NCBI GenBank assembly: GCA_963727895.1
Contig: CAVSHT010000003.1
Coordinates: 256,001 to 320,000 of the forward strand
Source of the DNA: an uncultured Methanosarcinaceae archaeon
Lineage (GTDB): Archaea > Halobacteriota > Methanosarcinia > Methanosarcinales > Methanosarcinaceae
DNA: 64,000 bases
Reading direction: 5' to 3'
The notes under the pieces were generated by a model. That model worked only from the letters and a program-made list of their open reading frames with translations, made no database searches and was not told where the DNA came from. Positions 1-64,000 of this stretch are shown piece after piece. How positions within the stretch are numbered: the first letter of the stretch is position 1; the number at the start of each line of letters is the position of its first letter. The translations under genes and the position numbers were made by a program.

Positions 1-141
1 TAATGACTGAAATCTAAACTTTGCACCAGTAAATTGGAAAGTTGTTGAAAGCGTAGCTTCTTCTCTGAGTTGGTGCTGTATTGCTATTGTGTAAATATAT
101 ATTAGGTGCAGGTTCCGTGAACTGGAATATCACAGAGGACA

Positions 142-732
142 TTGATAATGAAACCTGTAAAAAGCGGAATTGATTCCATCTCAAAATATCTCCGCTCGAA
201 AAAAGAAGTTGGCAGGCGGAAAATAGGACTTTTAGTGGATGGTCCTAATATTCTCCGAAAAGAATTTGACGTAAATCTTGAGGAGATAAGAGACGTCCTG
301 AAAGATTATGGAAACATCAAAATAGGGCGCGTTTTCCTTAACCAGTACGCCTCTGACAAGCTTGTGGAAGCTATAGAAAATCATGGGCTTGAGCCTATAA
401 TTTGTTCCAGCGACGTTGATGTACGTCTCGCAGTAGAAGGTATGGAGCTGGTATATAATCCTAATATTGACACTCTTGCTATTGTAACCAGGGATGCAGA
501 CTTCAAACCGTTGTTAAATAAAGCAAACGAACACGGCAAAGAAACCATCATTTTCGGGGTTGAACCCGGGTTTTCTACCGCGCTCAAGAATTCTGCTGAC
601 TATGTTATTCTTATGAAAAAAGACAAGATGAGTAGTTATGACGAGTCCGATGGGATGAGTTCAGGTGAAAGAAAAGTTAATACATCGGAATATCAAGACG
701 GGATGTATGAGGAATCCATAGAAAAGACGTAA
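142..732 (+). CDS. NYN domain protein (TIGR00288/LabA-DUF88-like)
   Basis: VDGPN motif, DVDVRLAVEG and TRDADFKPL acidic motifs of the NYN/PIN fold; start may be ATG at 148. Confidence 0.85.
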   Translation: MIMKPVKSGIDSISKYLRSKKEVGRRKIGLLVDGPNILRKEFDVNLEEIRDVLKDYGNIKIGRVFLNQYASDKLVEAIENHGLEPIICSSDVDVRLAVEGMELVYNPNIDTLAIVTRDADFKPLLNKANEHGKETIIFGVEPGFSTALKNSADYVILMKKDKMSSYDESDGMSSGERKVNTSEYQDGMYEESIEKT

Positions 733-760
733 TTCCGCCTTTATCATACTTTTTCATTTT

Positions 761-1738
761 TTAAAGGTAATCAACACTTATGCCCAGGATCTCTTTTTCT
801 CCGGCAAAGACATCCCGTGCTATTTCGGCACATCCGATTGCAGCGTGCCACTTCCCAAGGCACTGACATTCTTGTCCCAGATGTGCATGAATTTTTTTCT
901 GCACATATTCAAATTCTCCTACAGACCCTGCAAGAAATATTTCTCCTCTTGTTTCGTAGTCTTTGAGAAGAAGCTGCATTGAAACGATCTCCATAGCCGC
1001 AAATAATGCAATAGTATCTAGAGCGAGGAGGGCAGGACTTTCTCCTTTCATGGCTGCACTAAGCAATTCCTCTCTGTCTTTATATGGAGTCATTTTCAGA
1101 GTTCCTGCTTCTATGAAAGCCTGATTTGCAGTAATGTACCCGCTGTCCACATCTCTAATAGCTTGCAAATCAAGAGGACCATGATGAACACCTGGAGCGA
1201 ATATGCAGGCATCAATTGCACCAATTACCTTGCTATTGGCTATGGCAAGAGTAACAGTGTTTGAGCTTATATCGGATACCACGAAATTCTTATAGCCAAG
1301 GCAAAAAATGTGGTAAGCAATTCCAAGCTTTTCTGGGCTTGTAAGGTGGGAAAATACTTTCATTCTAGAATCTACTTTGCTATCTTTATGAATACCAGGG
1401 ATTGCTATCGCCGAAATTCCAGAGTTTCGGATGGCATCAAAAACTCTTGTTCCTCCTCCTGTCTTTTTCCCGGCTCCTTCAATACTCTTAAGTCCTCTTC
1501 CTTCCAGGCTCTTAACATCCTTTATTGTTGAAAAGCCATCCCCCATCGAGTACGTTAGTGCGATCAGATCAATTGCTTCACGCCGTACTCCTAAATTATT
1601 CTCAAGAGAGGTCAGAATCTCATTTTCAGACATGGCAGCTGCTTCAGATCTCTCAAGCTCAAAGGTCTGGATTTTTTCTCCTTCTATTAGAGCAAAACGC
1701 ATTGCAGTTGTGCCATGATCAATCCCTATAAATGCCAA
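761..1738 (-). CDS. Methanogenesis marker protein 12 (ASKHA-like fold)
   Basis: N-terminal FIGIDHGTTAMRF, YSMGDG, GAGKKTGGGTRVFD, SPEKLG; 325 aa. Confidence 0.8.
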   Translation of the reverse strand: MAFIGIDHGTTAMRFALIEGEKIQTFELERSEAAAMSENEILTSLENNLGVRREAIDLIALTYSMGDGFSTIKDVKSLEGRGLKSIEGAGKKTGGGTRVFDAIRNSGISAIAIPGIHKDSKVDSRMKVFSHLTSPEKLGIAYHIFCLGYKNFVVSDISSNTVTLAIANSKVIGAIDACIFAPGVHHGPLDLQAIRDVDSGYITANQAFIEAGTLKMTPYKDREELLSAAMKGESPALLALDTIALFAAMEIVSMQLLLKDYETRGEIFLAGSVGEFEYVQKKIHAHLGQECQCLGKWHAAIGCAEIARDVFAGEKEILGISVDYL

Positions 1739-1760
1739 TTACTTGTCTCTCCTTTATGCC

Positions 1761-2123
1761 TCAGAGGGCAGTTTTTAAGACTTCATTAAGCTCATCCATA
1801 ATTATTTCTCCCTCTTCAGCGGTCCCAACTGTTGTCACCAATCTTATTTCTTGGAAGCTCCGACCTTCAGAGAGCAATAACCTTAAATTTCCTCTGGCAT
1901 CTGCACGCAATACCTTTCCGGTAAGACTTCCTCCTGCAGTGCCTTTTACAGAAATTACGGATGGGATTATCTTTTTTATCTCAGAGTGCTGACTTACAAG
2001 TTTTACAAGCTTTTTACCAGCCCTTCCTCCGATAATTGTTGCATGGGCTCCACCAAGTTTATTTTTATAGGATCTTTGCGCGTTTTCTTGTAATTTACTT
2101 TTATTTTCTGTCATTCTAGTCAA
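1761..2123 (-). CDS. DUF2103 family protein
   Basis: KLGGAHATIIGGRAG N-terminus and DARGNLRLLLSEGRSFQEIRLVTT. Confidence 0.7.
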   Translation of the reverse strand: MTRMTENKSKLQENAQRSYKNKLGGAHATIIGGRAGKKLVKLVSQHSEIKKIIPSVISVKGTAGGSLTGKVLRADARGNLRLLLSEGRSFQEIRLVTTVGTAEEGEIIMDELNEVLKTAL

Positions 2124-2401
2124 ACCGGTAACCTATTCTTCTAACAATTTTTCCTTATCTTATTTATCCCTTTTTATATTTATCATGTGTCTATTTATCC
2201 GATTTAACTCTCGCAACATTAAAATTCTAAGGAAGTCTCTCTTGTGATTACTATTCTCTACAAAAGGTTTGAACTGAAGCTAGAAGCTATAAAAATAAGA
2301 CATTCCAGAATCCTTACACACAAATGAATCTGCAGGAATCTGGATCTTTTGGTTATTTTTAAAAATTGCCTTATTTTCCGGAAAACCCGTTTTCTTTAAA
2401 A

Positions 2402-2839
2402 TTAAATCTTTTCAAGTTCTTTCATACTTATGAGTTTGATGCCATCTTCTTCAAGTGTTTTTATTGCTTTTTCAATATCATTCACTCTTACTATTAGAAG
2501 GGCGTTTTGATCTCTAGTGACAAAGGCATATGCATAATCAATGTTGATCTTAACTTTTCCGAACACTTCTGCAATATGGGACATGCTACCAGGAACGTCC
2601 TCCATTTCGATTCCCAGTACGGTCGTTTCCGAAACTGTAAATCCTGCATCATGGAGTACACTGTGCGCATAATCAGATCTGTCCACAACCATGCGGATTA
2701 TTCCAAAGTCTCCTGACTCGGCAATGGTAAATGCCCTTATATTTATACCAGCGCTTTTCAATTTATTTGCAACGTTTGCGAGTCTACCAGGTTTATTTTC
2801 CGCAAAGAGGGAAATCTGCTTTATTATTTTATCTTCCAT
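2402..2839 (-). CDS. ACT-domain protein (tandem ACT, PaaK-associated)
   Basis: QISLFAENKPGRLA...GINIRAFTIAE; second ACT repeat EDVPGSM...INIDYAYAF; directly downstream of the paaK-like gene. Confidence 0.85.
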   Translation of the reverse strand: MEDKIIKQISLFAENKPGRLANVANKLKSAGINIRAFTIAESGDFGIIRMVVDRSDYAHSVLHDAGFTVSETTVLGIEMEDVPGSMSHIAEVFGKVKINIDYAYAFVTRDQNALLIVRVNDIEKAIKTLEEDGIKLISMKELEKI

Positions 2840-3102
2840 TCCAGCACCCTTGTCCTTATATTGCTTGTTCGTATTCTCTTACCTTTTTTAATTAGTATAG
2901 GTATAAGCTTCTATGTATATTTTAATCTTACATGCTTTTTTCAGTCTTTTACAGTTAGTTAGTTAGTTAGTTAGTTTATTTTGCACTTAATAATTTGCTG
3001 TTACATCTTATATTCTGGGTTGATGAAAAATTCGAAAAAAATAGGTAAAAAATTGAAGCTGCAAGAATTCTAAATTCTGCAGTTTTTGAATCGATAACGC
3101 TC

Positions 3103-4407
3103 TCAAATCTTTCGCTTGTCGATAACTTTCTTTGATTTTCCTTCCGAGCGAGGTAAGAAACCATGTTCTACCAGTTCTACTTCGACTGCAAGATTTAGTA
3201 CGCTTTTAAGGGCACTTGCAATATTCTTTTTAAGTTTCATTATGTCTGATATTTTATCACTAAATGCAGATTCATGCATCTCTATCTGAACTGTCATGGT
3301 ATCAAGAGGCCCAATTCTATCTACAATTATCATGAAATGATTCCCAACTTCAGGGATTTTCATAAGAACTGATTCGATCTGCCCAGGGAATACGTTAATT
3401 CCACGCACGATAATCATATCATCTGAACGTCCACTAATGCGTGTAATTCTTGGATGAGTTCTCCCGCACACGCAGGGCTCTGAAAGCTTTCGAGTTAGGT
3501 CTCTTACTCTATAGCGAATTAGAGGAAGAGCTTCTTTAGCAAGGGTTGTTATGACTAGTTCTCCAAGTTCACCATCAGGAACAGGTTCACCTGTATTTGG
3601 GTCAAGGATTTCAACAAGGAATTTGTCTGCCCATATATGAATCCCACATTGTTCTGAACATTCGGTAAAAAGAGGGCCGCTCATTTCTGAGGTTCCATAA
3701 ATATCATAAGCTTTAATCCCAGATTCATTTTCTATACGTTTTTTTAGTTCCTCAGACCAGGGTTCGGCTCCAAAAAATCCTCTTTTTAATTTCGTGTCGT
3801 ACCTGATGCTAATGCCTTCTTTTCTTGCAGTCTCAATCATGTATAGAAAGTAAGAAGGTGTGCAGGCTATAGCAGTGACTTCAAGGTCTCTCATTAGTTC
3901 AAGTTGACGTTCTGTATTTCCAGAACTTGTAGGAAGTACGGTTGCACCTAGCTTTTCACTGCCATAATGGGCACCTAAACCACCTGTAAAAAGTCCATAA
4001 CCGTAACTTACCTGAAGAATATCATCTTTACCCATTCCTACAGAAGTAAAGCCCCTTGCAAGAGATTCTGCCCATTCGTCTATATCTTTCTGGGTATACC
4101 CTACGACTGTCGGTTTGCCTGTTGTACCTGAAGAGGCATGATAACGAGCGAGTTTCGAATTCGGAACACAAAACATGCCATTTGGATAGGTATCTCTGAG
4201 ATCCTGCTTGATTGTAAAAGGTAATTTTCTTACATCTTCAAGAGTTTGGATGTCTTCAGGCTTAACACCATGCTCGTCGAACTTTTTTCTATAAAAAGGG
4301 GAGTTTTCATACACATAATGTACAAGTTGCTTCAACTTTTCTTCTTGCAGCTTTTTTAAGTCCTCTGCGGGCATTGTCTCGATTTCAGGGTCCCAGTATT
4401 CTGGCAT
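3103..4407 (-). CDS. paaK: Phenylacetate--CoA ligase family protein
   Basis: HASSGTTGKPT P-loop, YGYGLFTGGLG, DIYGTSEM, RYRVRD, GRSDDMIIVRGINVFP; ATG at 4407 preferred over TTG at 4446. Confidence 0.9.
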   Translation of the reverse strand: MPEYWDPEIETMPAEDLKKLQEEKLKQLVHYVYENSPFYRKKFDEHGVKPEDIQTLEDVRKLPFTIKQDLRDTYPNGMFCVPNSKLARYHASSGTTGKPTVVGYTQKDIDEWAESLARGFTSVGMGKDDILQVSYGYGLFTGGLGAHYGSEKLGATVLPTSSGNTERQLELMRDLEVTAIACTPSYFLYMIETARKEGISIRYDTKLKRGFFGAEPWSEELKKRIENESGIKAYDIYGTSEMSGPLFTECSEQCGIHIWADKFLVEILDPNTGEPVPDGELGELVITTLAKEALPLIRYRVRDLTRKLSEPCVCGRTHPRITRISGRSDDMIIVRGINVFPGQIESVLMKIPEVGNHFMIIVDRIGPLDTMTVQIEMHESAFSDKISDIMKLKKNIASALKSVLNLAVEVELVEHGFLPRSEGKSKKVIDKRKI

Positions 4408-4903
4408 TTTTTCACACTCTGTATATCTTGTATTCTGGGCTTTCAATATTAGGCCAGATATTATTGAATTTATTTGAATCTATTATTTGTGTCCTGTCAA
4501 GGGAATGTTTTAATCTCGGTTCTTTTTAATATTACTTTCTTACCCGAGTTTCATCTAAGTAGTCTAGCATTATTTCGAGTGGATATATTCTTTCAAAAAA
4601 TATAATATGAAAATTAACTGTATTAATATGAAAGTTAAGATAGATTCTAATATAAATATTAGATGTTAGGCTAAAAAAGATTTTTTTAAGTAAATCTACA
4701 GTTGATTCCATAATAATTAAAAGGCTGTAGAGCATCCAAACTCTGATTTTTAAGTTGCCTGGTAAGTTCACTACTTTTTAATTTAATTAATTTAGTTGGA
4801 TTCAGTGTCTATAATATTTTAACATTTACAAAACTTTATCTTATGCTTTGAAGTAAGGACTTCTAACTCTTATTCTGAGTATCTCTTTCTATTATTTCAA
4901 TAA

Positions 4904-5911
4904 TCACTCATTCTCAAACTCTTTTATTTCATCATTAAAAGATATCTCTTTTGACTTTCCTTTAAGTGATACTTCTAATATTTTCTTTGTTTCTTCTCTG
5001 CACTTATTCAACACTTCGTTCATGTCAGCTATTACATCAATTCCTGCAGCTCCTGAATGTCCACCGCCAGTGCCATTATATTCGTTACTGATATTTTCCA
5101 TTATTTGGCCAAGATTAACTCCAGCATTTACAGCATCACGTTTTGCTCTTGCACTTATTCTTACACTTTCACCTTTAGTAGTACCAACAAAAGCAACATC
5201 TGCACCGATGTTAATGAGCATGGAAGATGCGGAGCCTCCAAAAGAGCTGACATGGGAGGATGCAATTAACATTTCCTCTACTCTATCGAGTTCCAAACGA
5301 CTTGCAGCTTTCAGGATAGCTATTCGCATGGAAATATCCTGTGGGGTAGCAGCCATCAGGTCTAAAACTTCTCCGTATTCTACTCCACTATCCTCTATTA
5401 TTTTTGCTACTGTCTTAAATGTGTCCGCCGATGCATGTTTAAAATGTCCGGTATCTGTTACAATTCCTGTGAGCATTCCAATTCCAACTCGTCGGTTAAT
5501 CGGTGCTCCCATTTCTTTTAAGATATTGTAAACTATTTCTACTGTAGAAGTACTGTTTCTGTGTAAAAAAAACTCGGAATTTTCGGTAAGAGCCGTAGTT
5601 GTATGATGATCAATCACACAATACTTTGTTATTTCCATATCATTTAATTGAGCCTTTGTCGAAGTATCAACCACTACAACAAAACCGTAATCAGCTGGAT
5701 TGGGCTTATCTACAATTTCAATTCTAAGTCTTTCTATAAGTACAGAAGCTACACGGTTACAGCCATCCACAAGTCCAACAGTACCACCTATCGCTTCTGA
5801 AAGGGCAAAAGCACTGCTAATCGCATCCGGATCTGCATTCCGGTGGCACAAATACAAAATATCTCGATAGTCAAGGAGCCGGTTGAAAAACTCCGCTTCA
5901 TTAACTTCCAT
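4904..5911 (-). CDS. DHH/DHHA1 family phosphoesterase
   Basis: HRNADPDA, VVVD, IDHH, GIVTDTGHF, GGGHSGAAG motifs. Confidence 0.9.
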   Translation of the reverse strand: MEVNEAEFFNRLLDYRDILYLCHRNADPDAISSAFALSEAIGGTVGLVDGCNRVASVLIERLRIEIVDKPNPADYGFVVVVDTSTKAQLNDMEITKYCVIDHHTTTALTENSEFFLHRNSTSTVEIVYNILKEMGAPINRRVGIGMLTGIVTDTGHFKHASADTFKTVAKIIEDSGVEYGEVLDLMAATPQDISMRIAILKAASRLELDRVEEMLIASSHVSSFGGSASSMLINIGADVAFVGTTKGESVRISARAKRDAVNAGVNLGQIMENISNEYNGTGGGHSGAAGIDVIADMNEVLNKCREETKKILEVSLKGKSKEISFNDEIKEFENE

Positions 5912-6045
5912 TATCCACTCTGGCTATCGTTTATATAGGTATCAATCTCCTCGAATTCAATAATTTCGAGATTTCTGCATAACTTATATGATTTTTGGCA
6001 AAGCTGATTTTATTTCCTATTTTCATGTTTGAAAATAAAAAATAA

Positions 6046-6399
6046 TTATTGCGCTCTTGTACCCAAAACCTGCTGAAGCTGCTCTTGAAGCTGTTTAAAG
6101 CGAGATGTGAGTCTTTCTTCCTGCCTGGAGATTGACTGAAGCCTGAGTGATAGAGTTTCTTCTCTGTCTTTTAGTTTTGCAATGGAATCTTCTCTGGTTG
6201 TTTTTATCACCAGTTCCCCTACATTGCGATAGATCACTGCATCATCAGTAAGCCTTTCGAGTTCGTCAAGAGCCATCTTTGACTCTTTTTGCATAGCTTC
6301 AATCTGTGATTTTTGCATAGCCAGAGCTTGTATCTGTTGCTGTATCTGCTGAAGCTGTGCTATCTGGTTCTGAACTTGGGGGGGTAATTCTGCAGTCAT
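6046..6399 (-). CDS. pfdB: Prefoldin subunit beta
   Basis: ELPPQVQNQIAQLQQ start, coiled coil, IYRNVGELVIK hairpin; 117 aa. Confidence 0.93.
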   Translation of the reverse strand: MTAELPPQVQNQIAQLQQIQQQIQALAMQKSQIEAMQKESKMALDELERLTDDAVIYRNVGELVIKTTREDSIAKLKDREETLSLRLQSISRQEERLTSRFKQLQEQLQQVLGTRAQ

Positions 6400-6820
6400 G
6401 TAATTTTCACCTGAGTCTTCAATAAACCTGAAGGGATTTTAATGTTTCTGTCCTTGCAGCTTTCGAAAATCTTCCTTTGCCACCATTAAACTACAACTAC
6501 TTTATATAAATCTGAACAATGGGTTAATCTTAATAAGTATACAGTGTAATAATTATTGATCTGAACTGAACATGACTTAATTATATAACTTAATTAATTC
6601 CCAATATGGGGATTATGAAGATAACTTGCTAAGGAATAATTATAAAAGTTATTTCCCTTTTATTATAAAAGTCATTTCTCTGATGAACGATTGTAATAAA
6701 TAATTTAAAACGAATAATCATAAATGAATAATTATAATTATTCTCATTAACTTATACTTAGTTCCATTAAAATCAATTTCACATTTAATAAATTTATTAC
6801 TGTACAGGAGATATCCGAAA

Positions 6821-7894
6821 ATGGAAAAAAGTGTAAATCTTAGAGAAATAAAATCTCTTCTTGAGAAATTCACAAATGCTCATGGCATCTCAGGCTCTGA
6901 ATCTGATATAAGAGAACTTCTTGAAAAGGAAATTGAGCCTTATGTTGATACAATCCGAAAAGATTGCATGGGGAACCTTATAGCTGTCAAAAAAGGGGAA
7001 GGTCCTTCCATAATGCTGGCTGCTCATATGGATGAAATCGGGCTCATGGCCAGGTATATTGATGATAATGGTTTCCTAAGGTTTGTCGGGATTGGAGGAT
7101 GGTTTGATCAGACTCTTCTTAACCAACGAGTTGTAGTTCATGGAAAGAAGGGTTCAATTCCAGGAGTTATCGGTTCCAAGCCTCCTCATGTAATGAAAGA
7201 CGAAGACCGGAAAAAGCCTGTAAAGCTTGATGATATGTTTATCGATATCGGAGCAAAAGACAGGGAAGATGCTGAGAACCTGGGAATTGAGATTGGTACG
7301 CCAGTCTCTATCGACCGAGAATTTGTGTCTCTGGCAAACGGAAAAATAACTTCCAAAGCCCTTGACAACCGTGCAGGCGTTGTGATCCTGCTTGAGGTTA
7401 TGAAACGGCTTTCCAAACATAAAATTGAAGCAAATATCTATGCTGTAGGGACTGTTCAAGAAGAGGTCGGATTGAAGGGAGCAAGAACCTCTGCTTTTGG
7501 AATTTATCCCAATGTTGCGCTTGCCCTTGATACTACCATTCCTGGAGATCATCCCGGTATAAGTAAAACCGATTCTTGCCTGGAACTTGGGAAAGGTCCT
7601 GTAATTACTGTAGCTGATGCTTCTGGAAGAGGACTTATAGCTCATCCTCAGGTCCTCAAATGGCTTAAAGAAACTGCTGTTGAACATGAAATTCCCTATC
7701 AGCTGGGCGTTGGGTCAGGGGGCACAACCGATGCAACCTCAATACACCTTACAAGAGAAGGTATTCCTACAGGTACCGTCAGCATAGCCACCAGATACAT
7801 CCATTCCCCTGTTGAGGTTTTGGACACGGCAGATATTGAATCATGTGTTTCTCTCATTGTAGAAGCAATCAAAAACATAAACAAGTATTTCTAA
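6821..7894 (+). CDS. M42 family metallopeptidase (TET-like)
   Basis: AAHMDEIG, KALDNRAG, VQEEVGLKGA, GGTTDA, RYIHSPVE; GGAG RBS. Confidence 0.92.
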   Translation: MEKSVNLREIKSLLEKFTNAHGISGSESDIRELLEKEIEPYVDTIRKDCMGNLIAVKKGEGPSIMLAAHMDEIGLMARYIDDNGFLRFVGIGGWFDQTLLNQRVVVHGKKGSIPGVIGSKPPHVMKDEDRKKPVKLDDMFIDIGAKDREDAENLGIEIGTPVSIDREFVSLANGKITSKALDNRAGVVILLEVMKRLSKHKIEANIYAVGTVQEEVGLKGARTSAFGIYPNVALALDTTIPGDHPGISKTDSCLELGKGPVITVADASGRGLIAHPQVLKWLKETAVEHEIPYQLGVGSGGTTDATSIHLTREGIPTGTVSIATRYIHSPVEVLDTADIESCVSLIVEAIKNINKYF

Positions 7895-8102
7895 AATTCC
7901 CTTGTGAGAATAACTCTCTAGTTTCAAGCAAGAGCTGCATAGACTTTGCTCCGTATGTTGCGGGAAAACTCTTTCAGTTCTGTTTTTTTCACTGGTTCTC
8001 TCATTTTAAAATTTTAGTGTTATCGCGACATCAGACAGATATTATTTTTTCTTTTTATAAAAATTAGATATAATGCTGGAAACTAGTGCATTGACTCTAA
8101 AG

Positions 8103-8220
8103 TATGTCAAAAATGAAGTTTATGAAAACCACTTAAAGCACAGAAGATACGGGAATAAGTAGTAAAGGCGTGATTCGTCCCTGCTTTCCGCGCTTCCGTG
8201 TTACAGAATTTCAGTGACAT
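8103..8220. repeat. Degenerate inverted-repeat element (MITE-like)
   Basis: ATGTCA...TGACAT ends and partially self-complementary internal arms (ACCAC...GCACAGAAG / CTTTCCGCGCTTCCGTG). Confidence 0.35.
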
Positions 8221-8260
8221 TAAATAATATTTGCGTCATAATCTGTAATTAATTTCTTAT

Positions 8261-8392
8261 TGAGTCAATCCCAAAACCAACTTTATTCTCAAAATCTTAA
8301 AATTTTCAGAATTGCTTTCATAATCTGAAGCTCAAGTAATTATTGCAAATTCGAGATCTAAATAAGCGATTTTGAGTTTTGGGATAGGCTCA
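8261..8392. mobile_element. ~130-bp MITE-like element, copy A
   Basis: Terminal inverted repeats TGAGTCAATCCCAAAAC / GTTTTGGGATAGGCTCA, non-coding, homologous along its length to 22447-22576 in inverted orientation. Confidence 0.75.
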
Positions 8393-8448
8393 TATTATGT
8401 ATTTATTTGAAAATCGATACACGGTTATAATTAATTTTAAAACATAAA

Positions 8449-9116
8449 CTATGCAATATCATACAATTTGAGGTAAATTTTTAGATCTTCATCATATTCT
8501 TTTTGATCAGCTGATACCAGGTCTTCAGTTACAAAATCATGATATTTATTATAAATATCATATGTACGGTAAGTACATGTAATTTTGTGGTTTTTCCAAT
8601 CTAAATTTATATCAATATCTCCTTCTCCCTCAATAAATAATTCAAAACCAGTATTTGCTCTAAATAAATACTTATTAGTGTATGCTACAAAAAGTTTAGC
8701 TACATCTAAAGCATCTTCTACTTCCTCTTTACTAGGATAAATGTATTCATGTTCTAAAAAATTTCTTTTTCTGTTTATTTTTTTCAAAATTTCTGGGGAA
8801 ATAATTCCAATGCTATTCAAGAAATTGACTTTATCAGGAAAATGCCATTTTTTGACCTTTCAGATACACCAACTCCAATTAATAAGGAATCTAATTGAGA
8901 ATCAATAGCTCTTTTGGTATTAGATAAGCAGTTAATTAAGTGATGATCATATTGAGCTGTTAAATCACAGTCAGCAAATTTAAGAAATTCACTTGGTGAT
9001 ATTTCAAAATTTGTCTCAATATTTTCAAACATATAAGTATTAACATTATCTGAGACTTCAGATGTGTTCATAAATGAATATAAAAAATCCAAATTAACTT
9101 TAACCACTAACATCAC
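8449..9116 (-). pseudogene. Hypothetical protein with HEPN-like RxxxxH motif, split by a 1-nt A-tract frameshift near 8850
   Basis: The two overlapping ORFs join as ...ERSKKWHFPDKVNFLNSIGIISPEILKKINRKRNFLEHEY if one A is restored. Confidence 0.55.
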
Positions 9117-9525
9117 TCTGAAATTTAATTCTTAAAAATACAAAGAGCTTCAATGTCCTTTAGTTTCTTCAGGTATGTCTTACAACATAGCAATTAAAGC
9201 TATAGAGACAGTGACATATATAATTAAATTACTTATAGTTATTTTCTCGTCCTCCTGTGATTTAGTCTGTTAGAGAATTTAAAAACAACTCCTTTAGTCA
9301 GAATCATCTTTGATTTCATCTGACTGTACACAGGACACTTAACAATAATATAAGTCATATATTTTATAAAACAGTTTCTAAAAAATCATTGAAAAAGAAG
9401 AAAAATAGTAAATGAAGTGAATTAATAAAGTTTTACCTTTCCCCTTAGCTACCCAGAGCAAAGAATATACCAGCTACAGCAAAGATTAAAGCGACTTCAA
9501 ATATAAGAAAGTCATAAATTATTTT

Positions 9526-10265
9526 GGCATTGGTACACAAAAATAGATATATGTGCTTATAACATATATTTCTTCATGAACTGCCCAAAATGTAATAGTT
9601 CCAGTCACAAAAAGAACGGTATAGTTGGCGGGCGTCAACGGTACAAATGCTCTGATTGTGGATATAACTATACAGTAGAGCTAAAATCAACTGCTTTTTC
9701 CGCTTCTGTAAAAAGACAAGCTTTACAACTCTATCTTGAAGGATTAGGCTTTCGTTCAATAGGAAGAGTTTTAGGGGTAAGTCATGTTTCTGTCCAAAAA
9801 TGGATAAAGAAATTTGGTCAGGAGTTAGAGGCCCTAAAAAGTGAAAATGAGATATCTATTGTTGAAATGGATGAGCTGCACACTTACATCGGTAACAAAA
9901 AAAATATTGCTGGATCTGGATTGCTGTTGATAGAGTTGGGAAAAAGTTCATCAACTGCTCTTTTGGTAGCAGAGGAACGGAAACTGGAAAACTACTCTGG
10001 GAAAAAATGAATAAAGAATACATTGGAGAAATGATGACAGATCACTGGAGAGCATATGCAGAGTTTCTTCCAGAAAAGAATCATACTCAATCAAAAGCAG
10101 AAACATTTACAGTTGAGGGATATAACAGCATATTGAGGCATTTTCTAGCAAGATTAAGAAGAAAGACAAAGTGTTATACGAAGAGTCTTGAAATGCTAAA
10201 GTACTCGGTTATTCTATTGATGAAATACAGAAATAAAGAGTTAACTATATTTAGATACTAATACC
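9526..10265 (+). mobile_element. IS1 family element, copy 1 (older, degenerate)
   Basis: InsA zinc ribbon CPKC...CSDC plus HTH, InsB DDE part (EMDELH, MTDHW, VEGYNS); TIRs GGCATTGGTAC.../...ATACTAATACC; extra frameshift near 10007; no clean TSD. Confidence 0.9.
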
Positions 10266-11127
10266 GAATATTTTTATCCAAGGATTTTATATAGCTCGTA
10301 AAAACTTTCTTTAAGAAACCTTAAAAAGCTGAAGATAGATGTACAAAATATTTCACAGGCAGATAATTTTGAATTAACGAATATTAGCTATTTCAGAAAA
10401 CTTCTACAAAATCAGAAAAATAAGCAATTAATGTGAAATTTATAATTTTTTTGAAATTTTGTACCTAAATTTATTTTATCATTTTGGCTCTTCGCTGTTA
10501 CAGTGGGCTGAAAATAATTGTTTAGTTAGAAAGTATTCAGATCAAATATGAAAACATCAAGCTTGAATGTGAGTTTCAACAACAATTTTTTATAAATATT
10601 AGATATGTCACTTTCATATAGAAAGTAGAAAATTACCCATTCGAAACAGCGAAAAGCCAAAAAAATACATGCCAGTGCGATGATCCCAAAATCGCTGTAT
10701 GACAGTTATATTCAGCAATACGAAAGAAATCATTTGTAATTCAACTGAAATCAATAATATCACAAGTGAACTAAAAACAAAATTTGAGAAGACTAAAAGT
10801 ACTCCCATAAAAAAGAATATTTGAAGAGCTATTGCATTGTGTAATCGCTATTTGTTAACTGGAAACTAAAAATACTATGGTATACCTATTGAGGAAGAGT
10901 TTTCAGAGAGGCATACCATAAACTTGGAGATCTTCCTGAAAAAACCAGGTTTCTGAGTAAAATATATGTACTCGGATATAATAAATAGAAGCTCTACAAA
11001 ATAGGACGCAATATTATATAATGTCATATATTTATTTGATTATTTTCTATATTGCTGTTTTCCTATGTTGTTGAATAAACAATTTATCTAAAAATTAAAC
11101 AATCTATAATAAAAATAAAACTGAGGG

Positions 11128-12618
11128 ATTATATTATTCGAAAATGTCCGCTTTCTGGATACTACTTTAAGAGATGGTGAACAAACACCTGGCGTTGCCC
11201 TGACAAAGGACAAGAAGCTCTTAATAGCTCGAGCGCTCGATGATATGGGAGTTTCGGTAATTGAGGCTGGTTCGGCAATCACTTCCAAAGGTGAAAGAGA
11301 GTCTATCAAGGCTGTTGCAAATGCTGGACTAAATGCTGAAATTTGCAGCTACTGCAGGATCGTAAAGTCTGACGTTGATCGTGCTCTTGAATGTGACGTT
11401 GATTCTATCCATCTTGTAGCACCTGTATCTGATCTTCATATAAGAACGAAAATCAAAAAGGATCGGGATGCAGTACGGCAGATCGCATGTGAAGTAACGG
11501 AGTATGCAAAAGACCATGGTCTGATAGTAGAACTGAGCGGAGAAGATGCTTCACGCGCAGACCCCGAATTTCTAAAGGCTATTTATTCCGATGGAATAGA
11601 TGCAGGTGCCGACAGATTGTGCTTCTGTGATACCGTAGGTCTTCTGGTACCTGAAAGGACCACCGAACTTTTCCGTGATCTTTCTTCTTCCCTGAAAGCC
11701 CCTATAAGCATTCACTGTCACAATGATTTCGGTTTTGCAACTGCAAATACTGTTGCTGCCCTTGCAGCTGGGGCAAAGCAAGCCCATGTAACTATAAACG
11801 GATTAGGAGAAAGAGCTGGTAATGCCTCTATTGAAGAGGTTGTCATGAGCCTTGAATGGCTCTATAAGCATGATACAGGTATCAAACACGAGATGATTTA
11901 TCGGACTTCGAGGCTTGTAAGCAGGCTCACAGGCATTCCAGTGTCACCTAATAAGGCTCTTGTAGGTGGAAATGCTTTCACACATGAAGCAGGTATTCAT
12001 GTTCATGGTCTTTTAGCCGATAAAGCAACCTATGAGCCGATGAGTCCCGAATATATCGGTAGGCAGCGACAGATTGTACTTGGAAAACATGCAGGACGCA
12101 GCTCGGTTACCCTTGCCTTAAAGGAAATGGGACTTGTGGCTGATGGCAGCCAGATTGAGGAGATTTTCAACCGCGTCAAGCAGATGGGTGACCAGGGAAA
12201 GCATGTAACTGATGCTGATCTTCAAACTATCGCAGAGACAGTACTGGATATCTATAAAGAACCAGTTGTAAAACTGGAAGAATTCACTATTGTATCTGGA
12301 AACCGGGTGACTCCAACCGCATCAATAAAACTCAACGTAAAAGATAAAGCCATAGTGCAGGCAGGAATAGGTAACGGACCTGTAGATGCTGTAATTAATG
12401 CTATCCGGAGAGCCGTAAGTTCCTGTGCCGAAGATATCATTCTTGAAGAATATCATGTAGACTCAATCACTGGCGGAACCGATGCCCTTGTTGAAGTAAG
12501 GGTAAAACTTTCCAAGGATGGAAAAGTAGTTACCGCAAGTGGAGCCAGGACGGATATTATTATAGCTTCCGTAGAAGCTGTAATGAACGGTATGAATCGC
12601 CTTATCCGAGTCGAATGA
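11128..12618 (+). CDS. cimA: (R)-citramalate synthase / isopropylmalate synthase family
   Basis: Frame open from 11125 through FLDTTLRDGEQTPG, HCHNDFG, GLGERAGNA, HEAGIH and a LeuA-type C-terminal regulatory domain; upstream of ilvB-ilvN-ilvC; start codon uncertain (see findings). Confidence 0.8.
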   Translation: MILFENVRFLDTTLRDGEQTPGVALTKDKKLLIARALDDMGVSVIEAGSAITSKGERESIKAVANAGLNAEICSYCRIVKSDVDRALECDVDSIHLVAPVSDLHIRTKIKKDRDAVRQIACEVTEYAKDHGLIVELSGEDASRADPEFLKAIYSDGIDAGADRLCFCDTVGLLVPERTTELFRDLSSSLKAPISIHCHNDFGFATANTVAALAAGAKQAHVTINGLGERAGNASIEEVVMSLEWLYKHDTGIKHEMIYRTSRLVSRLTGIPVSPNKALVGGNAFTHEAGIHVHGLLADKATYEPMSPEYIGRQRQIVLGKHAGRSSVTLALKEMGLVADGSQIEEIFNRVKQMGDQGKHVTDADLQTIAETVLDIYKEPVVKLEEFTIVSGNRVTPTASIKLNVKDKAIVQAGIGNGPVDAVINAIRRAVSSCAEDIILEEYHVDSITGGTDALVEVRVKLSKDGKVVTASGARTDIIIASVEAVMNGMNRLIRVE

Positions 12619-12825
12619 TTCCAGAAAGGACAAATTTTAAAAATTTCTCAGGAGGGCTTTTTTGTCCTCTCTCTTTTTCCAATTGTATAAATTTTAAAAT
12701 AGCATCTTCTTGACGTTTCTGAAATCGGGATAAACACTTATCCATATATACCATGATTGATTATGAAATATTTGTGAAATTTATAACGAAACATTTTTAG
12801 AGATAAATATTTCTGATAAATGCAC

Positions 12826-12865
12826 TCTAACTGGATACTCACCTCAAGATGAGTATCCAGTTAGA
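12826..12865 (+). promoter_or_regulatory. Perfect 15-bp inverted repeat in the ilvB leader
   Basis: TCTAACTGGATACTC-N10-GAGTATCCAGTTAGA ending 35 nt before the ilvB ATG. Confidence 0.6.
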
Positions 12866-12899
12866 TCTAAATTTAAATCAGATTAAAAGGAGTTTAATA

Positions 12900-14666
12900 A
12901 TGACAACCGGGTCAACAGAAAAAGTTAATGGCGCAAGGGCTCTGATAAAGTGCCTGGAAGAAGAAGGGGTTGACACCATCTTCGGATATCCAGGAGGGCA
13001 AATCATTCCCTTCTATAACGAACTTTATGATTCGAATTTGCGCCATATACTTGTGCGCCATGAACAGGCAGCAGCTCACGCTGCAGACGGGTACGCTCGC
13101 GCTACTGGAAAGACCGGGGTCTGCGTTTCCACTTCAGGTCCCGGAGCAACTAACTTGGTAACAGGCATTGCTACCGCATATATGGATTCAGTACCTATTG
13201 TAGCCTTAACAGGCCAGGTTCCGACGTTTTTGATAGGTAATGATGCCTTCCAGGAAGCCGATATTACGGGAATTACCCAGCCCATTACCAAGCACAACTA
13301 CCTCATTCAGGATGCAAAAGAACTCCCACGAATTGTAAAAGAGGCTTTCCATATTGCTTCTACTGGAAGGCCTGGCCCGGTATTAGTAGACATTCCAAAA
13401 GACGTACAGAATATGGAGATTGACTTTTACTATCCTGACAAAGTAGAACTTAGAGGGTATAAGCCAACTTACAAAGGTAATGCTCAACAGATCAAAAGAG
13501 CTGCTGAGGAAATCGCAAATTCCTGTATGCCTATTATTTATGCCGGCGGCGGTGTGATAAGTTCTAATTCAAGCGCCGAGCTTGTGGAACTGGCTGAGAC
13601 AGTTAATGCTCCGGTTACAACCACCCTTATGGGAATAGGCTCGATTCCTACAGAACATCCACTCTATGTAGGAATGCTTGGAATGCACGGGAGCAAATAC
13701 GCAAACTACGCAATTCAAGAATCGGATCTTATTATTGCTGTAGGCGCAAGGTTCGATGATCGTGTTACTGGAAAACTCGATTCTTTTGCTCCAAATGCCA
13801 GGGTTATCCATATTGATGTCGATCCTGCAGAGATCTCCAAAAATGTAAAGGTTCACATCCCAATAGTTGGAGATGCAAAACAGATACTTAAATCTCTGAA
13901 TAAACATATACGCCTCTGTAATTCCAAAGCCTGGCTTGAGAAAATAAACCAGTGGAAAAAAGAGTATCCATTGAGCTATACACAGGTTTCATCTGACGTT
14001 GTCATGCCTCAGTTCGTTATTGAACAGATATCTGAGGCCTGCAAGGATGCAATTATAGTTACTGAAGTCGGTCAGCACCAGATGTGGGCTGCTCAGTTCT
14101 TCAAATATAAAGAACCGAGGACTTTTATTACCTCAGGAGGGCTTGGCACAATGGGCTATGGTTTCCCTGCAGCTATAGGAGCTAAGGTTGGCAGACCGGA
14201 TAAAACGGTTATCAACATTGCAGGAGACGGATCTTTCCAAATGAACTCTCAGGAGCTTGCAACCGTAGTTCAAAATGATATCCCAGTTGTTTCTGTAATT
14301 CTTAATAACGGTTATCTGGGTATGGTCAGGCAGTGGCAGGAACTTTTCTATGAAAAGCGGTATTCTCACACTTACATCAAGGGCAGTGTTGATTTCGTTA
14401 AACTTGCCGAGGCCTACGGAGCCCTTGGATTGCGTGCGGAAAAGCCGTCTGAGGTAAGGCCTGCAATTGAAGAAGCTGTTAATTCAGGTAGACCTGCTGT
14501 TGTTGAAGTCATTGTTGAGTGTGAAGCAAACGTTTATCCTATGGTGCCGGCTGGAGCTGCAATTAATGAAATTCTTGATACGGAAGAACATGCAGACACT
14601 CCTTGCGCTATGCCTAATCTGCGCATGGTAACAGCTGATAGAGTTCTTGATCTGGAGGAACAGTGA
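12900..14666 (+). CDS. ilvB: Acetolactate synthase large subunit
   Basis: [37 protein letters not shown] ThDP motif; AGGAG RBS before ATG 12900. Confidence 0.95.
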
Positions 14667-15151
14667 TGAAGCACACACTTGCAGTCCTTGTGGAAAATAA
14701 GTCTGGAGTTCTCTCCAGGGTTGCCTCTCTTTTTTCAAGGCGAGGATATAATATCGACAGTCTGGCTGTAGGAGTTACGGAAGATCCAGAAATTTCTAGA
14801 ATGACTATTGTGGTTCAGGGAGATGATCAGGTTCTAGAGCAGGTCACAAAACAGCTGAACAAGCTCATAGATGTTATTAAAGTCTCGGATATCGGAGCTG
14901 ATGATGCGGTTGAAAGGGAACTTGCGCTCATCAAGGTCTCTGCTGATGTGACTTCAAGAGCTGAAATTATCCAGATTGTAAACATTTTCAGGGCAAGAAT
15001 AGTGGATGTTGCTCCCAAGTCCATAACTGTTGAAGTTACAGGAGATGAAAGCAAAATAAATGCGATTGAAAAACTCCTTCGGCAGTTTGGAATTAAAGAA
15101 ATGGTTCGAACAGGTAAGATTGCTCTGGGTCGCGGCCCAAAGAAGGTTTAA
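14663..15151 (+). CDS. ilvN: Acetolactate synthase regulatory subunit
   Basis: [34 protein letters not shown] domain; overlaps the ilvB stop. Confidence 0.95.
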
Positions 15152-15432
15152 ATAATAAGGACAGGTAAAGAAAGGTAGCTGCTTAATAATTTTATCGATT
15201 GGGGCGTCTAGAAGCGTTTTGAATAGACGAGAAGTTTCATTTAAGGCAGGTCTGGGTTTTCAGGCATCTGCTGAAACTTCAAAAATTGTCCCTCTCTAAA
15301 TAAAGCAACTTCCTAACATCTATACAAATCAAATCAATTCACAGGGAAGTTAACGGATTTCATGATATTATACTTCCCCCAAAATAATTGGAGCTTTGCT
15401 CAAAACTGAAAAATTAATCAGGAGAATCTAAT

Positions 15433-16440
15433 ATGGCTACAATAATTTATGATAGTGAGACTACTTTTGATGCACTTAAGGACAGGACTATCGCAGTAAT
15501 GGGTTATGGGAGTCAGGGACATGCTCACGCCCGTAATCTCCATGAGTCTGGACTCAATGTTATTGTTGGGCTCAGAAACGGCAGTTCAAGCTGGGCAAAG
15601 GCTGAGGGCGACGGCCTGAAAGTCATGACTGTTTCAGAGGCTGCAAAAGCTGCAGATTTTATCATGGTCCTCCTTCCGGACGAAAAACAGGCTTCTGTCT
15701 ATTATTCTGAAATCGAGCCAAATCTGGAAGTAGGTAATGCACTTGCTTTTGCGCACGGTTTCAATATTCACTATAGCCAGATTGTTCCCCCGAAAAACGT
15801 TGATGTTGTCATGATTGCTCCCAAAGGTCCTGGTCACATTGTGAGAAGAACCTACACCGAAGGTATCGGAGTGCCAGCCCTGATTGCAGTCTACCAGGAT
15901 GCAACAGGAAATGCCAGGGAAATTGCTCTTTCTTACGCCAAAGGTATCGGTGCAACCAGAGCAGGTGTCTATGAGACTACTTTCCGTGAAGAAACAGAAA
16001 CCGACCTTTTCGGAGAACAGGTTGATCTGTGTGGAGGAATTTCATCTCTTATCAAGACCGCTTTTGAAGTTCTTGTTGAGGCAGGATACCAGCCTGAAAT
16101 GGCATATTTCGAAACATGTCACGAGGTCAAGCTCATTGTCGACCTTATCTATGAAGGCGGGCTTGAGAGAATGTGGCATTCTGTTTCCAACACTGCAGAA
16201 TACGGTGGTATGACTGTCGGTCCAACTATTATTAATGATGAGTCACGCGAAGCCATGTATGAAGCTCTGGCAAGAATTCAGAACGGCGAGTTTGCCAAGG
16301 AATTCGTGCTTGAAGGAATGGTCAACCATCCTGTGCTCAAAGCCATGGAACGCCAGGAAAAGGAACACCAGCTTGAAGTTGTCGGAAAACAAATCCGCGC
16401 AAACATCCCCTGGCTCAACAAGAAGATTGACGACGACTGA
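15433..16440 (+). CDS. ilvC: Ketol-acid reductoisomerase
   Basis: [35 protein letters not shown]. Confidence 0.97.
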
Positions 16441-16512
16441 TTTTGTTGTTTGACAGCCTTTATACAGAAGATTCATAAATCTGTAAATAGAAAATCAATC
16501 CGGAGGGAAATA

Positions 16513-17055
16513 ATGCCAGTAACAGGAGAAAACAAAGTCATTGACACTATCCTCAATAGAAGGAGTGTCAGAGAGTTTACGGACAAACCTGTCAGCAAGG
16601 AAGATATTAACACTATCCTTAATGCAGGTCATTGGGCGCCTTCCGGATTGAATAACCAGCCCTGGCGTTTCGTTGTTATCAGGGATCGTGAAACTATCCA
16701 GAAACTCTCGGAATGCACGCATTATTCAGGTATTGTGGCAGGAGCTCCTCTGATTATTGCTACTTTTCTGGACAATGAAACTTCTTACAACAGGACAAAA
16801 GATATTGAGGCAATAGGGGCAGCAATTGAGAATATGCTCCTTACTTGCTGTGGACTGGGTCTTGGCGGAGTCTGGCTTGGAGAAATCCTGAATCAAAAGG
16901 AAAAGGTCAATTCCATTCTGGAATGTCCTTCTGATTTTGAGCTGATGTCTGCTCTTGCAATTGGGGAACCAGTTCCTAAAGAAAGAACTTCAACACGCAG
17001 GCCTCTTTCAGAAATAGTGTTTGATGAAAAGTACGGCCAGAAATGGGAAGAGTAA
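16513..17055 (+). CDS. Nitroreductase family protein
   Basis: RRSVREF, APSGLNNQPWRF, GLGGVW; GGAGG RBS before ATG 16513. Confidence 0.9.
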   Translation: MPVTGENKVIDTILNRRSVREFTDKPVSKEDINTILNAGHWAPSGLNNQPWRFVVIRDRETIQKLSECTHYSGIVAGAPLIIATFLDNETSYNRTKDIEAIGAAIENMLLTCCGLGLGGVWLGEILNQKEKVNSILECPSDFELMSALAIGEPVPKERTSTRRPLSEIVFDEKYGQKWEE

Positions 17056-17224
17056 ACCTATCCTGATATTTTCAGGCTAGTTTCCCTTTCAATTTGTTTT
17101 TATTCATTAAATATGCTTTAATTCCGTTAGGGATTAAGTTTATAAGCCATTTAACACTATTACCAGCCAGGTGACTCATCTTAGTTTCGTTTGTCAGTTG
17201 GCTGATCCAAACTTTTTCGTGTAA

Positions 17225-17296
17225 AGGTCTGTAGTGTAGAGGATATCACTGGAGCCTCCGGAGCTTCGAACCTGGGTTCGATTCCCAGCAGACCTG
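17225..17296 (+). tRNA. tRNA-Arg(CCG)
   Basis: Acceptor AGGTCTG/CAGACCT, D arm GTG..CAC, anticodon arm GGAGC-CT CCG GA-GCTTC, T arm CTGGG-TTCGATT-CCCAG; followed by a T-run; TTTATAA box near 17139. Confidence 0.93.
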
Positions 17297-17414
17297 TTTT
17301 TAAAAAATTGATTTAATTGATTTTATTTTTATATTATTCCTGGCATAAGGTATGAAGACAGAAAGTAAAAACAAAATATCAAAAAACATAATCGGTTTTG
17401 AAGGTGTTTATATA

Positions 17415-17594
17415 ATGTCTAGAGGATTAAATCGTCGCTTTCTGCGTGCTGGAAGAAGGATATCTTTAGTTCAGTTAATTCTCATAGCGATAATACTTTA
17501 CTTTTTACTGAGAATTCTTTTACCGCTTTTGTGGACTCTCTTTTTGATTGTCGTTCTGATTATACTGTTGAAAGTAGTGCTGGATAATTTTTAA
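17415..17594 (+). CDS. Small membrane protein
   Basis: AGGTG RBS, basic N-terminus and a long hydrophobic stretch (about two TM helices); ORF track start at 17352 is an alternative. Confidence 0.6.
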   Translation: MSRGLNRRFLRAGRRISLVQLILIAIILYFLLRILLPLLWTLFLIVVLIILLKVVLDNF

Positions 17595-17744
17595 TTAATT
17601 TTTGATTCACTTCAGATATTTCTGAACTTTTGGATGTTGGAACGTATTATCTAGAAACAGAAGTAAATTAGTAACTATATACTGAATAGTTACTATTATT
17701 TTTTAGCTAATTTCTTCATCAAATTCAATTTTGCCTGAATATTG

Positions 17745-17761
17745 AGGGTTTCTACAGAGCC
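17745..17761. mobile_element. Possible isolated IS terminal repeat remnant
   Basis: AGGGTTTCTACAGAGCC resembles IS5-like GGC-starting TIRs; no partner end or transposase seen. Confidence 0.3.
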
Positions 17762-18220
17762 AAAAAAGAAAAAAGAGAAGAGAATATGGGGGGAATAAAT
17801 TTCTCTTTTCTAGGGAAAACTGTTAAAGACGTAATAATTAAAAAACTTTTGAAAGTATATTTAATATCGTCAGGAAACTCTATAAATTCAAAGGATGGCT
17901 AAAAAACTAGAATCTCAAAAGTCTGTTACTAAGAATTAGCTTGCTATTATAATTTGCAGGGAAGCTCTCCCCCAAAAGCTCCCTGAGCATTCACAAAAAG
18001 AGGTTTATTTTACACACTCTAAATACAACCTATTATCTTATCAAAATTACAGAAGAAATTTTTCTGAATATTATTTCGAGATAAAAGAAGTTGAATAGTT
18101 TAAATCACTGAGTAAATTAGAAAGCTATTGAAACTCCAGGAAACAAAAAGCTATGGTGGATATTCTGGTGGTAATTGCACTCTGAAATTATGAATAGATA
18201 ATTGAGAAAAATTTTTGGGA

Positions 18221-19239
18221 TTATTTAAAACGGTTGTATTTCTTATGCGCCTGTTCAGCCGTTATTATATTAAAAACAAGGGCATTGATACTTAAACATA
18301 GTTATATACTATTAGAAAGTATATTTCTTCATGAACTGCCCCAGATGCAATAGTTCCAGTCACAAAAAGAACGGTATAGTTGGTGGTCGTCAACGGTACA
18401 AATGCCATGATTGTGGATATAACTATACAGTAGAGCTAAAATCAACTGCTTTTTTCGCCTCTGTTAAAAAACAGGCTTTACAACTTTACCTTGAAGGATT
18501 GGGCTTTCGTTCAATAGGACGATTTTTAGGGGTGAGTCATGTTTCTGTCCAAAGATGGATCAAGAAATTTGGTCCGGAGTTAGAGGACCTAAAAAGTGAA
18601 AATGAGATATCTATTGTTGAAATGGATGAAATGCACACTTACATCGGTAACAAAAAAATATTGCTGGATCTGGATTGCTGTTGATAGAGTTGGGAAAAAG
18701 TTCATCAACTGCTCTTTTGGCAGCAGAGGAACGGAAACTGGAAAACTACTCTGGGAAAAATTGAAGAAAAAAGACATTGGAGAAGTGATGACAGATCACT
18801 GGAGAGCATATGCAGAGTTTCTTCCTGAAACGATTCATACTCAATCAAAAGCAGAAACGTATACTGTTGAAGGAGATATAACAGCATATTGAGGCATTTT
18901 TTAGCAAGGTTGAGAAGAAAGACAAAGTGTTATACAAAAAGTCTTGAAATGCTAAAGTACTCGGTTATTCTATTGATGAAATACAGAAATAAAGAACTAG
19001 ATATAGTTAAGTAACAATGCCAAAACAAGAGCTTCACTTCTTTCAAAATCAATTTCATATAAAATACGAAAATCGCCTACCTGAAGCCGATAAACTGTCT
19101 TATGACTTCCTTTTACCTCTTTTTTGTTTCCCCCTGGCAAGGGATCTTTTAGTTCACGAAGAGCCTCTTTTATTTGATCCCTTCGATTTACAGGAACATT
19201 TTCGAAGACCTTAGGGTGAATCAGAACTTTAAAGGTCAT
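18221..19239 (-). pseudogene. RelE/ParE-family toxin interrupted by IS1
   Basis: YRLQVGDFRILYEID motif; removing the IS and one TSD restores ...EALV-FNIITAEQAHKKYNRFK* with stop at 18221. Confidence 0.85.
18281..19021 (+). mobile_element. IS1 family element, copy 2
   Basis: TIRs GGCATTGATACTTAA / TTAAGTAACAATGCC; perfect 8-bp TSD AAAACAAG (18273-18280, 19022-19029); insA/insB ORFs. Confidence 0.95.
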
Positions 19240-19423
19240 CGATGCTCACGAACTCGTCACGATGTTCTTTTATGAGCTTATCACCTTAGTCTATAAGTTT
19301 ATTGCAGTTGTGTTCATGGATCAATTTTCGTATAACGGTATTATAGTCATCACCCATTTTCCCAATGTTTTTTAACTCCTCGCGAGTGTCTTTAGATATC
19401 TGTATAGTTGTAGTTTCTGACAT
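19229..19423 (-). pseudogene. Antitoxin (RHH-like) pseudogene upstream of the toxin
   Basis: MSETTTIQISKDTREELKNIGKMGDDYNTVIRKLI, then a +1 frameshift and in-frame TAA, then GDKLIKEHRDEFVSIDDL* overlapping the toxin ATG. Confidence 0.7.
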
Positions 19424-20010
19424 AATAGTCACTATAACTATTATGGTATTTATAACATATGATGTACAGTGAAATAAATTATTAAGGTAGTCATGCAGAT
19501 GTAATTATTGAAAGAACGCGCCATGAAGACTATCCATCTGAACTCAAAAACCCCATTCTGCTAGTATATAGGAATATTCAAGTCAATTTCGATTTTTAAA
19601 AACAGACTGTATGAAAAATTTTGAAATCTGAAATTTTACTGCGAAAAGTGAGTTTTATTTTCAGGTTCACTGTTTAACTTTTAGAATATGTCGTTTTTAC
19701 ATTTCATTTTAAAAATGTCTCAAAGCGGCTTAGAATGATATATTTTTTTTACTGTTAATGGCAACACAAAAACGCAATGAGAAAGGAATCCAGAAAAACT
19801 CAAAAATGCAGTAATTTTCCTGTAAAAATACTACATTTCATAAACGTAGTTTTTCTCAAAAACTCTACATTTTGTCCTTGGATTAACCAAATTTCACTCA
19901 AATTCCCCTTAATACTCCTAGGGAATACATAGTTTTACAACAAAACTTGTACATCGAATAAACTGCAAAAATAAACAGATTTAGCATGAAAGTACATGAG
20001 GAGATTATCC

Positions 20011-21271
20011 TCACGTGCTCTCTTGATCCTTTTTCCCCATAATCGCAAATATTTCACTAATTATTTTAATCCGTTCATCAACCGAAAAAATCTCAGTCTC
20101 AATAATCTTTCTCTTTTGGATTTCTCTTTTGATATCCGGTTTCATCTTCGTCCATCTCATCGTTTGTAATAAGATGCCATAGTATCGTTGCAATTTTCCT
20201 TGCTAAGGCAATAATTGCTTTTGCATGTCCAATCGACTTCTTTTTTCTGTTAAAAAACTCTTTTAACCTGCTATTCTTCTTTCTTGCTGCTGCTTGAGCA
20301 ATCTGTGTCAGAATCCACCTTGCTACTTTTGATCCCCTCTTTGTGATTCTGCCGTTATAGTATTTATCTGCAGATTGATACACATTAGGAACTAGACCAA
20401 GCCAAGAAGCAAGCTTATTTCCAGAAGAAAAATCCTTAAAGTTGCCTATTTCAGCAAGTAAAATTGCCGCACCAAGTTCCCCTATACCTGGAACTGACAT
20501 TAAAATCTCCATTTCTCGCTTATGATTTCGAGAAGCATAATTAAAAATTTCTTTTTCTAAAGCTTCGAGTTCATCATCAAGACTTTTTATGAGTTTCAGA
20601 CAGATCTGAAGTCTGAATGCAGCACTTTGAGAAATTTCTCGATCAAGAATTTCTCTTATCTGAGCAGCTTTTTTCCGAACATTTGGAGAGAGGCTTGCAA
20701 TAATCTGATCAACACTCTTACCTGAAGAGATTCCTAATAAGATCATTCTGCCATTCTTGCCAAAAACGTCTGTCAGCACATTATTCAGGTGTAGCATTTC
20801 AGATGCAAGAATTGAATTTCAGATGCAAGAATTGAGTGAACTTTATTTTTTAAATCTGTTCTTTTTTGTACAAGTGTTAACCGAAGTCGAACATATGATC
20901 TAAAATCTATATGATCCTTTGGAAAAACTCTTGATGGCTGAATCATATTATTAAGTGCAAGTTGTGCAATGACTTCTGAGTCAATCTTATCTGTTTTTTA
21001 TGGGTAAATACCTTCATATCTCGCGCATTTCCAACTATCACAGTTAGATGCTTTACCAATGAATCATGAATCGGAACCCAAAAGTAGCTGGTTGATTCAC
21101 ATGCAACAACATCACATTTTTCTGATATTACCCAATTTTTAAGGGCTAAAATTCCTTCATCATCTCTGTTGAAGCGTTGCTGTTGTTTTTCACCAGATAT
21201 ACTGAGAATTGTAGCAATGAAAAAGAGTTTGTGAATGTCTAAACCACAAGCTTTGTTATGACTTCAATCAA
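20011..21271 (-). pseudogene. IS110 family transposase (DEDD RuvC + Tnp20 domains), multiply frameshifted
   Basis: CGLDIHK, ACEST, TDKIDSE, SVPGIGELGA, GLVPNVYQSA, ARKIATILW; GGTGAT RBS before TTG 21271; 20-bp tandem duplication 20796-20835. Confidence 0.9.
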
Positions 21272-21290
21272 ATTAGATCACCAAATTTAT

Positions 21291-21424
21291 TTGGGCAGTG
21301 GAATTGCCTAAAAGGCCAATTTAGCATCCGTGATCAAAGTCACACTTGAGCCTTCGATGGCAATTCACTGATTAGTTTTAGGACGGTTTTGAAAAACCAA
21401 AATCGAGACAACCTTACTGCCCAA
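21291..21424 (-). ncRNA. Candidate IS110 bridge/seek RNA
   Basis: Nested stems with internal loops; loop sequence ATTTAGCAT (21319-21327) is identical to the junction at 19979-19987; strand inferred from G-U pairs and transposase orientation. Confidence 0.6.
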
Positions 21425-21559
21425 GGTAATGAGGACTTAATAGTCAAAAAAAAGAACGGAGAGTACTGTCATTAGTTGTGCTTGTTATTCGAAGAAAAGC
21501 ATGTGCGTTGTAGGGGTGAGTCATGTGCAGTAGATATTAATAATATTTTCATATAATGT

Positions 21560-22394
21560 CTAGTTAGACAGCTCAGAATGAAACACTTCTTTATTCAGTC
21601 CATATGTTTTTACTAGAAATTTTACTTTCTCTAAGAACTCATTGGGTGACGTGGGAGATATGTATATTTTTTCAACTAATGTGTCTAATGAAATATTAAC
21701 GTACATTCCTTTACGTTCTACATTTTCGTCATCGTCTTCTTCTTTTTCTGTATCCTCAAATGCAACTATGGCTCTGATCTCTTTTTCTTCTACGAAATCT
21801 TTTTATCTTTTGTATAAGAAAGGGCAATAATCATTTCCAAGAACTATTTTTAATTCTTCGTTAATAGGTTATTTTTCCGAGAAATACTGTAGGCTTATTA
21901 TTACTAAAACAGTCTTGTAATCTTTTAAAATTTGATTGAATTGCAATGCCTGTCTCTTTTTCAGTGTACTTATCCCACATATATTTTGACTCGCATTCAT
22001 TCATATGAAAGCATTTTATAACAATTTCGTTCCTTGAACGATTTTTTCGCATATTGAGTATAATTTGTATCACTGGCACTTCTATATCTTTACCACTGTA
22101 GTTATCTATCAGATCTTTAAAAAGTTAAATGGTATCAATGTCTGTATCTGTATTGTAAAGTTCAGTTAACAATATTTGTATATTTTCGTCTTTGCATCTA
22201 TCCCGAAGCTCATGAATTGTGTTAAAGTCGGCATCAGTGGGACAACCTTCCCTAGGATCATCAAAAGAATTAGGACTTGAATAAAATAGCTTTTTAGTTT
22301 CTAACAATTCAACAAAATGTTTATATTTCATATAATGCCATATTTTTACCGAATCATTATCAGGCAGTTTGAAATATTTGTGCTCTTGATACAT
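21560..22394 (-). pseudogene. DUF2971-like protein, disrupted
   Basis: IWHYMKYKHFVELLETKKLFYSSPNSFDDPREG, MWDKY..GIAIQS, YKR..FVEEKEIRA, IYISP fragments separated by stops and frameshifts. Confidence 0.65.
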
Positions 22395-22446
22395 AATGTG
22401 AAATCCTTTTATATTTGATTAATTTTGATGAAAAAAATTAGTTAAT

Positions 22447-22576
22447 GAGTTATCTCGAAACTCAAAGGTTGATTTTTGAATCTCGTATTTGGAGCAGTCA
22501 ATCGAATATATGATCAGGGGGAATGACTCTGAAAACTCCTGATGATTTAGAATAAAACAGGTTTTGGGATAGGCTC
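22447..22576. mobile_element. ~130-bp MITE-like element, copy B
   Basis: GAGTTATCTCGAAACTC...GTTTTGGGATAGGCTC; diverged inverted copy of 8261-8392. Confidence 0.7.
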
Positions 22577-22697
22577 TATGAGAAACGCATAGGAACTTGT
22601 TATACTTTTTCTGTTCGAGTTTTTACTCACTCAAAAAATAGAACATTACAATATTTAATAGCCTTTTAATTAAAAAAGAAACCAGAATATTCTGGCT

Positions 22698-24107
22698 TCA
22701 CTGTTCTTTCAAATATTCATCAATTGCTTTTGCGGCTTTCTTGCCTGCGCCCATTGCACTGATAACGGTTGCTGCGCCTGTGACTACATCTCCACCTGCA
22801 AAGACTCCGCACTTTGAGGTTGCACCGGTTTCTTCGTCTGCAATTACAGTACCTCTCTTGTTCTGGTCAAGACCTTCTGAACCTTTGAAGATCATCGGGT
22901 TTGGAGAAGTACCAATTGCAATAACCACTACATCAGCAGGGATTGTGAATTCCGAACCTTCTACAGGGACAGGGCTTCTTCTTCCAGATTTATCAGGTTC
23001 GCCAAGTTCCATTTTAATGCATTCAACGGCTGTAGCATTGAACTTTTCGTCACCAAGAATGCGGACAGGGTTTGTAAGGAGCCTGAAGGTTATGCCTTCT
23101 TCTTTAGCGTGCTCGATTTCTTCCCTGCGGGCTGGCATCTCATCTTCCCCACGTCGGTAGACTATGCTTACCTCATTAGCGCCCAGACGAAGAGCTGAAC
23201 GAGCGGCGTCCATTGCCACATTTCCGCCTCCAACGACCACAACACGCTTTCCTAGCCTGACTCTGGTATCATATTCTGGGTCATAGGCTTTCATGAAGTT
23301 TACGCGGGTAAGAAACTCGTTTGCAGAATATACGCCGTTGAAGTTTTCTCCTGGAATTCCCATAAAGCTTGGGAGGCCTGCGCCTGTGCCAAGGAAAACT
23401 GCATCGAATTCGTCACAGAGTTCATCTAAAGTCTTGATCCTGCCAATTATATAGTTGGGCTTGAACTCGACTCCAAGCTGTTTTATGTAGTCAATTTCCT
23501 GATGCACAATTTCCTTTGGTAATCTAAATTCGGGAATGCCGTAACTCAATACTCCGCCAGCCTTGTGGAGAGATTCAAAAACTGTGACTTTGTGCCCCAT
23601 CTTTGCAAGATCTGCTGCGGCAGTAAGCCCTGCAGGACCTGAACCTACAACAGCTACTTTCTTTCCTGTAGGTTCCGAAACTTCAGGAACCTTCACTCCC
23701 TGCTGGCGTTCGTAGTCGGCACAGAAACGTTCGAGTCTTCCTATTGCTACCGGCTGTCCTTTCTTTCCGAGCACGCATAGAGCTTCGCACTGAGTTTCCT
23801 GAGGGCATACACGGCCACAAATTGCAGGAAGTGCATTTGTGCCTTTAATTTTTTCTATTGCTCCTGAGAAGTCTTCTTCGCAGATTAACTTGATAAAACC
23901 TGGAATATCGACATTTACAGGGCAGCCTTCAACACATTTTGGTTCCTTGCAGGAAAGGCAACGAGAGGCTTCAGCCAGAGCGTCTTCTTTCGTGTAGCCA
24001 AGGGCTACTTCATTAAAATTCTTTCTGCGCTCTTCTGCAGGCTGTTCTGGCATTGGGGTTCTTTCTTTCTTTGCCTTTACTGTTTTTTCTCCATTTAGTT
24101 CTTGCAT
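22698..24107 (-). CDS. sudA: SudA/NfnB/GltD-like NADPH-dependent oxidoreductase large subunit
   Basis: RCLSCKEPKCVEGCPV and GRVCPQETQCE Fe-S motifs, GSGPAG, GGGNVAMD, FAGGDVVTG. Confidence 0.88.
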   Translation of the reverse strand: MQELNGEKTVKAKKERTPMPEQPAEERRKNFNEVALGYTKEDALAEASRCLSCKEPKCVEGCPVNVDIPGFIKLICEEDFSGAIEKIKGTNALPAICGRVCPQETQCEALCVLGKKGQPVAIGRLERFCADYERQQGVKVPEVSEPTGKKVAVVGSGPAGLTAAADLAKMGHKVTVFESLHKAGGVLSYGIPEFRLPKEIVHQEIDYIKQLGVEFKPNYIIGRIKTLDELCDEFDAVFLGTGAGLPSFMGIPGENFNGVYSANEFLTRVNFMKAYDPEYDTRVRLGKRVVVVGGGNVAMDAARSALRLGANEVSIVYRRGEDEMPARREEIEHAKEEGITFRLLTNPVRILGDEKFNATAVECIKMELGEPDKSGRRSPVPVEGSEFTIPADVVVIAIGTSPNPMIFKGSEGLDQNKRGTVIADEETGATSKCGVFAGGDVVTGAATVISAMGAGKKAAKAIDEYLKEQ

Positions 24108-24127
24108 TTTTTCATCCCCTTCTTATA

Positions 24128-24973
24128 TCAGTGCAGTCCACACCTGCATTTCTCTTCATAATTCTCCACAGCTTTTGTCTCTTCGCCACGGTACATTGAA
24201 AGCCTGTTCATGAGTTCTACAAAATCGACTTTTCTTGCGTCAAATTCAGGTCCATCAACGCAGGTGAATCTTGTTTTTCCGTCAACTGTAACCCTGCATC
24301 CGCCGCACATACCTGTTCCATCCACCATAATGGAGTTAAGGCTGACCAGAATTTCAACATCATAAGGAGAAGCTACTCCGGCTCCTACTTTCATCATTAT
24401 TGGAGGTCCGATAATCACAACTCTTGCAACTTTTTCTCCGCTGCCCAGAATCTGTCTCATTATATCGGTCACAAATCCATGGTGTCCTTTTGAGCCGTCA
24501 TCAGTTGCAATATATAGTTCAGAGCTGGCATTTTTCATTTCCTCTTCAAGGATAAGAAGATCTTTGTTCCGGGCTCCTATAATGGAAATTACCTTGTTTC
24601 CCGCTTTGCTATAAGCTTTTGCCTGGGGATAGGCCGGGGCAACTCCTACACCTCCTCCTACAAGGATAACAGTGCCGAGTTTCCTTATATCGGAAGGAGT
24701 GCCAAGAGGCCCGACAAAGTCTTCCAGAAACTCGCCTGCGGAGAGTTTTGCAAGCTGTTTTGTAGTCTTTCCCATCTCTTGAAATATTATAGTTACTGTA
24801 CCTTCATCTTTTTCAAAATCAGCAATTGTAAAGGGAACTCTTTCCCCATTTTCATCAATTCTAAGGATTATGAACTGTCCGGCTTTTGCAGCCTTCGCCA
24901 CATCAGGAGCATCTATTACCATCCTGTGCACTGATGGGGAAATTTCTTCTTTTTTAAGTATTTTATATGCCAT
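24128..24973 (-). CDS. sudB: SudB/NfnA-like FAD/[2Fe-2S] electron-transfer subunit
   Basis: GQFIILR, GGGVGVAP, MVDGTGMCGGCRV...CVDGPEFD (Asp-ligated 2Fe-2S pattern of NfnA/SudB). Confidence 0.88.
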   Translation of the reverse strand: MAYKILKKEEISPSVHRMVIDAPDVAKAAKAGQFIILRIDENGERVPFTIADFEKDEGTVTIIFQEMGKTTKQLAKLSAGEFLEDFVGPLGTPSDIRKLGTVILVGGGVGVAPAYPQAKAYSKAGNKVISIIGARNKDLLILEEEMKNASSELYIATDDGSKGHHGFVTDIMRQILGSGEKVARVVIIGPPIMMKVGAGVASPYDVEILVSLNSIMVDGTGMCGGCRVTVDGKTRFTCVDGPEFDARKVDFVELMNRLSMYRGEETKAVENYEEKCRCGLH

Positions 24974-25538
24974 GAGATCACATTTTCCTAAGTAAAAGTA
25001 ATTTTGAATAAAGGAATCGGTTAATCTTAATATAGAGGATTTACTCTCAGTTTTTCCTGACTCCCGAGTTTTCAGCTCGGACGATCTCCTTATATTGATT
25101 AATGAGATATATATTCTCCCAAATAATTTTAATTATTTTTCAGTATATATTTTGTTTTTTGATTCTAAGTTCCAGTCCTTTCAATACTTCTTTTTTAAAA
25201 AGAGTTTTGGAATTCTTCAACTTTTTTACAATTATTGCAATAATTTAATAAATATAGTGGGTATACTAACATTAAGGGATAATTCCTGAAACGGTTCATT
25301 CAGGAGGTGGATTGGCAAAGAGTGGATAAAGTAAAATATATAAATATCCATATATTAGGTAAATATCCAGATATATAACCAATTTTTGGCTGTATTTGGA
25401 CTTGAAAGCTTAAAATCTTTGCTTGAATGAAAAATTCGTCTGCTGTATTGTTAATAAAGAGCTGGCAATTTCGTTTTGGAAGGCGGATTAAGGGGAAAGC
25501 TCAACTGAGATAATTTATGCATAATGGGGGTTAAACAA

Positions 25539-25679
25539 ATGCCTGAAGAAAGAAGAGAAGGTACAAAGGGAGAAAAAGTAGAGAAAATAGAAGGGGAAGA
25601 AGTAGCTGACATCGATCCAATTCATCCTACTGAAGCACGGGGCGGCAAGAAGAGATCACTCCTTGATACCTGTAAATAA
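25539..25679 (+). CDS. Putative 46-aa small protein
   Basis: GGGGG RBS-like run 8 nt upstream, purine-rich coding-like composition within an AT-rich spacer, T-rich terminator-like tract after TAA. Confidence 0.55.
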   Translation: MPEERREGTKGEKVEKIEGEEVADIDPIHPTEARGGKKRSLLDTCK

Positions 25680-25974
25680 TCTAACTTATTTTTCATTTTT
25701 TGGTAGGGATAATATGATCCCGAGTTGAACATTTTTGCTTTTTGCTCTATTTTTACTATTTTTCGATTTCGTCTTTTTTAAAAAGAGTTTCTTGCCTTTC
25801 ATTCAAGGCGTGAATATATTCAGTTATTTTCCAGGCAAAGTTTATTTAATGACTTTCATTATATATTACACAATCTCGTATTTTCAGTCTATTGATTATC
25901 TCTTTATTAAGCTAATCTATAAACTTCCAATTCAATGAGTAAGATTGCCTACGTTTTAACAATCCTTCAAGGAG

Positions 25975-27351
25975 ATGACAGGTATAAAATCAATAATTCT
26001 TGCAGGCGGCTCAGGAACTCGACTTTGGCCTCTAAGCCGTGAAATGTATCCCAAGCAGTTTTTAAAATTTGGAAATACTTCCCTCTTCCAGGAAACTGTT
26101 CTTCGCTGCCTTGAAATTTCTGATATTTCAGAAATCTTTGTTGTAACGAATGAAGCTCAAAAGTTTTTTGTAATAGGCCAGATTAAGGAAATTGGGTACT
26201 CTATCCCTCCAGAAAACATTTTAATTGAGCCTGAAGGCAAGAATACTCTCCCTGCAATCTTCTTTGGAATGAAAGAAATTGAAAAAAAATTTGGGCCTTC
26301 TGTAGTAGGAATCTTTTCTTCGGATCATATCCTTGATAAAACTGCAATGCAGACAATCTCTTCAGCTGAAGAGCTCATTTCAGATTATCTGGTTACTTTT
26401 GGAGTTGTTCCTACTTTCCCTCATACCGGATATGGGTATATCAAACCCTCAGAAGCATGTTTACTAGGTTATAAGGTCTCAGGATTCAGAGAAAAACCGG
26501 ATCTAGAGACTGCAGAAAAATACATTCAGGAAGGTTGTCTCTGGAATAGCGGAATGTTCCTTTTCGAAACTGGGCTTTTCTTTGAAGAAGTTAAAAAACA
26601 TGCACCTTCGGTTTTCGCCTGTTTTGAGAGTGGAAAAAATATTAATGAAATTTATGCATGTGTGGACAAAATTTCCATTGATTATGGGATAATGGAAAAG
26701 TCGGATAAGGTTGCAGTCGTAAAGCTGGAGCATAAATGGGGTGATCTTGGGAATTTTGCGGCAATATATGACGAGTTTGAAAAAGATTCAGTAGGAAATG
26801 TGGTTCATGAATGTGATCCTCTTCTGCTCAATTCTGATGGAAATTTTGTGTATTCAAGACCAGGTAAGATTGTCTCACTCATCGATGTCAAAGATATGGT
26901 TGTTGTCGATACCAGCGATGCTCTGCTAGTCTGTCCTAAATCAAGTAGTCAAAAGGTAAAGGAGATTGTCTCTACACTTAAAGATAGGGATGATGAAAGA
27001 GCATACATAGGGCAGACCGTTTACAGGCCCTGGGGTTCATATACTTTACTTGAGACATCTGCTGAACACAAAATTAAAAATATTACTGTGCTTCCTGATC
27101 ATAAGTTAAGCCTCCAGTTGCATTACCATCGAAGTGAACACTGGGTTATTGTTAAAGGGATGGCCTGTGTGGAAATTAAAGATAGGCAGTTTTTCCTGAG
27201 ACCCGGAGAGAGTACTTTTATCCGTGCAGGAGAAAAACACAGATTATCTAATCCCGGAAAAATTCCACTTGAGATTATTGAAGTTCAGCTCGGAGAACTT
27301 GTAGACGAAGAGGATATTGTCAGGTTTGATGATGTATATGGGAGGAGCTGA
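25975..27351 (+). CDS. manC: Mannose-1-phosphate guanylyltransferase/mannose-6-phosphate isomerase
   Basis: LAGGSGTRLWPLSR..PKQF, EPEGKNT, WNSGMF, C-terminal cupin RPWGSY...SLQLHYHRSEHW. Confidence 0.95.
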   Translation: MTGIKSIILAGGSGTRLWPLSREMYPKQFLKFGNTSLFQETVLRCLEISDISEIFVVTNEAQKFFVIGQIKEIGYSIPPENILIEPEGKNTLPAIFFGMKEIEKKFGPSVVGIFSSDHILDKTAMQTISSAEELISDYLVTFGVVPTFPHTGYGYIKPSEACLLGYKVSGFREKPDLETAEKYIQEGCLWNSGMFLFETGLFFEEVKKHAPSVFACFESGKNINEIYACVDKISIDYGIMEKSDKVAVVKLEHKWGDLGNFAAIYDEFEKDSVGNVVHECDPLLLNSDGNFVYSRPGKIVSLIDVKDMVVVDTSDALLVCPKSSSQKVKEIVSTLKDRDDERAYIGQTVYRPWGSYTLLETSAEHKIKNITVLPDHKLSLQLHYHRSEHWVIVKGMACVEIKDRQFFLRPGESTFIRAGEKHRLSNPGKIPLEIIEVQLGELVDEEDIVRFDDVYGRS

Positions 27352-27356
27352 TAAAG

Positions 27357-27908
27357 GTGGATGTTATAAAAACGAAAATTAAAGATCTTTGTATACTTGA
27401 ACCTACAGTTTTTAGGGATGATAGGGGTTATTTTTTTGAAAGTTATAATAAAAAAACCCTGGATGACCTTTTAGGAAAAGAGTATACTTTTGTTCAGGAT
27501 AACGAATCAAAGTCATCTTATGGAGTAATTCGTGGTTTACACTATCAACTGGCTCCTTTTAGTCAGTCGAAACTCGTAAGAGTTTTGCAAGGAACAGTAT
27601 ACGATGTTGCAGTAGATCTAAGGAAAAATTCCCCTACTTTTCTAGAATGGGTTGGAGTTGAACTTTCAGGTGAAAATAAAAGGCAGTTTTTAATTCCTAA
27701 AGGCTTTGCTCATGGATTTTCTGTACTAAGTGAAACTGCCATTTTTCAATACAAATGTGATGAATACTACCATCCTGAGGCTGAAGCAGGAATTATCTAT
27801 AATGATCCATCACTCAATATTGACTGGAAAATAAAAGCCGAGGATCTAAAGCACTCTCCAAAAGATCTGCTACTCCCCAAATTAGAAGATGCCACGATGA
27901 ATTTTTAA
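27357..27908 (+). CDS. rfbC: dTDP-4-dehydrorhamnose 3,5-epimerase
   Basis: DDRGYFFESY, VQDNES, RGLHYQ, GFAHGF. Confidence 0.95.
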   Translation: MDVIKTKIKDLCILEPTVFRDDRGYFFESYNKKTLDDLLGKEYTFVQDNESKSSYGVIRGLHYQLAPFSQSKLVRVLQGTVYDVAVDLRKNSPTFLEWVGVELSGENKRQFLIPKGFAHGFSVLSETAIFQYKCDEYYHPEAEAGIIYNDPSLNIDWKIKAEDLKHSPKDLLLPKLEDATMNF

Positions 27909-28019
27909 AGCTTAGGCAAATTTTATTCCCTGATCACAATTTATCCATTAATTCTAATTTATAGCATTGTATTTCTATTAACCTATTAACTATTTATCTT
28001 ATACCAAGAGGTGGCCTAA

Positions 28020-28976
28020 ATGAGACTTCTAGTTACAGGAGGTTGCGGATTCATAGGCAGCAACTTTATCCATTACCTGCTTGAAAAGTATCCCAACTAT
28101 CAAATTGTAATTTTTGACAAGTTAACTTATGCCGGAAATCTTACCAGTCTCAAAGATGTTGAAGATAATCCAAATTACTCTTTTGTTCAAGGAGATATCT
28201 GTGATTCGATAGCTGTTAATGAGGTAATGAAAGAAGTTGATTGTGTTGTACATTTCGCAGCCGAAAGCCATGTTGACCGATCTATTGAAGATGGCTCTGT
28301 TTTCGTAAGAACAAATGTATTGGGGACAAATACTCTTCTGCAAAGTGCACTTGCACATAATATAAAGAAATTTATCCATATTTCAACTGATGAAGTATAT
28401 GGTAGCATTAAAGAAGGTTCTTTTAATGAAAAAGATAACCTGAATCCTTCAAGTCCTTATTCTTCAAGCAAAGCAGGTTCCGATCTTCTTGCAATGTCTT
28501 ATTATACAACATACGGTCTTCCTGTTTGTATAACCCGTTGCACTAATAATTTTGGGCCTTATCAGTACCCTGAAAAATTAATTCCATTTTTTATCAGTAG
28601 ATTAATGGAAGGAAAAAAGGTACCTGTTTATGGTACTGGTCTCAATATTCGGGACTGGATTTATGTGGAAGACCACTGTTCTGCAGTGGATTTTGTCCTT
28701 CACAATGGAACCAGCGGAGAAATCTATAATATAGATGGTGGAAACGAGCTTACAAACCTTGAAATCACTTACCGTATTCTTAAAATGCTTGGTAAAGACG
28801 AGTCTTCAATTGAATATGTTGAAGACCGAAAAGGTCATGATTTCCGGTATTCTCTTGATGGAAGCAAGCTCGAAAATATGGGATGGACACCAAAATATGA
28901 TTTTGATACTGCCCTTGAGCAAACAGTCAAATGGTATGTTGAAAATCGATGGTGGTGGGAACCATTAAAACGCTGA
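28020..28976 (+). CDS. rfbB: dTDP-glucose 4,6-dehydratase
   Basis: VTGGCGFIGS, DKLTYAG, FAAESHVDRSI, STDEVYG, YSSSKA. Confidence 0.95.
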   Translation: MRLLVTGGCGFIGSNFIHYLLEKYPNYQIVIFDKLTYAGNLTSLKDVEDNPNYSFVQGDICDSIAVNEVMKEVDCVVHFAAESHVDRSIEDGSVFVRTNVLGTNTLLQSALAHNIKKFIHISTDEVYGSIKEGSFNEKDNLNPSSPYSSSKAGSDLLAMSYYTTYGLPVCITRCTNNFGPYQYPEKLIPFFISRLMEGKKVPVYGTGLNIRDWIYVEDHCSAVDFVLHNGTSGEIYNIDGGNELTNLEITYRILKMLGKDESSIEYVEDRKGHDFRYSLDGSKLENMGWTPKYDFDTALEQTVKWYVENRWWWEPLKR

Positions 28977-29761
28977 TCATCGGTGCCGATGGTATGCTTG
29001 GATTCGATCTTTGTAAAGTATTTCCGGATGCAGTAAAACTGACACATGAAGACATTGACATTACAGATAGAGAGCAGGTATTGCAGTCCATCCAAAAAAT
29101 AAATCCTAAGCTCGTTATCAATGCCGCTGCTTACACCAATGTTGACGGCTGCGAAGACAACCAGGAATTGGCATTCAAGGTTAACGGATATGGACCTGGA
29201 TATATTGCTGAAGCCTGTAACAAAATAGGTGCAACACTTATACACTTCAGCACAGACTACGTATTTAACGGATCAAAAAAAGAGTATACAGAATCCGATA
29301 TTCCTGCTGATCCTATTAATGTATACGGGCGTTCAAAACTTCTTGGTGAACAGAAGATCGCTGAAAATATGGATGACTATCGAATTATCCGGATTTCCTG
29401 GCTTTTTGGTACTCACGGAAAAAATTTTGTAGAAACAATATTGAAACTCTCTGGTGAAATAAAAAAAGTCAAAGTTGTTAATGATCAATTTGGAAAACCC
29501 ACCTATACAGTAGATCTAGCTAATAAGATCGCCGAGATTGCTGAACTTGAAGCCGGTATATACCATGTGACAAATGATGGTATATGTTCCTGGTACGAGC
29601 TTGCATCTGCTGTTATAAATAATACTGTTCCATGTACAAGTGAAGAATTTCCAAAAAAAGCTAGACGTCCAAAGTATTCGGTTCTTGTAAATACTAAAAC
29701 CAAGCCTATGAGGCACTGGAAAGATGCACTTAAATATTATCTAAAGGAGAGAAATACATGA
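28949..29761 (+). CDS. rfbD: dTDP-4-dehydrorhamnose reductase
   Basis: GADGMLG, NAAAYTNVD, STDYVF, YGRSKLLGE. Confidence 0.93.
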   Translation: MVVGTIKTLIIGADGMLGFDLCKVFPDAVKLTHEDIDITDREQVLQSIQKINPKLVINAAAYTNVDGCEDNQELAFKVNGYGPGYIAEACNKIGATLIHFSTDYVFNGSKKEYTESDIPADPINVYGRSKLLGEQKIAENMDDYRIIRISWLFGTHGKNFVETILKLSGEIKKVKVVNDQFGKPTYTVDLANKIAEIAELEAGIYHVTNDGICSWYELASAVINNTVPCTSEEFPKKARRPKYSVLVNTKTKPMRHWKDALKYYLKERNT

Positions 29762-30474
29762 AAGGCATAATACTCGCAGGCGGTACTGGAAGCAGATTAT
29801 ACCCTCTGACTAAGGTTACAAACAAACACCTGTTACCTGTTTATGATAAACCAATGATCTATTATCCTATCCAGACTCTTATTAACGCAGGCATCAAGGA
29901 AATAATGATCGTATCCGGTCGAGGTCATGCAGGGCATTTTCTTGAGCTTCTGGGATCAGGTATAGATCTCGGGGTTAAATTTACATATGAAATCCAGGAA
30001 GAAGCTGGTGGAATTGCACAGGCTTTAGGTCTTGCAGAGCGTTTTGCTGATGAAGATGATGTAACAGTGATCCTTGGGGATAATATTTTCCAGGATAACA
30101 TTAAAGAGGATGTCTCGAAATTTACAGGTGGTGCCAAGATCTTCTTAAAAGAAGTGCAGGATGCTCACAGGTTTGGAGTGGCTGAACTTAACGGTGACAA
30201 GGTAATAGGGATTCAGGAAAAACCTCATGATCCAAAAAGTAATTTTGCAGTTACCGGTCTTTATATATATAGCAATAGTGTATTCAAAACCGTTAAAACC
30301 CTTAAGCCTTCTGCACGAGGGGAACTTGAAATCACTGATGTCAACAATTATTTTGTTAATAATGAGACTATGGAATATCGCATTCTGGACGGTTTCTGGA
30401 GTGATGCAGGTACGTTTGAGAGTTTATTAAGAGCCGGAGTACTTATTCAGAAACACAGTAAAAACATGGAGTAA
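29758..30474 (+). CDS. rfbA: Glucose-1-phosphate thymidylyltransferase
   Basis: MKGIILAGGTGSRLYPLT, KHLLPVYDKPMI, RGELEITD, WSDAGT. Confidence 0.93.
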   Translation: MKGIILAGGTGSRLYPLTKVTNKHLLPVYDKPMIYYPIQTLINAGIKEIMIVSGRGHAGHFLELLGSGIDLGVKFTYEIQEEAGGIAQALGLAERFADEDDVTVILGDNIFQDNIKEDVSKFTGGAKIFLKEVQDAHRFGVAELNGDKVIGIQEKPHDPKSNFAVTGLYIYSNSVFKTVKTLKPSARGELEITDVNNYFVNNETMEYRILDGFWSDAGTFESLLRAGVLIQKHSKNME

Positions 30475-30480
30475 AACTCA

Positions 30481-31908
30481 TTGACTACAGTTAAAAAAAT
30501 AGCTAAGAACAATTTATTTTTACTTTCTGGTCAAGTGACAAGTTTAGTTCTTGGCTTATTTTATTTTGCTTATATGGCAGGATATTTAGGGGCCAAAAAT
30601 TTAGGAATACTGAATACAGCAATCTCTCTTACTTTAATTATCGGACTTTTAGGAGATCTTGGATTAAGCTCGTTAATGACAAGAGAAATTTCACGTAATC
30701 AGTCCCTGGCTCCCAAATATCTGGGAAATATTCTCATAGTTAAAGTCTTATTATCAGTAGTTACTTTTTTAGTTGTTGTAGTTGTAGCAAATATTCTTGG
30801 CTATTCTGAACCGGCAATACAGGTAATTTATATTATTATGTTATCTACTATTGCAACAAATTTTACTCAGGTTTTTACTGCGATTTTTCAAGCATTTGAA
30901 AGATTTGAGTTTCAATCTTTCGGTGTAATTCTAAATAGTATACTGATGACAGTAGGCATTATATTTTTAGTATACCATAAACTTGATTTAATTTACTTTT
31001 CCCTTCTTTACTTTATTGTAAACTCAATTATTTTATTATATAGTTTTTTTATTTGTCTGAAAAAATTAACATTTTTTGATTTTCACATTGATAGGGTTTT
31101 CTTGAAACAAATAATTTTAGAATCATTGCCATTCTGGTTAAATAGTGTTTTTGTTCTGATCTATTTTAAAATAGACATGGTAATGCTTTCTATTATAAGT
31201 GGGGACACTTCCGTTGGATTGTACTCAGCCTCTTACAGGTTAATAGATGCTCTTAGCTTCATACCTGTAGTTCTTATGAGTACTATGTACCCTGTATTTT
31301 CAAAATTCTATGTTAGTTCAAGAGAATCTCTGGAATTTGCTTTCAAAAAATCATTTAAATTTTTGACAATAATTGCAATTCCAATTGGTATAGGAACTAC
31401 AATTCTAGCAGAAAGAATTATCTTGTTTATATATCGCGATGTCCAATATTCTCCTTCAGCTGTCGCTTTACAAATTTTAATATGGGCAAGTGTTCTGAGT
31501 TTTATGAACTATGGTCCTTCAACCTATTTTTCTTCAACAAATAGACAGAGAGCTCTTATGATATTCACCTGCATAGGAGCGATTCTTAACATATTTTTAA
31601 ACCTTATATTAATTCCTCGATTCAGTTATAACGGAGCAGCTGTTGCAACTGTCTGTTCCGAATTAGCTGTGGGAATACTGATGATTTCTAATATACACGT
31701 ACAAAATTTATCTGGTTTATTAACTGATGTTATACTTAAATCGTTAGTTGCAGGAGCGTTTATGGGAATCTTTCTTTTAATTTTCCATAGTTTCACATTG
31801 ATATTGTTGATTTTATTTGCAGCAATTATATACTTTATTATCCTGTATATTATAAATGGTTTTGAAAAGGAAGAGGTCAATTTATTTAATCAGGTGTTTG
31901 GAAGATAA
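30481..31908 (+). CDS. Wzx-type flippase
   Basis: Many TM segments, KIDMVML, GLYSASYR, LNLILIPRFSYNGAAVAT. Confidence 0.9.
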   Translation: MTTVKKIAKNNLFLLSGQVTSLVLGLFYFAYMAGYLGAKNLGILNTAISLTLIIGLLGDLGLSSLMTREISRNQSLAPKYLGNILIVKVLLSVVTFLVVVVVANILGYSEPAIQVIYIIMLSTIATNFTQVFTAIFQAFERFEFQSFGVILNSILMTVGIIFLVYHKLDLIYFSLLYFIVNSIILLYSFFICLKKLTFFDFHIDRVFLKQIILESLPFWLNSVFVLIYFKIDMVMLSIISGDTSVGLYSASYRLIDALSFIPVVLMSTMYPVFSKFYVSSRESLEFAFKKSFKFLTIIAIPIGIGTTILAERIILFIYRDVQYSPSAVALQILIWASVLSFMNYGPSTYFSSTNRQRALMIFTCIGAILNIFLNLILIPRFSYNGAAVATVCSELAVGILMISNIHVQNLSGLLTDVILKSLVAGAFMGIFLLIFHSFTLILLILFAAIIYFIILYIINGFEKEEVNLFNQVFGR

Positions 31909-31911
31909 AAA

Positions 31912-32874
31912 ATGGACTGTCCTAAAGTTATCATTATCATTCTCAACTGGAATGGTAAAGAGAATACGATAAATTGCCTTGATGCTCTCAAGCTAACAAC
32001 ATATCCTAATTATGAGATCACAGTAGTTGATAATGGATCTACAGATGGATCTGTAGAATACTTTAAGGATCATTATCCTGAAGTTAAACTCGTTGAAAAC
32101 GGGAAAAATCTTGGATTTGCTGAAGGAAATAATGTAGCTATAAGAGAAGTCCTGGAAAGAAAGGAAACTAAGTATATTGCTTTGCTGAATAATGATACAA
32201 TAGTAGAACCTGATTGGCTGGAGAAACTTGTAAATGCTCTGGAGCACGATGAAAATATAGGCTCCTGCCAGCCAAAAATATTATCATTAAAAAATACAGA
32301 CACTATTGACGCAGTTGGGATTTATGTTAGCAAGGATGGAGCAGCATATCAAGAAGGGCATAACGAAAAAGACCTTGGTCAATATGGTAAGACCACAGAG
32401 GTATTTGGAGTATGTGCAGGTGCTGCTCTCTATAGAGTAAAAATGTTAGAGCAGATAGGTGTTTTTGATAAAGACTTTTTTGCTTATTATGAGGATGTTG
32501 ACCTTGCTATCCGCGCAAGGCTGTTTGGATGGAAGAGCGTTTGTGTTCCTCAAGCTGTGATTTATCACATACATTCTGCTACTCTTGGGGATGATTCTCC
32601 TTTTAAGAAGTATCTTCTTGAAAGAAATTCTTACTATTATGTTTTTAAAAATTTACCTCGAAAAGTCATTCTGTCATTTTTGATCTGGAAAGCTCGTTTT
32701 ATTTTTTTCACATTATATGATTTAACCAGAAACAAAAAATTCAACCTAATTAAATCTATGATTAAAGGAAACCTATCCGCTCTTGAAAATCTTCCTGTTA
32801 TAATCTCTAAAAGATCAGAACTTCAAAATAAAAAAATAGTTTCTGAAGAAGACTTTATGATGTTATTGAGGTAA
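31912..32874 (+). CDS. Glycosyltransferase family 2 (WbbL-like)
   Basis: IIILNWNG, VVDNGSTDGS, LLNND, YYEDVD. Confidence 0.9.
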   Translation: MDCPKVIIIILNWNGKENTINCLDALKLTTYPNYEITVVDNGSTDGSVEYFKDHYPEVKLVENGKNLGFAEGNNVAIREVLERKETKYIALLNNDTIVEPDWLEKLVNALEHDENIGSCQPKILSLKNTDTIDAVGIYVSKDGAAYQEGHNEKDLGQYGKTTEVFGVCAGAALYRVKMLEQIGVFDKDFFAYYEDVDLAIRARLFGWKSVCVPQAVIYHIHSATLGDDSPFKKYLLERNSYYYVFKNLPRKVILSFLIWKARFIFFTLYDLTRNKKFNLIKSMIKGNLSALENLPVIISKRSELQNKKIVSEEDFMMLLR

Positions 32875-33103
32875 GAATAAGTGCTTTTGAATTAAATCTC
32901 TATAATATTAAAAATATCTTACAAGTTTCTTATATCCAGTTATTTTAATTTAATAACTATATCTTATATATAAAATTTTAACATTAATTATTAATTTTTA
33001 GGGCTAAAATTGAAGTACAAAATTAAATATACATCCAATTTCAGCTCGAATTTACATTTTAATCTGTAAAATACTTATTTTATTGAATATTTCACAAATA
33101 TTG

Positions 33104-35473
33104 CTACTGCATCAGTTCTAGTTTGCATAATTTTTCTTTCAAGCTCAAGTTTGGGTTGTAATAAGGGTCTCCCGTTTCTAGAAAAGTCCTGTAAGGTTCT
33201 AAAATTTTCTGTATATCAGTGGGAGAGATCTCTTTTTTTCTTGAACTTATTCCAAGCTGATATACAGATACTGTTCCAACGCAAAGATTCCGAAAACCTT
33301 TTTTATGTACCCTCAAGCATAAATCGATATCGTTTCCATATTCTTTTATGCTTTCATCAAATCCGTCTGCTTGGGAAAACTTCTTTTTGTTTATCATCAA
33401 GCATTCTCCACTAACTGCAAGGTAATCCCTGGACCATGTATCCAAACCAAAGTTAGTCCAGTTGTTTTCAGGATTACCTGAAAAAACATCGTATTTCTCG
33501 CCGTTCAGACCTAATATGATTCCTGCCTGTTTAATTGTGCCATCAACGTTGAGAATTTTCGGACAAACACAACCTATGTCTTCTCTTCCTGCGTTTTTCA
33601 ATAGAGAAATTAGCCATTTTTTATTAGTGGTTTCTATTCTGCTATTTATAAATAATAGATAATCTCCACTGGACTTCTCTGCAGCAAAATTATTTATGAC
33701 AGATGCATTCCAGGATTCATCATACGTTAATACTTTTATTTCAGGTTGTTTGTTTGAAGGAGCAAAATTAATTGATAATTGTTTTTCTTTCTTTTTAGGC
33801 ACCATGAGTAATACTTCATATCTGGTCTCTTCTGCGTTTTTGATAATGCTGTGAATACATTTTTTAACATGCACATTATCATCAAAATGAATAATAATTG
33901 AGACCAGTGGGAACCCTTTTATCTCGTAATCTACCTGGTAATTTGTCCTATTTATAGTATCAGATGCTTTTCCACCTATTTTTTTCCGATCCAAGTAATC
34001 CTCTAATGACCTGATACCGTTAATCTGTGCTTTATCTTTAGAGAAAATGTTTAATGCAGTTGAGCCTGGAATCATTCGCCAATGATATAGTATTTTTGGT
34101 ATATGTTCAACATGATTTGTTTTTTCTGCAATTCTTAAAAATAGATCGTAGTCCTGGCTTCCTTCAAAACCTATTCTGAATCTTCCTACTTCGTCTACAA
34201 TTGTTTTTCTGATTACTGCAAAATGACAAACATAATTTACTGAGAATAATACATCAGGAGACCAACCAGGCTTGAAAAAAGGGTTGCATCTATTTCCGTT
34301 CATATCAATTTTGTCTTCATCACTGTAAATCAGATCAATATCAAATTTTTTGTTCAGTACTTTTACAACTTCATAAAGGGCATCAACGCTTAATTCATCA
34401 TCGTTATCGAGTAATCCTATAAATTCACCAGTAGCTAAAAGTAGAGCTTCGTTTGAAGCTCCCGAAATACCGCGATTACTGCTCAAATACTTTACTTTAA
34501 TGCGGGAATCCAGGTCTGAATATTTGTTTAGAGTGGATTTTATATGAGCTTTTGGAGAGGCATCGTCTGCTATGCATAGTTCCCAGTTAGTATATATTTG
34601 ATTTCTAACAGAATCAATCGCTTTCTCAAGCCAGATTTTGTCCACATTATAAACTGGCATTATTATGCTTATCTTGGGTTTATATGCAAAGTTTTGTGCT
34701 TCCTCTCTATATTTTTCTATTTTTGTGGCAGTTAGATTATTTTTTAACATCCATAAATCATATTCATATTGTATTCCTAGGTCTGAGTATGCCTGAAAAC
34801 CAATTTTGCCATTTAGGTTGTAACTGTCATAAAATAACATTAATTCTTTTGTTTCATCTGTTTTTTCATAAGGGACTGAAGTCGTGGATTCACCTCTGGA
34901 TTCCAGTCTAAAATAAAAGACTCTATCTTTACTCTCTTTTATCGGTTTAAATTTAAATGAAGTACAGTCGTTATTTCTAATTTCAGCACTTTTTACTATA
35001 GATTCTCTTATTACCACTCTTTTTTCATTAATTATTTGCAGTTTAAGTCTGGAATTTTCTTTTCGAGAATTGGTTGTAAATATCTTTATTTTGTTCAGGT
35101 TGTTTGATGGAAAATTGAACTCTCCCTGCAAGGTTTTAACAAGAGAAATACCGCCATCAGATTTACTGATTTTTGATTCAAAAATTGGGATTTCTGAAGA
35201 TTTGATATAATTCTTAAAATTATGATTTTTAACTTGATGAATTAATAATTCTAAACCTTCGTGTTTGAGTATCTGGACATTTAAAATAGCAAAGTCATAT
35301 ATTTCTCTTCTTTTTGTATTAAGAGGTAATTGTTTACTTATCAAACCTTGAAGTTTAGTTAACGCTTGCAGTAAAAAAGACCTGTAAGTTTCTTTAATTT
35401 TATTTTTTATCATCCAGAGGTTATCAAACTCTGAACTTCTATTTTTTTTATTGTCCATTAAATCACAACTCAA
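33104..35473 (-). CDS. Two-domain GT2 glycosyltransferase with N-terminal extension
   Basis: ISIIMPVYN, CIADDAS, LLDNDD, YSDEDK, GSQDYDLFLR, LYHWR; second, degenerate GT2 domain (VSGECL, DIDLCLR). Confidence 0.88.
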   Translation of the reverse strand: MSCDLMDNKKNRSSEFDNLWMIKNKIKETYRSFLLQALTKLQGLISKQLPLNTKRREIYDFAILNVQILKHEGLELLIHQVKNHNFKNYIKSSEIPIFESKISKSDGGISLVKTLQGEFNFPSNNLNKIKIFTTNSRKENSRLKLQIINEKRVVIRESIVKSAEIRNNDCTSFKFKPIKESKDRVFYFRLESRGESTTSVPYEKTDETKELMLFYDSYNLNGKIGFQAYSDLGIQYEYDLWMLKNNLTATKIEKYREEAQNFAYKPKISIIMPVYNVDKIWLEKAIDSVRNQIYTNWELCIADDASPKAHIKSTLNKYSDLDSRIKVKYLSSNRGISGASNEALLLATGEFIGLLDNDDELSVDALYEVVKVLNKKFDIDLIYSDEDKIDMNGNRCNPFFKPGWSPDVLFSVNYVCHFAVIRKTIVDEVGRFRIGFEGSQDYDLFLRIAEKTNHVEHIPKILYHWRMIPGSTALNIFSKDKAQINGIRSLEDYLDRKKIGGKASDTINRTNYQVDYEIKGFPLVSIIIHFDDNVHVKKCIHSIIKNAEETRYEVLLMVPKKKEKQLSINFAPSNKQPEIKVLTYDESWNASVINNFAAEKSSGDYLLFINSRIETTNKKWLISLLKNAGREDIGCVCPKILNVDGTIKQAGIILGLNGEKYDVFSGNPENNWTNFGLDTWSRDYLAVSGECLMINKKKFSQADGFDESIKEYGNDIDLCLRVHKKGFRNLCVGTVSVYQLGISSRKKEISPTDIQKILEPYRTFLETGDPYYNPNLSLKEKLCKLELMQ

Positions 35474-35853
35474 ATAGTTGCATCTGAACTACATTTTTGA
35501 GAAAGCTACTATGTGTTTTTTTGTATGGAGTTCATTTTAAAAACAAGGAATACTTGCTTGAACAAACAGTGTTATATTTTTCATTCATTACTAATAGGGC
35601 AGTTTTATACGATTGATTACTTAAATATACTATGGTATAAGTACTTGGAAATAGTCACAAATAATTTTTAAAGGCTTTTATGCATCTCGAAAATTATTTT
35701 GAATCATATCCTGACATTTTTCATTCAATCAAAATGACCAATAAATTGATATGGATTCATAGAGATTTGTCCTTTACCTTCAAGTCATGGAAAAATACGG
35801 ATTCGGCTGCTATTTAAATAAAATAATACAAATTCAACGGAGACTCAAACTTT

Positions 35854-36859
35854 TTGAAAATCTCTATTGCTCTTTGCACCTATAATGGTGCTCAATTTTT
35901 ACAGGAACAACTTGAAAGTATAGCTTCTCAGACGCGAGTTCCAGATGAAATGATTGTTTGCGATGATCTATCAAAAGACAATACATTAGAAATCTTGAAG
36001 GAATTTGCCTCTAAAGTTTCTTTTCCTGTAAATATTTTCATTAACGAAAAAAATTTGGGTTCTACTAAAAATTTTGAAAAAGCTATCGGTTTATGTACTG
36101 GAGATATTATTTTTTTATCCGATCAGGACGATGTCTGGCATCCTGAAAAAGTGGAGAAAATTGAAAACCAGTTTTCTATTTCTCCTTCTACAGCACTTAT
36201 TTTTCACGGATGCAGAATTAGTAGACGAAAATTTAAAGCCTTTGGGATATAGTCAGTGGCAATCTAATGGATTTAATCAAAAAGAGCAAGATTTCTTTAC
36301 TCACGGTAAATTTATCGAAGTATTGCTCACACGTAATTTTGTAACTGGTTCAACAATGGCATTTCGTTCGGAATTTAAAAAACTAATTTTTCCTATTCCG
36401 AATGATTGGGTTCATGATGGATGGATATCACTATTAATTGCTTTTGCGTCCGACTTAAATCTTATCTCAGAACCTCTTATAAGATATCGTCAGCATCATA
36501 TGCAGCAAGTAGGAGCTGGTGACGAAGGTTTAACTCTATATCAGAAAATTCACAGAAAAATCAATCAGCTACAAAATTTGGAGTCTGACTACTCTAATTT
36601 TCAGCCCGAATGTATAAGATATACATTGGCATATGAACATTTAGTTAACTCTCGTTTTCCTTCCATAAAAACAAATAAAATTCCACTTCTGAAAGCTCGA
36701 GCTTCCCATTACTGTATACGTTCTCATCTGCCTGTTAGCAGGATAAAAAGAATTCCATTTATTATAAAAGAAATACTAAATATGAATTATCACCGTTATT
36801 CTGAAGGAATATCCAGTGTTGTCGGGGATCTGCTTCGTAATAACAGTGAAATTAAGTAA
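35854..36859 (+). CDS. Glycosyltransferase family 2 (RgpB-like), frameshift near 36200
   Basis: ISIALCTYNG, VCDDLS, LSDQDDVW, HDGW; an extra T in a T-tract splits the ORF. Confidence 0.82.
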
Positions 36860-36882
36860 TAATCAAACATCCAGGAACAAAA

Positions 36883-37912
36883 ATGATTTCTAAGGTTTCC
36901 ATTATTATTCTCAACTGGAACGGTTGGGAAGACACTATAGAATGTTTAGAGTCTATTTATCAAATAGCATATCCTCTTTACGATATCATCGTAGTCGACA
37001 ATGGTTCAAAAGATGACTCTATACAAAAAATAAAAGACTATGCTGAAGGAAAAATTAAAGTTAAATCTCAATTTTTTGATTATTCTCCCGATAATAAACC
37101 TTTCTGTTTAACAGAATTTTCAAAAAGTGAACTGGACTCCTCAGTTTCTATAAAAAAGACTATTGATAGCCTGGCTCAAAGTAAAAATTTGATTATTATA
37201 AAAAATGATGATAATTACGGCTTTGCTGAAGGAAACAATATTGGAATTAGATTTGCTTTAAACAACCTTAATCCAGATTATGTTCTTTTACTTAATAACG
37301 ATGCAGTTGTTGATCCTTATTTTCTAAACGAACTTATTACAGTGGCAGAGAGTGATCCATTTATAGGAATACTGGGGCCAACTGTATACGAATATAAAAG
37401 TCCCCAAGTAATTCAATCTGCGGGTGCACATATTTATTGGAACAAAGGTGAAGTAATTAACCTAACACCTTCTGAAAATAAGTATTCGGATGAGCCTGAA
37501 AATGTCGACAGTGTAATAGGTTGTGCATTACTTGCGAAAAGTGAATTGTTTCATAAAATCGGGTATTTGAATAAAGATTATTTCGCATACCTTGAAGAGA
37601 CTGAGTGGTGCGTACGTGCTTCTAAAGCATCGTACAAAATAGTTTACGTGCCAAAAGGAAAAATCTGGCACAAAGGTGGAGCCACAAGCAATAAAATAAC
37701 CGGTTTTACTCTCTATCATCATTACGAGGAATAAGTTTTGGTTTATGAAAAAACAGTCATCAAAAAAACAATATATTTCTTTTTTAATTTATTTTTTTGG
37801 ATTTCGTTTCTGGATGATCATTGTTGGCATCATGTACCGTCAAAAAAGTAAGGAAATTTTGTCGTCTTTGATGTCTTTCTTGAAAGGAATTCGAGATGGA
37901 ATTCTGACTTAA
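36883..37912 (+). CDS. Glycosyltransferase family 2, frameshift near 37720
   Basis: IIILNWNG, VVDNGS, LLNND, EETEWC; continues as RNKFWFMKK...GIRDGILT* in a shifted frame. Confidence 0.82.
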
Positions 37913-37914
37913 GG

Positions 37915-38972
37915 TCATAATTCCTTATATACTTTTAATGTTTTTTTTGCAGAACTTATCCCAGCTAAACATTTTTGACCTTTTCAGTCCCTTTTTTGAT
38001 CATCTCTTCTTTGAGACTCTCATTTATTAATAACTCATACATTTCTTCAGCAAATTTATTTACATCATATGGATCTGCAATTATAGCTGCGTCTCCCACA
38101 ACTTCAGGTAACGACGAGGTGTTTGAAGTTATAACAGGCGTCCCGCAAGCCATTGCTTCCAGGGGAGGTATCCCGAATCCTTCATATAAAGAAGGAAATA
38201 CAAACAAGTCCACAGCATTGTATATTTCTGCCAGTTCTGTCTCTGAGACATATCCTGTAAAGATGATGTCACTCTGTAAGTTCAGAGCCTCTATCTGTTT
38301 AAGGAGTTTTTTCCTTACAAACAGATAATTTGGAGTCCCTACTTTCAACAATTTTACATGTGATATCTTATTTTTTAATTTGCTGAATGAATTTATTAGA
38401 AATTGAATATTTTTTCTAGGCTCTTCAGCTCCAACATATAAAATTACTTTGTCATCGTCACCGATATTGTATTTTAATAAACATTCTTTACTTCGGTTTG
38501 GATAGTACAGATTATGGTCTACTGCAGGTGGTATGATCTCTATATTTTCTTCCGGATATTTTATGTATTTACTTATATCCTGTTTAGAAAATTCAGATAC
38601 TGTAATTATTCTTTCTGCCTTTTTCAATCCTTTTGCATTAAGTTTCCAGAGAGGACTTGGGGTATTGTAATATGCTATAGGTATGATATCGTGACAGGTA
38701 ACAATGGTTTTTTCTAAACCAGTTAGTTCTAAAATAAATGCTAGATCCTGGCGAGTTATATTCTTGATATTATTCTTATTTACTTTCTTTTTCACAATGA
38801 ACGGATAAGCAATCAATTCGACAAGTTTGTTTATTCCGGATATTTTTGATACATTGGGATATTCTATCCGATTTAATTTGATATCGGTTAACCTGCTGTG
38901 AATCTCACTCTGATATTTTGACATTCCGAATTTTTCATCTGTTCGCAGACCGTTTATATAATCAATTTCCAT
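37915..38972 (-). CDS. Glycosyltransferase family 4, frameshifts in the last ~30 codons
   Basis: [30 protein letters not shown]; shifted tail FSWDK...VYKEL*. Confidence 0.87.
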
Positions 38973-39109
38973 AATTTAGTTCTCCAGAAACCCGGAATGA
39001 GTTATAAAATTTATTAGAATGAGTTATAATATATTTATTAAACTTTAAAAGAGCGACTTGTTAGCGACTTATTATTCTTATTCAGAACGTTTATTCTTTA
39101 CCGGATAAC

Positions 39110-40219
39110 TTAGTTTTTATTCTTTTTGTATTGTTTCTCAATTTCGGCTGAAACTTCATTCCAATCCATTATGTTTTTGTCTACTCCAAAATCTTCTTTT
39201 ATTTCTATTTTCTTAATTTCCTTGTTCTCAATTTCCTTCAGTGCTCTGGCAACTTTCTCCTTTGAAACCGGGTTCTCAATCCCAATACAGTTCTTTCCAT
39301 TTACAAATTCCTCAAGCGCGCTTCCTTTTGCCACTATGCATGGAGTTCCGGCTGCCAGAGCCTCAGCAACTGTTATCCCATATGCTTCATGAGAAGAAAG
39401 CATCAAAAATATATCTGCATCTGCATAGCATTCAAGCAGTTCTTTCCTTGAAAGGTCTTTTAACCAGTCAATCCTTTCTTCCACTCCTGAACTGTTCGCC
39501 ATATTTCTAAGTTCAGCTTCGTAAGGTCCTTTCCCAACGATTCTCAATCGAAAATCTTGAAGTTCAGGCAAACTCTGGATTATATACTGTACTCCTTTAT
39601 ATTCTTCCAGACGGCCTACGTAGAGAAGAATCTTTTCTCTCTCTTTTTTCTTTTTAGAATCTTTTCCTCGCTGCTTGAGATTTTCGAATTCTTTAAGGTT
39701 TACTCCGTTAGGAATTTTTACGGTTTTTGCGGCAACCTCAAAATCAGATTCAACAAGTTTCTTTTCATATTCTGAAACACATATTACGGAATCTGCTCTG
39801 GAAAAAGTTCTCTTTCCAAGAAGCCTGTACGGCTTATGCAGTAAATCTCTGAGTGCTGTATGGCCGTGCCGGTGATAATGAGGTGTGAATATGAATTTTC
39901 CACTATTTCTGCCAAGGGATGCAAAGAATGCAGGAAAAGCATGATAGCTATGTGCGTGAATTACATCATAATTGTGTTTTTTGAGATAAATGTAAATTTG
40001 AGGAGCAAAATAATATGCATTTCCCGGAGCAAAAGATCTGAACCTGATAACTTTTACTCCATTTATCGTCTCTTTTTTATTCAATTTTCCCGTGGAATCA
40101 GTTGTTATAACCTCAACATCATGCCCTGCTTTAACCAGCCTTTCACTAATTTCTTTGACATGAGTTTCCACTCCTCCTATATCAGGAGAATAACGGGGAC
40201 ATATCTGGGCTATTTTCAA
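39110..40219 (-). CDS. Glycosyltransferase family 4
   Basis: GGVETHV, YVGRLEEYKG, HEAYGITVAEALAAG. Confidence 0.9.
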   Translation of the reverse strand: MKIAQICPRYSPDIGGVETHVKEISERLVKAGHDVEVITTDSTGKLNKKETINGVKVIRFRSFAPGNAYYFAPQIYIYLKKHNYDVIHAHSYHAFPAFFASLGRNSGKFIFTPHYHRHGHTALRDLLHKPYRLLGKRTFSRADSVICVSEYEKKLVESDFEVAAKTVKIPNGVNLKEFENLKQRGKDSKKKKEREKILLYVGRLEEYKGVQYIIQSLPELQDFRLRIVGKGPYEAELRNMANSSGVEERIDWLKDLSRKELLECYADADIFLMLSSHEAYGITVAEALAAGTPCIVAKGSALEEFVNGKNCIGIENPVSKEKVARALKEIENKEIKKIEIKEDFGVDKNIMDWNEVSAEIEKQYKKNKN

Positions 40220-40300
40220 GGCTTGAACCTCTTTTTATACTGGAATCTATGTGGAGTAATGCATTAGTTTAATATAAAGATAATGTGATAGTTTAGGCAA

Positions 40301-41456
40301 ATGACATTCAATAAAAGCATTTGCATAGTCGGACCTTCGAAACGTTTTTTGAGTGGCATCAGTTATTACACTATCCGTCTGGCAAATGCCATGTCTGCGG
40401 ACAAAGATGTCTCAGTCATCTGCTTTCGGCAGTTGCTTCCAACTTTTCTTTTTCCTGGAAAATCCCATGTTGGGAAAAATATTTCTGATTTGAATTTTTC
40501 ACCTGACGATTCCTGTCTTTGACGGCATGGACTATAACAATCCACTGACATGGATTCAAGCATATCGTTTTCTTAAAAAACAGAAGCCTGATGTTATAGT
40601 CTTGCAGTGGTGGACTTCTTCAGTTGCTCATATGCATCTTCTGCTGAAGATTTTTGCAGGTTTGCTGCATAAACCAAAAATAATTATCGAATTTCACGAA
40701 GTTGTAGACCCTTTTGAAGAATCAATACTTCCGATCCGCTTATACTCAAAAATAACAGGAAAATTGCTTCGTAAAAACCTTGATGCGTATATTACTCATT
40801 CCGAATCCGATAAAGAGCTTGTTGCAAAAAGATATTCTATTTCCCCTGAAAAAATTCATGTAATCCCTCATGGACTTTATGACCAGTATGGAAAATTGCT
40901 TGATACAAAAGAAGCAAGAAGAAATCTATCAATAAATGAAGACTTTGTTATACTTTCTTTCGGCTTAATTCGAAAATATAAAGGAACTCCCTACCTGATC
41001 AGTGCTTTTGAACAGTTGTCCTCCGAGATTCTAGAAAAAAGCCGGTTATTAATTGTCGGGGAAATCTGGGAAGATCGCAAGGAATTACTTGACCAGATTG
41101 AAAATTCTCCTTTTAAAGATAAAATTACATTAGTAGACGAATATGTCCCTGACGAAAAAGTAAACTTATATTTCAGCGCTGCAGATGTGGTAGTTCTGCC
41201 TTACCTGAGAGCCTCTCAGAGTGGAATTGCGCATATCGCTATGTCTTTTGGAAAACCCGTTGTTGTTTCCGAAGTAGGTGGCTTAAAAGAATCAATGGCT
41301 AACTATGAAGGAACTTTTTTTGTACCCCCTGGAGATGTTGATTCTATCAGGAAATCTATTCTCAGCCAGTTCGGAGAGAGAAAACATTACGAAGCTCCTG
41401 ATCAGAAATGGGATAGAATTATAAACTGTTACATAGAATTAATACAATCTATTTAA
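40301..41456 (+). CDS. Glycosyltransferase family 4, frameshift near 40507
   Basis: SGISYY N-terminus in one frame; FGLIRKYKG and LPYLRASQSG in the next. Confidence 0.83.
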
Positions 41457-41513
41457 TTTTCTTTTCCATAATTCTATCTTAATTTATAAAGTCAATTTCA
41501 TAAAGGGGATACT

Positions 41514-44043
41514 ATGAGTTCTCAGGATCGTCCTGTATCGTCATTCTAAAACAAAATCAAATCCAGCTGGCCTTATACTCTGGCAGTTGCAATAATCGGT
41601 TTTATGTCTCTATGGATCAGAATACTTCCTTCTAGATACAGTGTTCTTATCCGACGGGTCGTAATGTTTACGACTAACGATGCCTGGTTTCATATGCGTA
41701 CCTTAAACGTTCTGCTTGATAATTACCCCCACAGGATGTTTTTCAACCCAATGACTAACTATCCGAATGGAAGTTACATCCATTTTGGTCCCTTGTTCGA
41801 TCAGATGATGGCCATCATCTCCCTGATTCTAGGTCTGGGAAATCCCAGTTCTCATCTCGTTGATACTGTCGGAGCTTATTTCCCTGCAGTTCTCGGCGCA
41901 TTGACTGTCATTCCTGTTTACTACATCGGAAAATATCTTGGCGGTCATAAAACAGGAATTCTGGCTGCTATTTTGATTGCATTTGCTCCAGGCCAGTTTC
42001 TATCCCGTTCAATGATTGGGTTTACAGATCATCATGTCGCAGAGTCACTTTTCAGTACTTTGTTCATGATGTTTTTCATGCTGGCTTTGATTTCTGCAAA
42101 GAAGAAAAAGCTGCGTTTTGAAGATGTATTCAATAAAAACTTCAAAGTCCTGAAAGAACCTCTTCTATACTCGGTTCTTGCTGGTGTCATGTACTCTGCT
42201 TATCAGCTTTCATGGCCAGGAGGCTCTCTCTTCTTATTAATTGTTCTTGTTTACGCCATATTCCAGTATATCTTGGATAATTTCCGTAATGAATCAAGTG
42301 ATTATCTTGGATTTACAGGCATAGTCACCTGCTTAGTAAGTGCAATCCTTATCCTGCCCTTTGTCCATCCTGACATGGGTTTTTCGCTTTATTACTACTC
42401 CTGGTTCCATGTTATTACTGCTTTCGGGGCAATGGCAGTTTTTGCGGCTTTGAGTTTCATTGAAAGGGAGTTCAAAAGAACGAAAATGAAAGCTTATTAT
42501 TACCCTTTTCTGATACTCGGAGCTGGTATTCTCGGGCTTATAGTTCTCAAAATCTTATCTCCATCTCTTTATTCCCTTATTGTAAGTGCACCAAACACTG
42601 TTTTTGGAATCCAAACGGGAGGACCGTCCACGATTGGCGAAGCTTCTTCAATATTGTTCCCATATGGTGTCTTTACTCTGTCGAAAGTTTTTGAAAATTT
42701 CACTACTACTGGATTCTATGCTTCTCTACTAGGAATGCTTATTCTCGCTGTAAACTTGATACGAAAACCAAAGTCACATGAAGTGCTGCTTCTTGTCTGG
42801 AGTATTCTTGATTTTCCTTGCGATTTACGGTCAGAACCGTTTTGCATATTACTATTCAATAAACGTTTCACTTCTGAGTGCTTATCTTGGAGGATTGCTG
42901 CTTGACAAAGTAAAATGGAACGAACTTGACCAAAAATTCAAGAGTACTGTAAAATCGCCTTCTGATCTTCCTAATGCTTTAAAATTCATCAAAGTACAGC
43001 AGGTATTTGCAGTCCTGATTATAGTGATATTTTTGATTTATCCAGTATACGGGTCTGCAATGCCATATACAAAGGTCCATACGGCACCCCTGCTGCCCTG
43101 GGTAGAAGCTTGTACCTGGCTTCGTTCAAATACTCCTGACCCAGGAATGGATTACAATGCCAGTTTATGAAGCTCCTAAAACCGGTGAACTTTTCCATTA
43201 TCCTGATACAGGCATACGGTGTTATGTCCTGGTGGGATTACGGACACTACATCGAGACAATAGGACACAGGATGCCAAATGCGAATCCGTTCCAGGCAGG
43301 AATAGGAGGCCGCAGGGAAAGCATTAACGAGACAAACCAGCCAGGTGCTACAACCTTTCTTACAGCCCAATCTGAAGAAGAAGCAAGTTCAGTACTAGAA
43401 GCCATCGATCCGACGGCCTAACAAGACAGGTGCACGATACATAATGTCTGATGCCAGAATGGCTATAGGTATATTCAGCTCAATTGCTACCTGGACTCTT
43501 GATACTGAACGGATACTACCAGGCTTACTGGACAGGTAGCGGGTATCAGAGCATACCTTCGACCCGATATTTTAATTCCATGGAGGCAAAGCTGCACATT
43601 TTTGACGGAAATGGCTTGAAGCAGTATCGTATGGTTCACGAGACTGAGGCCTACCAAACTGCCGAGATAGGGTATAAACAGGTCTACAATTTCGTCTTTG
43701 GAGGAAACATTCCTGAGGTGGATACTGGTTATGTCAAGATCTTCGAGTACGTCAAAGGTGCAAAGCATAACAGGAACGGCTTCCTCCAAATGAGACTGTT
43801 AAAATAAACACTACAATTCTTACAAATCAGGGAAGGACTTTTGACTACTCACAGTCCACAACTGTGGATTCACAGGGTCGGTATGAATTTACAGTGCCTT
43901 ATTCAACAGAAGGTCCTATTGCAGGTCAGACTAAATTCGTGACTGCACCTACAGGTCCTTATGTAGTGAGCTACGGTAATACGACAAAAGATGTAAACGT
44001 AAGTGAAAAAGCTGTATTAAATGGAGAAGAAATAAAGGTATAA
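41514..44043 (+). CDS. aglB: Oligosaccharyltransferase AglB, paralogue 1 (multiple apparent frameshifts)
   Basis: NDAWFH, GFTDHHVAE, TIGE, SWWDYGH, NPFQAG; colinear with paralogue 2; GGGGA RBS before ATG 41514. Confidence 0.88.
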
Positions 44044-44545
44044 AAAAGGTATAAATCAGTAAAGAATGTATTGCTGTTCACTCTTTTCTGGAATGGTTAA
44101 GTTTAATATTCGCCCAGAATTTTCTATCTTTTCAAAAAATTTATTTTTTATATATCCATCAATTTCATATACTTTCATTTATATATCTACCAGTCAAGTA
44201 TACTCTTGGATACTGTTGTCGAAGTTGTTTTACATAAAAGGGGTATTAAAAGTGGAACTAGAATCATTGCCATGTTTTTTTAAAATGTATATTACTGTTT
44301 TCTAAGTCGAAAAACTTGAGAGAACTTGCTACCACGAAAAATGTACAAAAATTTCTAGAAAATATGAATTTATGAATACTGTCCTTATTGGCTCAGTGGA
44401 AAAGCTGTATAATACTCCTAAACATGACGAAAATATGACAATAAGGAATCATACTTAATTGACTACATAGGAACTATTATATATTTGATTTTCTTCTTCC
44501 ACCTATATATTTATTGAAAACACTTACCTCTTAAAGGGGATTATT

Positions 44546-47073
44546 ATGAGTTCTCAGGATCATCATGTATTATCATTTAAAGATAAAATCAAATCCAGCT
44601 GGCCTTATACTTTGGCAGTTGTAATAATCGGTTTTATCTCTCTATGGGTCAGAACACTTCCCTCTAATACAGTGTTCTTATCCGACGGGTCCGTAAGGTT
44701 TGCAACTAATGATGCCTGGTATCATATGCGTACCTTAAAGGTTTTGCTTGCAAACTATCCCAACAGAATGTTTTACAATCCAATGACTAACTATCCTAAT
44801 GGTAGTTACATCCATTTTGGTCCCTTGTTCGATCAAATGATGGCCATCACCTCCTTGATTCTTAGGTCTGGGCCATCCCAGTTCTCATCTCGTTGATACT
44901 GTCGGAGCTTATTTCCCTGCAGTTCTTGGCGCATTGACTGTCATTCCTGTTTACTACATCGGAAAATATCTTGGCGGTCATAAAACAGGAATTCTGGCTG
45001 CTATTTTGATTGCATTTGCTCCAGGCCAGTTTCTATCCCGTTCAATGATCGGGTTTACAGATCACCATGTCGCAGAGTCACTTTTCAGTACTCTGTTCAT
45101 GATGTTTTTCATGCTGGCTTTGATTTCTGCAAAGAAGAACAAGCTGCGTTTTGAAGATGTATTCAATAAAAACTTCAAAGTCCTGAAAGAACCTCTTCTA
45201 TACTCAGTTCTTGCTGGTGTCATGTACTCTGCTTATCAGCTTTCATGGCCAGGTGGCTCTCTCTTCTTATTAATCGCTCTTGTTTACGCCATATTCCAGT
45301 ATGTCTTGGACAATTTCCGTAATGAATCAAGTGATTATCTTGGATTTACTGGTGTAGTCACCTGTTTAGTAAGTACAATCCTTATCCTACCTTTTGTCCA
45401 TCCTGATATGGGTTTTTCGCTTTATTACTACTCATGGTTCCATGTCATTACTACGCTTGGTGCAATGGCATGTTTTGCGGCTTTGAGTTTCATTGAAAGG
45501 GAGTTCAAAAGAAAGAAAATGAAAGCTTATTATTACCCTCTTCTGATACTCGGAGCTGGTATTCTCGGGCTTATAGTTCTCAAAATCTTATCTCCATCTC
45601 TTTATTCTCTTATCATAAGTGCACCAAACACTGTTTTCGGAATCCAAACAGGGCGGACCTTCTACTATTGGTGAAGTTACTTCTATATTTTACGATGGTG
45701 GATCTTTACCCTTTCGAAAGCTTTTGAAAATTTCACTACTACAGGATTTCTATGCTTCTATACTAGGAATGGTTGTTCTGGCTGTAAACCTGTTCAGAAA
45801 GCCAAAGTCACATGAAGTGCTGCTTTTTGTCTGGAGTATCTTTATTCTTCTTTCTATTTACAGTCAGAACCGTTTTGCGTATTATTATTCCATAAATGTT
45901 TCACTGCTGAGTGCTTATCTGGGAGGTCTGCTGCTTGACAAAGTAAAATGGAGTGAACTTGACCAGAAGTTCAAAAGTACTGTAAAGTCTCCTGCAGATC
46001 TTCCTAATGCTTTAAAATTCATCAAAGTACAGCAGGTGCTTGCAGTCCTGGCTATAGTAGTATTTCTGATTTATCCAGTATACGGATCAGCAATGCAACA
46101 GGCAACTGGTTCAAACGATCCCCCTGGTCCTTGGATGGAAGCTTGTACCTGGCTTCGTTCAAACACCCCTGATCCTGGAATGGATTACAATGCTATTTAT
46201 GAAGCCCCTAAAAACGGAGAGCTCTTCAAGTATCCTGATACGTGCATATGGTGTTATGTCCTGGTGGGATTACGGACACTACATCGAAACAATTGGTCAC
46301 AGGATGCCTAATGCAAATCCATTCCAGGCCGGAGTAGGAGGTCGCAGGGTAAGCATTAATGAGACAAACGAGCCAGGTGCTGCAACCTTTTTCACGGCTC
46401 AATCCGAAAAAGAAGCAACTGCAGTGCTAAAAGCTATCGATCCGAGACCTGACAAGATGGGTGCACGTTACATAATGTCTGATGCCAGAATGGCTACAGA
46501 TATATTCGGGGCAATGCCTGCCTGGACTCTTGATACTGATGGGTACTATCAGGCTTACTGGACAGGTAGCGGATATCAGAGCATACCTTCTACTCGATAC
46601 TTCAATTCCATGGAGGCAAAACTGCATATTTTTGACGGAAATGGCTTGAAGCAGTACCGTATGGTTTACGAGACCGAGGCTTACCAAACTGACGAAACTG
46701 TGTATAAACAGGTCTACAATTACGTCTTTGGAGGAAACATTCCTGCTGTGGATACTGGTTATGTCAAGATCTTCGAGTATGTCAAAGGTGCAAACATAAC
46801 AGGTACAGCTTCCTCCAAATGAGACTGTTAAAATAAACACTACAATTCGTACAAATCAGGGAAGAACTTTTGACTACTCACAGTCCACAACTGCGGATTC
46901 ACAGGGTCGGTATGAATTTACAGTGCCTTATTCAACAGAAGGTCCTATTTCAGGTCAGACTAAATTCGTGACTGCACCTACAGGTCCTTATGTAGTGAGC
47001 TACGGTAATACGACAAAAGATGTAAACGTAAGTGAAGACAGCTGTATTAAATGGAGGAGAAGTAAAGGCCTAA
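44546..47073 (+). CDS. aglB: Oligosaccharyltransferase AglB, paralogue 2 (multiple apparent frameshifts)
   Basis: NDAWYH, GFTDHHVAE, TIGE, SWWDYGH, NPFQAG, VKIFEYVKGA. Confidence 0.88.
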
Positions 47074-47196
47074 AGTTAAGAGTGTACTTGTTCATTCTTT
47101 TCAACCTTTATTTTCCCTTTTTTGTTTTATGTTACTTTTTTGCTTTTTTCCCGCTATCTAGATATACTATTAAAAAAACTACTTCGCAGGTGAAGT

Positions 47197-47707
47197 GTGA
47201 TGGAAAAACTCTATCATAGGCCGCGTCTGGAAATTTGGAGATAATGTTGATACAGATGTGATTATTCCCGGAAAATACCTGCGAACTAAGGATATGCAGG
47301 TTTTTGCAGCTCATGCAATGGAAGGCATTGATCCTGAGTTTGCTAAAAAGGTAAAACCAGGAGATATTATCGTAGCAGGCAGCAATTTTGGTTGCGGTTC
47401 TTCTAGAGAACAGGCTCCCCTTGCTTTAAAACATGCGGGTGTAGTCTGCGTTGTTGCAAAATCTTTTGCAAGGATCTTTTTCCGAAATGCGATAAATGTA
47501 GGATTGCCTCTTATAGAAGCTGATATTGATTGCCAGGAAGGCGATGAGATAAGGGTTGATCTGTTAAAAGGCGAGGTTACAGCTCCAGGAAAAGGCACAT
47601 TCAGGGGAAGTAAACTGCCTGATTTCTTGCTCCAGATACTTGCTGATGGTGGACTTGTAGCTCACAGGATAAAAATCCAAAAAGAGCAAGTAGAGGAGCT
47701 TGTCTAA
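47197..47707 (+). CDS. aksE: Methanogen homoaconitase / isopropylmalate isomerase small subunit
   Basis: [23 protein letters not shown] (YLRT loop typical of homoaconitase small subunits), [11 protein letters not shown]; one extra A after the ATG at 47200. Confidence 0.72.
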
Positions 47708-47822
47708 ATCTATAAACAAATTGCAATCCGGAAATTACTCATAATAAGTAAAATTAAAATCTCAAGATTACACTGAGTTAAAATAATCTATAAACCAAAA
47801 ATACCTAAAACAATCGATATTT

Positions 47823-48679
47823 ATGATTTTTCCTGATGAGTATAAGCATGTGGGCGTGACAAAATCCTTCTGTCCTGATACTGAAGAACCAATCTATTTC
47901 CTGACTGATTACCTTATTGCAGAAAAGGAAAATCCACAGACAGATAGCTCCGAATATGTAGTTTATCACGTTAAAAAAAGCGGTGAAGGATTGCTCAGAA
48001 AAGTTGAAGCTCTCGAGACAATAGCCTCAGGAGAAGAGGTGGTAAAATATGACAGGGAGCTGAATATAAAAGACCGCACGCTTCTGATTGAAACTGCAAA
48101 AAAATTCTGTACCGGCAAAGTGAACACAGTAATTTTTACAGGTATGGATAAACACGTTACTTTTGTTCATGATCCTGATCTTTCAAGCATTCTTGAGCTT
48201 GAAATCCTTGATGTTGCCCCTCCTGATCCTTCCTGGCTTTCCCTGGTTGTGAGAAGGCTTGAAACCAGCGGAATTTTCGGCGATCTTCAGGTCAGGTTTA
48301 CTGAGAAAGTAATTGACCTCAGGCGTTTCGAAGGGAAAAATACCGTTTTTCCATGCAGTGCATCGGGACTAGAAGGAAAATGCCTGGATTCGGATGTACT
48401 CACGGAAAATGGACATCTTCTGGTAGGATGCGAGATTTCAAAGACTCTTTTTGAGATGCGTTTTCCTGAACTTGAGTATTCCTTTGTAAATATCTGTCCT
48501 TTCAAATCCGAAATAGTTGTGCCCTCAAAACCTTTTATTACTCGCTGTTGCAGGTCTGAGAAATCAGGGCTTGTAAAAATTTCAGGTTTTGATGGACCGT
48601 AGTTCACTGGGGAGCATCGGAGTATCAGGTTGCTGAAGCTATCCGAAATCTTGTGAATAGGTTGAGAAAGAATAAGTAA
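47823..48679 (+). CDS. Conserved hypothetical Cys-rich protein, frameshift near 48597
   Basis: FPC, GCEIS, ICP, RCC cysteines; continues VVHWGASEYQVAEAIRNLV in a shifted frame. Confidence 0.7.
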
Positions 48680-49147
48680 CTTTTTTTTTGGACAGTACAG
48701 TTATTTCTTTTTTCTGGAGTCTCTTAAATGTTATATGTTTTACAGGCTAATGAGATATATTACAGGCTACGGTTTTCTTTCAATAATATTTTTTTGATAT
48801 TTTTTCTTTCATTTCTAAGTGTTATCTGTGTTTTTCCAATTCTGTCCCTAACTGAGTGAAACAAGAAATATGATAATTCAATTAGCTTTGTTCTAGTTTT
48901 TCCAGAGTGATCACTGACATCTTAGTTCATGAAAAAATAATCCGTTTTATCCTGAATGTTTTAATGCGTTTATATATCTTAAAACTTAACTATATCTTGG
49001 ATACATTTATTATCTATGAATTATGTAGTTTTAATTAATCAAGTCATTAGTTATTTCTCGGAATACGGGGGTTTGAACGAGACATCAACGATTCAATGAT
49101 TTCATGTAAAAATGAGTAATGAACTACAAGATTAAAGTTTAGGGGGG

Positions 49148-49555
49148 TTGGTAATGTTTTGGCTCATGCTTGCATGGTTTGCTGGGATCATCGTGGGGAT
49201 TTTTCTTCTAAAGATCGTGCTTGTAATGGTTGCAGTGCAGATTTCGCTTGCTTATAAAAAAATCCTGGGACGTAATGTTAAAGCAAAGTATCAACAGGTG
49301 AATGTGGTACCTGACTGGGTTAAAGCTCTCGCGGATAGTAATATATACCAGCGCTATTCAATTGATCCTCCACGCATTGTTCCACATCCGGCGTTTTACA
49401 GAAATGGATTCAAATTTTTCAATGAAGGTCACGACGAGTATGCAGTCTCTTATGATGGCACCGGTAAATATACTGTATATAGAAAAGTAAGGTCAGAGAC
49501 ATCTGGCAATAAAACTAAATCAGTAGTTAAGGCAAGATCTAAAATTAAGGTATGA
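49148..49555 (+). CDS. Hypothetical protein with N-terminal membrane anchor
   Basis: GGGGG RBS, hydrophobic N-terminus, 135 aa. Confidence 0.65.
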   Translation: MVMFWLMLAWFAGIIVGIFLLKIVLVMVAVQISLAYKKILGRNVKAKYQQVNVVPDWVKALADSNIYQRYSIDPPRIVPHPAFYRNGFKFFNEGHDEYAVSYDGTGKYTVYRKVRSETSGNKTKSVVKARSKIKV

Positions 49556-49868
49556 GCCAGACAGAATTATCTCCTTACGACTACACTTTATCACTGTTTG
49601 TTCTTATCCTATTACGCAAATCCTTCAATCTTGGTTTGCTTGCAATTTTCAAGGTTTCTTTTTTCTATTTTTCTAAACTTATTTTTTATTATGTAGTCCT
49701 TACAAGAAACATAGTTTTAAATCTGATTGCAGATTTATGACCTCAGCAAAGAGGCAACGCTCACGTTATATAAACTTCCTACTATTTTCGATTTTCAAAA
49801 TTATTGTGTTCTAAGTATCTAAGTATCTAGAAAGATTTCACTTAAAATGAAACTGGAGTAATTACTTA

Positions 49869-50428
49869 ATGTCTTTCTTTACGAATTTCCTATTAGGACT
49901 CGGACTTTCAATGGATGCATTTGCTGTTTCCATGTCCAGCGGTACTACGATACGGTCTTTCCGGCTTACTGATGCTCTTAAGCTGGCTTTCTTCTTTGGA
50001 GGATTTCAGGCTTTTATGCCTGTGCTTGGATGGCTTGGGGGAAGTGCAGTAAGCGGCTTTGTCTCGGATTATGCTCCCTGGATTGCTTTTTTGCTTCTTG
50101 CCTTTATCGGAGGCAAAATGATTTATGAGGCTATTTACGGCGATCCAGATGGAAAGGTAAATTCCCTAAATTATTCAATGCTTTTGATGCTTGCAATCGC
50201 TACAAGTATAGATGCTTTTGCTGTGGGAATTAGCTTTGCCTTTCTCAATACTCCGATTCTCGAACCTGTGATTATAATAGGCTGTGTGACTTTCTTCATG
50301 TCCTTCTGCGGAGCAATTTTAGGGTACAGAATATGCCATTTTTTGAGCATGAAGTAGAGATTATCGGAGGTCTTATTCTTATCGGACTCGGCGGGAAAAT
50401 TCTTGCCGAACATCTGTTATTGATTTGA
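49869..50428 (+). CDS. mntP: Manganese efflux pump MntP family, frameshift near 50340
   Basis: LGLSMDAFAVS, AIATSIDAFAVG; tail EVEIIGGLILIGLGGKILAEH in a shifted frame. Confidence 0.85.
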
Positions 50429-50491
50429 GAAAACTCGAATGTCTAAGAAAGTTACGCCAGATTCATATATCCTGAATAAAATGCAGTTACT

Positions 50492-51485
50492 ATGAAAATA
50501 GCTGTAATCGAAGGTGATGGGATAGGCAGAGAGGTAATCCCTGCTGCTGTCAAAGTCCTCGACGCTTTCGGACTTAATTTTGAGAAAGTACCTCTTGAAA
50601 TTGGATACACACGTTGGGAAAGAACAGGAACTGCAATTTCGCGTGATGATATAGAAACTTTAAAAGGGTGTGACGCTATCCTTTTTGGGGCAATTACCAC
50701 TGTCCCTGACCCTAATTACAAAAGCGTGCTCCTGACAATCCGAAAAGGATTGGAACTATATGCTAATATTAGACCTGTAAAACCTCTTCCAGGTATAACC
50801 GGGGTTACTGGGAAAAGTAATTTTGATTTTATTATTGTTCGGGAAAATACTGAAGGACTTTATTCGGGTATCGAGGAGATAGGCTCTGAGACTTTCCTGG
50901 ACAAAAAGAATTGTTACCCGAAAAGGTTCTGAAAGAATTGCAGAATATGCCTGTAAACTTGCAAAGAAAAGGAAAAATAAGCTGACTATTGTTCATAAAT
51001 CCAATGTCCTGAAATCCGACAAACTTTTCCTTGATATTTGCAGGCAGACTGCTAGCACTAATGGAATAGAATATGAAGATATGCTGGTTGACTCGATGGC
51101 TTACAGTCTTATGATGCATCCTGAAAAATATGATGTTGTGGTTACAACAAACATCTTCGGAGATATTTTGAGTGATATGTGTGCAGCTCTTGTCGGAAGC
51201 CTTGGTCTTGTTCCAAGTGCCAATATAGGAGAGAAGTATGCTTTTTTCGAGCCTGTACACGGTAGTGCACCCGATATTGCCGGAAAAGGTATTTCAAATC
51301 CACTTGCTGCAATCCTTTGCGTAAAGATGATGCTGGAATGGATTGGCGTATCTGAATCTCAAATTATTGATGAAGCAATAGCCTTTGTGCTGCAGAAGAA
51401 GATTATAACTCCTGATTTGGGAGGAACAGCTAACACAATGGAAGTCGGAAATGCGGTTGCAGAATATGTAATGAGAAATCTGTAA
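50492..51485 (+). CDS. aksF: Homoisocitrate/isopropylmalate dehydrogenase family, frameshift near 50890
   Basis: GDGIGREV, YANIRP, VRENTEGLY, HKSNVLK, NIFGDILSD, FEPVHGSAPDIAGK; near the aksE-like gene; aksF versus leuB is inferred. Confidence 0.7.
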
Positions 51486-51664
51486 CGAAATTAATACAAT
51501 TTAACCATGTAATGGTATAAAATGGAAAAGTTTTATTTACTTGTCAAAGGAGGGTTTTTAATGTTTTACTTCCCTTTCTTATAACAATAAACAGTCATAT
51601 TGTTATCAAAAATGGCTGCACTTAAATTATGAACTTAAATTATGATGTACTTATAGTGGAGTGA

Positions 51665-52296
51665 ATGGGGGGTTTCATTTTGCGTCAATTTTTCGATGTC
51701 TCATTGCCTATTAAGGAAAAAATGGTTGTATATCCGGGAAAGCCAGAACCTTCGATTGAAAGGTATGCTTCTGTCCCGAAGGATAAGGTAAACGAATCTA
51801 TCTTGACTCTTGGAAGCCATACAGGTACTCATGTTGAATCCAGGTTACATCTTCAGGATGGAAAAGAAGGAGTAGCTGATCGCCTCTTGACCATTTTTAT
51901 GGGAAATGCAGGGTTCTTGATCTTACACTGGTAGAACATGAAATTCACAGGCAATATCTTGAGGATTTTGAGATCGAACCTGAAGATATAGTGCTTCTCA
52001 AGACTAGAAACTCGACCCTTGGGTACGTGAAATTCTTTGAAAATTATGTTCACCTTAAAATGGATGCAGCTGAATATCTTGTCAATGCCAGAATAAAAAC
52101 TCTTGGATTTGATTACTTGAGCGTTAAAAAGCCTGACGGGGATGATGAAGTTCGCGAGCTTCTTATAAATAATACAACTTTGTTTTTAGGACTCAACCTA
52201 GCTGGCATTCAAGAAGGAGAATATACGTTCTTAGGGCTGCCTCTTCGTATATATGCGGATGGAGCACCAGCTAGAGTGATACTGATTAGAGAATAA
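51665..52296 (+). CDS. Cyclase / kynurenine formamidase family, frameshift near 51885
   Basis: HTGTHVES (HxGTHxD-like), LLKT, GFDYLS, PLRI..DGAPARVI. Confidence 0.8.
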
Positions 52297-52406
52297 TTGG
52301 ATTGATACTGATAATAATTCTAGTAAGTGCAGTCCACGAAATAAAAAATCATATTGTGATTTTAGATTAATTTTTATGTAGAATTCAGGTAAAACATGTT
52401 GAAATG

Positions 52407-52572
52407 GAACTGTTGAAAAGTGAATTTCTTTCCGCCTTGAATTTTTGTTTTTATTTTTATTTTCCTATCTTTTTTAAGGTTTAAGCTTTAATTATCTGAT
52501 CTCATTATTTTTTTATATCTTTATATTTATTTCTTCACTTATTTATTCTTGAAATTTACTTTTCAACGGTCC
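52407..52572. mobile_element. MITE-like element with ~22-bp imperfect TIRs
   Basis: GAACTGTTGAAAAGTGAATTTC / GAAATTTACTTTTCAACGGTCC enclosing a T-rich core. Confidence 0.55.
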
Positions 52573-52662
52573 AGTTCTTTAGGAGATTTGCAACTTTTAA
52601 TTTGCAGTTACTGGTCGGTTCAAATTTATTTCAGACTAGCAGTCACTGAAACAAAGTGGGGT

Positions 52663-52800
52663 TTATATATTTGCTGCTGGAGCCTTTAATTTAAGTGTAG
52701 ATGTATCTCCAAGGTACTCTGATTGATTTATGTTTCTATAACTTTCAAACTGCTCATAATATTGAGCACGTTCGATCAATCCTTTGAATATTTCCTCCAT
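52663..52800 (-). CDS. Putative 45-aa small protein
   Basis: AGGTGA RBS; MEEIFKGLIERAQYYEQFESYRNINQSEYLGDTSTLKLKAPAANI*. Confidence 0.4.
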   Translation of the reverse strand: MEEIFKGLIERAQYYEQFESYRNINQSEYLGDTSTLKLKAPAANI

Positions 52801-53205
52801 TGTATTCACCTCTATTCCCAAAAACTACCCCAGTACTTATTAATCTCAGCCTAGCAGGTTGAAAGTATTCTTCGTAGGGTTTCAAAAAAAAGTTTTAGCT
52901 CTAAGCTATCGAAGTTGAATACTTTTTCAGAAAACGTTCAAAAAATATATGTAATAATAAATGTTAACAGGAGAGCTTGTTATCATAAGAGCTATAATTT
53001 AATATTATTAATACTTTTTTGACATCTACAAGCTGTTCTCTTAGCTTTTTTAATTAATCAATTTCTTTTATATTGGCTATTTAAGAGTAGTAAACCGTGA
53101 AAACTTTCTTTTTCCAATAATTGAGTTTGCCAATGTCCAACGTAAATCTCTTATCTATCTCTTATCTATCTGTTTTTCTCTATTTACTCATAAATATCTG
53201 ACTTT

Positions 53206-53712
53206 TCAGGTCTGCATCCGGAAACTGGTAATCTCTTCCAGGAAACTATCGATTAATTCGTAATGTCCTCTTTCGTATCTTGCCAGCATCTCAAAGAACT
53301 TTTTCAGATCTTCATTTTCTACTTTTTTTGCAACTTCTGTATAAAAATCTTCGCTCTTTCTTTCATGCCTGAGGGCTCCAAGAAGGATGCCTGCATCTCC
53401 AAGCGTAATTTCTCCACCTTTTATACTACCTATATCAAATTCAGGAGTGAAAGACTGGCCACTTGGAATTCCTATACTGGTTACAGGCAGTTCTTTCTTA
53501 TCCCGATACTCTTCAAGATATCTAAGATGTTTTATCTCTTCATTTGCCAGATGTTCGTAAAGCTCCTTAAATTTAGGGCTGTCCATTAAAGCAGCTTTAC
53601 TCAGGTAAAAGTCCTCTGCTTCTTTTTCTCTCTCGATTGCTAGAGCTACAGCTTCTTCAATTCCTTTAAGATTTTTTACTTCCTCTATCACATTTTGATA
53701 CTCGCTTTTCAT
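53206..53712 (-). CDS. Ferritin-like/rubrerythrin family protein
   Basis: Duplicated E..E..FY / EExxH diiron pattern (EREKEAEDFY, EEIKH, HERKSEDFY, ERGH). Confidence 0.88.
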   Translation of the reverse strand: MKSEYQNVIEEVKNLKGIEEAVALAIEREKEAEDFYLSKAALMDSPKFKELYEHLANEEIKHLRYLEEYRDKKELPVTSIGIPSGQSFTPEFDIGSIKGGEITLGDAGILLGALRHERKSEDFYTEVAKKVENEDLKKFFEMLARYERGHYELIDSFLEEITSFRMQT

Positions 53713-53757
53713 ATCTCTTCCCCCTTTATGACATTTTATCTCTCAGATTTTTCATCT

Positions 53758-54393
53758 TTAAGGTTTCCTAACTTCTTCTTTAACTTTCTTTTTTCGTTCC
53801 TTTATCTTCAAGATTACATCTTCAGAAGGTATCTCAAGCCCAAATATGCCATATATATCATAGGGACTTGCAAGTACAATGATTTTTTCCATCTGGGCAA
53901 GTTTTTCTGAGTTTGTAACATCTACTTCACGCATACTGAGTTCAAAGGCTTTACCATTAGGTGCAGATGTTTTCACACTTCCTCTTTTCTGGTCTACAGG
54001 CAGGATGAAAATAGGTGTATTTCCTTTTGCAGTCTGAGATACCGCATTTGTAACAAGAGTGTCTGCGATTCCATAAACGATTTTTGCCACTGTATTAGCA
54101 GTCGCAGGTGCTATCAGCAGAAAATCGTAGTATCCCATTTGAAGCGGACCTGCAATGAAAGGGGAATTAGGACCAGCATCTACTTTAAAATTGGGAAAAT
54201 CTTTCTGGATATTGTCCCACAAGTGATACCATTTCATTACGGTTTCGCCCTCTTTGGACAGAAAAACCATTGTTTCGACCCCTGTTTTCATCTTAATATC
54301 AACCAGAATGCTGTACGTCTCAATCATCTGGTCGCCCGAACCTGTTATCCCCCATGCTATTCTTTTGATTTTCTTATTTAATGGTTCTACCAA
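53758..54393 (-). CDS. afpA: Archaeoflavoprotein AfpA
   Basis: RIAWGITGSGD, APATANTVAKIVYGIADTLVTNAV, PVDQ. Confidence 0.85.
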   Translation of the reverse strand: MVEPLNKKIKRIAWGITGSGDQMIETYSILVDIKMKTGVETMVFLSKEGETVMKWYHLWDNIQKDFPNFKVDAGPNSPFIAGPLQMGYYDFLLIAPATANTVAKIVYGIADTLVTNAVSQTAKGNTPIFILPVDQKRGSVKTSAPNGKAFELSMREVDVTNSEKLAQMEKIIVLASPYDIYGIFGLEIPSEDVILKIKERKKKVKEEVRKP

Positions 54394-54492
54394 AATAACT
54401 CCTCCTCAAGTAATTTTGTCAAATTAAGGATTTTTCTATTTTGATTAATCTGAAATATAAAATATTCTTAGTTATCTATTTAATTTTAAAGT

Positions 54493-55179
54493 TTACATCT
54501 TGACTTCATCTTTTGGTTTTTCAGGTTTTGGGGACTCGAATTCTCTTTCTATGGAAGCATTTTTTATAAATTGAGCTGTCTGGATAAGTTTTTTTAAGGT
54601 TCTTCTTAGGCTTCTCATACCTTCGGAATCTTCTGAAACACCTTCGGCTCCTTTGTCCTTTGACCAAAATGTTCCTCCCATGTTAGCCCCAAAAGAACCT
54701 CCTCCCACAGGTATCATTTCATTAATCACATAAAAGTTCAGGATGGTCTGGATTGCAGGTTCCTGTCCACCGATCCTGTCTCCTCCATCTGCGATTCCCA
54801 TTCCCACCTTATTCAAAAAAACTTTAGGGTCTTTGGCAACCACGGCTCTACATCTATCCATTATTGTTTTAGTCTGGGCGCTCAGTGTTCCCTGATAAAC
54901 CGGAGTTCCAATAATCCATGCATCTGCCCAAATCATTTTGTCATAAAGTTCAGCTGAGATATCATCTTTGTGAATGCAGCCTTCTTTTGTTCTTATACAG
55001 GAGTCGCAGTGAATACAAAAATTTAGTTTTTTTCCTTTGGAAGAAAAATATTTAGTTTCTGCACCATATTTTTCTTCTGCGATTTTCAGCGCTTCTCGGA
55101 CTATAAAGTCAGTTGCCATATTCCTGGGACTTCCTGATATTCCGAGAATCTTTATCGTTTTAGCCTCATTATTTTGCAT
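54493..55179 (-). CDS. Iron-sulfur flavoprotein (Isf-like flavodoxin fold)
   Basis: GISGSPR, CIHCDSCIRTKEGC compact Cys motif, GTPVYQG, GGQE. Confidence 0.87.
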   Translation of the reverse strand: MQNNEAKTIKILGISGSPRNMATDFIVREALKIAEEKYGAETKYFSSKGKKLNFCIHCDSCIRTKEGCIHKDDISAELYDKMIWADAWIIGTPVYQGTLSAQTKTIMDRCRAVVAKDPKVFLNKVGMGIADGGDRIGGQEPAIQTILNFYVINEMIPVGGGSFGANMGGTFWSKDKGAEGVSEDSEGMRSLRRTLKKLIQTAQFIKNASIEREFESPKPEKPKDEVKM

Positions 55180-55556
55180 GTCCCCTCCAAATTGCAAGTA
55201 AAAATTACGTCTCTACTTGAATATATCTATATGCTGGTATACTTCTTAGACAAATTATTTTATGCATGGTATTTTTATCTAATCTTTAAATTTCTTTGCC
55301 TTTGTCAATCAGGTCCCCTATATTAGTTGACAATTAAGTCTGATAAAAAGACTATTTATGTATATATTGTAATATTTTTCCTTTTTTAAAAAACAATCTG
55401 CTCTCTATATATAGGTTGAAGGCATGTGCCGAAAAATTAATATGTACGCACAAAGGCCCAAGCAGCTATGAGTTTTGAAAAACAGAAACTTATATGTTTT
55501 CTTTAAATGTTAATTCTAAAATTTCAATAAACAGGGTGAGGAACAAAAAATAATGT

Positions 55557-55609
55557 CGCTACTTGACATCTAATTGTGATCAAAAAAACGCTACTTGACA
55601 TCTAATTGT
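55557..55609. repeat. 21-bp direct repeat (2 copies)
   Basis: CGCTACTTGACATCTAATTGT at 55557-55577 and 55589-55609. Confidence 0.9.
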
Positions 55610-55638
55610 AAGCTAAAAAACTTATCAGTATAATAAAT

Positions 55639-56393
55639 GGCATTGTTACTCAAATATATCTAGTTCTTTATTTCTGTATTTCATCAATGGAATAACCGAG
55701 TACTTTAGCATTTCAAGACTCTTCGTATAACACTTTGTCTTTCTTCTCAACCTTGCCAAAAAGTGCCTCAATATGCTGTTATATCCCTCAACTGTAAATG
55801 TTTCTGCTTTTGATTGAGTATGAATCGTTTCTGGAAGAAACTCTGCATATGCCCTCCAGTAATCGGTCATCACTTCTCCAATCTCTTTTTTCTTCAATTT
55901 TTCCCAGAATAGTTTTCCAGTTTCCGTTCCTCTGCTACCAAAAGAGCAGTTGATGAACTTTTTCCCAACTCTATCAACAGCAATCCAGATCCAGCAATAT
56001 TTTTTTGTTACCTATGTAAGTGTGCATTTCATCTATTTCAACAATAGATATCTCATTTTCACTTTTTAGGTCCTCTAACTCCTGACCAAATTTCTTTATC
56101 CATCTTTGGACAGAAACATGACTCACCCCTAAAACTCTTCCTATTGAACGAAAGCCCAATCCTTCAAGGTAAAGTTGTAAAGCCTGTTTTTTAACAGAGG
56201 CGGAAAAAGCAGTTGATTTTAACTCTACTGTATAGTTATATCCACAATCATGGCATTTGTAGCGTTGACGCCCACCAACTATACCGTTCTTTTTGTGACT
56301 GGAACTATTGCATCTGGGGCAGTTCATGAAGAAATATACTTTCTAAGAAATATACTTTCTAATAGTATATAACTATGTTTAAGTATCAATGCC
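55639..56393 (-). mobile_element. IS1 family element, copy 3
   Basis: TIRs GGCATTGTTACTCAAA / TTTAAGTATCAATGCC; perfect 8-bp TSD TAATAAAT (55631-55638, 56394-56401); insA/insB ORFs. Confidence 0.95.
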
Positions 56394-56642
56394 TAATAAA
56401 TATCTTTATCAAATTTCAAAAAAATACAGATATTTATATTGTTTTATTCTAAAAACTCCTTTTGTTAAAAAATCGGATTCTCGTTATTTACTATATACTC
56501 TAAAAGTCCACTATACAAAGTATAAGAACTTAAAGTTCACTTTAAAGCAGTCAACTTTTAAATCTTATTTTAATATGTTCGGAAAATAAATTGGATTGAA
56601 TCTCAGTTAATGAACTGAGAGTTTTCCAATTAATAATATTTC

Positions 56643-57548
56643 TTATCCACAGTTTTCAATTCTATTGTTATTAGTGTTTACATTAGTTTCTTTTGTATTT
56701 AAGTGTACTACTGCAGGAGCAGATAAGTCATGGAAATAGTTGCCGGAAGCTTCTATATTTCTAAGAGTTCCCTGTAATTCTAAACCTGCGTATCCACCGC
56801 CAGATGTAGTACATTCATTGTTTTTCATGACTCCGTCGGTAACGGAATCGAACCGAACAGATGAATTAGTCCGGTTAATAAATTTACAATTCTTAACTGT
56901 GATGCCATTTACATGATAGGCATATACACCATCATGACCACATTTGTTTACAGTTACTGTGTCTATCACTACATTGCTGGATTGTGAAATAAGCATGGCA
57001 TCGTTACATCCGTTCTGGAACGTAACATCCTGAATTGTTAATCCATTGCAGTTTACTATAGTTGCCATGTTATAACAGGAGGTTCCAAGCCTGACACTAG
57101 AATAATAGTCGGACTGGCTGCCATCAACAGTTATGCCTTTTATTGTAACATCGCTTGCAGAACTGCCTCTGATCATAAGCATGGCTTTCTTTTCTGTAAT
57201 ACTGCTCTCACGCCCACCCCAGACTGATAGTCCTGCGGCAAGCTTAATCTTTGTACCTGAATCTCCTTCAAGGATGGTGTTGCTGCCTATCCGAAGAGAA
57301 TCGCTTATATCATATGTGAATGGGCCTTTAAGGTGGACAGTTGTGCCCGGGTTCTCTGCGGCAAATTCAAGCGCCTGGTTAATCTGGACGTCATCGGCTT
57401 TTCCATCACATTTATAGTCTCCACTTCCGTCTCCGGCAACAGTTACCACCTTTGAACTCTGTGTACTCGGGGCGCCTAACGCAGCCGGTACGGTTGTTAA
57501 AATAAGGCATGTTACCAGGAATAGGGTTCCTAGTTGTCTTTTTTGCAT
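56643..57548 (-). CDS. Secreted right-handed parallel beta-helix protein (disaggregatase-related N-terminus)
   Basis: Signal peptide MQKRQLGTLFLVTCLILTTVPAALG; VAGDGSGDYKCDGKADDVQINQAL; Asn/Gly-rich beta-helix repeats; AGGTGA RBS. Confidence 0.82.
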   Translation of the reverse strand: MQKRQLGTLFLVTCLILTTVPAALGAPSTQSSKVVTVAGDGSGDYKCDGKADDVQINQALEFAAENPGTTVHLKGPFTYDISDSLRIGSNTILEGDSGTKIKLAAGLSVWGGRESSITEKKAMLMIRGSSASDVTIKGITVDGSQSDYYSSVRLGTSCYNMATIVNCNGLTIQDVTFQNGCNDAMLISQSSNVVIDTVTVNKCGHDGVYAYHVNGITVKNCKFINRTNSSVRFDSVTDGVMKNNECTTSGGGYAGLELQGTLRNIEASGNYFHDLSAPAVVHLNTKETNVNTNNNRIENCG

Positions 57549-57599
57549 CGTATCACCTTTGGGTTGGATTTTTATAGGGATTTAAGTGAAATCAAAACA

Positions 57600-58050
57600 T
57601 ATACAGTAAGGTACTTCTTTCCCAAACATCACTCAAAATTCCATATTACGTACTCGTAATACTTACTTTTCCGAACGAATCTAATCAGGTAGGGATTTTC
57701 GAATTCTTCAATAGAATTCCCTGATCAGGTCGGCTCTATACGGATATTTAAGATTCCTATTACGTCTGCGTAATATTTTTCGAACCTATCCAATTCGGTT
57801 CTCTGCGATTTAGTGGGGCGGACACGTTGCACACAGAGTCTCCACTCTCCAATCACTTATAGGGATTAGTCACTGGAGGTGGCCGGAAACTAGAAGTTTT
57901 GGCTTCTATAAATCAAAACTTATTACTGACTACAGAATAGCATCCTTCTGGTCAATACCTTCCGTTTATTTCTCACGGCCTTTAGCCACAAGTCAACTCT
58001 CCTTTTTTAAAAAGTTTTCATTCACCATTGTTGAATTCTTGAGTTGACAT
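57600..58050 (-). ncRNA. Candidate long structured 5' leader / cis-regulatory RNA
   Basis: GC-elevated non-coding segment with at least eight stems between a TATA-like box (58068-58079, minus strand) and the beta-helix gene. Confidence 0.5.
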
Positions 58051-59027
58051 ACTTGGTTATGTGATCCTATTATAAAATATTTTTGGTATTTTACTAATTA
58101 AATTTTTGATAGTCTCTGCTGTTAAAAATTAACTCCGGTTTTTTATATAGCGGTCACGTGGAATTTTTAAAAATCTATTAAAATAATGTCATTTAACAAT
58201 ATTAAATAGTATCTTCTCATGTTTAAAAAATATTTATGTTTAAAATTAAGTGCAGTTTTCATAAAAAAGCTCTAAATTCAAAATATATTGTGATCTTAAA
58301 TAATACATTGTAGTTTTATATATTCTATTGTAGTTTTATATATTCTATTGAAATCTTATATCTACACCGTATGCCTAAAAATGTCTTTAATTGCCATGAC
58401 AATAGTAATAGAAAAAATAAACATCTGAATTTTTATCTTTTTTGCTGAGGTCCCTTGACATCATTTTGTCAGTTTGCTTTATACATTTTTTGCTAAGAAT
58501 AATTACGAAAAGTTTTTTAACTTTTTTTTGTCCAGTCCTGTATAGAAAAATCACGGAGAAGGTCTAAGCCTCTTCTAAGATCTCTGCAGATTATATTCTA
58601 CCTTCAATCTAGAAAATCCTCCGCACATTACTTTTTTCAATATAAATCTTTTGCTAGATTTTAAATGAATAATTTTCTTTAAAAAAGATTCATCTAATTC
58701 TACTGTTCTAAGCTATTATAACTTAAGATTGTGGTTGGCAATGCCAGTTTCTAAAATATATCCTGAAGGTTTATTATCTTTTTTGTATGGTTTATGCTTG
58801 CTAATAATTTAAGTACAGGGAAATACAAAAAAGATATTTTCATTAAACTTATTTTATATAACATGATTAATACAGTTAATTATATATAGACTTCTAAATA
58901 CTGTTATGTGAATTTAGTGAAGGTTTAATGATTAATATCTATTGCAATGGATATTAATTCTCATTCAAGTAAAATATATTCGGGACAAAAAAGACCCATT
59001 TATCCAATATACAGTAATTTGGAGTAA

Positions 59028-60020
<993 letters not shown>

Positions 60021-60113
60021 TTTTATTACATCTTATTATATTTTTCAATTTTTTTTCATTGTTTTTAAAATATCTTACTTTCAGGCAAGCAAATAAGTGT
60101 GGGAGGGAACTAT

Positions 60114-61153
60114 TTGCCACCAAAGATTGCAGAAGTCATTGACTATGACGTATGTGCAGCCTGCGGTGCATGCGAGGCCGTATGTCCTATAGGGGCTGTA
60201 ACTGTAAAAAAGGCGGCAGAAATTCGTGATCCAAAAGATCTGAGTCTGTACAAAAAGGGGCTGGATATCTGGTATGTGAAGGTTGTTTAACCTGCAGACG
60301 AATTTGTCCAGTAGTAGATGGCTTCATTGAGAATGAACTTGCAAATGTGCATAAGTTTTTTGCCGTAAAGTCTAAGGACAATGCCGACAGTCAAGATGGA
60401 GGAGTAACCACTGGAATCCTTAAATCCCTTTTAAAACAGGGTAAAATTGACTGTGCCATTGGCGTTACCATGAATGAAAAATGGGAATCTGAAGTCGTTC
60501 TGTTGACAAACGCTGAAGATGTTGATAAAGTAAAAGGAACAAAGTATACTTCCGACCCGATTATTGCAGCTCTCAGGGAAGCCTTTGAAAAATACGATAA
60601 GATTGCAGTTGTAGGGGTGCCATGCCAGGCTCATGCTTCACGTTTGATAAGGGAAAATGTAAATGAAAAAATTGTGCTTATCATCGGGTTGTTGTGTATG
60701 GAAAGCTTCCATCACGACGTAATGCTTGATAAAATAATCCCGGAGATTCTGAAAGTCAAGATTGAAGATGTCAAAAAGATGGAGTTCACTAAAGGTAAAT
60801 TCTGGGTCTACACCACTGACGGTGAGGTTCATTCCGTTCCTATTAAGGACGTAGCTAAATATGCCCGAAATCCCTGCCATAACTGCTGTGACTACACTTC
60901 AGTCTTTGCAGATATCTCTGTAGGCTCAGTTGGAGCTCCAGATGGATGGAATTCTGTCTTTATAAGGACAGAGACTGGAGAGAAATACTTTGATATGGTT
61001 CGTGAAGAAATGGAGATCATGGAAGATCCCAAGCCTGGTCTCGAACTTGTCGGAAAGCTTATTGATATGAAACGCAAAAATAATGCTGAGCACTTTAAAG
61101 AAGTCTGCACAAAGTTTAGTTTTGAAGTCGGAATACGTAACGAAACGGTTTGA
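60114..61153 (+). CDS. fpoF: F420H2 dehydrogenase subunit F, frameshift near 60260
   Basis: PPKIAEVI..CAACGACEAVCP, CEGCLTCRRICP, FrhB-like GVPCQ, CMESF, ADISVGSVG; directly after mer. Confidence 0.9.
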
Positions 61154-61206
61154 AATTATAATCTATTAAAATAATAACAAAATAATATTTGAGGTTGGGA
61201 TTCTAG

Positions 61207-61728
<522 letters not shown>

Positions 61729-61867
61729 TATCTTTTATAATTTAATACGAAACAAGTCTTTTCTATTTCTTTTTCATCCTTCTTTTTGTCTTCCTCTCAA
61801 AAATATCTGACTTTGATTAATACTTGACTCAGTCTTTTTTCCTTGAATGATTTAGTTTTTCTTCTAT

Positions 61868-62275
61868 TCATTCTGATTTTTCTTTCCTGTACTTGTGCAG
61901 GGCTACCTCAATGCTGCTATATAGGTCTCTCTCATCAAAAGGTTTTATAATATAACCGAAAGGTTCGGTTTTCTTTGCCCTCTCAAGAATCTTATTATCA
62001 GAATAAGCAGTCAGGTAAACGACAGGAATATCAAGCTTTTCCCTGATCTCGTTTGCAGCTTCTACGCCGTCCATATCACCTTTTAACATTATATCCATAA
62101 GTACGACATCAGGAAATGTGCTCTCTGCCTTGCTAATGGCATCCTCTCCAGAAGAGGCTACTCCTGTGACCGTGTACCCCAAACTCTTTAACATTTTCTT
62201 TATGCCCATTGCAACGATATGCTCGTCCTCAACAACCAGAATTCTACCTTCTGCCTTTTTTCTGTCTTCCACCAT
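61868..62275 (-). CDS. Single-domain response regulator
   Basis: ILVVEDE, LMDIML (phospho-Asp), YLTAY, IIKPF. Confidence 0.93.
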
Positions 62276-62285
62276 TTCTCACACC

Positions 62286-64000
62286 TTATTTATCTTCATC
62301 TCCTGAAAAACTAATCTTAAATTCTGTTCCTCTACTCCTGTCAAGTTTGATATTTCCTTCTATCTGATCCACAAGTGTTGTCACCAGTTGTAGTCCCAGG
62401 GAAGTTGTATTCCTAAAGTCCAGCGTTTCAGGGAATCCCTTTCCGTTATCTCTTACTATAAGAGTTAACTTATCCTTATTATTCCGTTCTTTACTTTTAA
62501 GGTTAGTTTTTTCATTATTTAGATTCCCTGCTTTTTCAATTCCAGAATCCTCAGGTTCTTTTTCATGCCAAATCGGATCTTTTTTACTTCTGTGCAACTC
62601 AATGTAAATCTCTCCTTCTTTTTCTCCGGTAAAGGCATGTTTCAAAGAATTTAAGACCAGCTCATTGATAATTATTCCTAGGGGAACTGCTGTATCCATT
62701 CCCAGAAAAATTTTTTCAACGTCAAGTTTTAGGCTTACTTTATTATTATCCAGGGAATAAGATTGGAACAGGGAACCTGCAAGATCATTAATATAATCTG
62801 CAAAATCCACACTTACCATATCCTCTGACTGATAAAGTTTTTCGTGGATCAAAGCCATTGATTTTACTCTATGCTGGCTGTTCCTGAAAGCTTCTATTAC
62901 ATCCTTGTCCGTAAAATTTCCAGACTCAAGATATAGAAGCGTAGAAATTACCTGCAAATTATTCTTGATACGGTGATGGATTTCTTTTTTGCGAATTTCT
63001 TCCATTTGGAGAAGCGCATCCTCGGCTTTTTTATGCTTGGTTATATCCAGGATAATCCCCTGAAGATAGATTTCTCCTTCTTCATTGCGCTGGATAACTG
63101 TTCTTTCGTCAACCCAGCGAACCTCTCCTGATCTTGTGAGAATTCTATATTCTGAGGTATAATCTGCACATCCCGCTTCAACATGCATTTTAATCTCAGT
63201 ATTTATCTTTTTCAGATCTTCGGGATGTACAATGTCCCCATAAAGAATTCTTTTTGAGGTAAAATCCTCTACATCATAACCCAACCGAGTAATATTTTCA
63301 GAAACAAACTCTGCAGGCCACATGGGTTCATATTTCCACAGAAACACAATTACAGGACTTGTATTAACAACCCTTTCTAGATCTTCCTTAAGCTTGTTGG
63401 AATGCTCAAGTTCTTTTGCATAAGCCAGAAGAGCTTTTTCTGCTTCTATGCGCTGAGCGGTAATCATATCAAGAGCCTGACGTGTCTCTTCAATTCCGTC
63501 CGTAAGCAACTTGAAATCGCCCTTCCCATGGATACTGATAGACCGCTTAAAATTATTCTGCTGAAATGCTGTAAGGACTGCATTTGAATCATCGATAATA
63601 CTATTTAAGGTTTCAGAAAATTTATCAAGTGTATTTCCAAGTTCCCTAAACTCTCCCTGCACATCTGCATTTACTCTTTCTTTTAATTCCCCTTTTGCAA
63701 GTGCACTGGTCACTCTTATTGTTTCTCTGATAGGAATAATTACAGCTTTAAGGATTTCATTCAAGCCTATAGGGATCTCTCTGAAATCAATTTCCACGTT
63801 CGTGTCCGCTCTGACATCGAGTTTTCCTTTAACCGCATCTTGAGCAATATTCTTGAAGTCCTTAACGATTTTATCTATAGGTTTTGTGATAGAGCAGGCA
63901 ATCATGTAAGCAAGAGCTGCCATAAATAGTATGGAAATTGCAGAAATAATCAGAAGCTTATTCCGAAGATCAAGAACACCTGCAAGCATTTCTTGTTTTG
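62286..64000 (-). CDS. Membrane HAMP-PAS histidine kinase (HisKA_2/HWE type), 5' end outside the window
   Basis: TM helix, HAMP repeats, PAS (VHPED, EYRI..RWV), KEIHHRIKNNLQ, NELVLNSLKHAF, DNGKG, SLGLQLV. Confidence 0.92.
   Translation of the reverse strand, partial: KQEMLAGVLDLRNKLLIISAISILFMAALAYMIACSITKPIDKIVKDFKNIAQDAVKGKLDVRADTNVEIDFREIPIGLNEILKAVIIPIRETIRVTSALAKGELKERVNADVQGEFRELGNTLDKFSETLNSIIDDSNAVLTAFQQNNFKRSISIHGKGDFKLLTDGIEETRQALDMITAQRIEAEKALLAYAKELEHSNKLKEDLERVVNTSPVIVFLWKYEPMWPAEFVSENITRLGYDVEDFTSKRILYGDIVHPEDLKKINTEIKMHVEAGCADYTSEYRILTRSGEVRWVDERTVIQRNEEGEIYLQGIILDITKHKKAEDALLQMEEIRKKEIHHRIKNNLQVISTLLYLESGNFTDKDVIEAFRNSQHRVKSMALIHEKLYQSEDMVSVDFADYINDLAGSLFQSYSLDNNKVSLKLDVEKIFLGMDTAVPLGIIINELVLNSLKHAFTGEKEGEIYIELHRSKKDPIWHEKEPEDSGIEKAGNLNNEKTNLKSKERNNKDKLTLIVRDNGKGFPETLDFRNTTSLGLQLVTTLVDQIEGNIKLDRSRGTEFKISFSGDEDK

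Follow-up and report, generated by a model that had tools for sequence, protein, structure and literature searches.

Within the window, by which we mean the whole analyzed stretch of 64,000 nucleotides, an IS110-family insertion sequence occupies positions 19980 to 21507 on the minus strand. About 25 copies of this element are present in the same genome, and its ends were set by comparing copies and by empty sites. About 22 copies are near full length, with 92 to 99% identity, and their similarity ends at 19980 and 21507: the common sequence runs from ...CTAAAACGCACATG to ...TTTCATGCTAAA, and the flanks diverge outside it. The junctions were fixed with 209 empty sites of a host repeat, which gives the junction model LT...AAAA/CGCACATG...CATGCTAAA/RT (a slash within a sequence marks a junction). 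The right end, CATGCTAAA/ (19980 to 19988, minus strand), which is the left donor arm, is invariant in the copies of the genome, and the flanks differ directly after it. The left end, /CGCACATG (21500 to 21507, minus strand), which is the right donor arm, is also common to the copies. Before it stands ...CTAAAA, derived from the target (CTACAA in the window copy), and the left boundary is ambiguous by up to 4 nt because the A-run at 21508 to 21511 is shared by target and donor. In the left flank lies a 14-nt remnant of an IS1-family target (ACATGACTCACCCC in transposase sense; 21514 to 21527, minus strand), where identity with the host repeat stops.

The left non-coding end of the element is about 240 nt long and holds the RNA described below; the right one is about 120 nt long. 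A 10-bp inverted repeat has its right copy at 19986 to 19995 (ATGAAAGTAC on the plus strand) and its left copy at 21463 to 21472, about 36 to 45 nt inside the left end. The two copies pair at 9 of 10 positions in the window copy and at 10 of 10 in the family consensus, and the repeat is kept with other sequence in Methanospirillum (CATGAAAAAC and GTTTTTCATG) and in relatives of 36 to 45% identity. A junction of joined ends was found neither in the genome nor in 114 fetched loci.

The copy in the window is non-autonomous. Its transposase gene in the open reading frame list (20099 to 21265, minus strand; DEDD_Tnp_IS110 and Transposase_20 domains) is broken by a 20-nt tandem duplication at 20796 to 20835 and by the loss of 1 nt near the start. 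The duplication is present in 20 copies and absent in 5; in a relative, contigs from RNA libraries do not contain these 20 nt and read one T more after 21255. An intact transposase of 390 aa is encoded by copy P0001 elsewhere in the genome, on contig C4, with hits to PF01548 (2.5e-17), PF02371 (3.6e-26), and NF033542, "IS110 family RNA-guided transposase" (261 bits against a cutoff of 140). With an intact RNA gene and a broken transposase, the window copy would depend on this single intact transposase gene, as would 20 of the 25 copies. The intact copy also sets the TTG start. A few nucleotides before that start the sequence reads GGUGAUC (21276 to 21282, minus strand), a ribosome-binding-like motif that we take to match the 3' end of archaeal 16S rRNA, so the RNA is directly followed by the transposase reading frame. 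Upstream of the RNA there are, in transposase sense, an AT-rich box at 21436 to 21443 and a run of eight T at 21446 to 21453. The box was considered as a promoter; its distance to the closing stem of the RNA is unlike that in a simple archaeal TATA model, and no promoter was assigned.

A conserved two-armed RNA upstream of the transposase

A reading made from the letters alone (here the sequence-only reading) had described a nested structure at this place, upstream of the transposase, and all of its features were found where it had put them. The RNA core of about 134 nt (21291 to 21424, minus strand), conserved in 64 loci, does lie between the left element end and the transposase start codon. 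It runs from the 5' strand of the closing stem P1 to its 3' strand (ACTGCCCAA at 21416 to 21424 and TTGGGCAGT at 21291 to 21299), a pair also picked up by the repeat finder (I17; 9 nt, 100% complementary). The closing stem encloses two arms with an internal loop in each. The 5' arm (21370 to 21413, minus strand) consists of a basal stem of GGUUG (21409 to 21413) with UAAUC (21370 to 21374) and an apical hairpin, GGTTTTGAAAAACC (21385 to 21398), and RNAalifold predicts both helices. The 3' arm (21301 to 21366, minus strand) has a long stem of GAAUUGCC (21359 to 21366) with GGCAAUUC (21301 to 21308), which on the plus strand read GGCAATTC and GAATTGCC, an inner stem of AAGGC (21350 to 21354) with GCCUU (21312 to 21316), which on the plus strand read GCCTT and AAGGC, and an apical hairpin, GTGATCAAAGTCAC (21330 to 21343).

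Conservation was examined in 25 distinct sequences, and the stems are kept in these relatives: over 34 pairs and 25 sequences, 92.5% of the positions are paired, compared with 26 to 52% when the partners are slid, and RNAalifold recovers five of the six helices independently. Co-variation within the stems is modest, with 5 of the 34 pairs changing on both sides. An apical pair of the 3' arm goes from U:A to C:G in 2 sequences, and the basal stem of the 5' arm shows a G:U to G:C change (15 G:C, 9 G:U). Read in transposase sense, the pairs comprise 733 Watson-Crick, 103 G:U, and 64 other combinations, compared with 733, 24, and 143 on the opposite strand, and these G:U pairs favor the minus strand for the RNA.

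An Rfam scan of window positions 19000 to 22500 with E values up to 10 gave chance-level matches to unrelated families only. In RNA libraries, 24 runs from 8 studies contain 9 to 10% of the sampled words. Contigs of a relative of about 93% identity cover 20546 to 21432 in 4 runs, and one run has short separate contigs over 21277 to 21403 and 21388 to 21432, which show only the presence of the region in RNA libraries.

The 5' arm follows the insertion site

The 3' strand of the internal loop in the 5' arm, CCUAAAAC (21375 to 21382, minus strand), repeats the sequence CCTAAAA of the target top strand and adds a C, as a left-target guide would. The 5' strand of the same loop, CUCGAUUUU (21399 to 21407, minus strand), corresponds in reverse complement to AAAATCG(AG) of the target top strand and varies with the right flank, as a right-target guide would. 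The four variable nucleotides of the left-target guide match the left flank at a mean of 3.25 of 4 (null, 1.57; 20 lineages, 45 junctions), and the right-target guide, with five variable nucleotides, matches the right flank at a mean of 6.69 of 9 (null, 5.72; 19 lineages, 51 junctions). Values as high were reached in 0 of 20,000 permutations in either case, figures that overstate independence because the lineages are related. On the left side, CAGAAAAC goes with the flank CAG/AAAAC, and UUAAAAAAC with TTAAAAAAC in four of five Methanospirillum copies. On the right side, ACUUAUUUU goes with CTAAAATAAGT at 9 of 9 positions, and in Methanosarcina spelaei 10 of 14 distinct flanks begin with TAAG. 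The same layout, with other cores, occurs in relatives of 36 to 45% protein identity, and two of them, L049 and L055, have a 3' guide that agrees with the left flank at 9 of 9 positions. The sequence-only reading had been unable to match this arm, around a hairpin of GGTTTT with AAACC, to the donor junction; with strands that change with the flanks in 19 to 20 lineages, it is, judged by co-variation, the target-binding arm.

The element prefers to insert where an abundant IS1-family element encodes its helix-turn-helix, with 209 empty and 13 to 16 occupied sites. The empty sites read CCCCTAAAA(A)TCGTCC or CCCCTAAAACTCTTCC. The right-target guide predicts a T after the A-run, and occupancy is 13 of 77 among sites with this T, compared with only 3 of 148 among sites with a C there (Fisher p = 9e-5); the occupied sites are perhaps not all independent insertions, and 9 of the 22 copies have IS1 sequence on one side only. 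The A-run is common to the target (...CTAAAA/) and the donor (...CTAAA/), and within the host repeat all 16 right junctions and 13 left ones agree with an exchange at its end, with the position inside the run ambiguous. Two possible "handshake" contacts were looked at in the guides. Neither the last C of the left-target guide, compared with the first base of the left end, nor the U after AUGCUAAA of the 3' arm, compared with the first base of the right flank, gave a signal: the C and the U are invariant, and the flanks vary.

The 3' arm follows the right end of the element

The 3' strand of the internal loop in the 3' arm, AUGCUAAA (21320 to 21327, minus strand), is identical to the last 8 nt of the right end and is the putative left-donor guide. 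It is the strand that had first been noticed, as a 9-nt identity, ATTTAGCAT, between 21319 to 21327 and 19979 to 19987. That identity is exact and found nowhere else in the window, but taken alone it is at chance level: 1.52 copies of the 9-mer are expected in 64 kb, two or more copies arose in 44 of 100 shuffles, and the 1.6-kb element region has five more exact 9-nt direct repeats and two longer exact repeats. The companion claim, that CACACTT (21341 to 21347) resembles the reverse complement of ATGTGCG (21501 to 21507), describes a 5/7 match that is present, though weak. We count these features as real because relatives conserve the stems and because the loop strands track ends and flanks across lineages. 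In 16 of 18 lineages the 8-mer is the same as the right end (null mean, 7.4; 0 of 20,000 permutations as high), over three states, ATGCTAAA, ATGCCAAA, and ATGGAAAA, which follow three clades and correspond to about two independent changes.

The loop had been taken for a target-binding loop, and both element ends had been placed some 8 nt inside the true ones. ATTTAGCAT and ATGTGCG are shared by all of the about 22 near-full copies, and only the first A of ATTTAGCAT (19979) is flank. Both are thus element sequence, ATTTAGCAT belonging to the invariant right end, which is an outcome that the sequence-only reading had itself named as refuting its target claim, and the target that had been proposed, ATTTAGC-AT-GTGCG, does not exist. 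As the loop matches the right end and changes with it in other lineages, it is, on comparison of sequences, a donor-binding loop.

The opposite strand of this loop (UCAAGU), together with the start of the apical stem (GUG; 21341 to 21349, minus strand), is a candidate for the right-donor guide. In the window lineage, CAAGUGUG could pair with the left end, CGCACATG, through six Watson-Crick pairs and one G:U pair of eight. Among about 20 lineages, the strand showed no co-variation with the left-end variants CGCAC, CACAC, CGCAT, CGTAC, CGGAC, and CGAAC. No consistent complementarity was seen in these lineages or in distant relatives, and the fit is poor in Methanospirillum.

A DNA-level repeat bound by a protein would co-vary with the right end in the same way as a guide. 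The target loop might then be a true RNA guide and AUGCUAAA a direct DNA repeat of the right end, retained within the left end as a binding site for the recombinase, with the donor read by the protein and the inverted repeat. There are only three co-varying states, a right-donor guide was not found, and the conserved 10-bp inverted repeat adjoins both ends and has another sequence in Methanospirillum, all of which would suit such an arrangement. We nevertheless consider it improbable, since the 8-mer occupies the 3' strand of its internal loop, just as the left-target guide does in the other arm, and is bordered by conserved stems, an arrangement known for donor loops (PMC11208160).

A probable bridge RNA gene and its alternatives

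The reading that we prefer, with a probability of about 0.83, is that an IS110-family element in a Methanosarcina genome has its bridge (seek) RNA gene here, encoded on the minus strand, with the target loop in the 5' arm and the donor loop in the 3' arm. Behind it stand the element ends and the empty sites, the conservation and pairing of the stems, the strand preference, and the co-variation of three loop strands with the flanks or the right end. The sequence-only reading had arrived at the same type of guide RNA in an archaeal IS110-family element, which the transposase domains, the stems, and the behavior of the loop strands bear out.

By analogy with IS621 and ISEc21, the RNA would be produced, trimmed, and bound by the recombinase. 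The complex would bring the joined ends CATGCTAAA/CGCACATG of a presumably circular donor to a target such as CCCCTAAAA/TCGTCC, and strand exchange would take place inside the common A-run, at a point that the junctions place only approximately. The predicted circle junction is ...TTTCATGCTAAA/CGCACATGC..., and a mini-donor would be expected to use the target CCCCTAAAATCGTCC.

It is quite unlikely that the region serves solely as a structured 5' leader for controlling transposase translation, for example by masking the ribosome-binding motif, and that the matches are incidental. The GGUGAUC motif and the TTG start do adjoin the RNA, and the bases 5' of the closing stem can form a helix with the ribosome-binding region at -13.7 to -16.3 kcal/mol in four lineages, where 0 to 6 of 200 shuffles were as good; moreover, ISPpu9, from the same clade, is described in the part of PMC12288879 consulted as having a translation-blocking leader. 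In the window lineage itself the helix is not significant, with 55 of 200 shuffles equal or better, and a leader would not account for the way the two 5'-loop strands follow the left and right flanks across 19 to 20 lineages. The roles of leader and guide are in any case compatible.

Still less probable is a plus-strand RNA that would be complementary to the transposase leader and act as an antisense regulator. The plus strand of 21262 to 21513 folds slightly better (-61 kcal/mol, z = -2.0, compared with -53 kcal/mol, z = -1.1), z-scores that are uninformative alone, and ISPpu9 has an antisense RNA at the same place, according to the same part of PMC12288879. Against it, the conserved G:U pairs of the minus strand turn into A-C mismatches on the plus strand, leaving 24 G:U and 143 unpaired positions in place of 103 and 64, and an antisense RNA could coexist with a bridge RNA. 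The original proposal that the flagged loop binds a target ATTTAGC-AT-GTGCG, with element ends at about 19988 and 21500 and empty sites expected to read ATTTAGCATGTGCG, is refuted by the comparison of copies: its 9-nt identity and 5/7 match, real as they are, lie inside the part common to all copies, divergence between flanks starts only outside 19979 and about 21511, the empty sites never read the proposed target, and it is the other arm that tracks the flanks.

If the bridge RNA reading is right, the element offers a native RNA-guided recombinase from genetically tractable methanogens and possibly an insertion tool for Methanosarcina. The close relatives have at least 19 naturally different guide pairs, which form a ready series for testing targeting rules.

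Comparison with known systems

The kind of system is already well known. The available part of a recent survey reports many bridge RNA shapes unlike that of IS621 (86 covariance models, 32,190 RNAs; bioRxiv 10.64898/2026.10.21.760802), and since it took bacterial and archaeal intergenic sequences, the shape found here may already be included.

In the IS621 bridge RNA of Escherichia coli (Durrant et al. 2024, PMC11208160; structures 8wt6 and others), as here, the RNA lies in the left non-coding end, upstream and in the sense of a DEDD/Transposase_20 recombinase, and has two internal loops, for the target and for the joined ends, with the target loop first, each reading one DNA strand per side of a short core. 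The guide order here is reversed relative to IS621, as the sequence-only reading had said: within a loop, identity with the left arm is carried by the 3' strand and complementarity to the right arm by the 5' strand. The core here is an A-run and that of IS621 is CT, the right-donor guide was not found here, and protein similarity is limited to the C-terminal domain (E = 3.7e-9). Both arms are enclosed here by a closing stem, which the IS621 bridge RNA presumably does not have.

The seekRNA of ISEc21 also comes from the upstream non-coding region and has short matches to both target strands, according to the part of Siddiquee et al. 2024 (PMC11187229) consulted. ISEc21, too, hits a conserved coding stretch of another insertion sequence, in its case the DDE codons of IS3-family transposase genes. 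There the top-strand match is 3' of the bottom-strand match, whereas here it is 5'. The layout found here thus differs from the IS621/ISEc21 type by an exchange of sides in the target loop and in the one assignable strand of the donor loop.

In the IS1111-type seekRNAs (ISEc11, ISPa11, ISKpn4), the same part of PMC11187229 gives the guide order as opposite, with the top-strand match 5' of the bottom-strand match as in our element. An inverted repeat of about 10 bp near the ends is likewise shared. When placed with the published domain alignment, our recombinase and the IS1111 references fall into one 513-tip clade (support, 0.976), but the former is outside the tight 18-tip IS1111 clade. The element differs from that type in its recombinase length of 390 aa, compared with the 330 to 350 aa stated for IS1111 transposases, and in the left copy of the inverted repeat, which lies about 36 to 45 nt inside the end, unlike the subterminal repeats of 7 to 17 bp of IS1111. 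The RNA gene is upstream of the transposase here and downstream in the IS1111 type, as described in the available part of the literature. A tblastn search of plasmids for named IS1111 and IS110 references returned annotations too generic to use.

The nearest labeled recombinase is a single archaeal representative with 51% identity over the two aligned domains (sister support, 0.984), an identity too low for the same element. The portion of Supplementary Table 1 of Durrant et al. consulted attaches four ISfinder names to it, ISMac14, ISMba20, ISMba7, and ISMma5, and these names, as we read them, point to Methanosarcina hosts. ISPpu9 of Pseudomonas putida falls with our recombinase in a 105-tip clade (support, 0.977). 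The part of PMC12288879 consulted contains no statement on its guide positions or their order; it describes a repeated host sequence as the target, as here, and, as could be the case here too, a bridge RNA in the 5' leader of the transposase mRNA and a leader structure that blocks translation, together with a bacterial host, an AG core, and the extra RNAs Asr9 and Ssr9, in which it differs.

The layout is not among the characterized cases: RNA gene position and loop guide order, seen together elsewhere, are uncoupled here, and the donor loop looks one-sided, only one donor arm having an evident RNA guide. We tentatively raise the possibility, as yet doubtful, of a distinct bridge RNA class broadly distributed among methanogenic archaea, including Methanosarcina, Methanospirillum, Methanoculleus, and relatives with as little as 36% protein identity. 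Such a class would combine an RNA gene in the left end with the mirror order typical of IS1111 and a clamp formed by the closing stem; its RNA would specify only three of the four DNA arms, the right donor arm being recognized through a conserved CATG and the 10-bp inverted repeat. Were this so, guide order would go with recombinase lineage rather than with where the RNA gene sits, and that gene could have switched ends simply through a shifted exchange point on the circular form.

Element copies and junctions

Region 19700-21800 of the window contains a transposase gene of the IS110 type, encoded on the minus strand (20099-21265), which is split into several reading frames and carries two lesions, a 20-nt tandem duplication at 20796-20835 that breaks the frame and the loss of 1 nt close to the start. 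The genome, in 19 contigs, has about 22 near-full copies of the element with 92 to 99% identity, plus fragments. The duplication is found in 20 copies and is absent from 5, and an intact frame is present in only one, on contig C4; therefore, a defective derivative has amplified in the genome, presumably served in trans. The intact transposase has 390 amino acids and a TTG start. It contains the domains DEDD_Tnp_IS110 and Transposase_20 and scores 261 bits on the NCBIfam model 'IS110 family RNA-guided transposase', and its match to the solved IS621 and ISCro4 transposases is confined to the C-terminal domain. At 18997-19432 (minus strand) there are two small adjoining frames of 48 and 80 amino acids, which, judged from their sequence, resemble an antitoxin-toxin pair of the RelE/ParE kind.

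Read in the transposase sense, all copies start with ...CTAAAACGCACATG (CTACAACG in the window copy, approximately 19980-21507) and end with ...CTCATGTACTTTCATGCTAAA, and the flanks diverge outside these points. About half of the copies are inside one host repeat, which has 209 uninterrupted copies reading GACTYACCCCT-AAAA(A)-[CT/AT]-C[TG]TCC.... When empty and filled sites were compared, one junction model accommodated every junction. In this model, the left target ends in ...CCCCTAAAA and the right end of the element (left donor arm) in ...CATGCTAAA, while the left end of the element (right donor arm) begins with CGCACATG... and the right target with TCGTCC, ATCGTCC, CTCTTCC, or ATCTTCC. The comparison places the predicted strand exchange at the end of the A-run common to target and donor, to within the run.

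The sequence-only reading had taken ATTTAGCAT at the far junction and ATGTGCG as the two sides of a target, ATTTAGC-AT-GTGCG, bound by the loop of the 3' arm. ATTTAGCAT indeed occurs twice, at 19979-19987 and at 21319-21327, and, as stated there, CACACTT agrees with ATGTGCG in reverse complement at 5 of 7 positions. Because of the junction model, the proposed target does not exist: the far-junction ATTTAGCAT, read in reverse complement, consists of the element's own right end and a single flank base, and ATGTGCG belongs to the left end. The 9-mer identity is unremarkable on its own, with 1.52 copies expected in the window and at least two in 44 of 100 shuffles; the element region has five further direct repeats that are exact over 9 nt and two exact repeats that are longer.

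The left flank of the window copy keeps just 14 nt of IS1 (21514-21527), and the right flank (19900-19979) is unrelated. Among the 22 copies, IS1 sequence is present on both sides of about 10, on one side only of 9, and on neither side of 3. This distribution suggests rearrangement between copies or insertion at partial matches. A short repeat of about 45 nt (...TTTATTCGATGYACARGTTTTRTTGTAAAA...) was seen at three unrelated places, window 19900-19970, L028 (a locus of a relative), and the left flank of copy C11:229049; in two of the three it lies beside an IS110 copy, at differing distances.

RNA structure and strand

When 201 genomes of the same order were searched at the protein level, 55 gave matches, and a one-genome-per-species scan added 54 loci. 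The relatives include Methanosarcina, Methanospirillum purgamenti (54% identity), a Methanoculleus bin, and Methanoperedens, and a 17-nt anchor from the RNA 3' arm was found in 64 of the 114 loci. We aligned 25 distinct RNA regions and scored them against a six-helix structure. All hairpins listed in the sequence-only reading were found where it had placed them, and their stems are kept in the aligned relatives: 92.5% of 850 cells are paired, compared with 26 to 52% when partners are slid by 1 to 3 columns, and the count for the closing stem is lowered by six alignment rows in which it is off by one column. Both-sided changes were seen in five pairs (for example, closing stem GGGCAG/CUGCCC to GGACAG/CUGUCC), a modest co-variation that reflects the strong conservation of the stems; the columns that vary are those of the loop strands. 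RNAalifold recovered five of the six helices from the alignment alone, and no Rfam family matches the region. Counted over 36 pairs, 103 G:U and 64 unpaired cells fall on the transposase-sense strand, while the opposite strand would give 24 and 143; these counts argue that the predicted bridge RNA (21291-21424) is read on the minus strand.

In L044, the locus of another relative, an insertion of about 110 nt lies within the apical hairpin of the target arm, with both guide strands retained. Nucleotides 21425-21436, which immediately precede the closing stem on its 5' side, can form a helix with 21276-21285, a ribosome-binding-like motif before the transposase start; this helix is strong and sequence-changing in four related lineages (CUCCAUCAUU / AAUGAUGGAG) and weak in that of the window.

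Predicted target- and donor-binding loops

In the 5' arm (21370-21413), the loop strand on the 3' side of the small hairpin has the form GU-NNNN-AAAC, and its four variable bases are the same as the four of the left flank. Thus, CAGAAAAC goes with ...CAG, then AAAACGCACATG; GAAAAAAC, CAAAAAAC, and (G)AUAAAAC match their own flanks; and UUAAAAAAC of Methanospirillum goes with TTAAAAAAC in four of five copies. The mean match was 3.25 of 4 (20 lineages, 45 junctions), compared with 1.57 (sd 0.22) when guides were permuted among lineages, and 0 of 20000 permutations were as high. The loop strand on the 5' side of the hairpin reads as the right junction in reverse complement, as in ACUUAUUUU with CTAAAATAAGT (9/9), CUUUUCUUU with CCAAAGAAAA, and, in the window, CUCGAUUUU with AAAATCG. 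For CCUUAUUUU of Methanosarcina spelaei, 10 of 14 distinct right flanks start with TAAG. Here the mean was 6.69 of 9 versus 5.72 (sd 0.19) in 19 lineages and 51 junctions (0/20000), a conservative test because the A-run matches every guide. That both strands follow the flanks identifies the 5' arm as the predicted target-binding loop.

Site occupancy in the genome was compared as well. Sites with the A-run followed by T, which the right-target guide predicts, were occupied in 13 of 77 cases and those followed by C in 3 of 148 (Fisher p = 9e-5; occupancies may not all be independent insertions). The preferred target is an HTH-coding stretch (protein ...GRFLGVSHVS...) of an IS1-family element with about 225 genome copies. 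One lies at 18331-18892 (plus strand), where a frame with a zinc ribbon and HTH_23 precedes a DDE_Tnp_IS1 frame. Empty target sites in the window are at 9762-9778 (minus), 18517-18533 (minus), and 56125-56141 (plus), the nearest just 1.4 kb from the IS110 copy.

The flagged strand of the 3' arm (21301-21366) equals the last eight bases of the element's right end. Its states are AUGCUAAA with CATGCTAAA, AUGCCAAA with CATGCCAAA in five lineages, and AUGGAAAA with CATGGAAAA in Methanospirillum and one other contig. It matches the right end exactly in 16 of 18 lineages (null mean 7.4; 0/20000 as high), which amounts to about two independent changes, since there are only three states and they follow clades. 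Of the two other lineages, one has a U facing a G, a pair that can wobble, and the other is shifted in register by one base. The 3' arm is thus the predicted donor-binding loop. At the right end of L071, also from a relative, CATGTCAAA and then CATGCTAAA, both right-end-like, are 22 nt apart, and the donor-loop strand matches only the outer one.

The 5' strand of the donor loop would be expected to read the left end. In the window lineage, CAAGUGUG can pair with CGCACATG through 6 Watson-Crick and 1 G:U of 8 positions. No co-variation was found between this strand and the left-end variants CGCAC, CACAC, CGCAT, CGTAC, CGGAC, and CGAAC, and the fit was poor in Methanospirillum and distant relatives. 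CATG is kept at both ends, 5 to 6 nt from the exchange point, and an inverted repeat of 10 bp, ATGAAAGTAC / GTACTTTCAT, has one copy about 36 to 45 nt inside the left end (21463-21472) and the other 6 to 8 nt inside the right end (19986-19995). In Methanospirillum and in relatives of 36 to 45% identity, the inverted repeat is retained but its sequence differs. The right donor arm may be recognized through CATG and this repeat. In a joined-ends form, the repeat would bracket the junction.

RNA libraries

Twenty-four runs from 8 studies contain 9 to 10% of the element's sampled words. In all four runs examined, contigs of a relative of about 93% identity that lacks the 20-nt duplication cover 20546-21432, and one of the four has separate short contigs over 21277-21403 and 21388-21432. 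These contig-level data show only that the element region is present in RNA libraries of this relative.

From sequence comparison, we consider a functional bridge RNA, with the 3' loop reading the donor and the 5' arm the target, to be quite probable (roughly 0.83). The sequence-only reading was right about the kind of RNA and had the loops the wrong way around: loop-flank covariation holds for the 5' arm, and the loop it had flagged follows the right end.

Comparison with known systems

Bridge RNAs are well established as a kind, predicted in 85.7% of ISfinder IS110-group elements (Durrant et al., PMC11208160). Of two preprints, one catalogues 662 archaeal recombinases with RNAs not analyzed (bioRxiv 10.1101/2024.06.21.599552), and the other gives 86 covariance models that cover 32,190 bridge RNAs, many of which differ in shape from IS621 (bioRxiv 10.64898/2026.10.21.760802). 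In literature on bridge RNA or seekRNA, in archaea and with IS110, we came across no account of either a Methanosarcina bridge RNA or a left-end RNA that orders its guides in this way, although figures or supplements of the 2026 preprint may cover them.

According to Siddiquee et al. (PMC11187229), ISEc21 has the same guide order as IS621, while IS1111-type seekRNAs have the opposite order and RNA genes downstream of the transposase, with a few exceptions noted in the position of the non-coding region. The guide order of the Methanosarcina RNA is reversed relative to IS621 and ISEc21 and like that of the IS1111 type, but its gene is upstream. The relatives of 36 to 45% identity, with different cores, share this arrangement, their left guide also being on the 3' side; the left flank is matched at 9 of 9 positions by CAAACAAAC in L049 and by CACAGAGUC in L055, L057, L058, and L060.

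We added both transposase domains to the 1,054-sequence domain alignment of Durrant Supplementary Table 1 and built a midpoint-rooted FastTree phylogeny, the deep branches of which are uncertain. In this tree, the sister of the transposase is the representative with the label ISMac14;ISMba20;ISMba7;ISMma5 (51% identity, support 0.984), and the transposase lies within a 105-tip clade that includes ISPpu9 (0.977). This clade joins IS1111A, ISKpn4, IS4321, ISEc11, ISPa11, ISAzs32, and ISCARN28 in a 513-tip clade (0.976); we take these to be IS1111 references, group names being taken in part from the texts of the two papers. ISPpu10, IS621, and IS492 fall outside it, and IS110, ISEc21, IS117, and IS900 lie across the root. 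This fits a guide order that tracks the recombinase lineage and not the position of the RNA gene.

Follow-up and report, generated by a model that had tools for sequence, protein, structure and literature searches.

Large cis-regulatory leaders and riboswitches of bacteria, such as the T-box and the M-box, take the form of long, structured 5' regions whose unpaired cores are invariant. Where the signal is absent the transcript ends early, so that 5' pieces far outnumber the gene. To our knowledge, cis-regulatory RNAs are few in archaea, and almost none reaches the size of the leader considered here. In the vlp and vsa systems of mycoplasmas, promoter, leader and signal-peptide codons stay near-constant while the mature surface proteins behind them diverge, with variation brought about by slipped-strand or site-specific switching.

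Methanosarcina aggregates are bound together by a matrix of methanochondroitin, which disaggregatase-type genes are believed to dissolve. Both M. mazei and M. acetivorans are amenable to genetic work, and the original catalogue of sRNA candidates in M. mazei Gö1 is reportedly that of Jäger et al. in 2009. According to a review, the timing of disaggregation is unknown in all species except M. mazei. The S-layer gene slmA1 of Methanosarcina is described as having a conserved 5' UTR of 154-159 nt, with a mapped distant start, more than 91% identity between species and predicted hairpins (PMC3361143). Two sRNA candidates of M. mazei Gö1, sRNA070 and asRNA038, are 65 and 147 nt long respectively, and the latter has been entered as an antisense RNA of the annotated ORF MM_2863 (PMC11456600, supplement tables).

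The window analysed here is a stretch of 64,000 nucleotides from an uncultured Methanosarcinaceae archaeon. On its minus strand, positions 57549-58049 form a non-coding leader (5' UTR) of about 501 nt, for which 74 non-redundant homologues were collected. By sequence homology, it is a member of a Methanosarcina-specific family that precedes genes for disaggregatase-related secreted proteins. We consider it reasonably likely that 57549-58049 acts in cis as the regulatory 5' leader of a beta-helix mRNA, that it is transcribed from a BRE/TATA promoter of its own and that it co-regulates a set of genes at a step after initiation.

Promoter, gene and coding status

In archaeal promoters the start is preceded, at a distance of about 25 nt, by an A/T-rich TATA box, which has a purine-rich BRE immediately on its upstream side. 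At 58066-58087, on the minus strand, a BRE-like CCAAAAA (58080-58086) is followed by the TATA box TTTATAATA (58068-58076), and this segment is assigned as the predicted promoter because it fits that established architecture. A sequence-only reading of this DNA had pointed to a minus-strand TATA-like box at 58068-58079, which indeed falls inside a conserved block, CCAAAAATATTTTATAATAGGA, that is near-invariant in 34 copies. Column identity among 27 full-length copies rises from approximately 0.5-0.6 to 0.86 at about 58100. The transcription start is placed by homology at 58049, the base immediately 5' of GUCAAC, since two catalogued M. mazei transcripts, sRNA070 and asRNA038, which lie on two copies of the leader, begin A-GTCAAC and T-GTCAAG at the position homologous to 58049. 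This puts the TATA box some 24 nt upstream (58068-58076 is 19-27 nt from 58049). The earlier reading had predicted a start near 58045, far from the ATG, and the homology-based position agrees on both counts, leaving a leader of about 501 nt.

The leader directly adjoins the ATG of the minus-strand ORF 56643-57548, which encodes a secreted right-handed beta-helix protein of 301 aa. It has a signal peptide and a match to Beta_helix (PF13229) at 5.7e-13, with NosD below the cut-off, and no solved structure related to it was found at E <= 0.01. Its orthologue in M. mazei is MM_2864 (298 aa). The gene had been called disaggregatase-like. This holds for paralogues behind the same type of leader, which carry Disaggr_repeat (PF06848) at 1e-84 to 1e-87, but a domain search did not find PF06848 in the 301-aa protein, which has the beta-helix part alone.

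That the upstream stretch is non-coding and richer in GC than its surroundings is borne out. The interval 57549-58080 contains short ORFs only, of 43 aa on the minus strand and 41 aa on the plus strand, and G+C is 0.32-0.50 over 57550-58050 against 0.18-0.28 in the spacer at 58050-59000. No reading frame is kept across the leader copies; the longest open stretches are mostly antisense and their frame varies by copy. The ATG is preceded by a ribosome-site module, AUCCAACCCAAAGGUGAUACG (57549-57569, minus strand), with the Shine-Dalgarno (SD) sequence GGUGAU at 57552-57557. The module is near-identical before every family gene and also before stub ORFs, signal-peptide-like frames of 16-48 aa that lie between leader and gene in 40 of the 74 copies, one or two in each, with repeated ribosome-site modules. 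No such short ORF intervenes in the window's copy, where the ribosome site of the leader belongs directly to the 301-aa gene. In M. mazei the stub ORF sORF_127, immediately behind the leader, has been curated as translated (PMC11456600), and judged from this the leader's ribosome site is functional.

Fold of the leader RNA

For the minus-strand RNA the predicted folding energy is -133 kcal/mol, whereas 100 shuffles gave -111.5 +/- 5.9 and none was as good (z -3.64); the plus-strand fold of the same stretch has a z of -2.67. Comparison of the copies predicts that the leader forms ten or more hairpins in a row, the first of them at its very 5' end. In the 74 non-redundant copies, 89.9% of cells are paired under this hairpin model, compared with 30-40% when partners are slid. 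Both sides change in 38 of 92 pairs, where shuffles give 22.4 +/- 3.1 and 0 of 500 reach 38, although such per-cell covariation counts overstate the support because the copies fall into few clades and many isolated column pairs ‘covary’. All-against-all column covariation, in which unrelated column pairs scored as high as true pairs, was replaced by a same-branch test on a tree. This counted 20 canonical-to-canonical co-changes on single branches, against 3.3 +/- 1.9 for a matched-column null (maximum 9 in 500) and 3-8 for slid partners, and so covariation, named earlier as a check on the stems, was found in excess of expectation.

The 5'-terminal hairpin H1 (57992-58048, minus strand) pairs GUCAACUC at 58041-58048 with GAGUUGAC at 57992-57999. 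Changes on both sides are seen in 8 of its 8 pairs, 93.9% of cells are paired and there are 4 canonical same-branch co-changes; on the plus strand it is the GTCAACTC/GAGTTGAC stem that the earlier reading had recognised. H3 (57924-57957, minus strand) pairs UAUUGACCA with UAGUCAGUA, has an inner AGGA/UUCU helix and is followed by the U-rich AAGUUUUGAUUUAU; both sides change in 5 of 9 pairs and 91% of cells are paired. The most conserved core, at 57756-57882 on the minus strand, comprises H5 (CCACCUCCAGU/AUUGGAGAGUGG), H6 (CUCUGUG/CGCAGAG), a GAACC..GGUUC hairpin and H8, the first UAUUACG hairpin. Column identity here is 0.89-0.98 (27 copies), and because it is invariant most of the core gives no covariation for or against the model.

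The H9 domain (57671-57733, minus strand) is closed by CCGA/UCGG around CUGAUCAGG/CCUGAUUAG, with an inner GAAUUC/GAAUUC. Both sides change in 5 of 9 pairs, with U-A replaced by C-G in 22 cells and A-U by G-C in 18, and the domain contributes 3 + 2 canonical same-branch co-changes. H10 (57644-57661, minus strand) is the second UAUUACG-AGUA-CGUAAUA hairpin and is followed by the invariant GGAAUUUUGAG, the TTT past it being invariant in 74 copies. In H10, 94.2% of cells are paired, and the non-Watson-Crick cells are mostly G.U. H6, H7 and H10 have 0 same-branch co-changes.

Most of the other stems in the earlier reading are also present where it had placed them, namely TGAC..CAGAA/TTCTGGTCA, CTCCA/TGGAG, CTCTG/CAGAG, ATCAGG/CCTGAT around GAATTC/GAATTC, and the two TATTACG-N4-CGTAATA hairpins at 57757-57776 and 57644-57661. 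The proposed CCGT/ACGG stem was rejected, as it pairs in just 59% of cells among the 74 copies. The stem GTGGC/GCCAC (57879/57985), thought to close a multibranch domain, is present and 86% paired, and is thus possible, but it shows one compensatory event only.

Other pairings were considered. RNAalifold, run on 33 and on 74 copies, recovered only part of the hairpins and added long-range helices between invariant stretches. Under ribosum scoring it joined one UAUUACG hairpin to the other; one copy, in which H8 carries a double change, speaks for the local hairpins. Long-range pairing of the SD-like GGAGGU with CCUCC (47% paired) and of AGGGA with UCCCU (57% paired) was rejected. Three alternative pairings are possible, each with 0-1 compensatory events: an exchange of arms between the two UAUUACG hairpins (94-99% paired), UUGGAU against AUCCAA beside the SD (93.6%) and CACCU against the SD (89.3%).

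At gathering scores, Rfam 15 recognises a single element in the 64-kb window, a tRNA at 17225. When E was relaxed to 10, 57400-58200 gave three matches, none with E below 3.3 and each far short of its gathering score, and the Rfam scan gave no likeness of the 127-nt near-invariant core to known aptamers. The earlier statement that no known riboswitch could be recognised thus agrees with the scan. It had also called the RNA undescribed, which is accurate as regards Rfam but not as regards the 5' ends of two copies, already catalogued as sRNA070 and asRNA038. A scan for bacterial-type terminators gave 0 sites in 56400-58600, and matches to sigma-70 promoters are irrelevant because the host is an archaeon. 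The U runs past the hairpins are only 4-5 long, and the run after H8 is missing in the window's copy.

Transcripts, family and alternative readings

By eye, all 65 nt of sRNA070 are identical to one copy of the leader (L031), and asRNA038 is near-identical to another (L052). The window's leader aligns with both copies over its full length, and on this alignment it belongs with the leader family of sRNA070 and asRNA038. The start of sRNA070 lies 747 nt before MM_1118 and that of asRNA038 633 nt before MM_2864 (PMC11456600, tables). In the literature searched, no description of this leader as such was found, nor any functional study of sRNA070, asRNA038 or their genes in the main texts.

These catalogued RNAs raise the alternative that one or more independent trans-acting small RNAs are made from the same promoter and as a rule end within the first 65-150 nt, the gene being expressed by read-through or from a start of its own. 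In M. mazei Gö1, after all, two copies stand in the catalogue as sRNA candidates, one of 65 and the other of 147 nt. Ratios computed here from PMC11456600 give an RNA_baseMean per nucleotide of 0.371 for asRNA038 against 0.0073 for MM_2864 (51-fold) and of 0.563 for sRNA070 against 0.037 for MM_1118 (15-fold), a drop that rests on normalised counts of very short features, inflated by read overlap, and that could instead mark just a decay-resistant 5' piece. The listed end of asRNA038 falls just past the H3 homologue, beside a U-rich stretch, which may tie it to termination, but the listed 3' ends of both RNAs are perhaps the limits of old reads and not real ends. Conservation and covariation, on the other hand, extend through all 500 nt as far as the ribosome site and peak at +170 to +300, past the listed sRNA ends. 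The copies keep one fixed orientation before a family gene or stub, 68 of 74 having a long family ORF downstream, and, the ribosome-site module aside, no conserved promoter-like block was seen near the ATG in 34 copies. Contigs from four RNA libraries (two studies) span leader and gene and bridge the ATG, although they carry no strand or end information, nor proof of RNA origin. They end at 57901, 57952, 57958 and 58020, with none in 58028-58600, and because these ends differ nothing is concluded from the part of the leader that lacks them. Taken as separate trans-acting RNAs, then, the catalogued transcripts are an unlikely explanation of the leader.

The earlier reading had asked whether similar leaders stand before other surface-protein genes, and the leader does recur before paralogous surface and secreted genes. 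BLAST detected it in 34 of 36 other Methanosarcina genomes and in none of 24 genomes from five other families. A covariance model of the 127-nt core matched 32 of 34 Methanosarcina genomes, with 1-4 matches each, and 0 of 116 genomes in 15 other genera of the same family. All 74 copies face a family gene or its remains; the 6 without a long family ORF downstream lie at contig ends or before broken genes. For the window's copy, the same divergent luciferase-like neighbour is found at the loci of 3 other species. The suspicion that the segment might be a mobile-element remnant (MITE or IS fragment) was accordingly discarded, given the constant orientation of the copies, the 1-4 core copies per genome and the kept neighbour.

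The constraint is centred on the leader, with column identity of 0.82-0.98 against 0.54-0.79 at the start of the coding sequence (27 copies). What all copies share is a cassette of promoter, leader, ribosome site and signal peptide, the last being the first ~26 residues of the 301-aa protein. Homology across gene classes ends at the signal-peptide cleavage region, and the mature domains behind the cassette are otherwise unrelated: beta-helix, pectate-lyase-like with Disaggr_repeat, and DNRLRE. Paralogous leaders are 70-77% identical, whereas their mature proteins are 31% identical or unrelated. It might be argued that the cassette is kept mainly through copying or exchange among paralogues, the role of the leader being to carry promoter and ribosome site only. 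The abrupt end of the homology block at the cleavage region would fit this, and the stub ORFs and repeated ribosome-site modules in 40 of 74 copies resemble recombination scars. The two copies in the window's genome, however, are only 72% identical, and orthologous leaders (85-95%) are closer than paralogous ones; recent homogenisation is therefore not indicated. An invariant core and 20 compensatory events despite such divergence indicate selection on the RNA, making exchange without a role for the RNA distinctly unlikely.

Selection might also act on the DNA. The two UAUUACG hairpins correspond to 18-bp palindromes, TATTACG-N4-CGTAATA, about 105 bp apart, which together with other invariant stretches could be the sites at which a transcription factor blocks the transcribed region or forms it into a loop. 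Perfect palindromes of about 18 bp are typical sites of dimeric DNA-binding proteins, and both are near-invariant in 74 copies, centres included. Yet single changes in the palindrome arms are mostly G.U on the sense strand, equivalent to A.C on the other (H10 has 9 G.U cells), and the double change in one copy preserves an H8 pair. Over all pairs, 574 G.U cells against 224 A.C cells favour the sense strand as the folded one, and helices that are not palindromic covary too. Action at the DNA level is, on this evidence, quite improbable.

That the leader is a small-protein mRNA whose short ORFs encode a functional product is hardly credible: of the two catalogued RNAs of M. mazei, asRNA038 carries sORF_259 (19 codons) and sRNA070 another short ORF, both curated as translated from Ribo-seq (PMC11456600), but ATG ORFs of at least 15 codons from homologous columns occur in only 9 of 74 copies, frames vary among copies and the window's copy has stop codons at the sORF position.

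Proposed role and comparison with known systems

As a cis-acting regulatory leader, 57549-58049 probably controls the output of cell-matrix enzymes. Transcription from the BRE/TATA promoter would give a leader of about 500 nt carrying the chain of hairpins, and the most likely mechanism is that fewer transcripts then reach the coding region. This could come about through premature termination or pausing at the U-rich stretches past hairpins, or through processing, with a stable 5' piece as the remnant. A putative factor or ligand may find its binding surface in those stretches that are invariant and unpaired.

A bolder version, which we advance tentatively and regard as rather doubtful, is that the leader is a genus-specific archaeal riboregulator, a sensor RNA or RNA-protein switch of about 500 nt, that keeps transcription or translation of disaggregatase-family enzymes off until a cue is received. 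It would then be the switch behind the transition from aggregates to single cells and, with the common signal peptide, would form a portable ‘regulated secretion cassette’ placed before new enzymes. Being under strong constraint in one genus, the leader would offer a concrete handle on the timing of disaggregation.

The cassette is like that of the mycoplasma vlp and vsa genes in being a constant 5' unit before divergent mature proteins, but no switching repeat or inversion site was seen in it, and its leader is far longer and is structured. With leaders of the T-box and M-box type it shares length, structure and an invariant unpaired core. It differs from them in having no Rfam match and no recognisable terminator/antiterminator pair, in working with archaeal machinery and, at about 500 nt, in being longer than most. 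The 5' UTR of slmA1 is from the same genus and is likewise a conserved hairpin leader of a surface-protein gene; it has another sequence, belongs to a single gene and is one third the length, and the passages of PMC3361143 consulted here report no paralogous family or shared signal-peptide cassette. Closest are sRNA070 and asRNA038, which correspond to the 5' termini of two members of this leader family and have the same start before the first hairpin. They were catalogued as short separate RNAs, and not as the ~500-nt leaders of MM_1118 and MM_2864 or as members of a genus-wide family. If the leader is what we propose, sRNA070, asRNA038 and the annotated antisense ORF MM_2863 would be re-read as parts of an mRNA leader.

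The leader family and the genes it precedes

The leader (minus strand, 57549-58049) lies directly upstream of an ORF at 56643-57548 on the same strand, whose product, 301 aa long, combines a signal peptide with a right-handed beta-helix (PF13229, 5.7e-13). The next upstream gene, a divergent luciferase-like monooxygenase, starts at 59034, which leaves some 1.5 kb between the two genes. The G+C fraction of this intergenic region is 0.32-0.50 only in the gene-proximal third and 0.18-0.28 farther upstream. The AT-rich spacer holds 2.8 tandem repeats of a 20-bp unit, ATTGTAGTTTTATATATTCT (58307-58361), some 260 nt upstream of the leader promoter and outside the conserved block. Just downstream of the beta-helix gene, two short minus-strand ORFs (55646-56327), whose matches are to a domain of HTH_23 type (117 aa) and to part of an IS1 transposase DDE domain (83 aa), are a broken IS1-family element, which was not found beside the orthologous gene in the other loci compared.

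The leader recurs before other secreted-protein genes, as a sequence-only reading had envisaged. BLAST with the whole leader gave several matches each in 34 of 36 other genomes of the genus and none in 24 genomes from five other families of the order. R1, a covariance model of the most conserved 127-nt core (57756-57882) built from alignment A3, gave 1-4 matches each in 32 of 34 genomes of the genus and none in 116 genomes from 15 other genera of the family. The genus is Methanosarcina, judging by the titles of named records matched with an 18-nt pattern; the approximately 17 non-Methanosarcina records matched equal the chance estimate for the 596 Gb searched. The leader family is specific to Methanosarcina. 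A second copy, 72% identical, is found on another contig of the window's genome (L002, contig 9). A 48-aa stub comes after this copy, and then family ORFs that reach only 149 and 118 aa; a pectate-lyase-like gene has apparently been broken here. The locus adjoins a glutamyl-tRNA synthetase-like gene.

Searching every retrieved locus with a profile yielded 114 near-full-length matches, 78 of them distinct, and removal of pairs at least 97% identical left 74 copies (alignment A2). Every leader copy terminates in a ribosome-site module, AUCCAACCCAAAGGUGAUACG-AUG, and the ORF behind it opens with MLKRQLGTLFLVTCLILTTVPAALG. A long ORF follows directly in 28 of the 74 copies; in 40, a stub ORF or a pair of them (16-48 aa, resembling a decayed signal peptide) and a repeated ribosome-site module intervene, and in six the available DNA contains no long ORF (contig ends or broken genes). 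The class seen in the window, beta-helix proteins of ~298 aa, accounts for the long ORF in 40 copies, and a pectate-lyase-like class running on into Disaggr_repeat for that in 23; the other five comprise two with Disaggr_repeat/DNRLRE only, two without a family and one fragment. The leader is tied to disaggregatase-related secreted proteins. Across classes, the proteins either show 31% similarity or resemble each other in the first 26-28 residues alone (82-85% identical), and thus the conserved unit consists of promoter, leader, ribosome site and signal peptide.

Stubs separate leader and long ORF at loci L038, L039, L041-L045, L048, L049, L051, L058 and others; many are exactly 28 aa (MLK[IM]KQETLFL..CLSLTAVCA[LF]GKN..), each with a ribosome-site module of its own ahead of it. 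At the M. mazei MM_1118 locus the stub right behind the leader, sORF_127 (33 aa), has been curated as translated (PMC11456600), meaning that the ribosome site of the leader is in use. This Ribo-seq call, together with the length kept across species, raises the question of whether the stubs are upstream ORFs and not mere scars.

Promoter and transcript start

An alignment of 27 full-length copies and their flanks shows column identity climbing from about 0.5-0.6 to 0.86 at approximately 58100 and staying at 0.74-0.98 from there to the ATG; within the codons of the mature protein it drops to 0.54-0.79. The conserved upstream block, CCAAAAATATTTTATAATAGGA, reads as a BRE-like run and a TATA box. 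This combination is the standard architecture of archaeal promoters.

Two sRNA candidates of M. mazei Gö1, sRNA070 and asRNA038, are listed in the supplementary tables of a Ribo-seq study (PMC11456600), which credits them to Jäger et al. 2009. The 5' sequence of sRNA070 (1312862-1312926, plus strand), AGTCAACTC, is identical to the beginning of leader copy L031, and that of asRNA038 (3438100-3438246, plus strand), TGTCAAGTC, matches copy L052. In the 2009 work the starts of sRNA candidates were reportedly taken from 5'-end-enriched reads. sRNA070 begins 747 nt before the ATG of MM_1118, and asRNA038 633 nt before that of MM_2864 (298 aa), the M. mazei orthologue of the window's beta-helix gene. 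The distant start put forward in the sequence-only reading therefore holds in this relative, whose catalogued starts lie far from the ATG. By homology, the window's transcript would start at 58049, 24 nt from the TATA centre, giving a leader of 501 nt.

Structure and coding capacity

The minus-strand RNA has a predicted folding energy of -133 kcal/mol, against -111.5 +/- 5.9 for shuffles (z -3.64); the plus strand reaches z -2.67. A structure model of 16 helix segments (H1-H12) was taken from the window's copy and tested on the 74 copies of A2. Paired states occupy 89.9% of 6638 cells, compared with 30-40% when partners are slid, and both partners have changed in 38 of the 92 pairs, where shuffles give 22.4 +/- 3.1 and none of 500 attains 38, figures that flatter the model because it was drawn from one copy and the copies fall in few clades. 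An all-against-all column scan was swamped, with many unrelated columns 'covarying' as well as model pairs, and co-change events were therefore counted on the tree. The 92 model pairs show 20 same-branch canonical-to-canonical co-changes, compared with 3.3 +/- 1.9 (maximum 9 in 500) for random partners with matched numbers of changes and 3-8 for slid partners. Four events fall in H1, three in H4, two in H3, five in H9 together with its own closing stem and the remainder elsewhere; H6, H7 and H10 vary too little to yield any. There are 574 G.U cells and 224 A.C cells, an excess expected if the sense strand folds. The two UAUUACG-N4-CGUAAUA hairpins, H8 and H10, are nearly invariant, with rare changes that are mostly G.U and, in H8 of one copy, two changes that together preserve a pair.

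Every stem named in the sequence-only reading is present in the window; CCGU/ACGG is not conserved among the copies, and the closing stem GUGGC/GCCAC stands as a possible pairing. AAGUUUUG could alternatively pair with CAAAACUU; none of the alternative pairings tested across copies has covariation support. Three occurrences of the motif AAUCCCUA lie in the leader of the window (minus strand), in the H5 loop (57872-57882), in the H9 internal loop (57690-57700) and just ahead of the ribosome site (57585-57569). Only the H5-loop occurrence is kept in nearly all copies, and the motif may be a repeated binding site.

A coding role was rejected. The longest stretches without a stop (median 73.5 codons) lie mostly on the antisense strand, in a frame that varies from copy to copy within one region, and the short ORFs curated on sRNA070 and asRNA038 are not conserved across the 74 copies. 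One such stretch is annotated in M. mazei Gö1 as the hypothetical gene MM_2863 (NC_003901.1:3438135-3438368, minus strand), whose ribosome signal is close to nil (RIBO_baseMean 1.6; PMC11456600); it is antisense within the leader and homologous to about 57830-58040 on the window's plus strand. The corresponding stretch is open in many copies, and as its frames shift between them the annotation is probably spurious.

Transcript signal and known elements

Per base, the RNA_baseMean of asRNA038 is 51 times that of MM_2864 and that of sRNA070 15 times that of MM_1118 (computed from the PMC11456600 tables), in ordinary laboratory cultures and with counts for short features inflated perhaps two-fold. 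This drop suggests that most transcripts stop short of the gene, or that a 5' fragment is longer-lived than the remainder. Either outcome would fit hairpin H1 at the extreme 5' end, H3 followed by the U run AAGUUUUGAUUU, where asRNA038 is listed as ending, H10 followed by the invariant U run GGAAUUUUGAG, H8 followed in most copies, the window's excepted, by the U run AAUUUUUGAA, and the invariant unpaired stretches of the 127-nt core. A scan found no bacterial-type terminator. Contigs from four RNA libraries (two studies) span gene and leader, bridging the ATG, and are compatible with a single transcript, neither their RNA origin nor their strand being proven.

Collectively, the family is a real, structured and strongly constrained mRNA leader, transcribed in a relative of the window's archaeon. 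A regulatory function is likely; the step controlled and the signal are a matter of inference. Rfam scans of the window matched no family to the leader, in agreement with the sequence-only reading, which recognised no known riboswitch, and no description of the family was found in the literature searched. Disaggregatase has been characterised in M. mazei only, its regulation being unknown according to a review. The S-layer gene slmA1 has a conserved UTR of 154-159 nt that is likewise of unexplained function (PMC3361143). The closest described items are M. mazei sRNA070 and asRNA038, both of which are pieces of the leader family.
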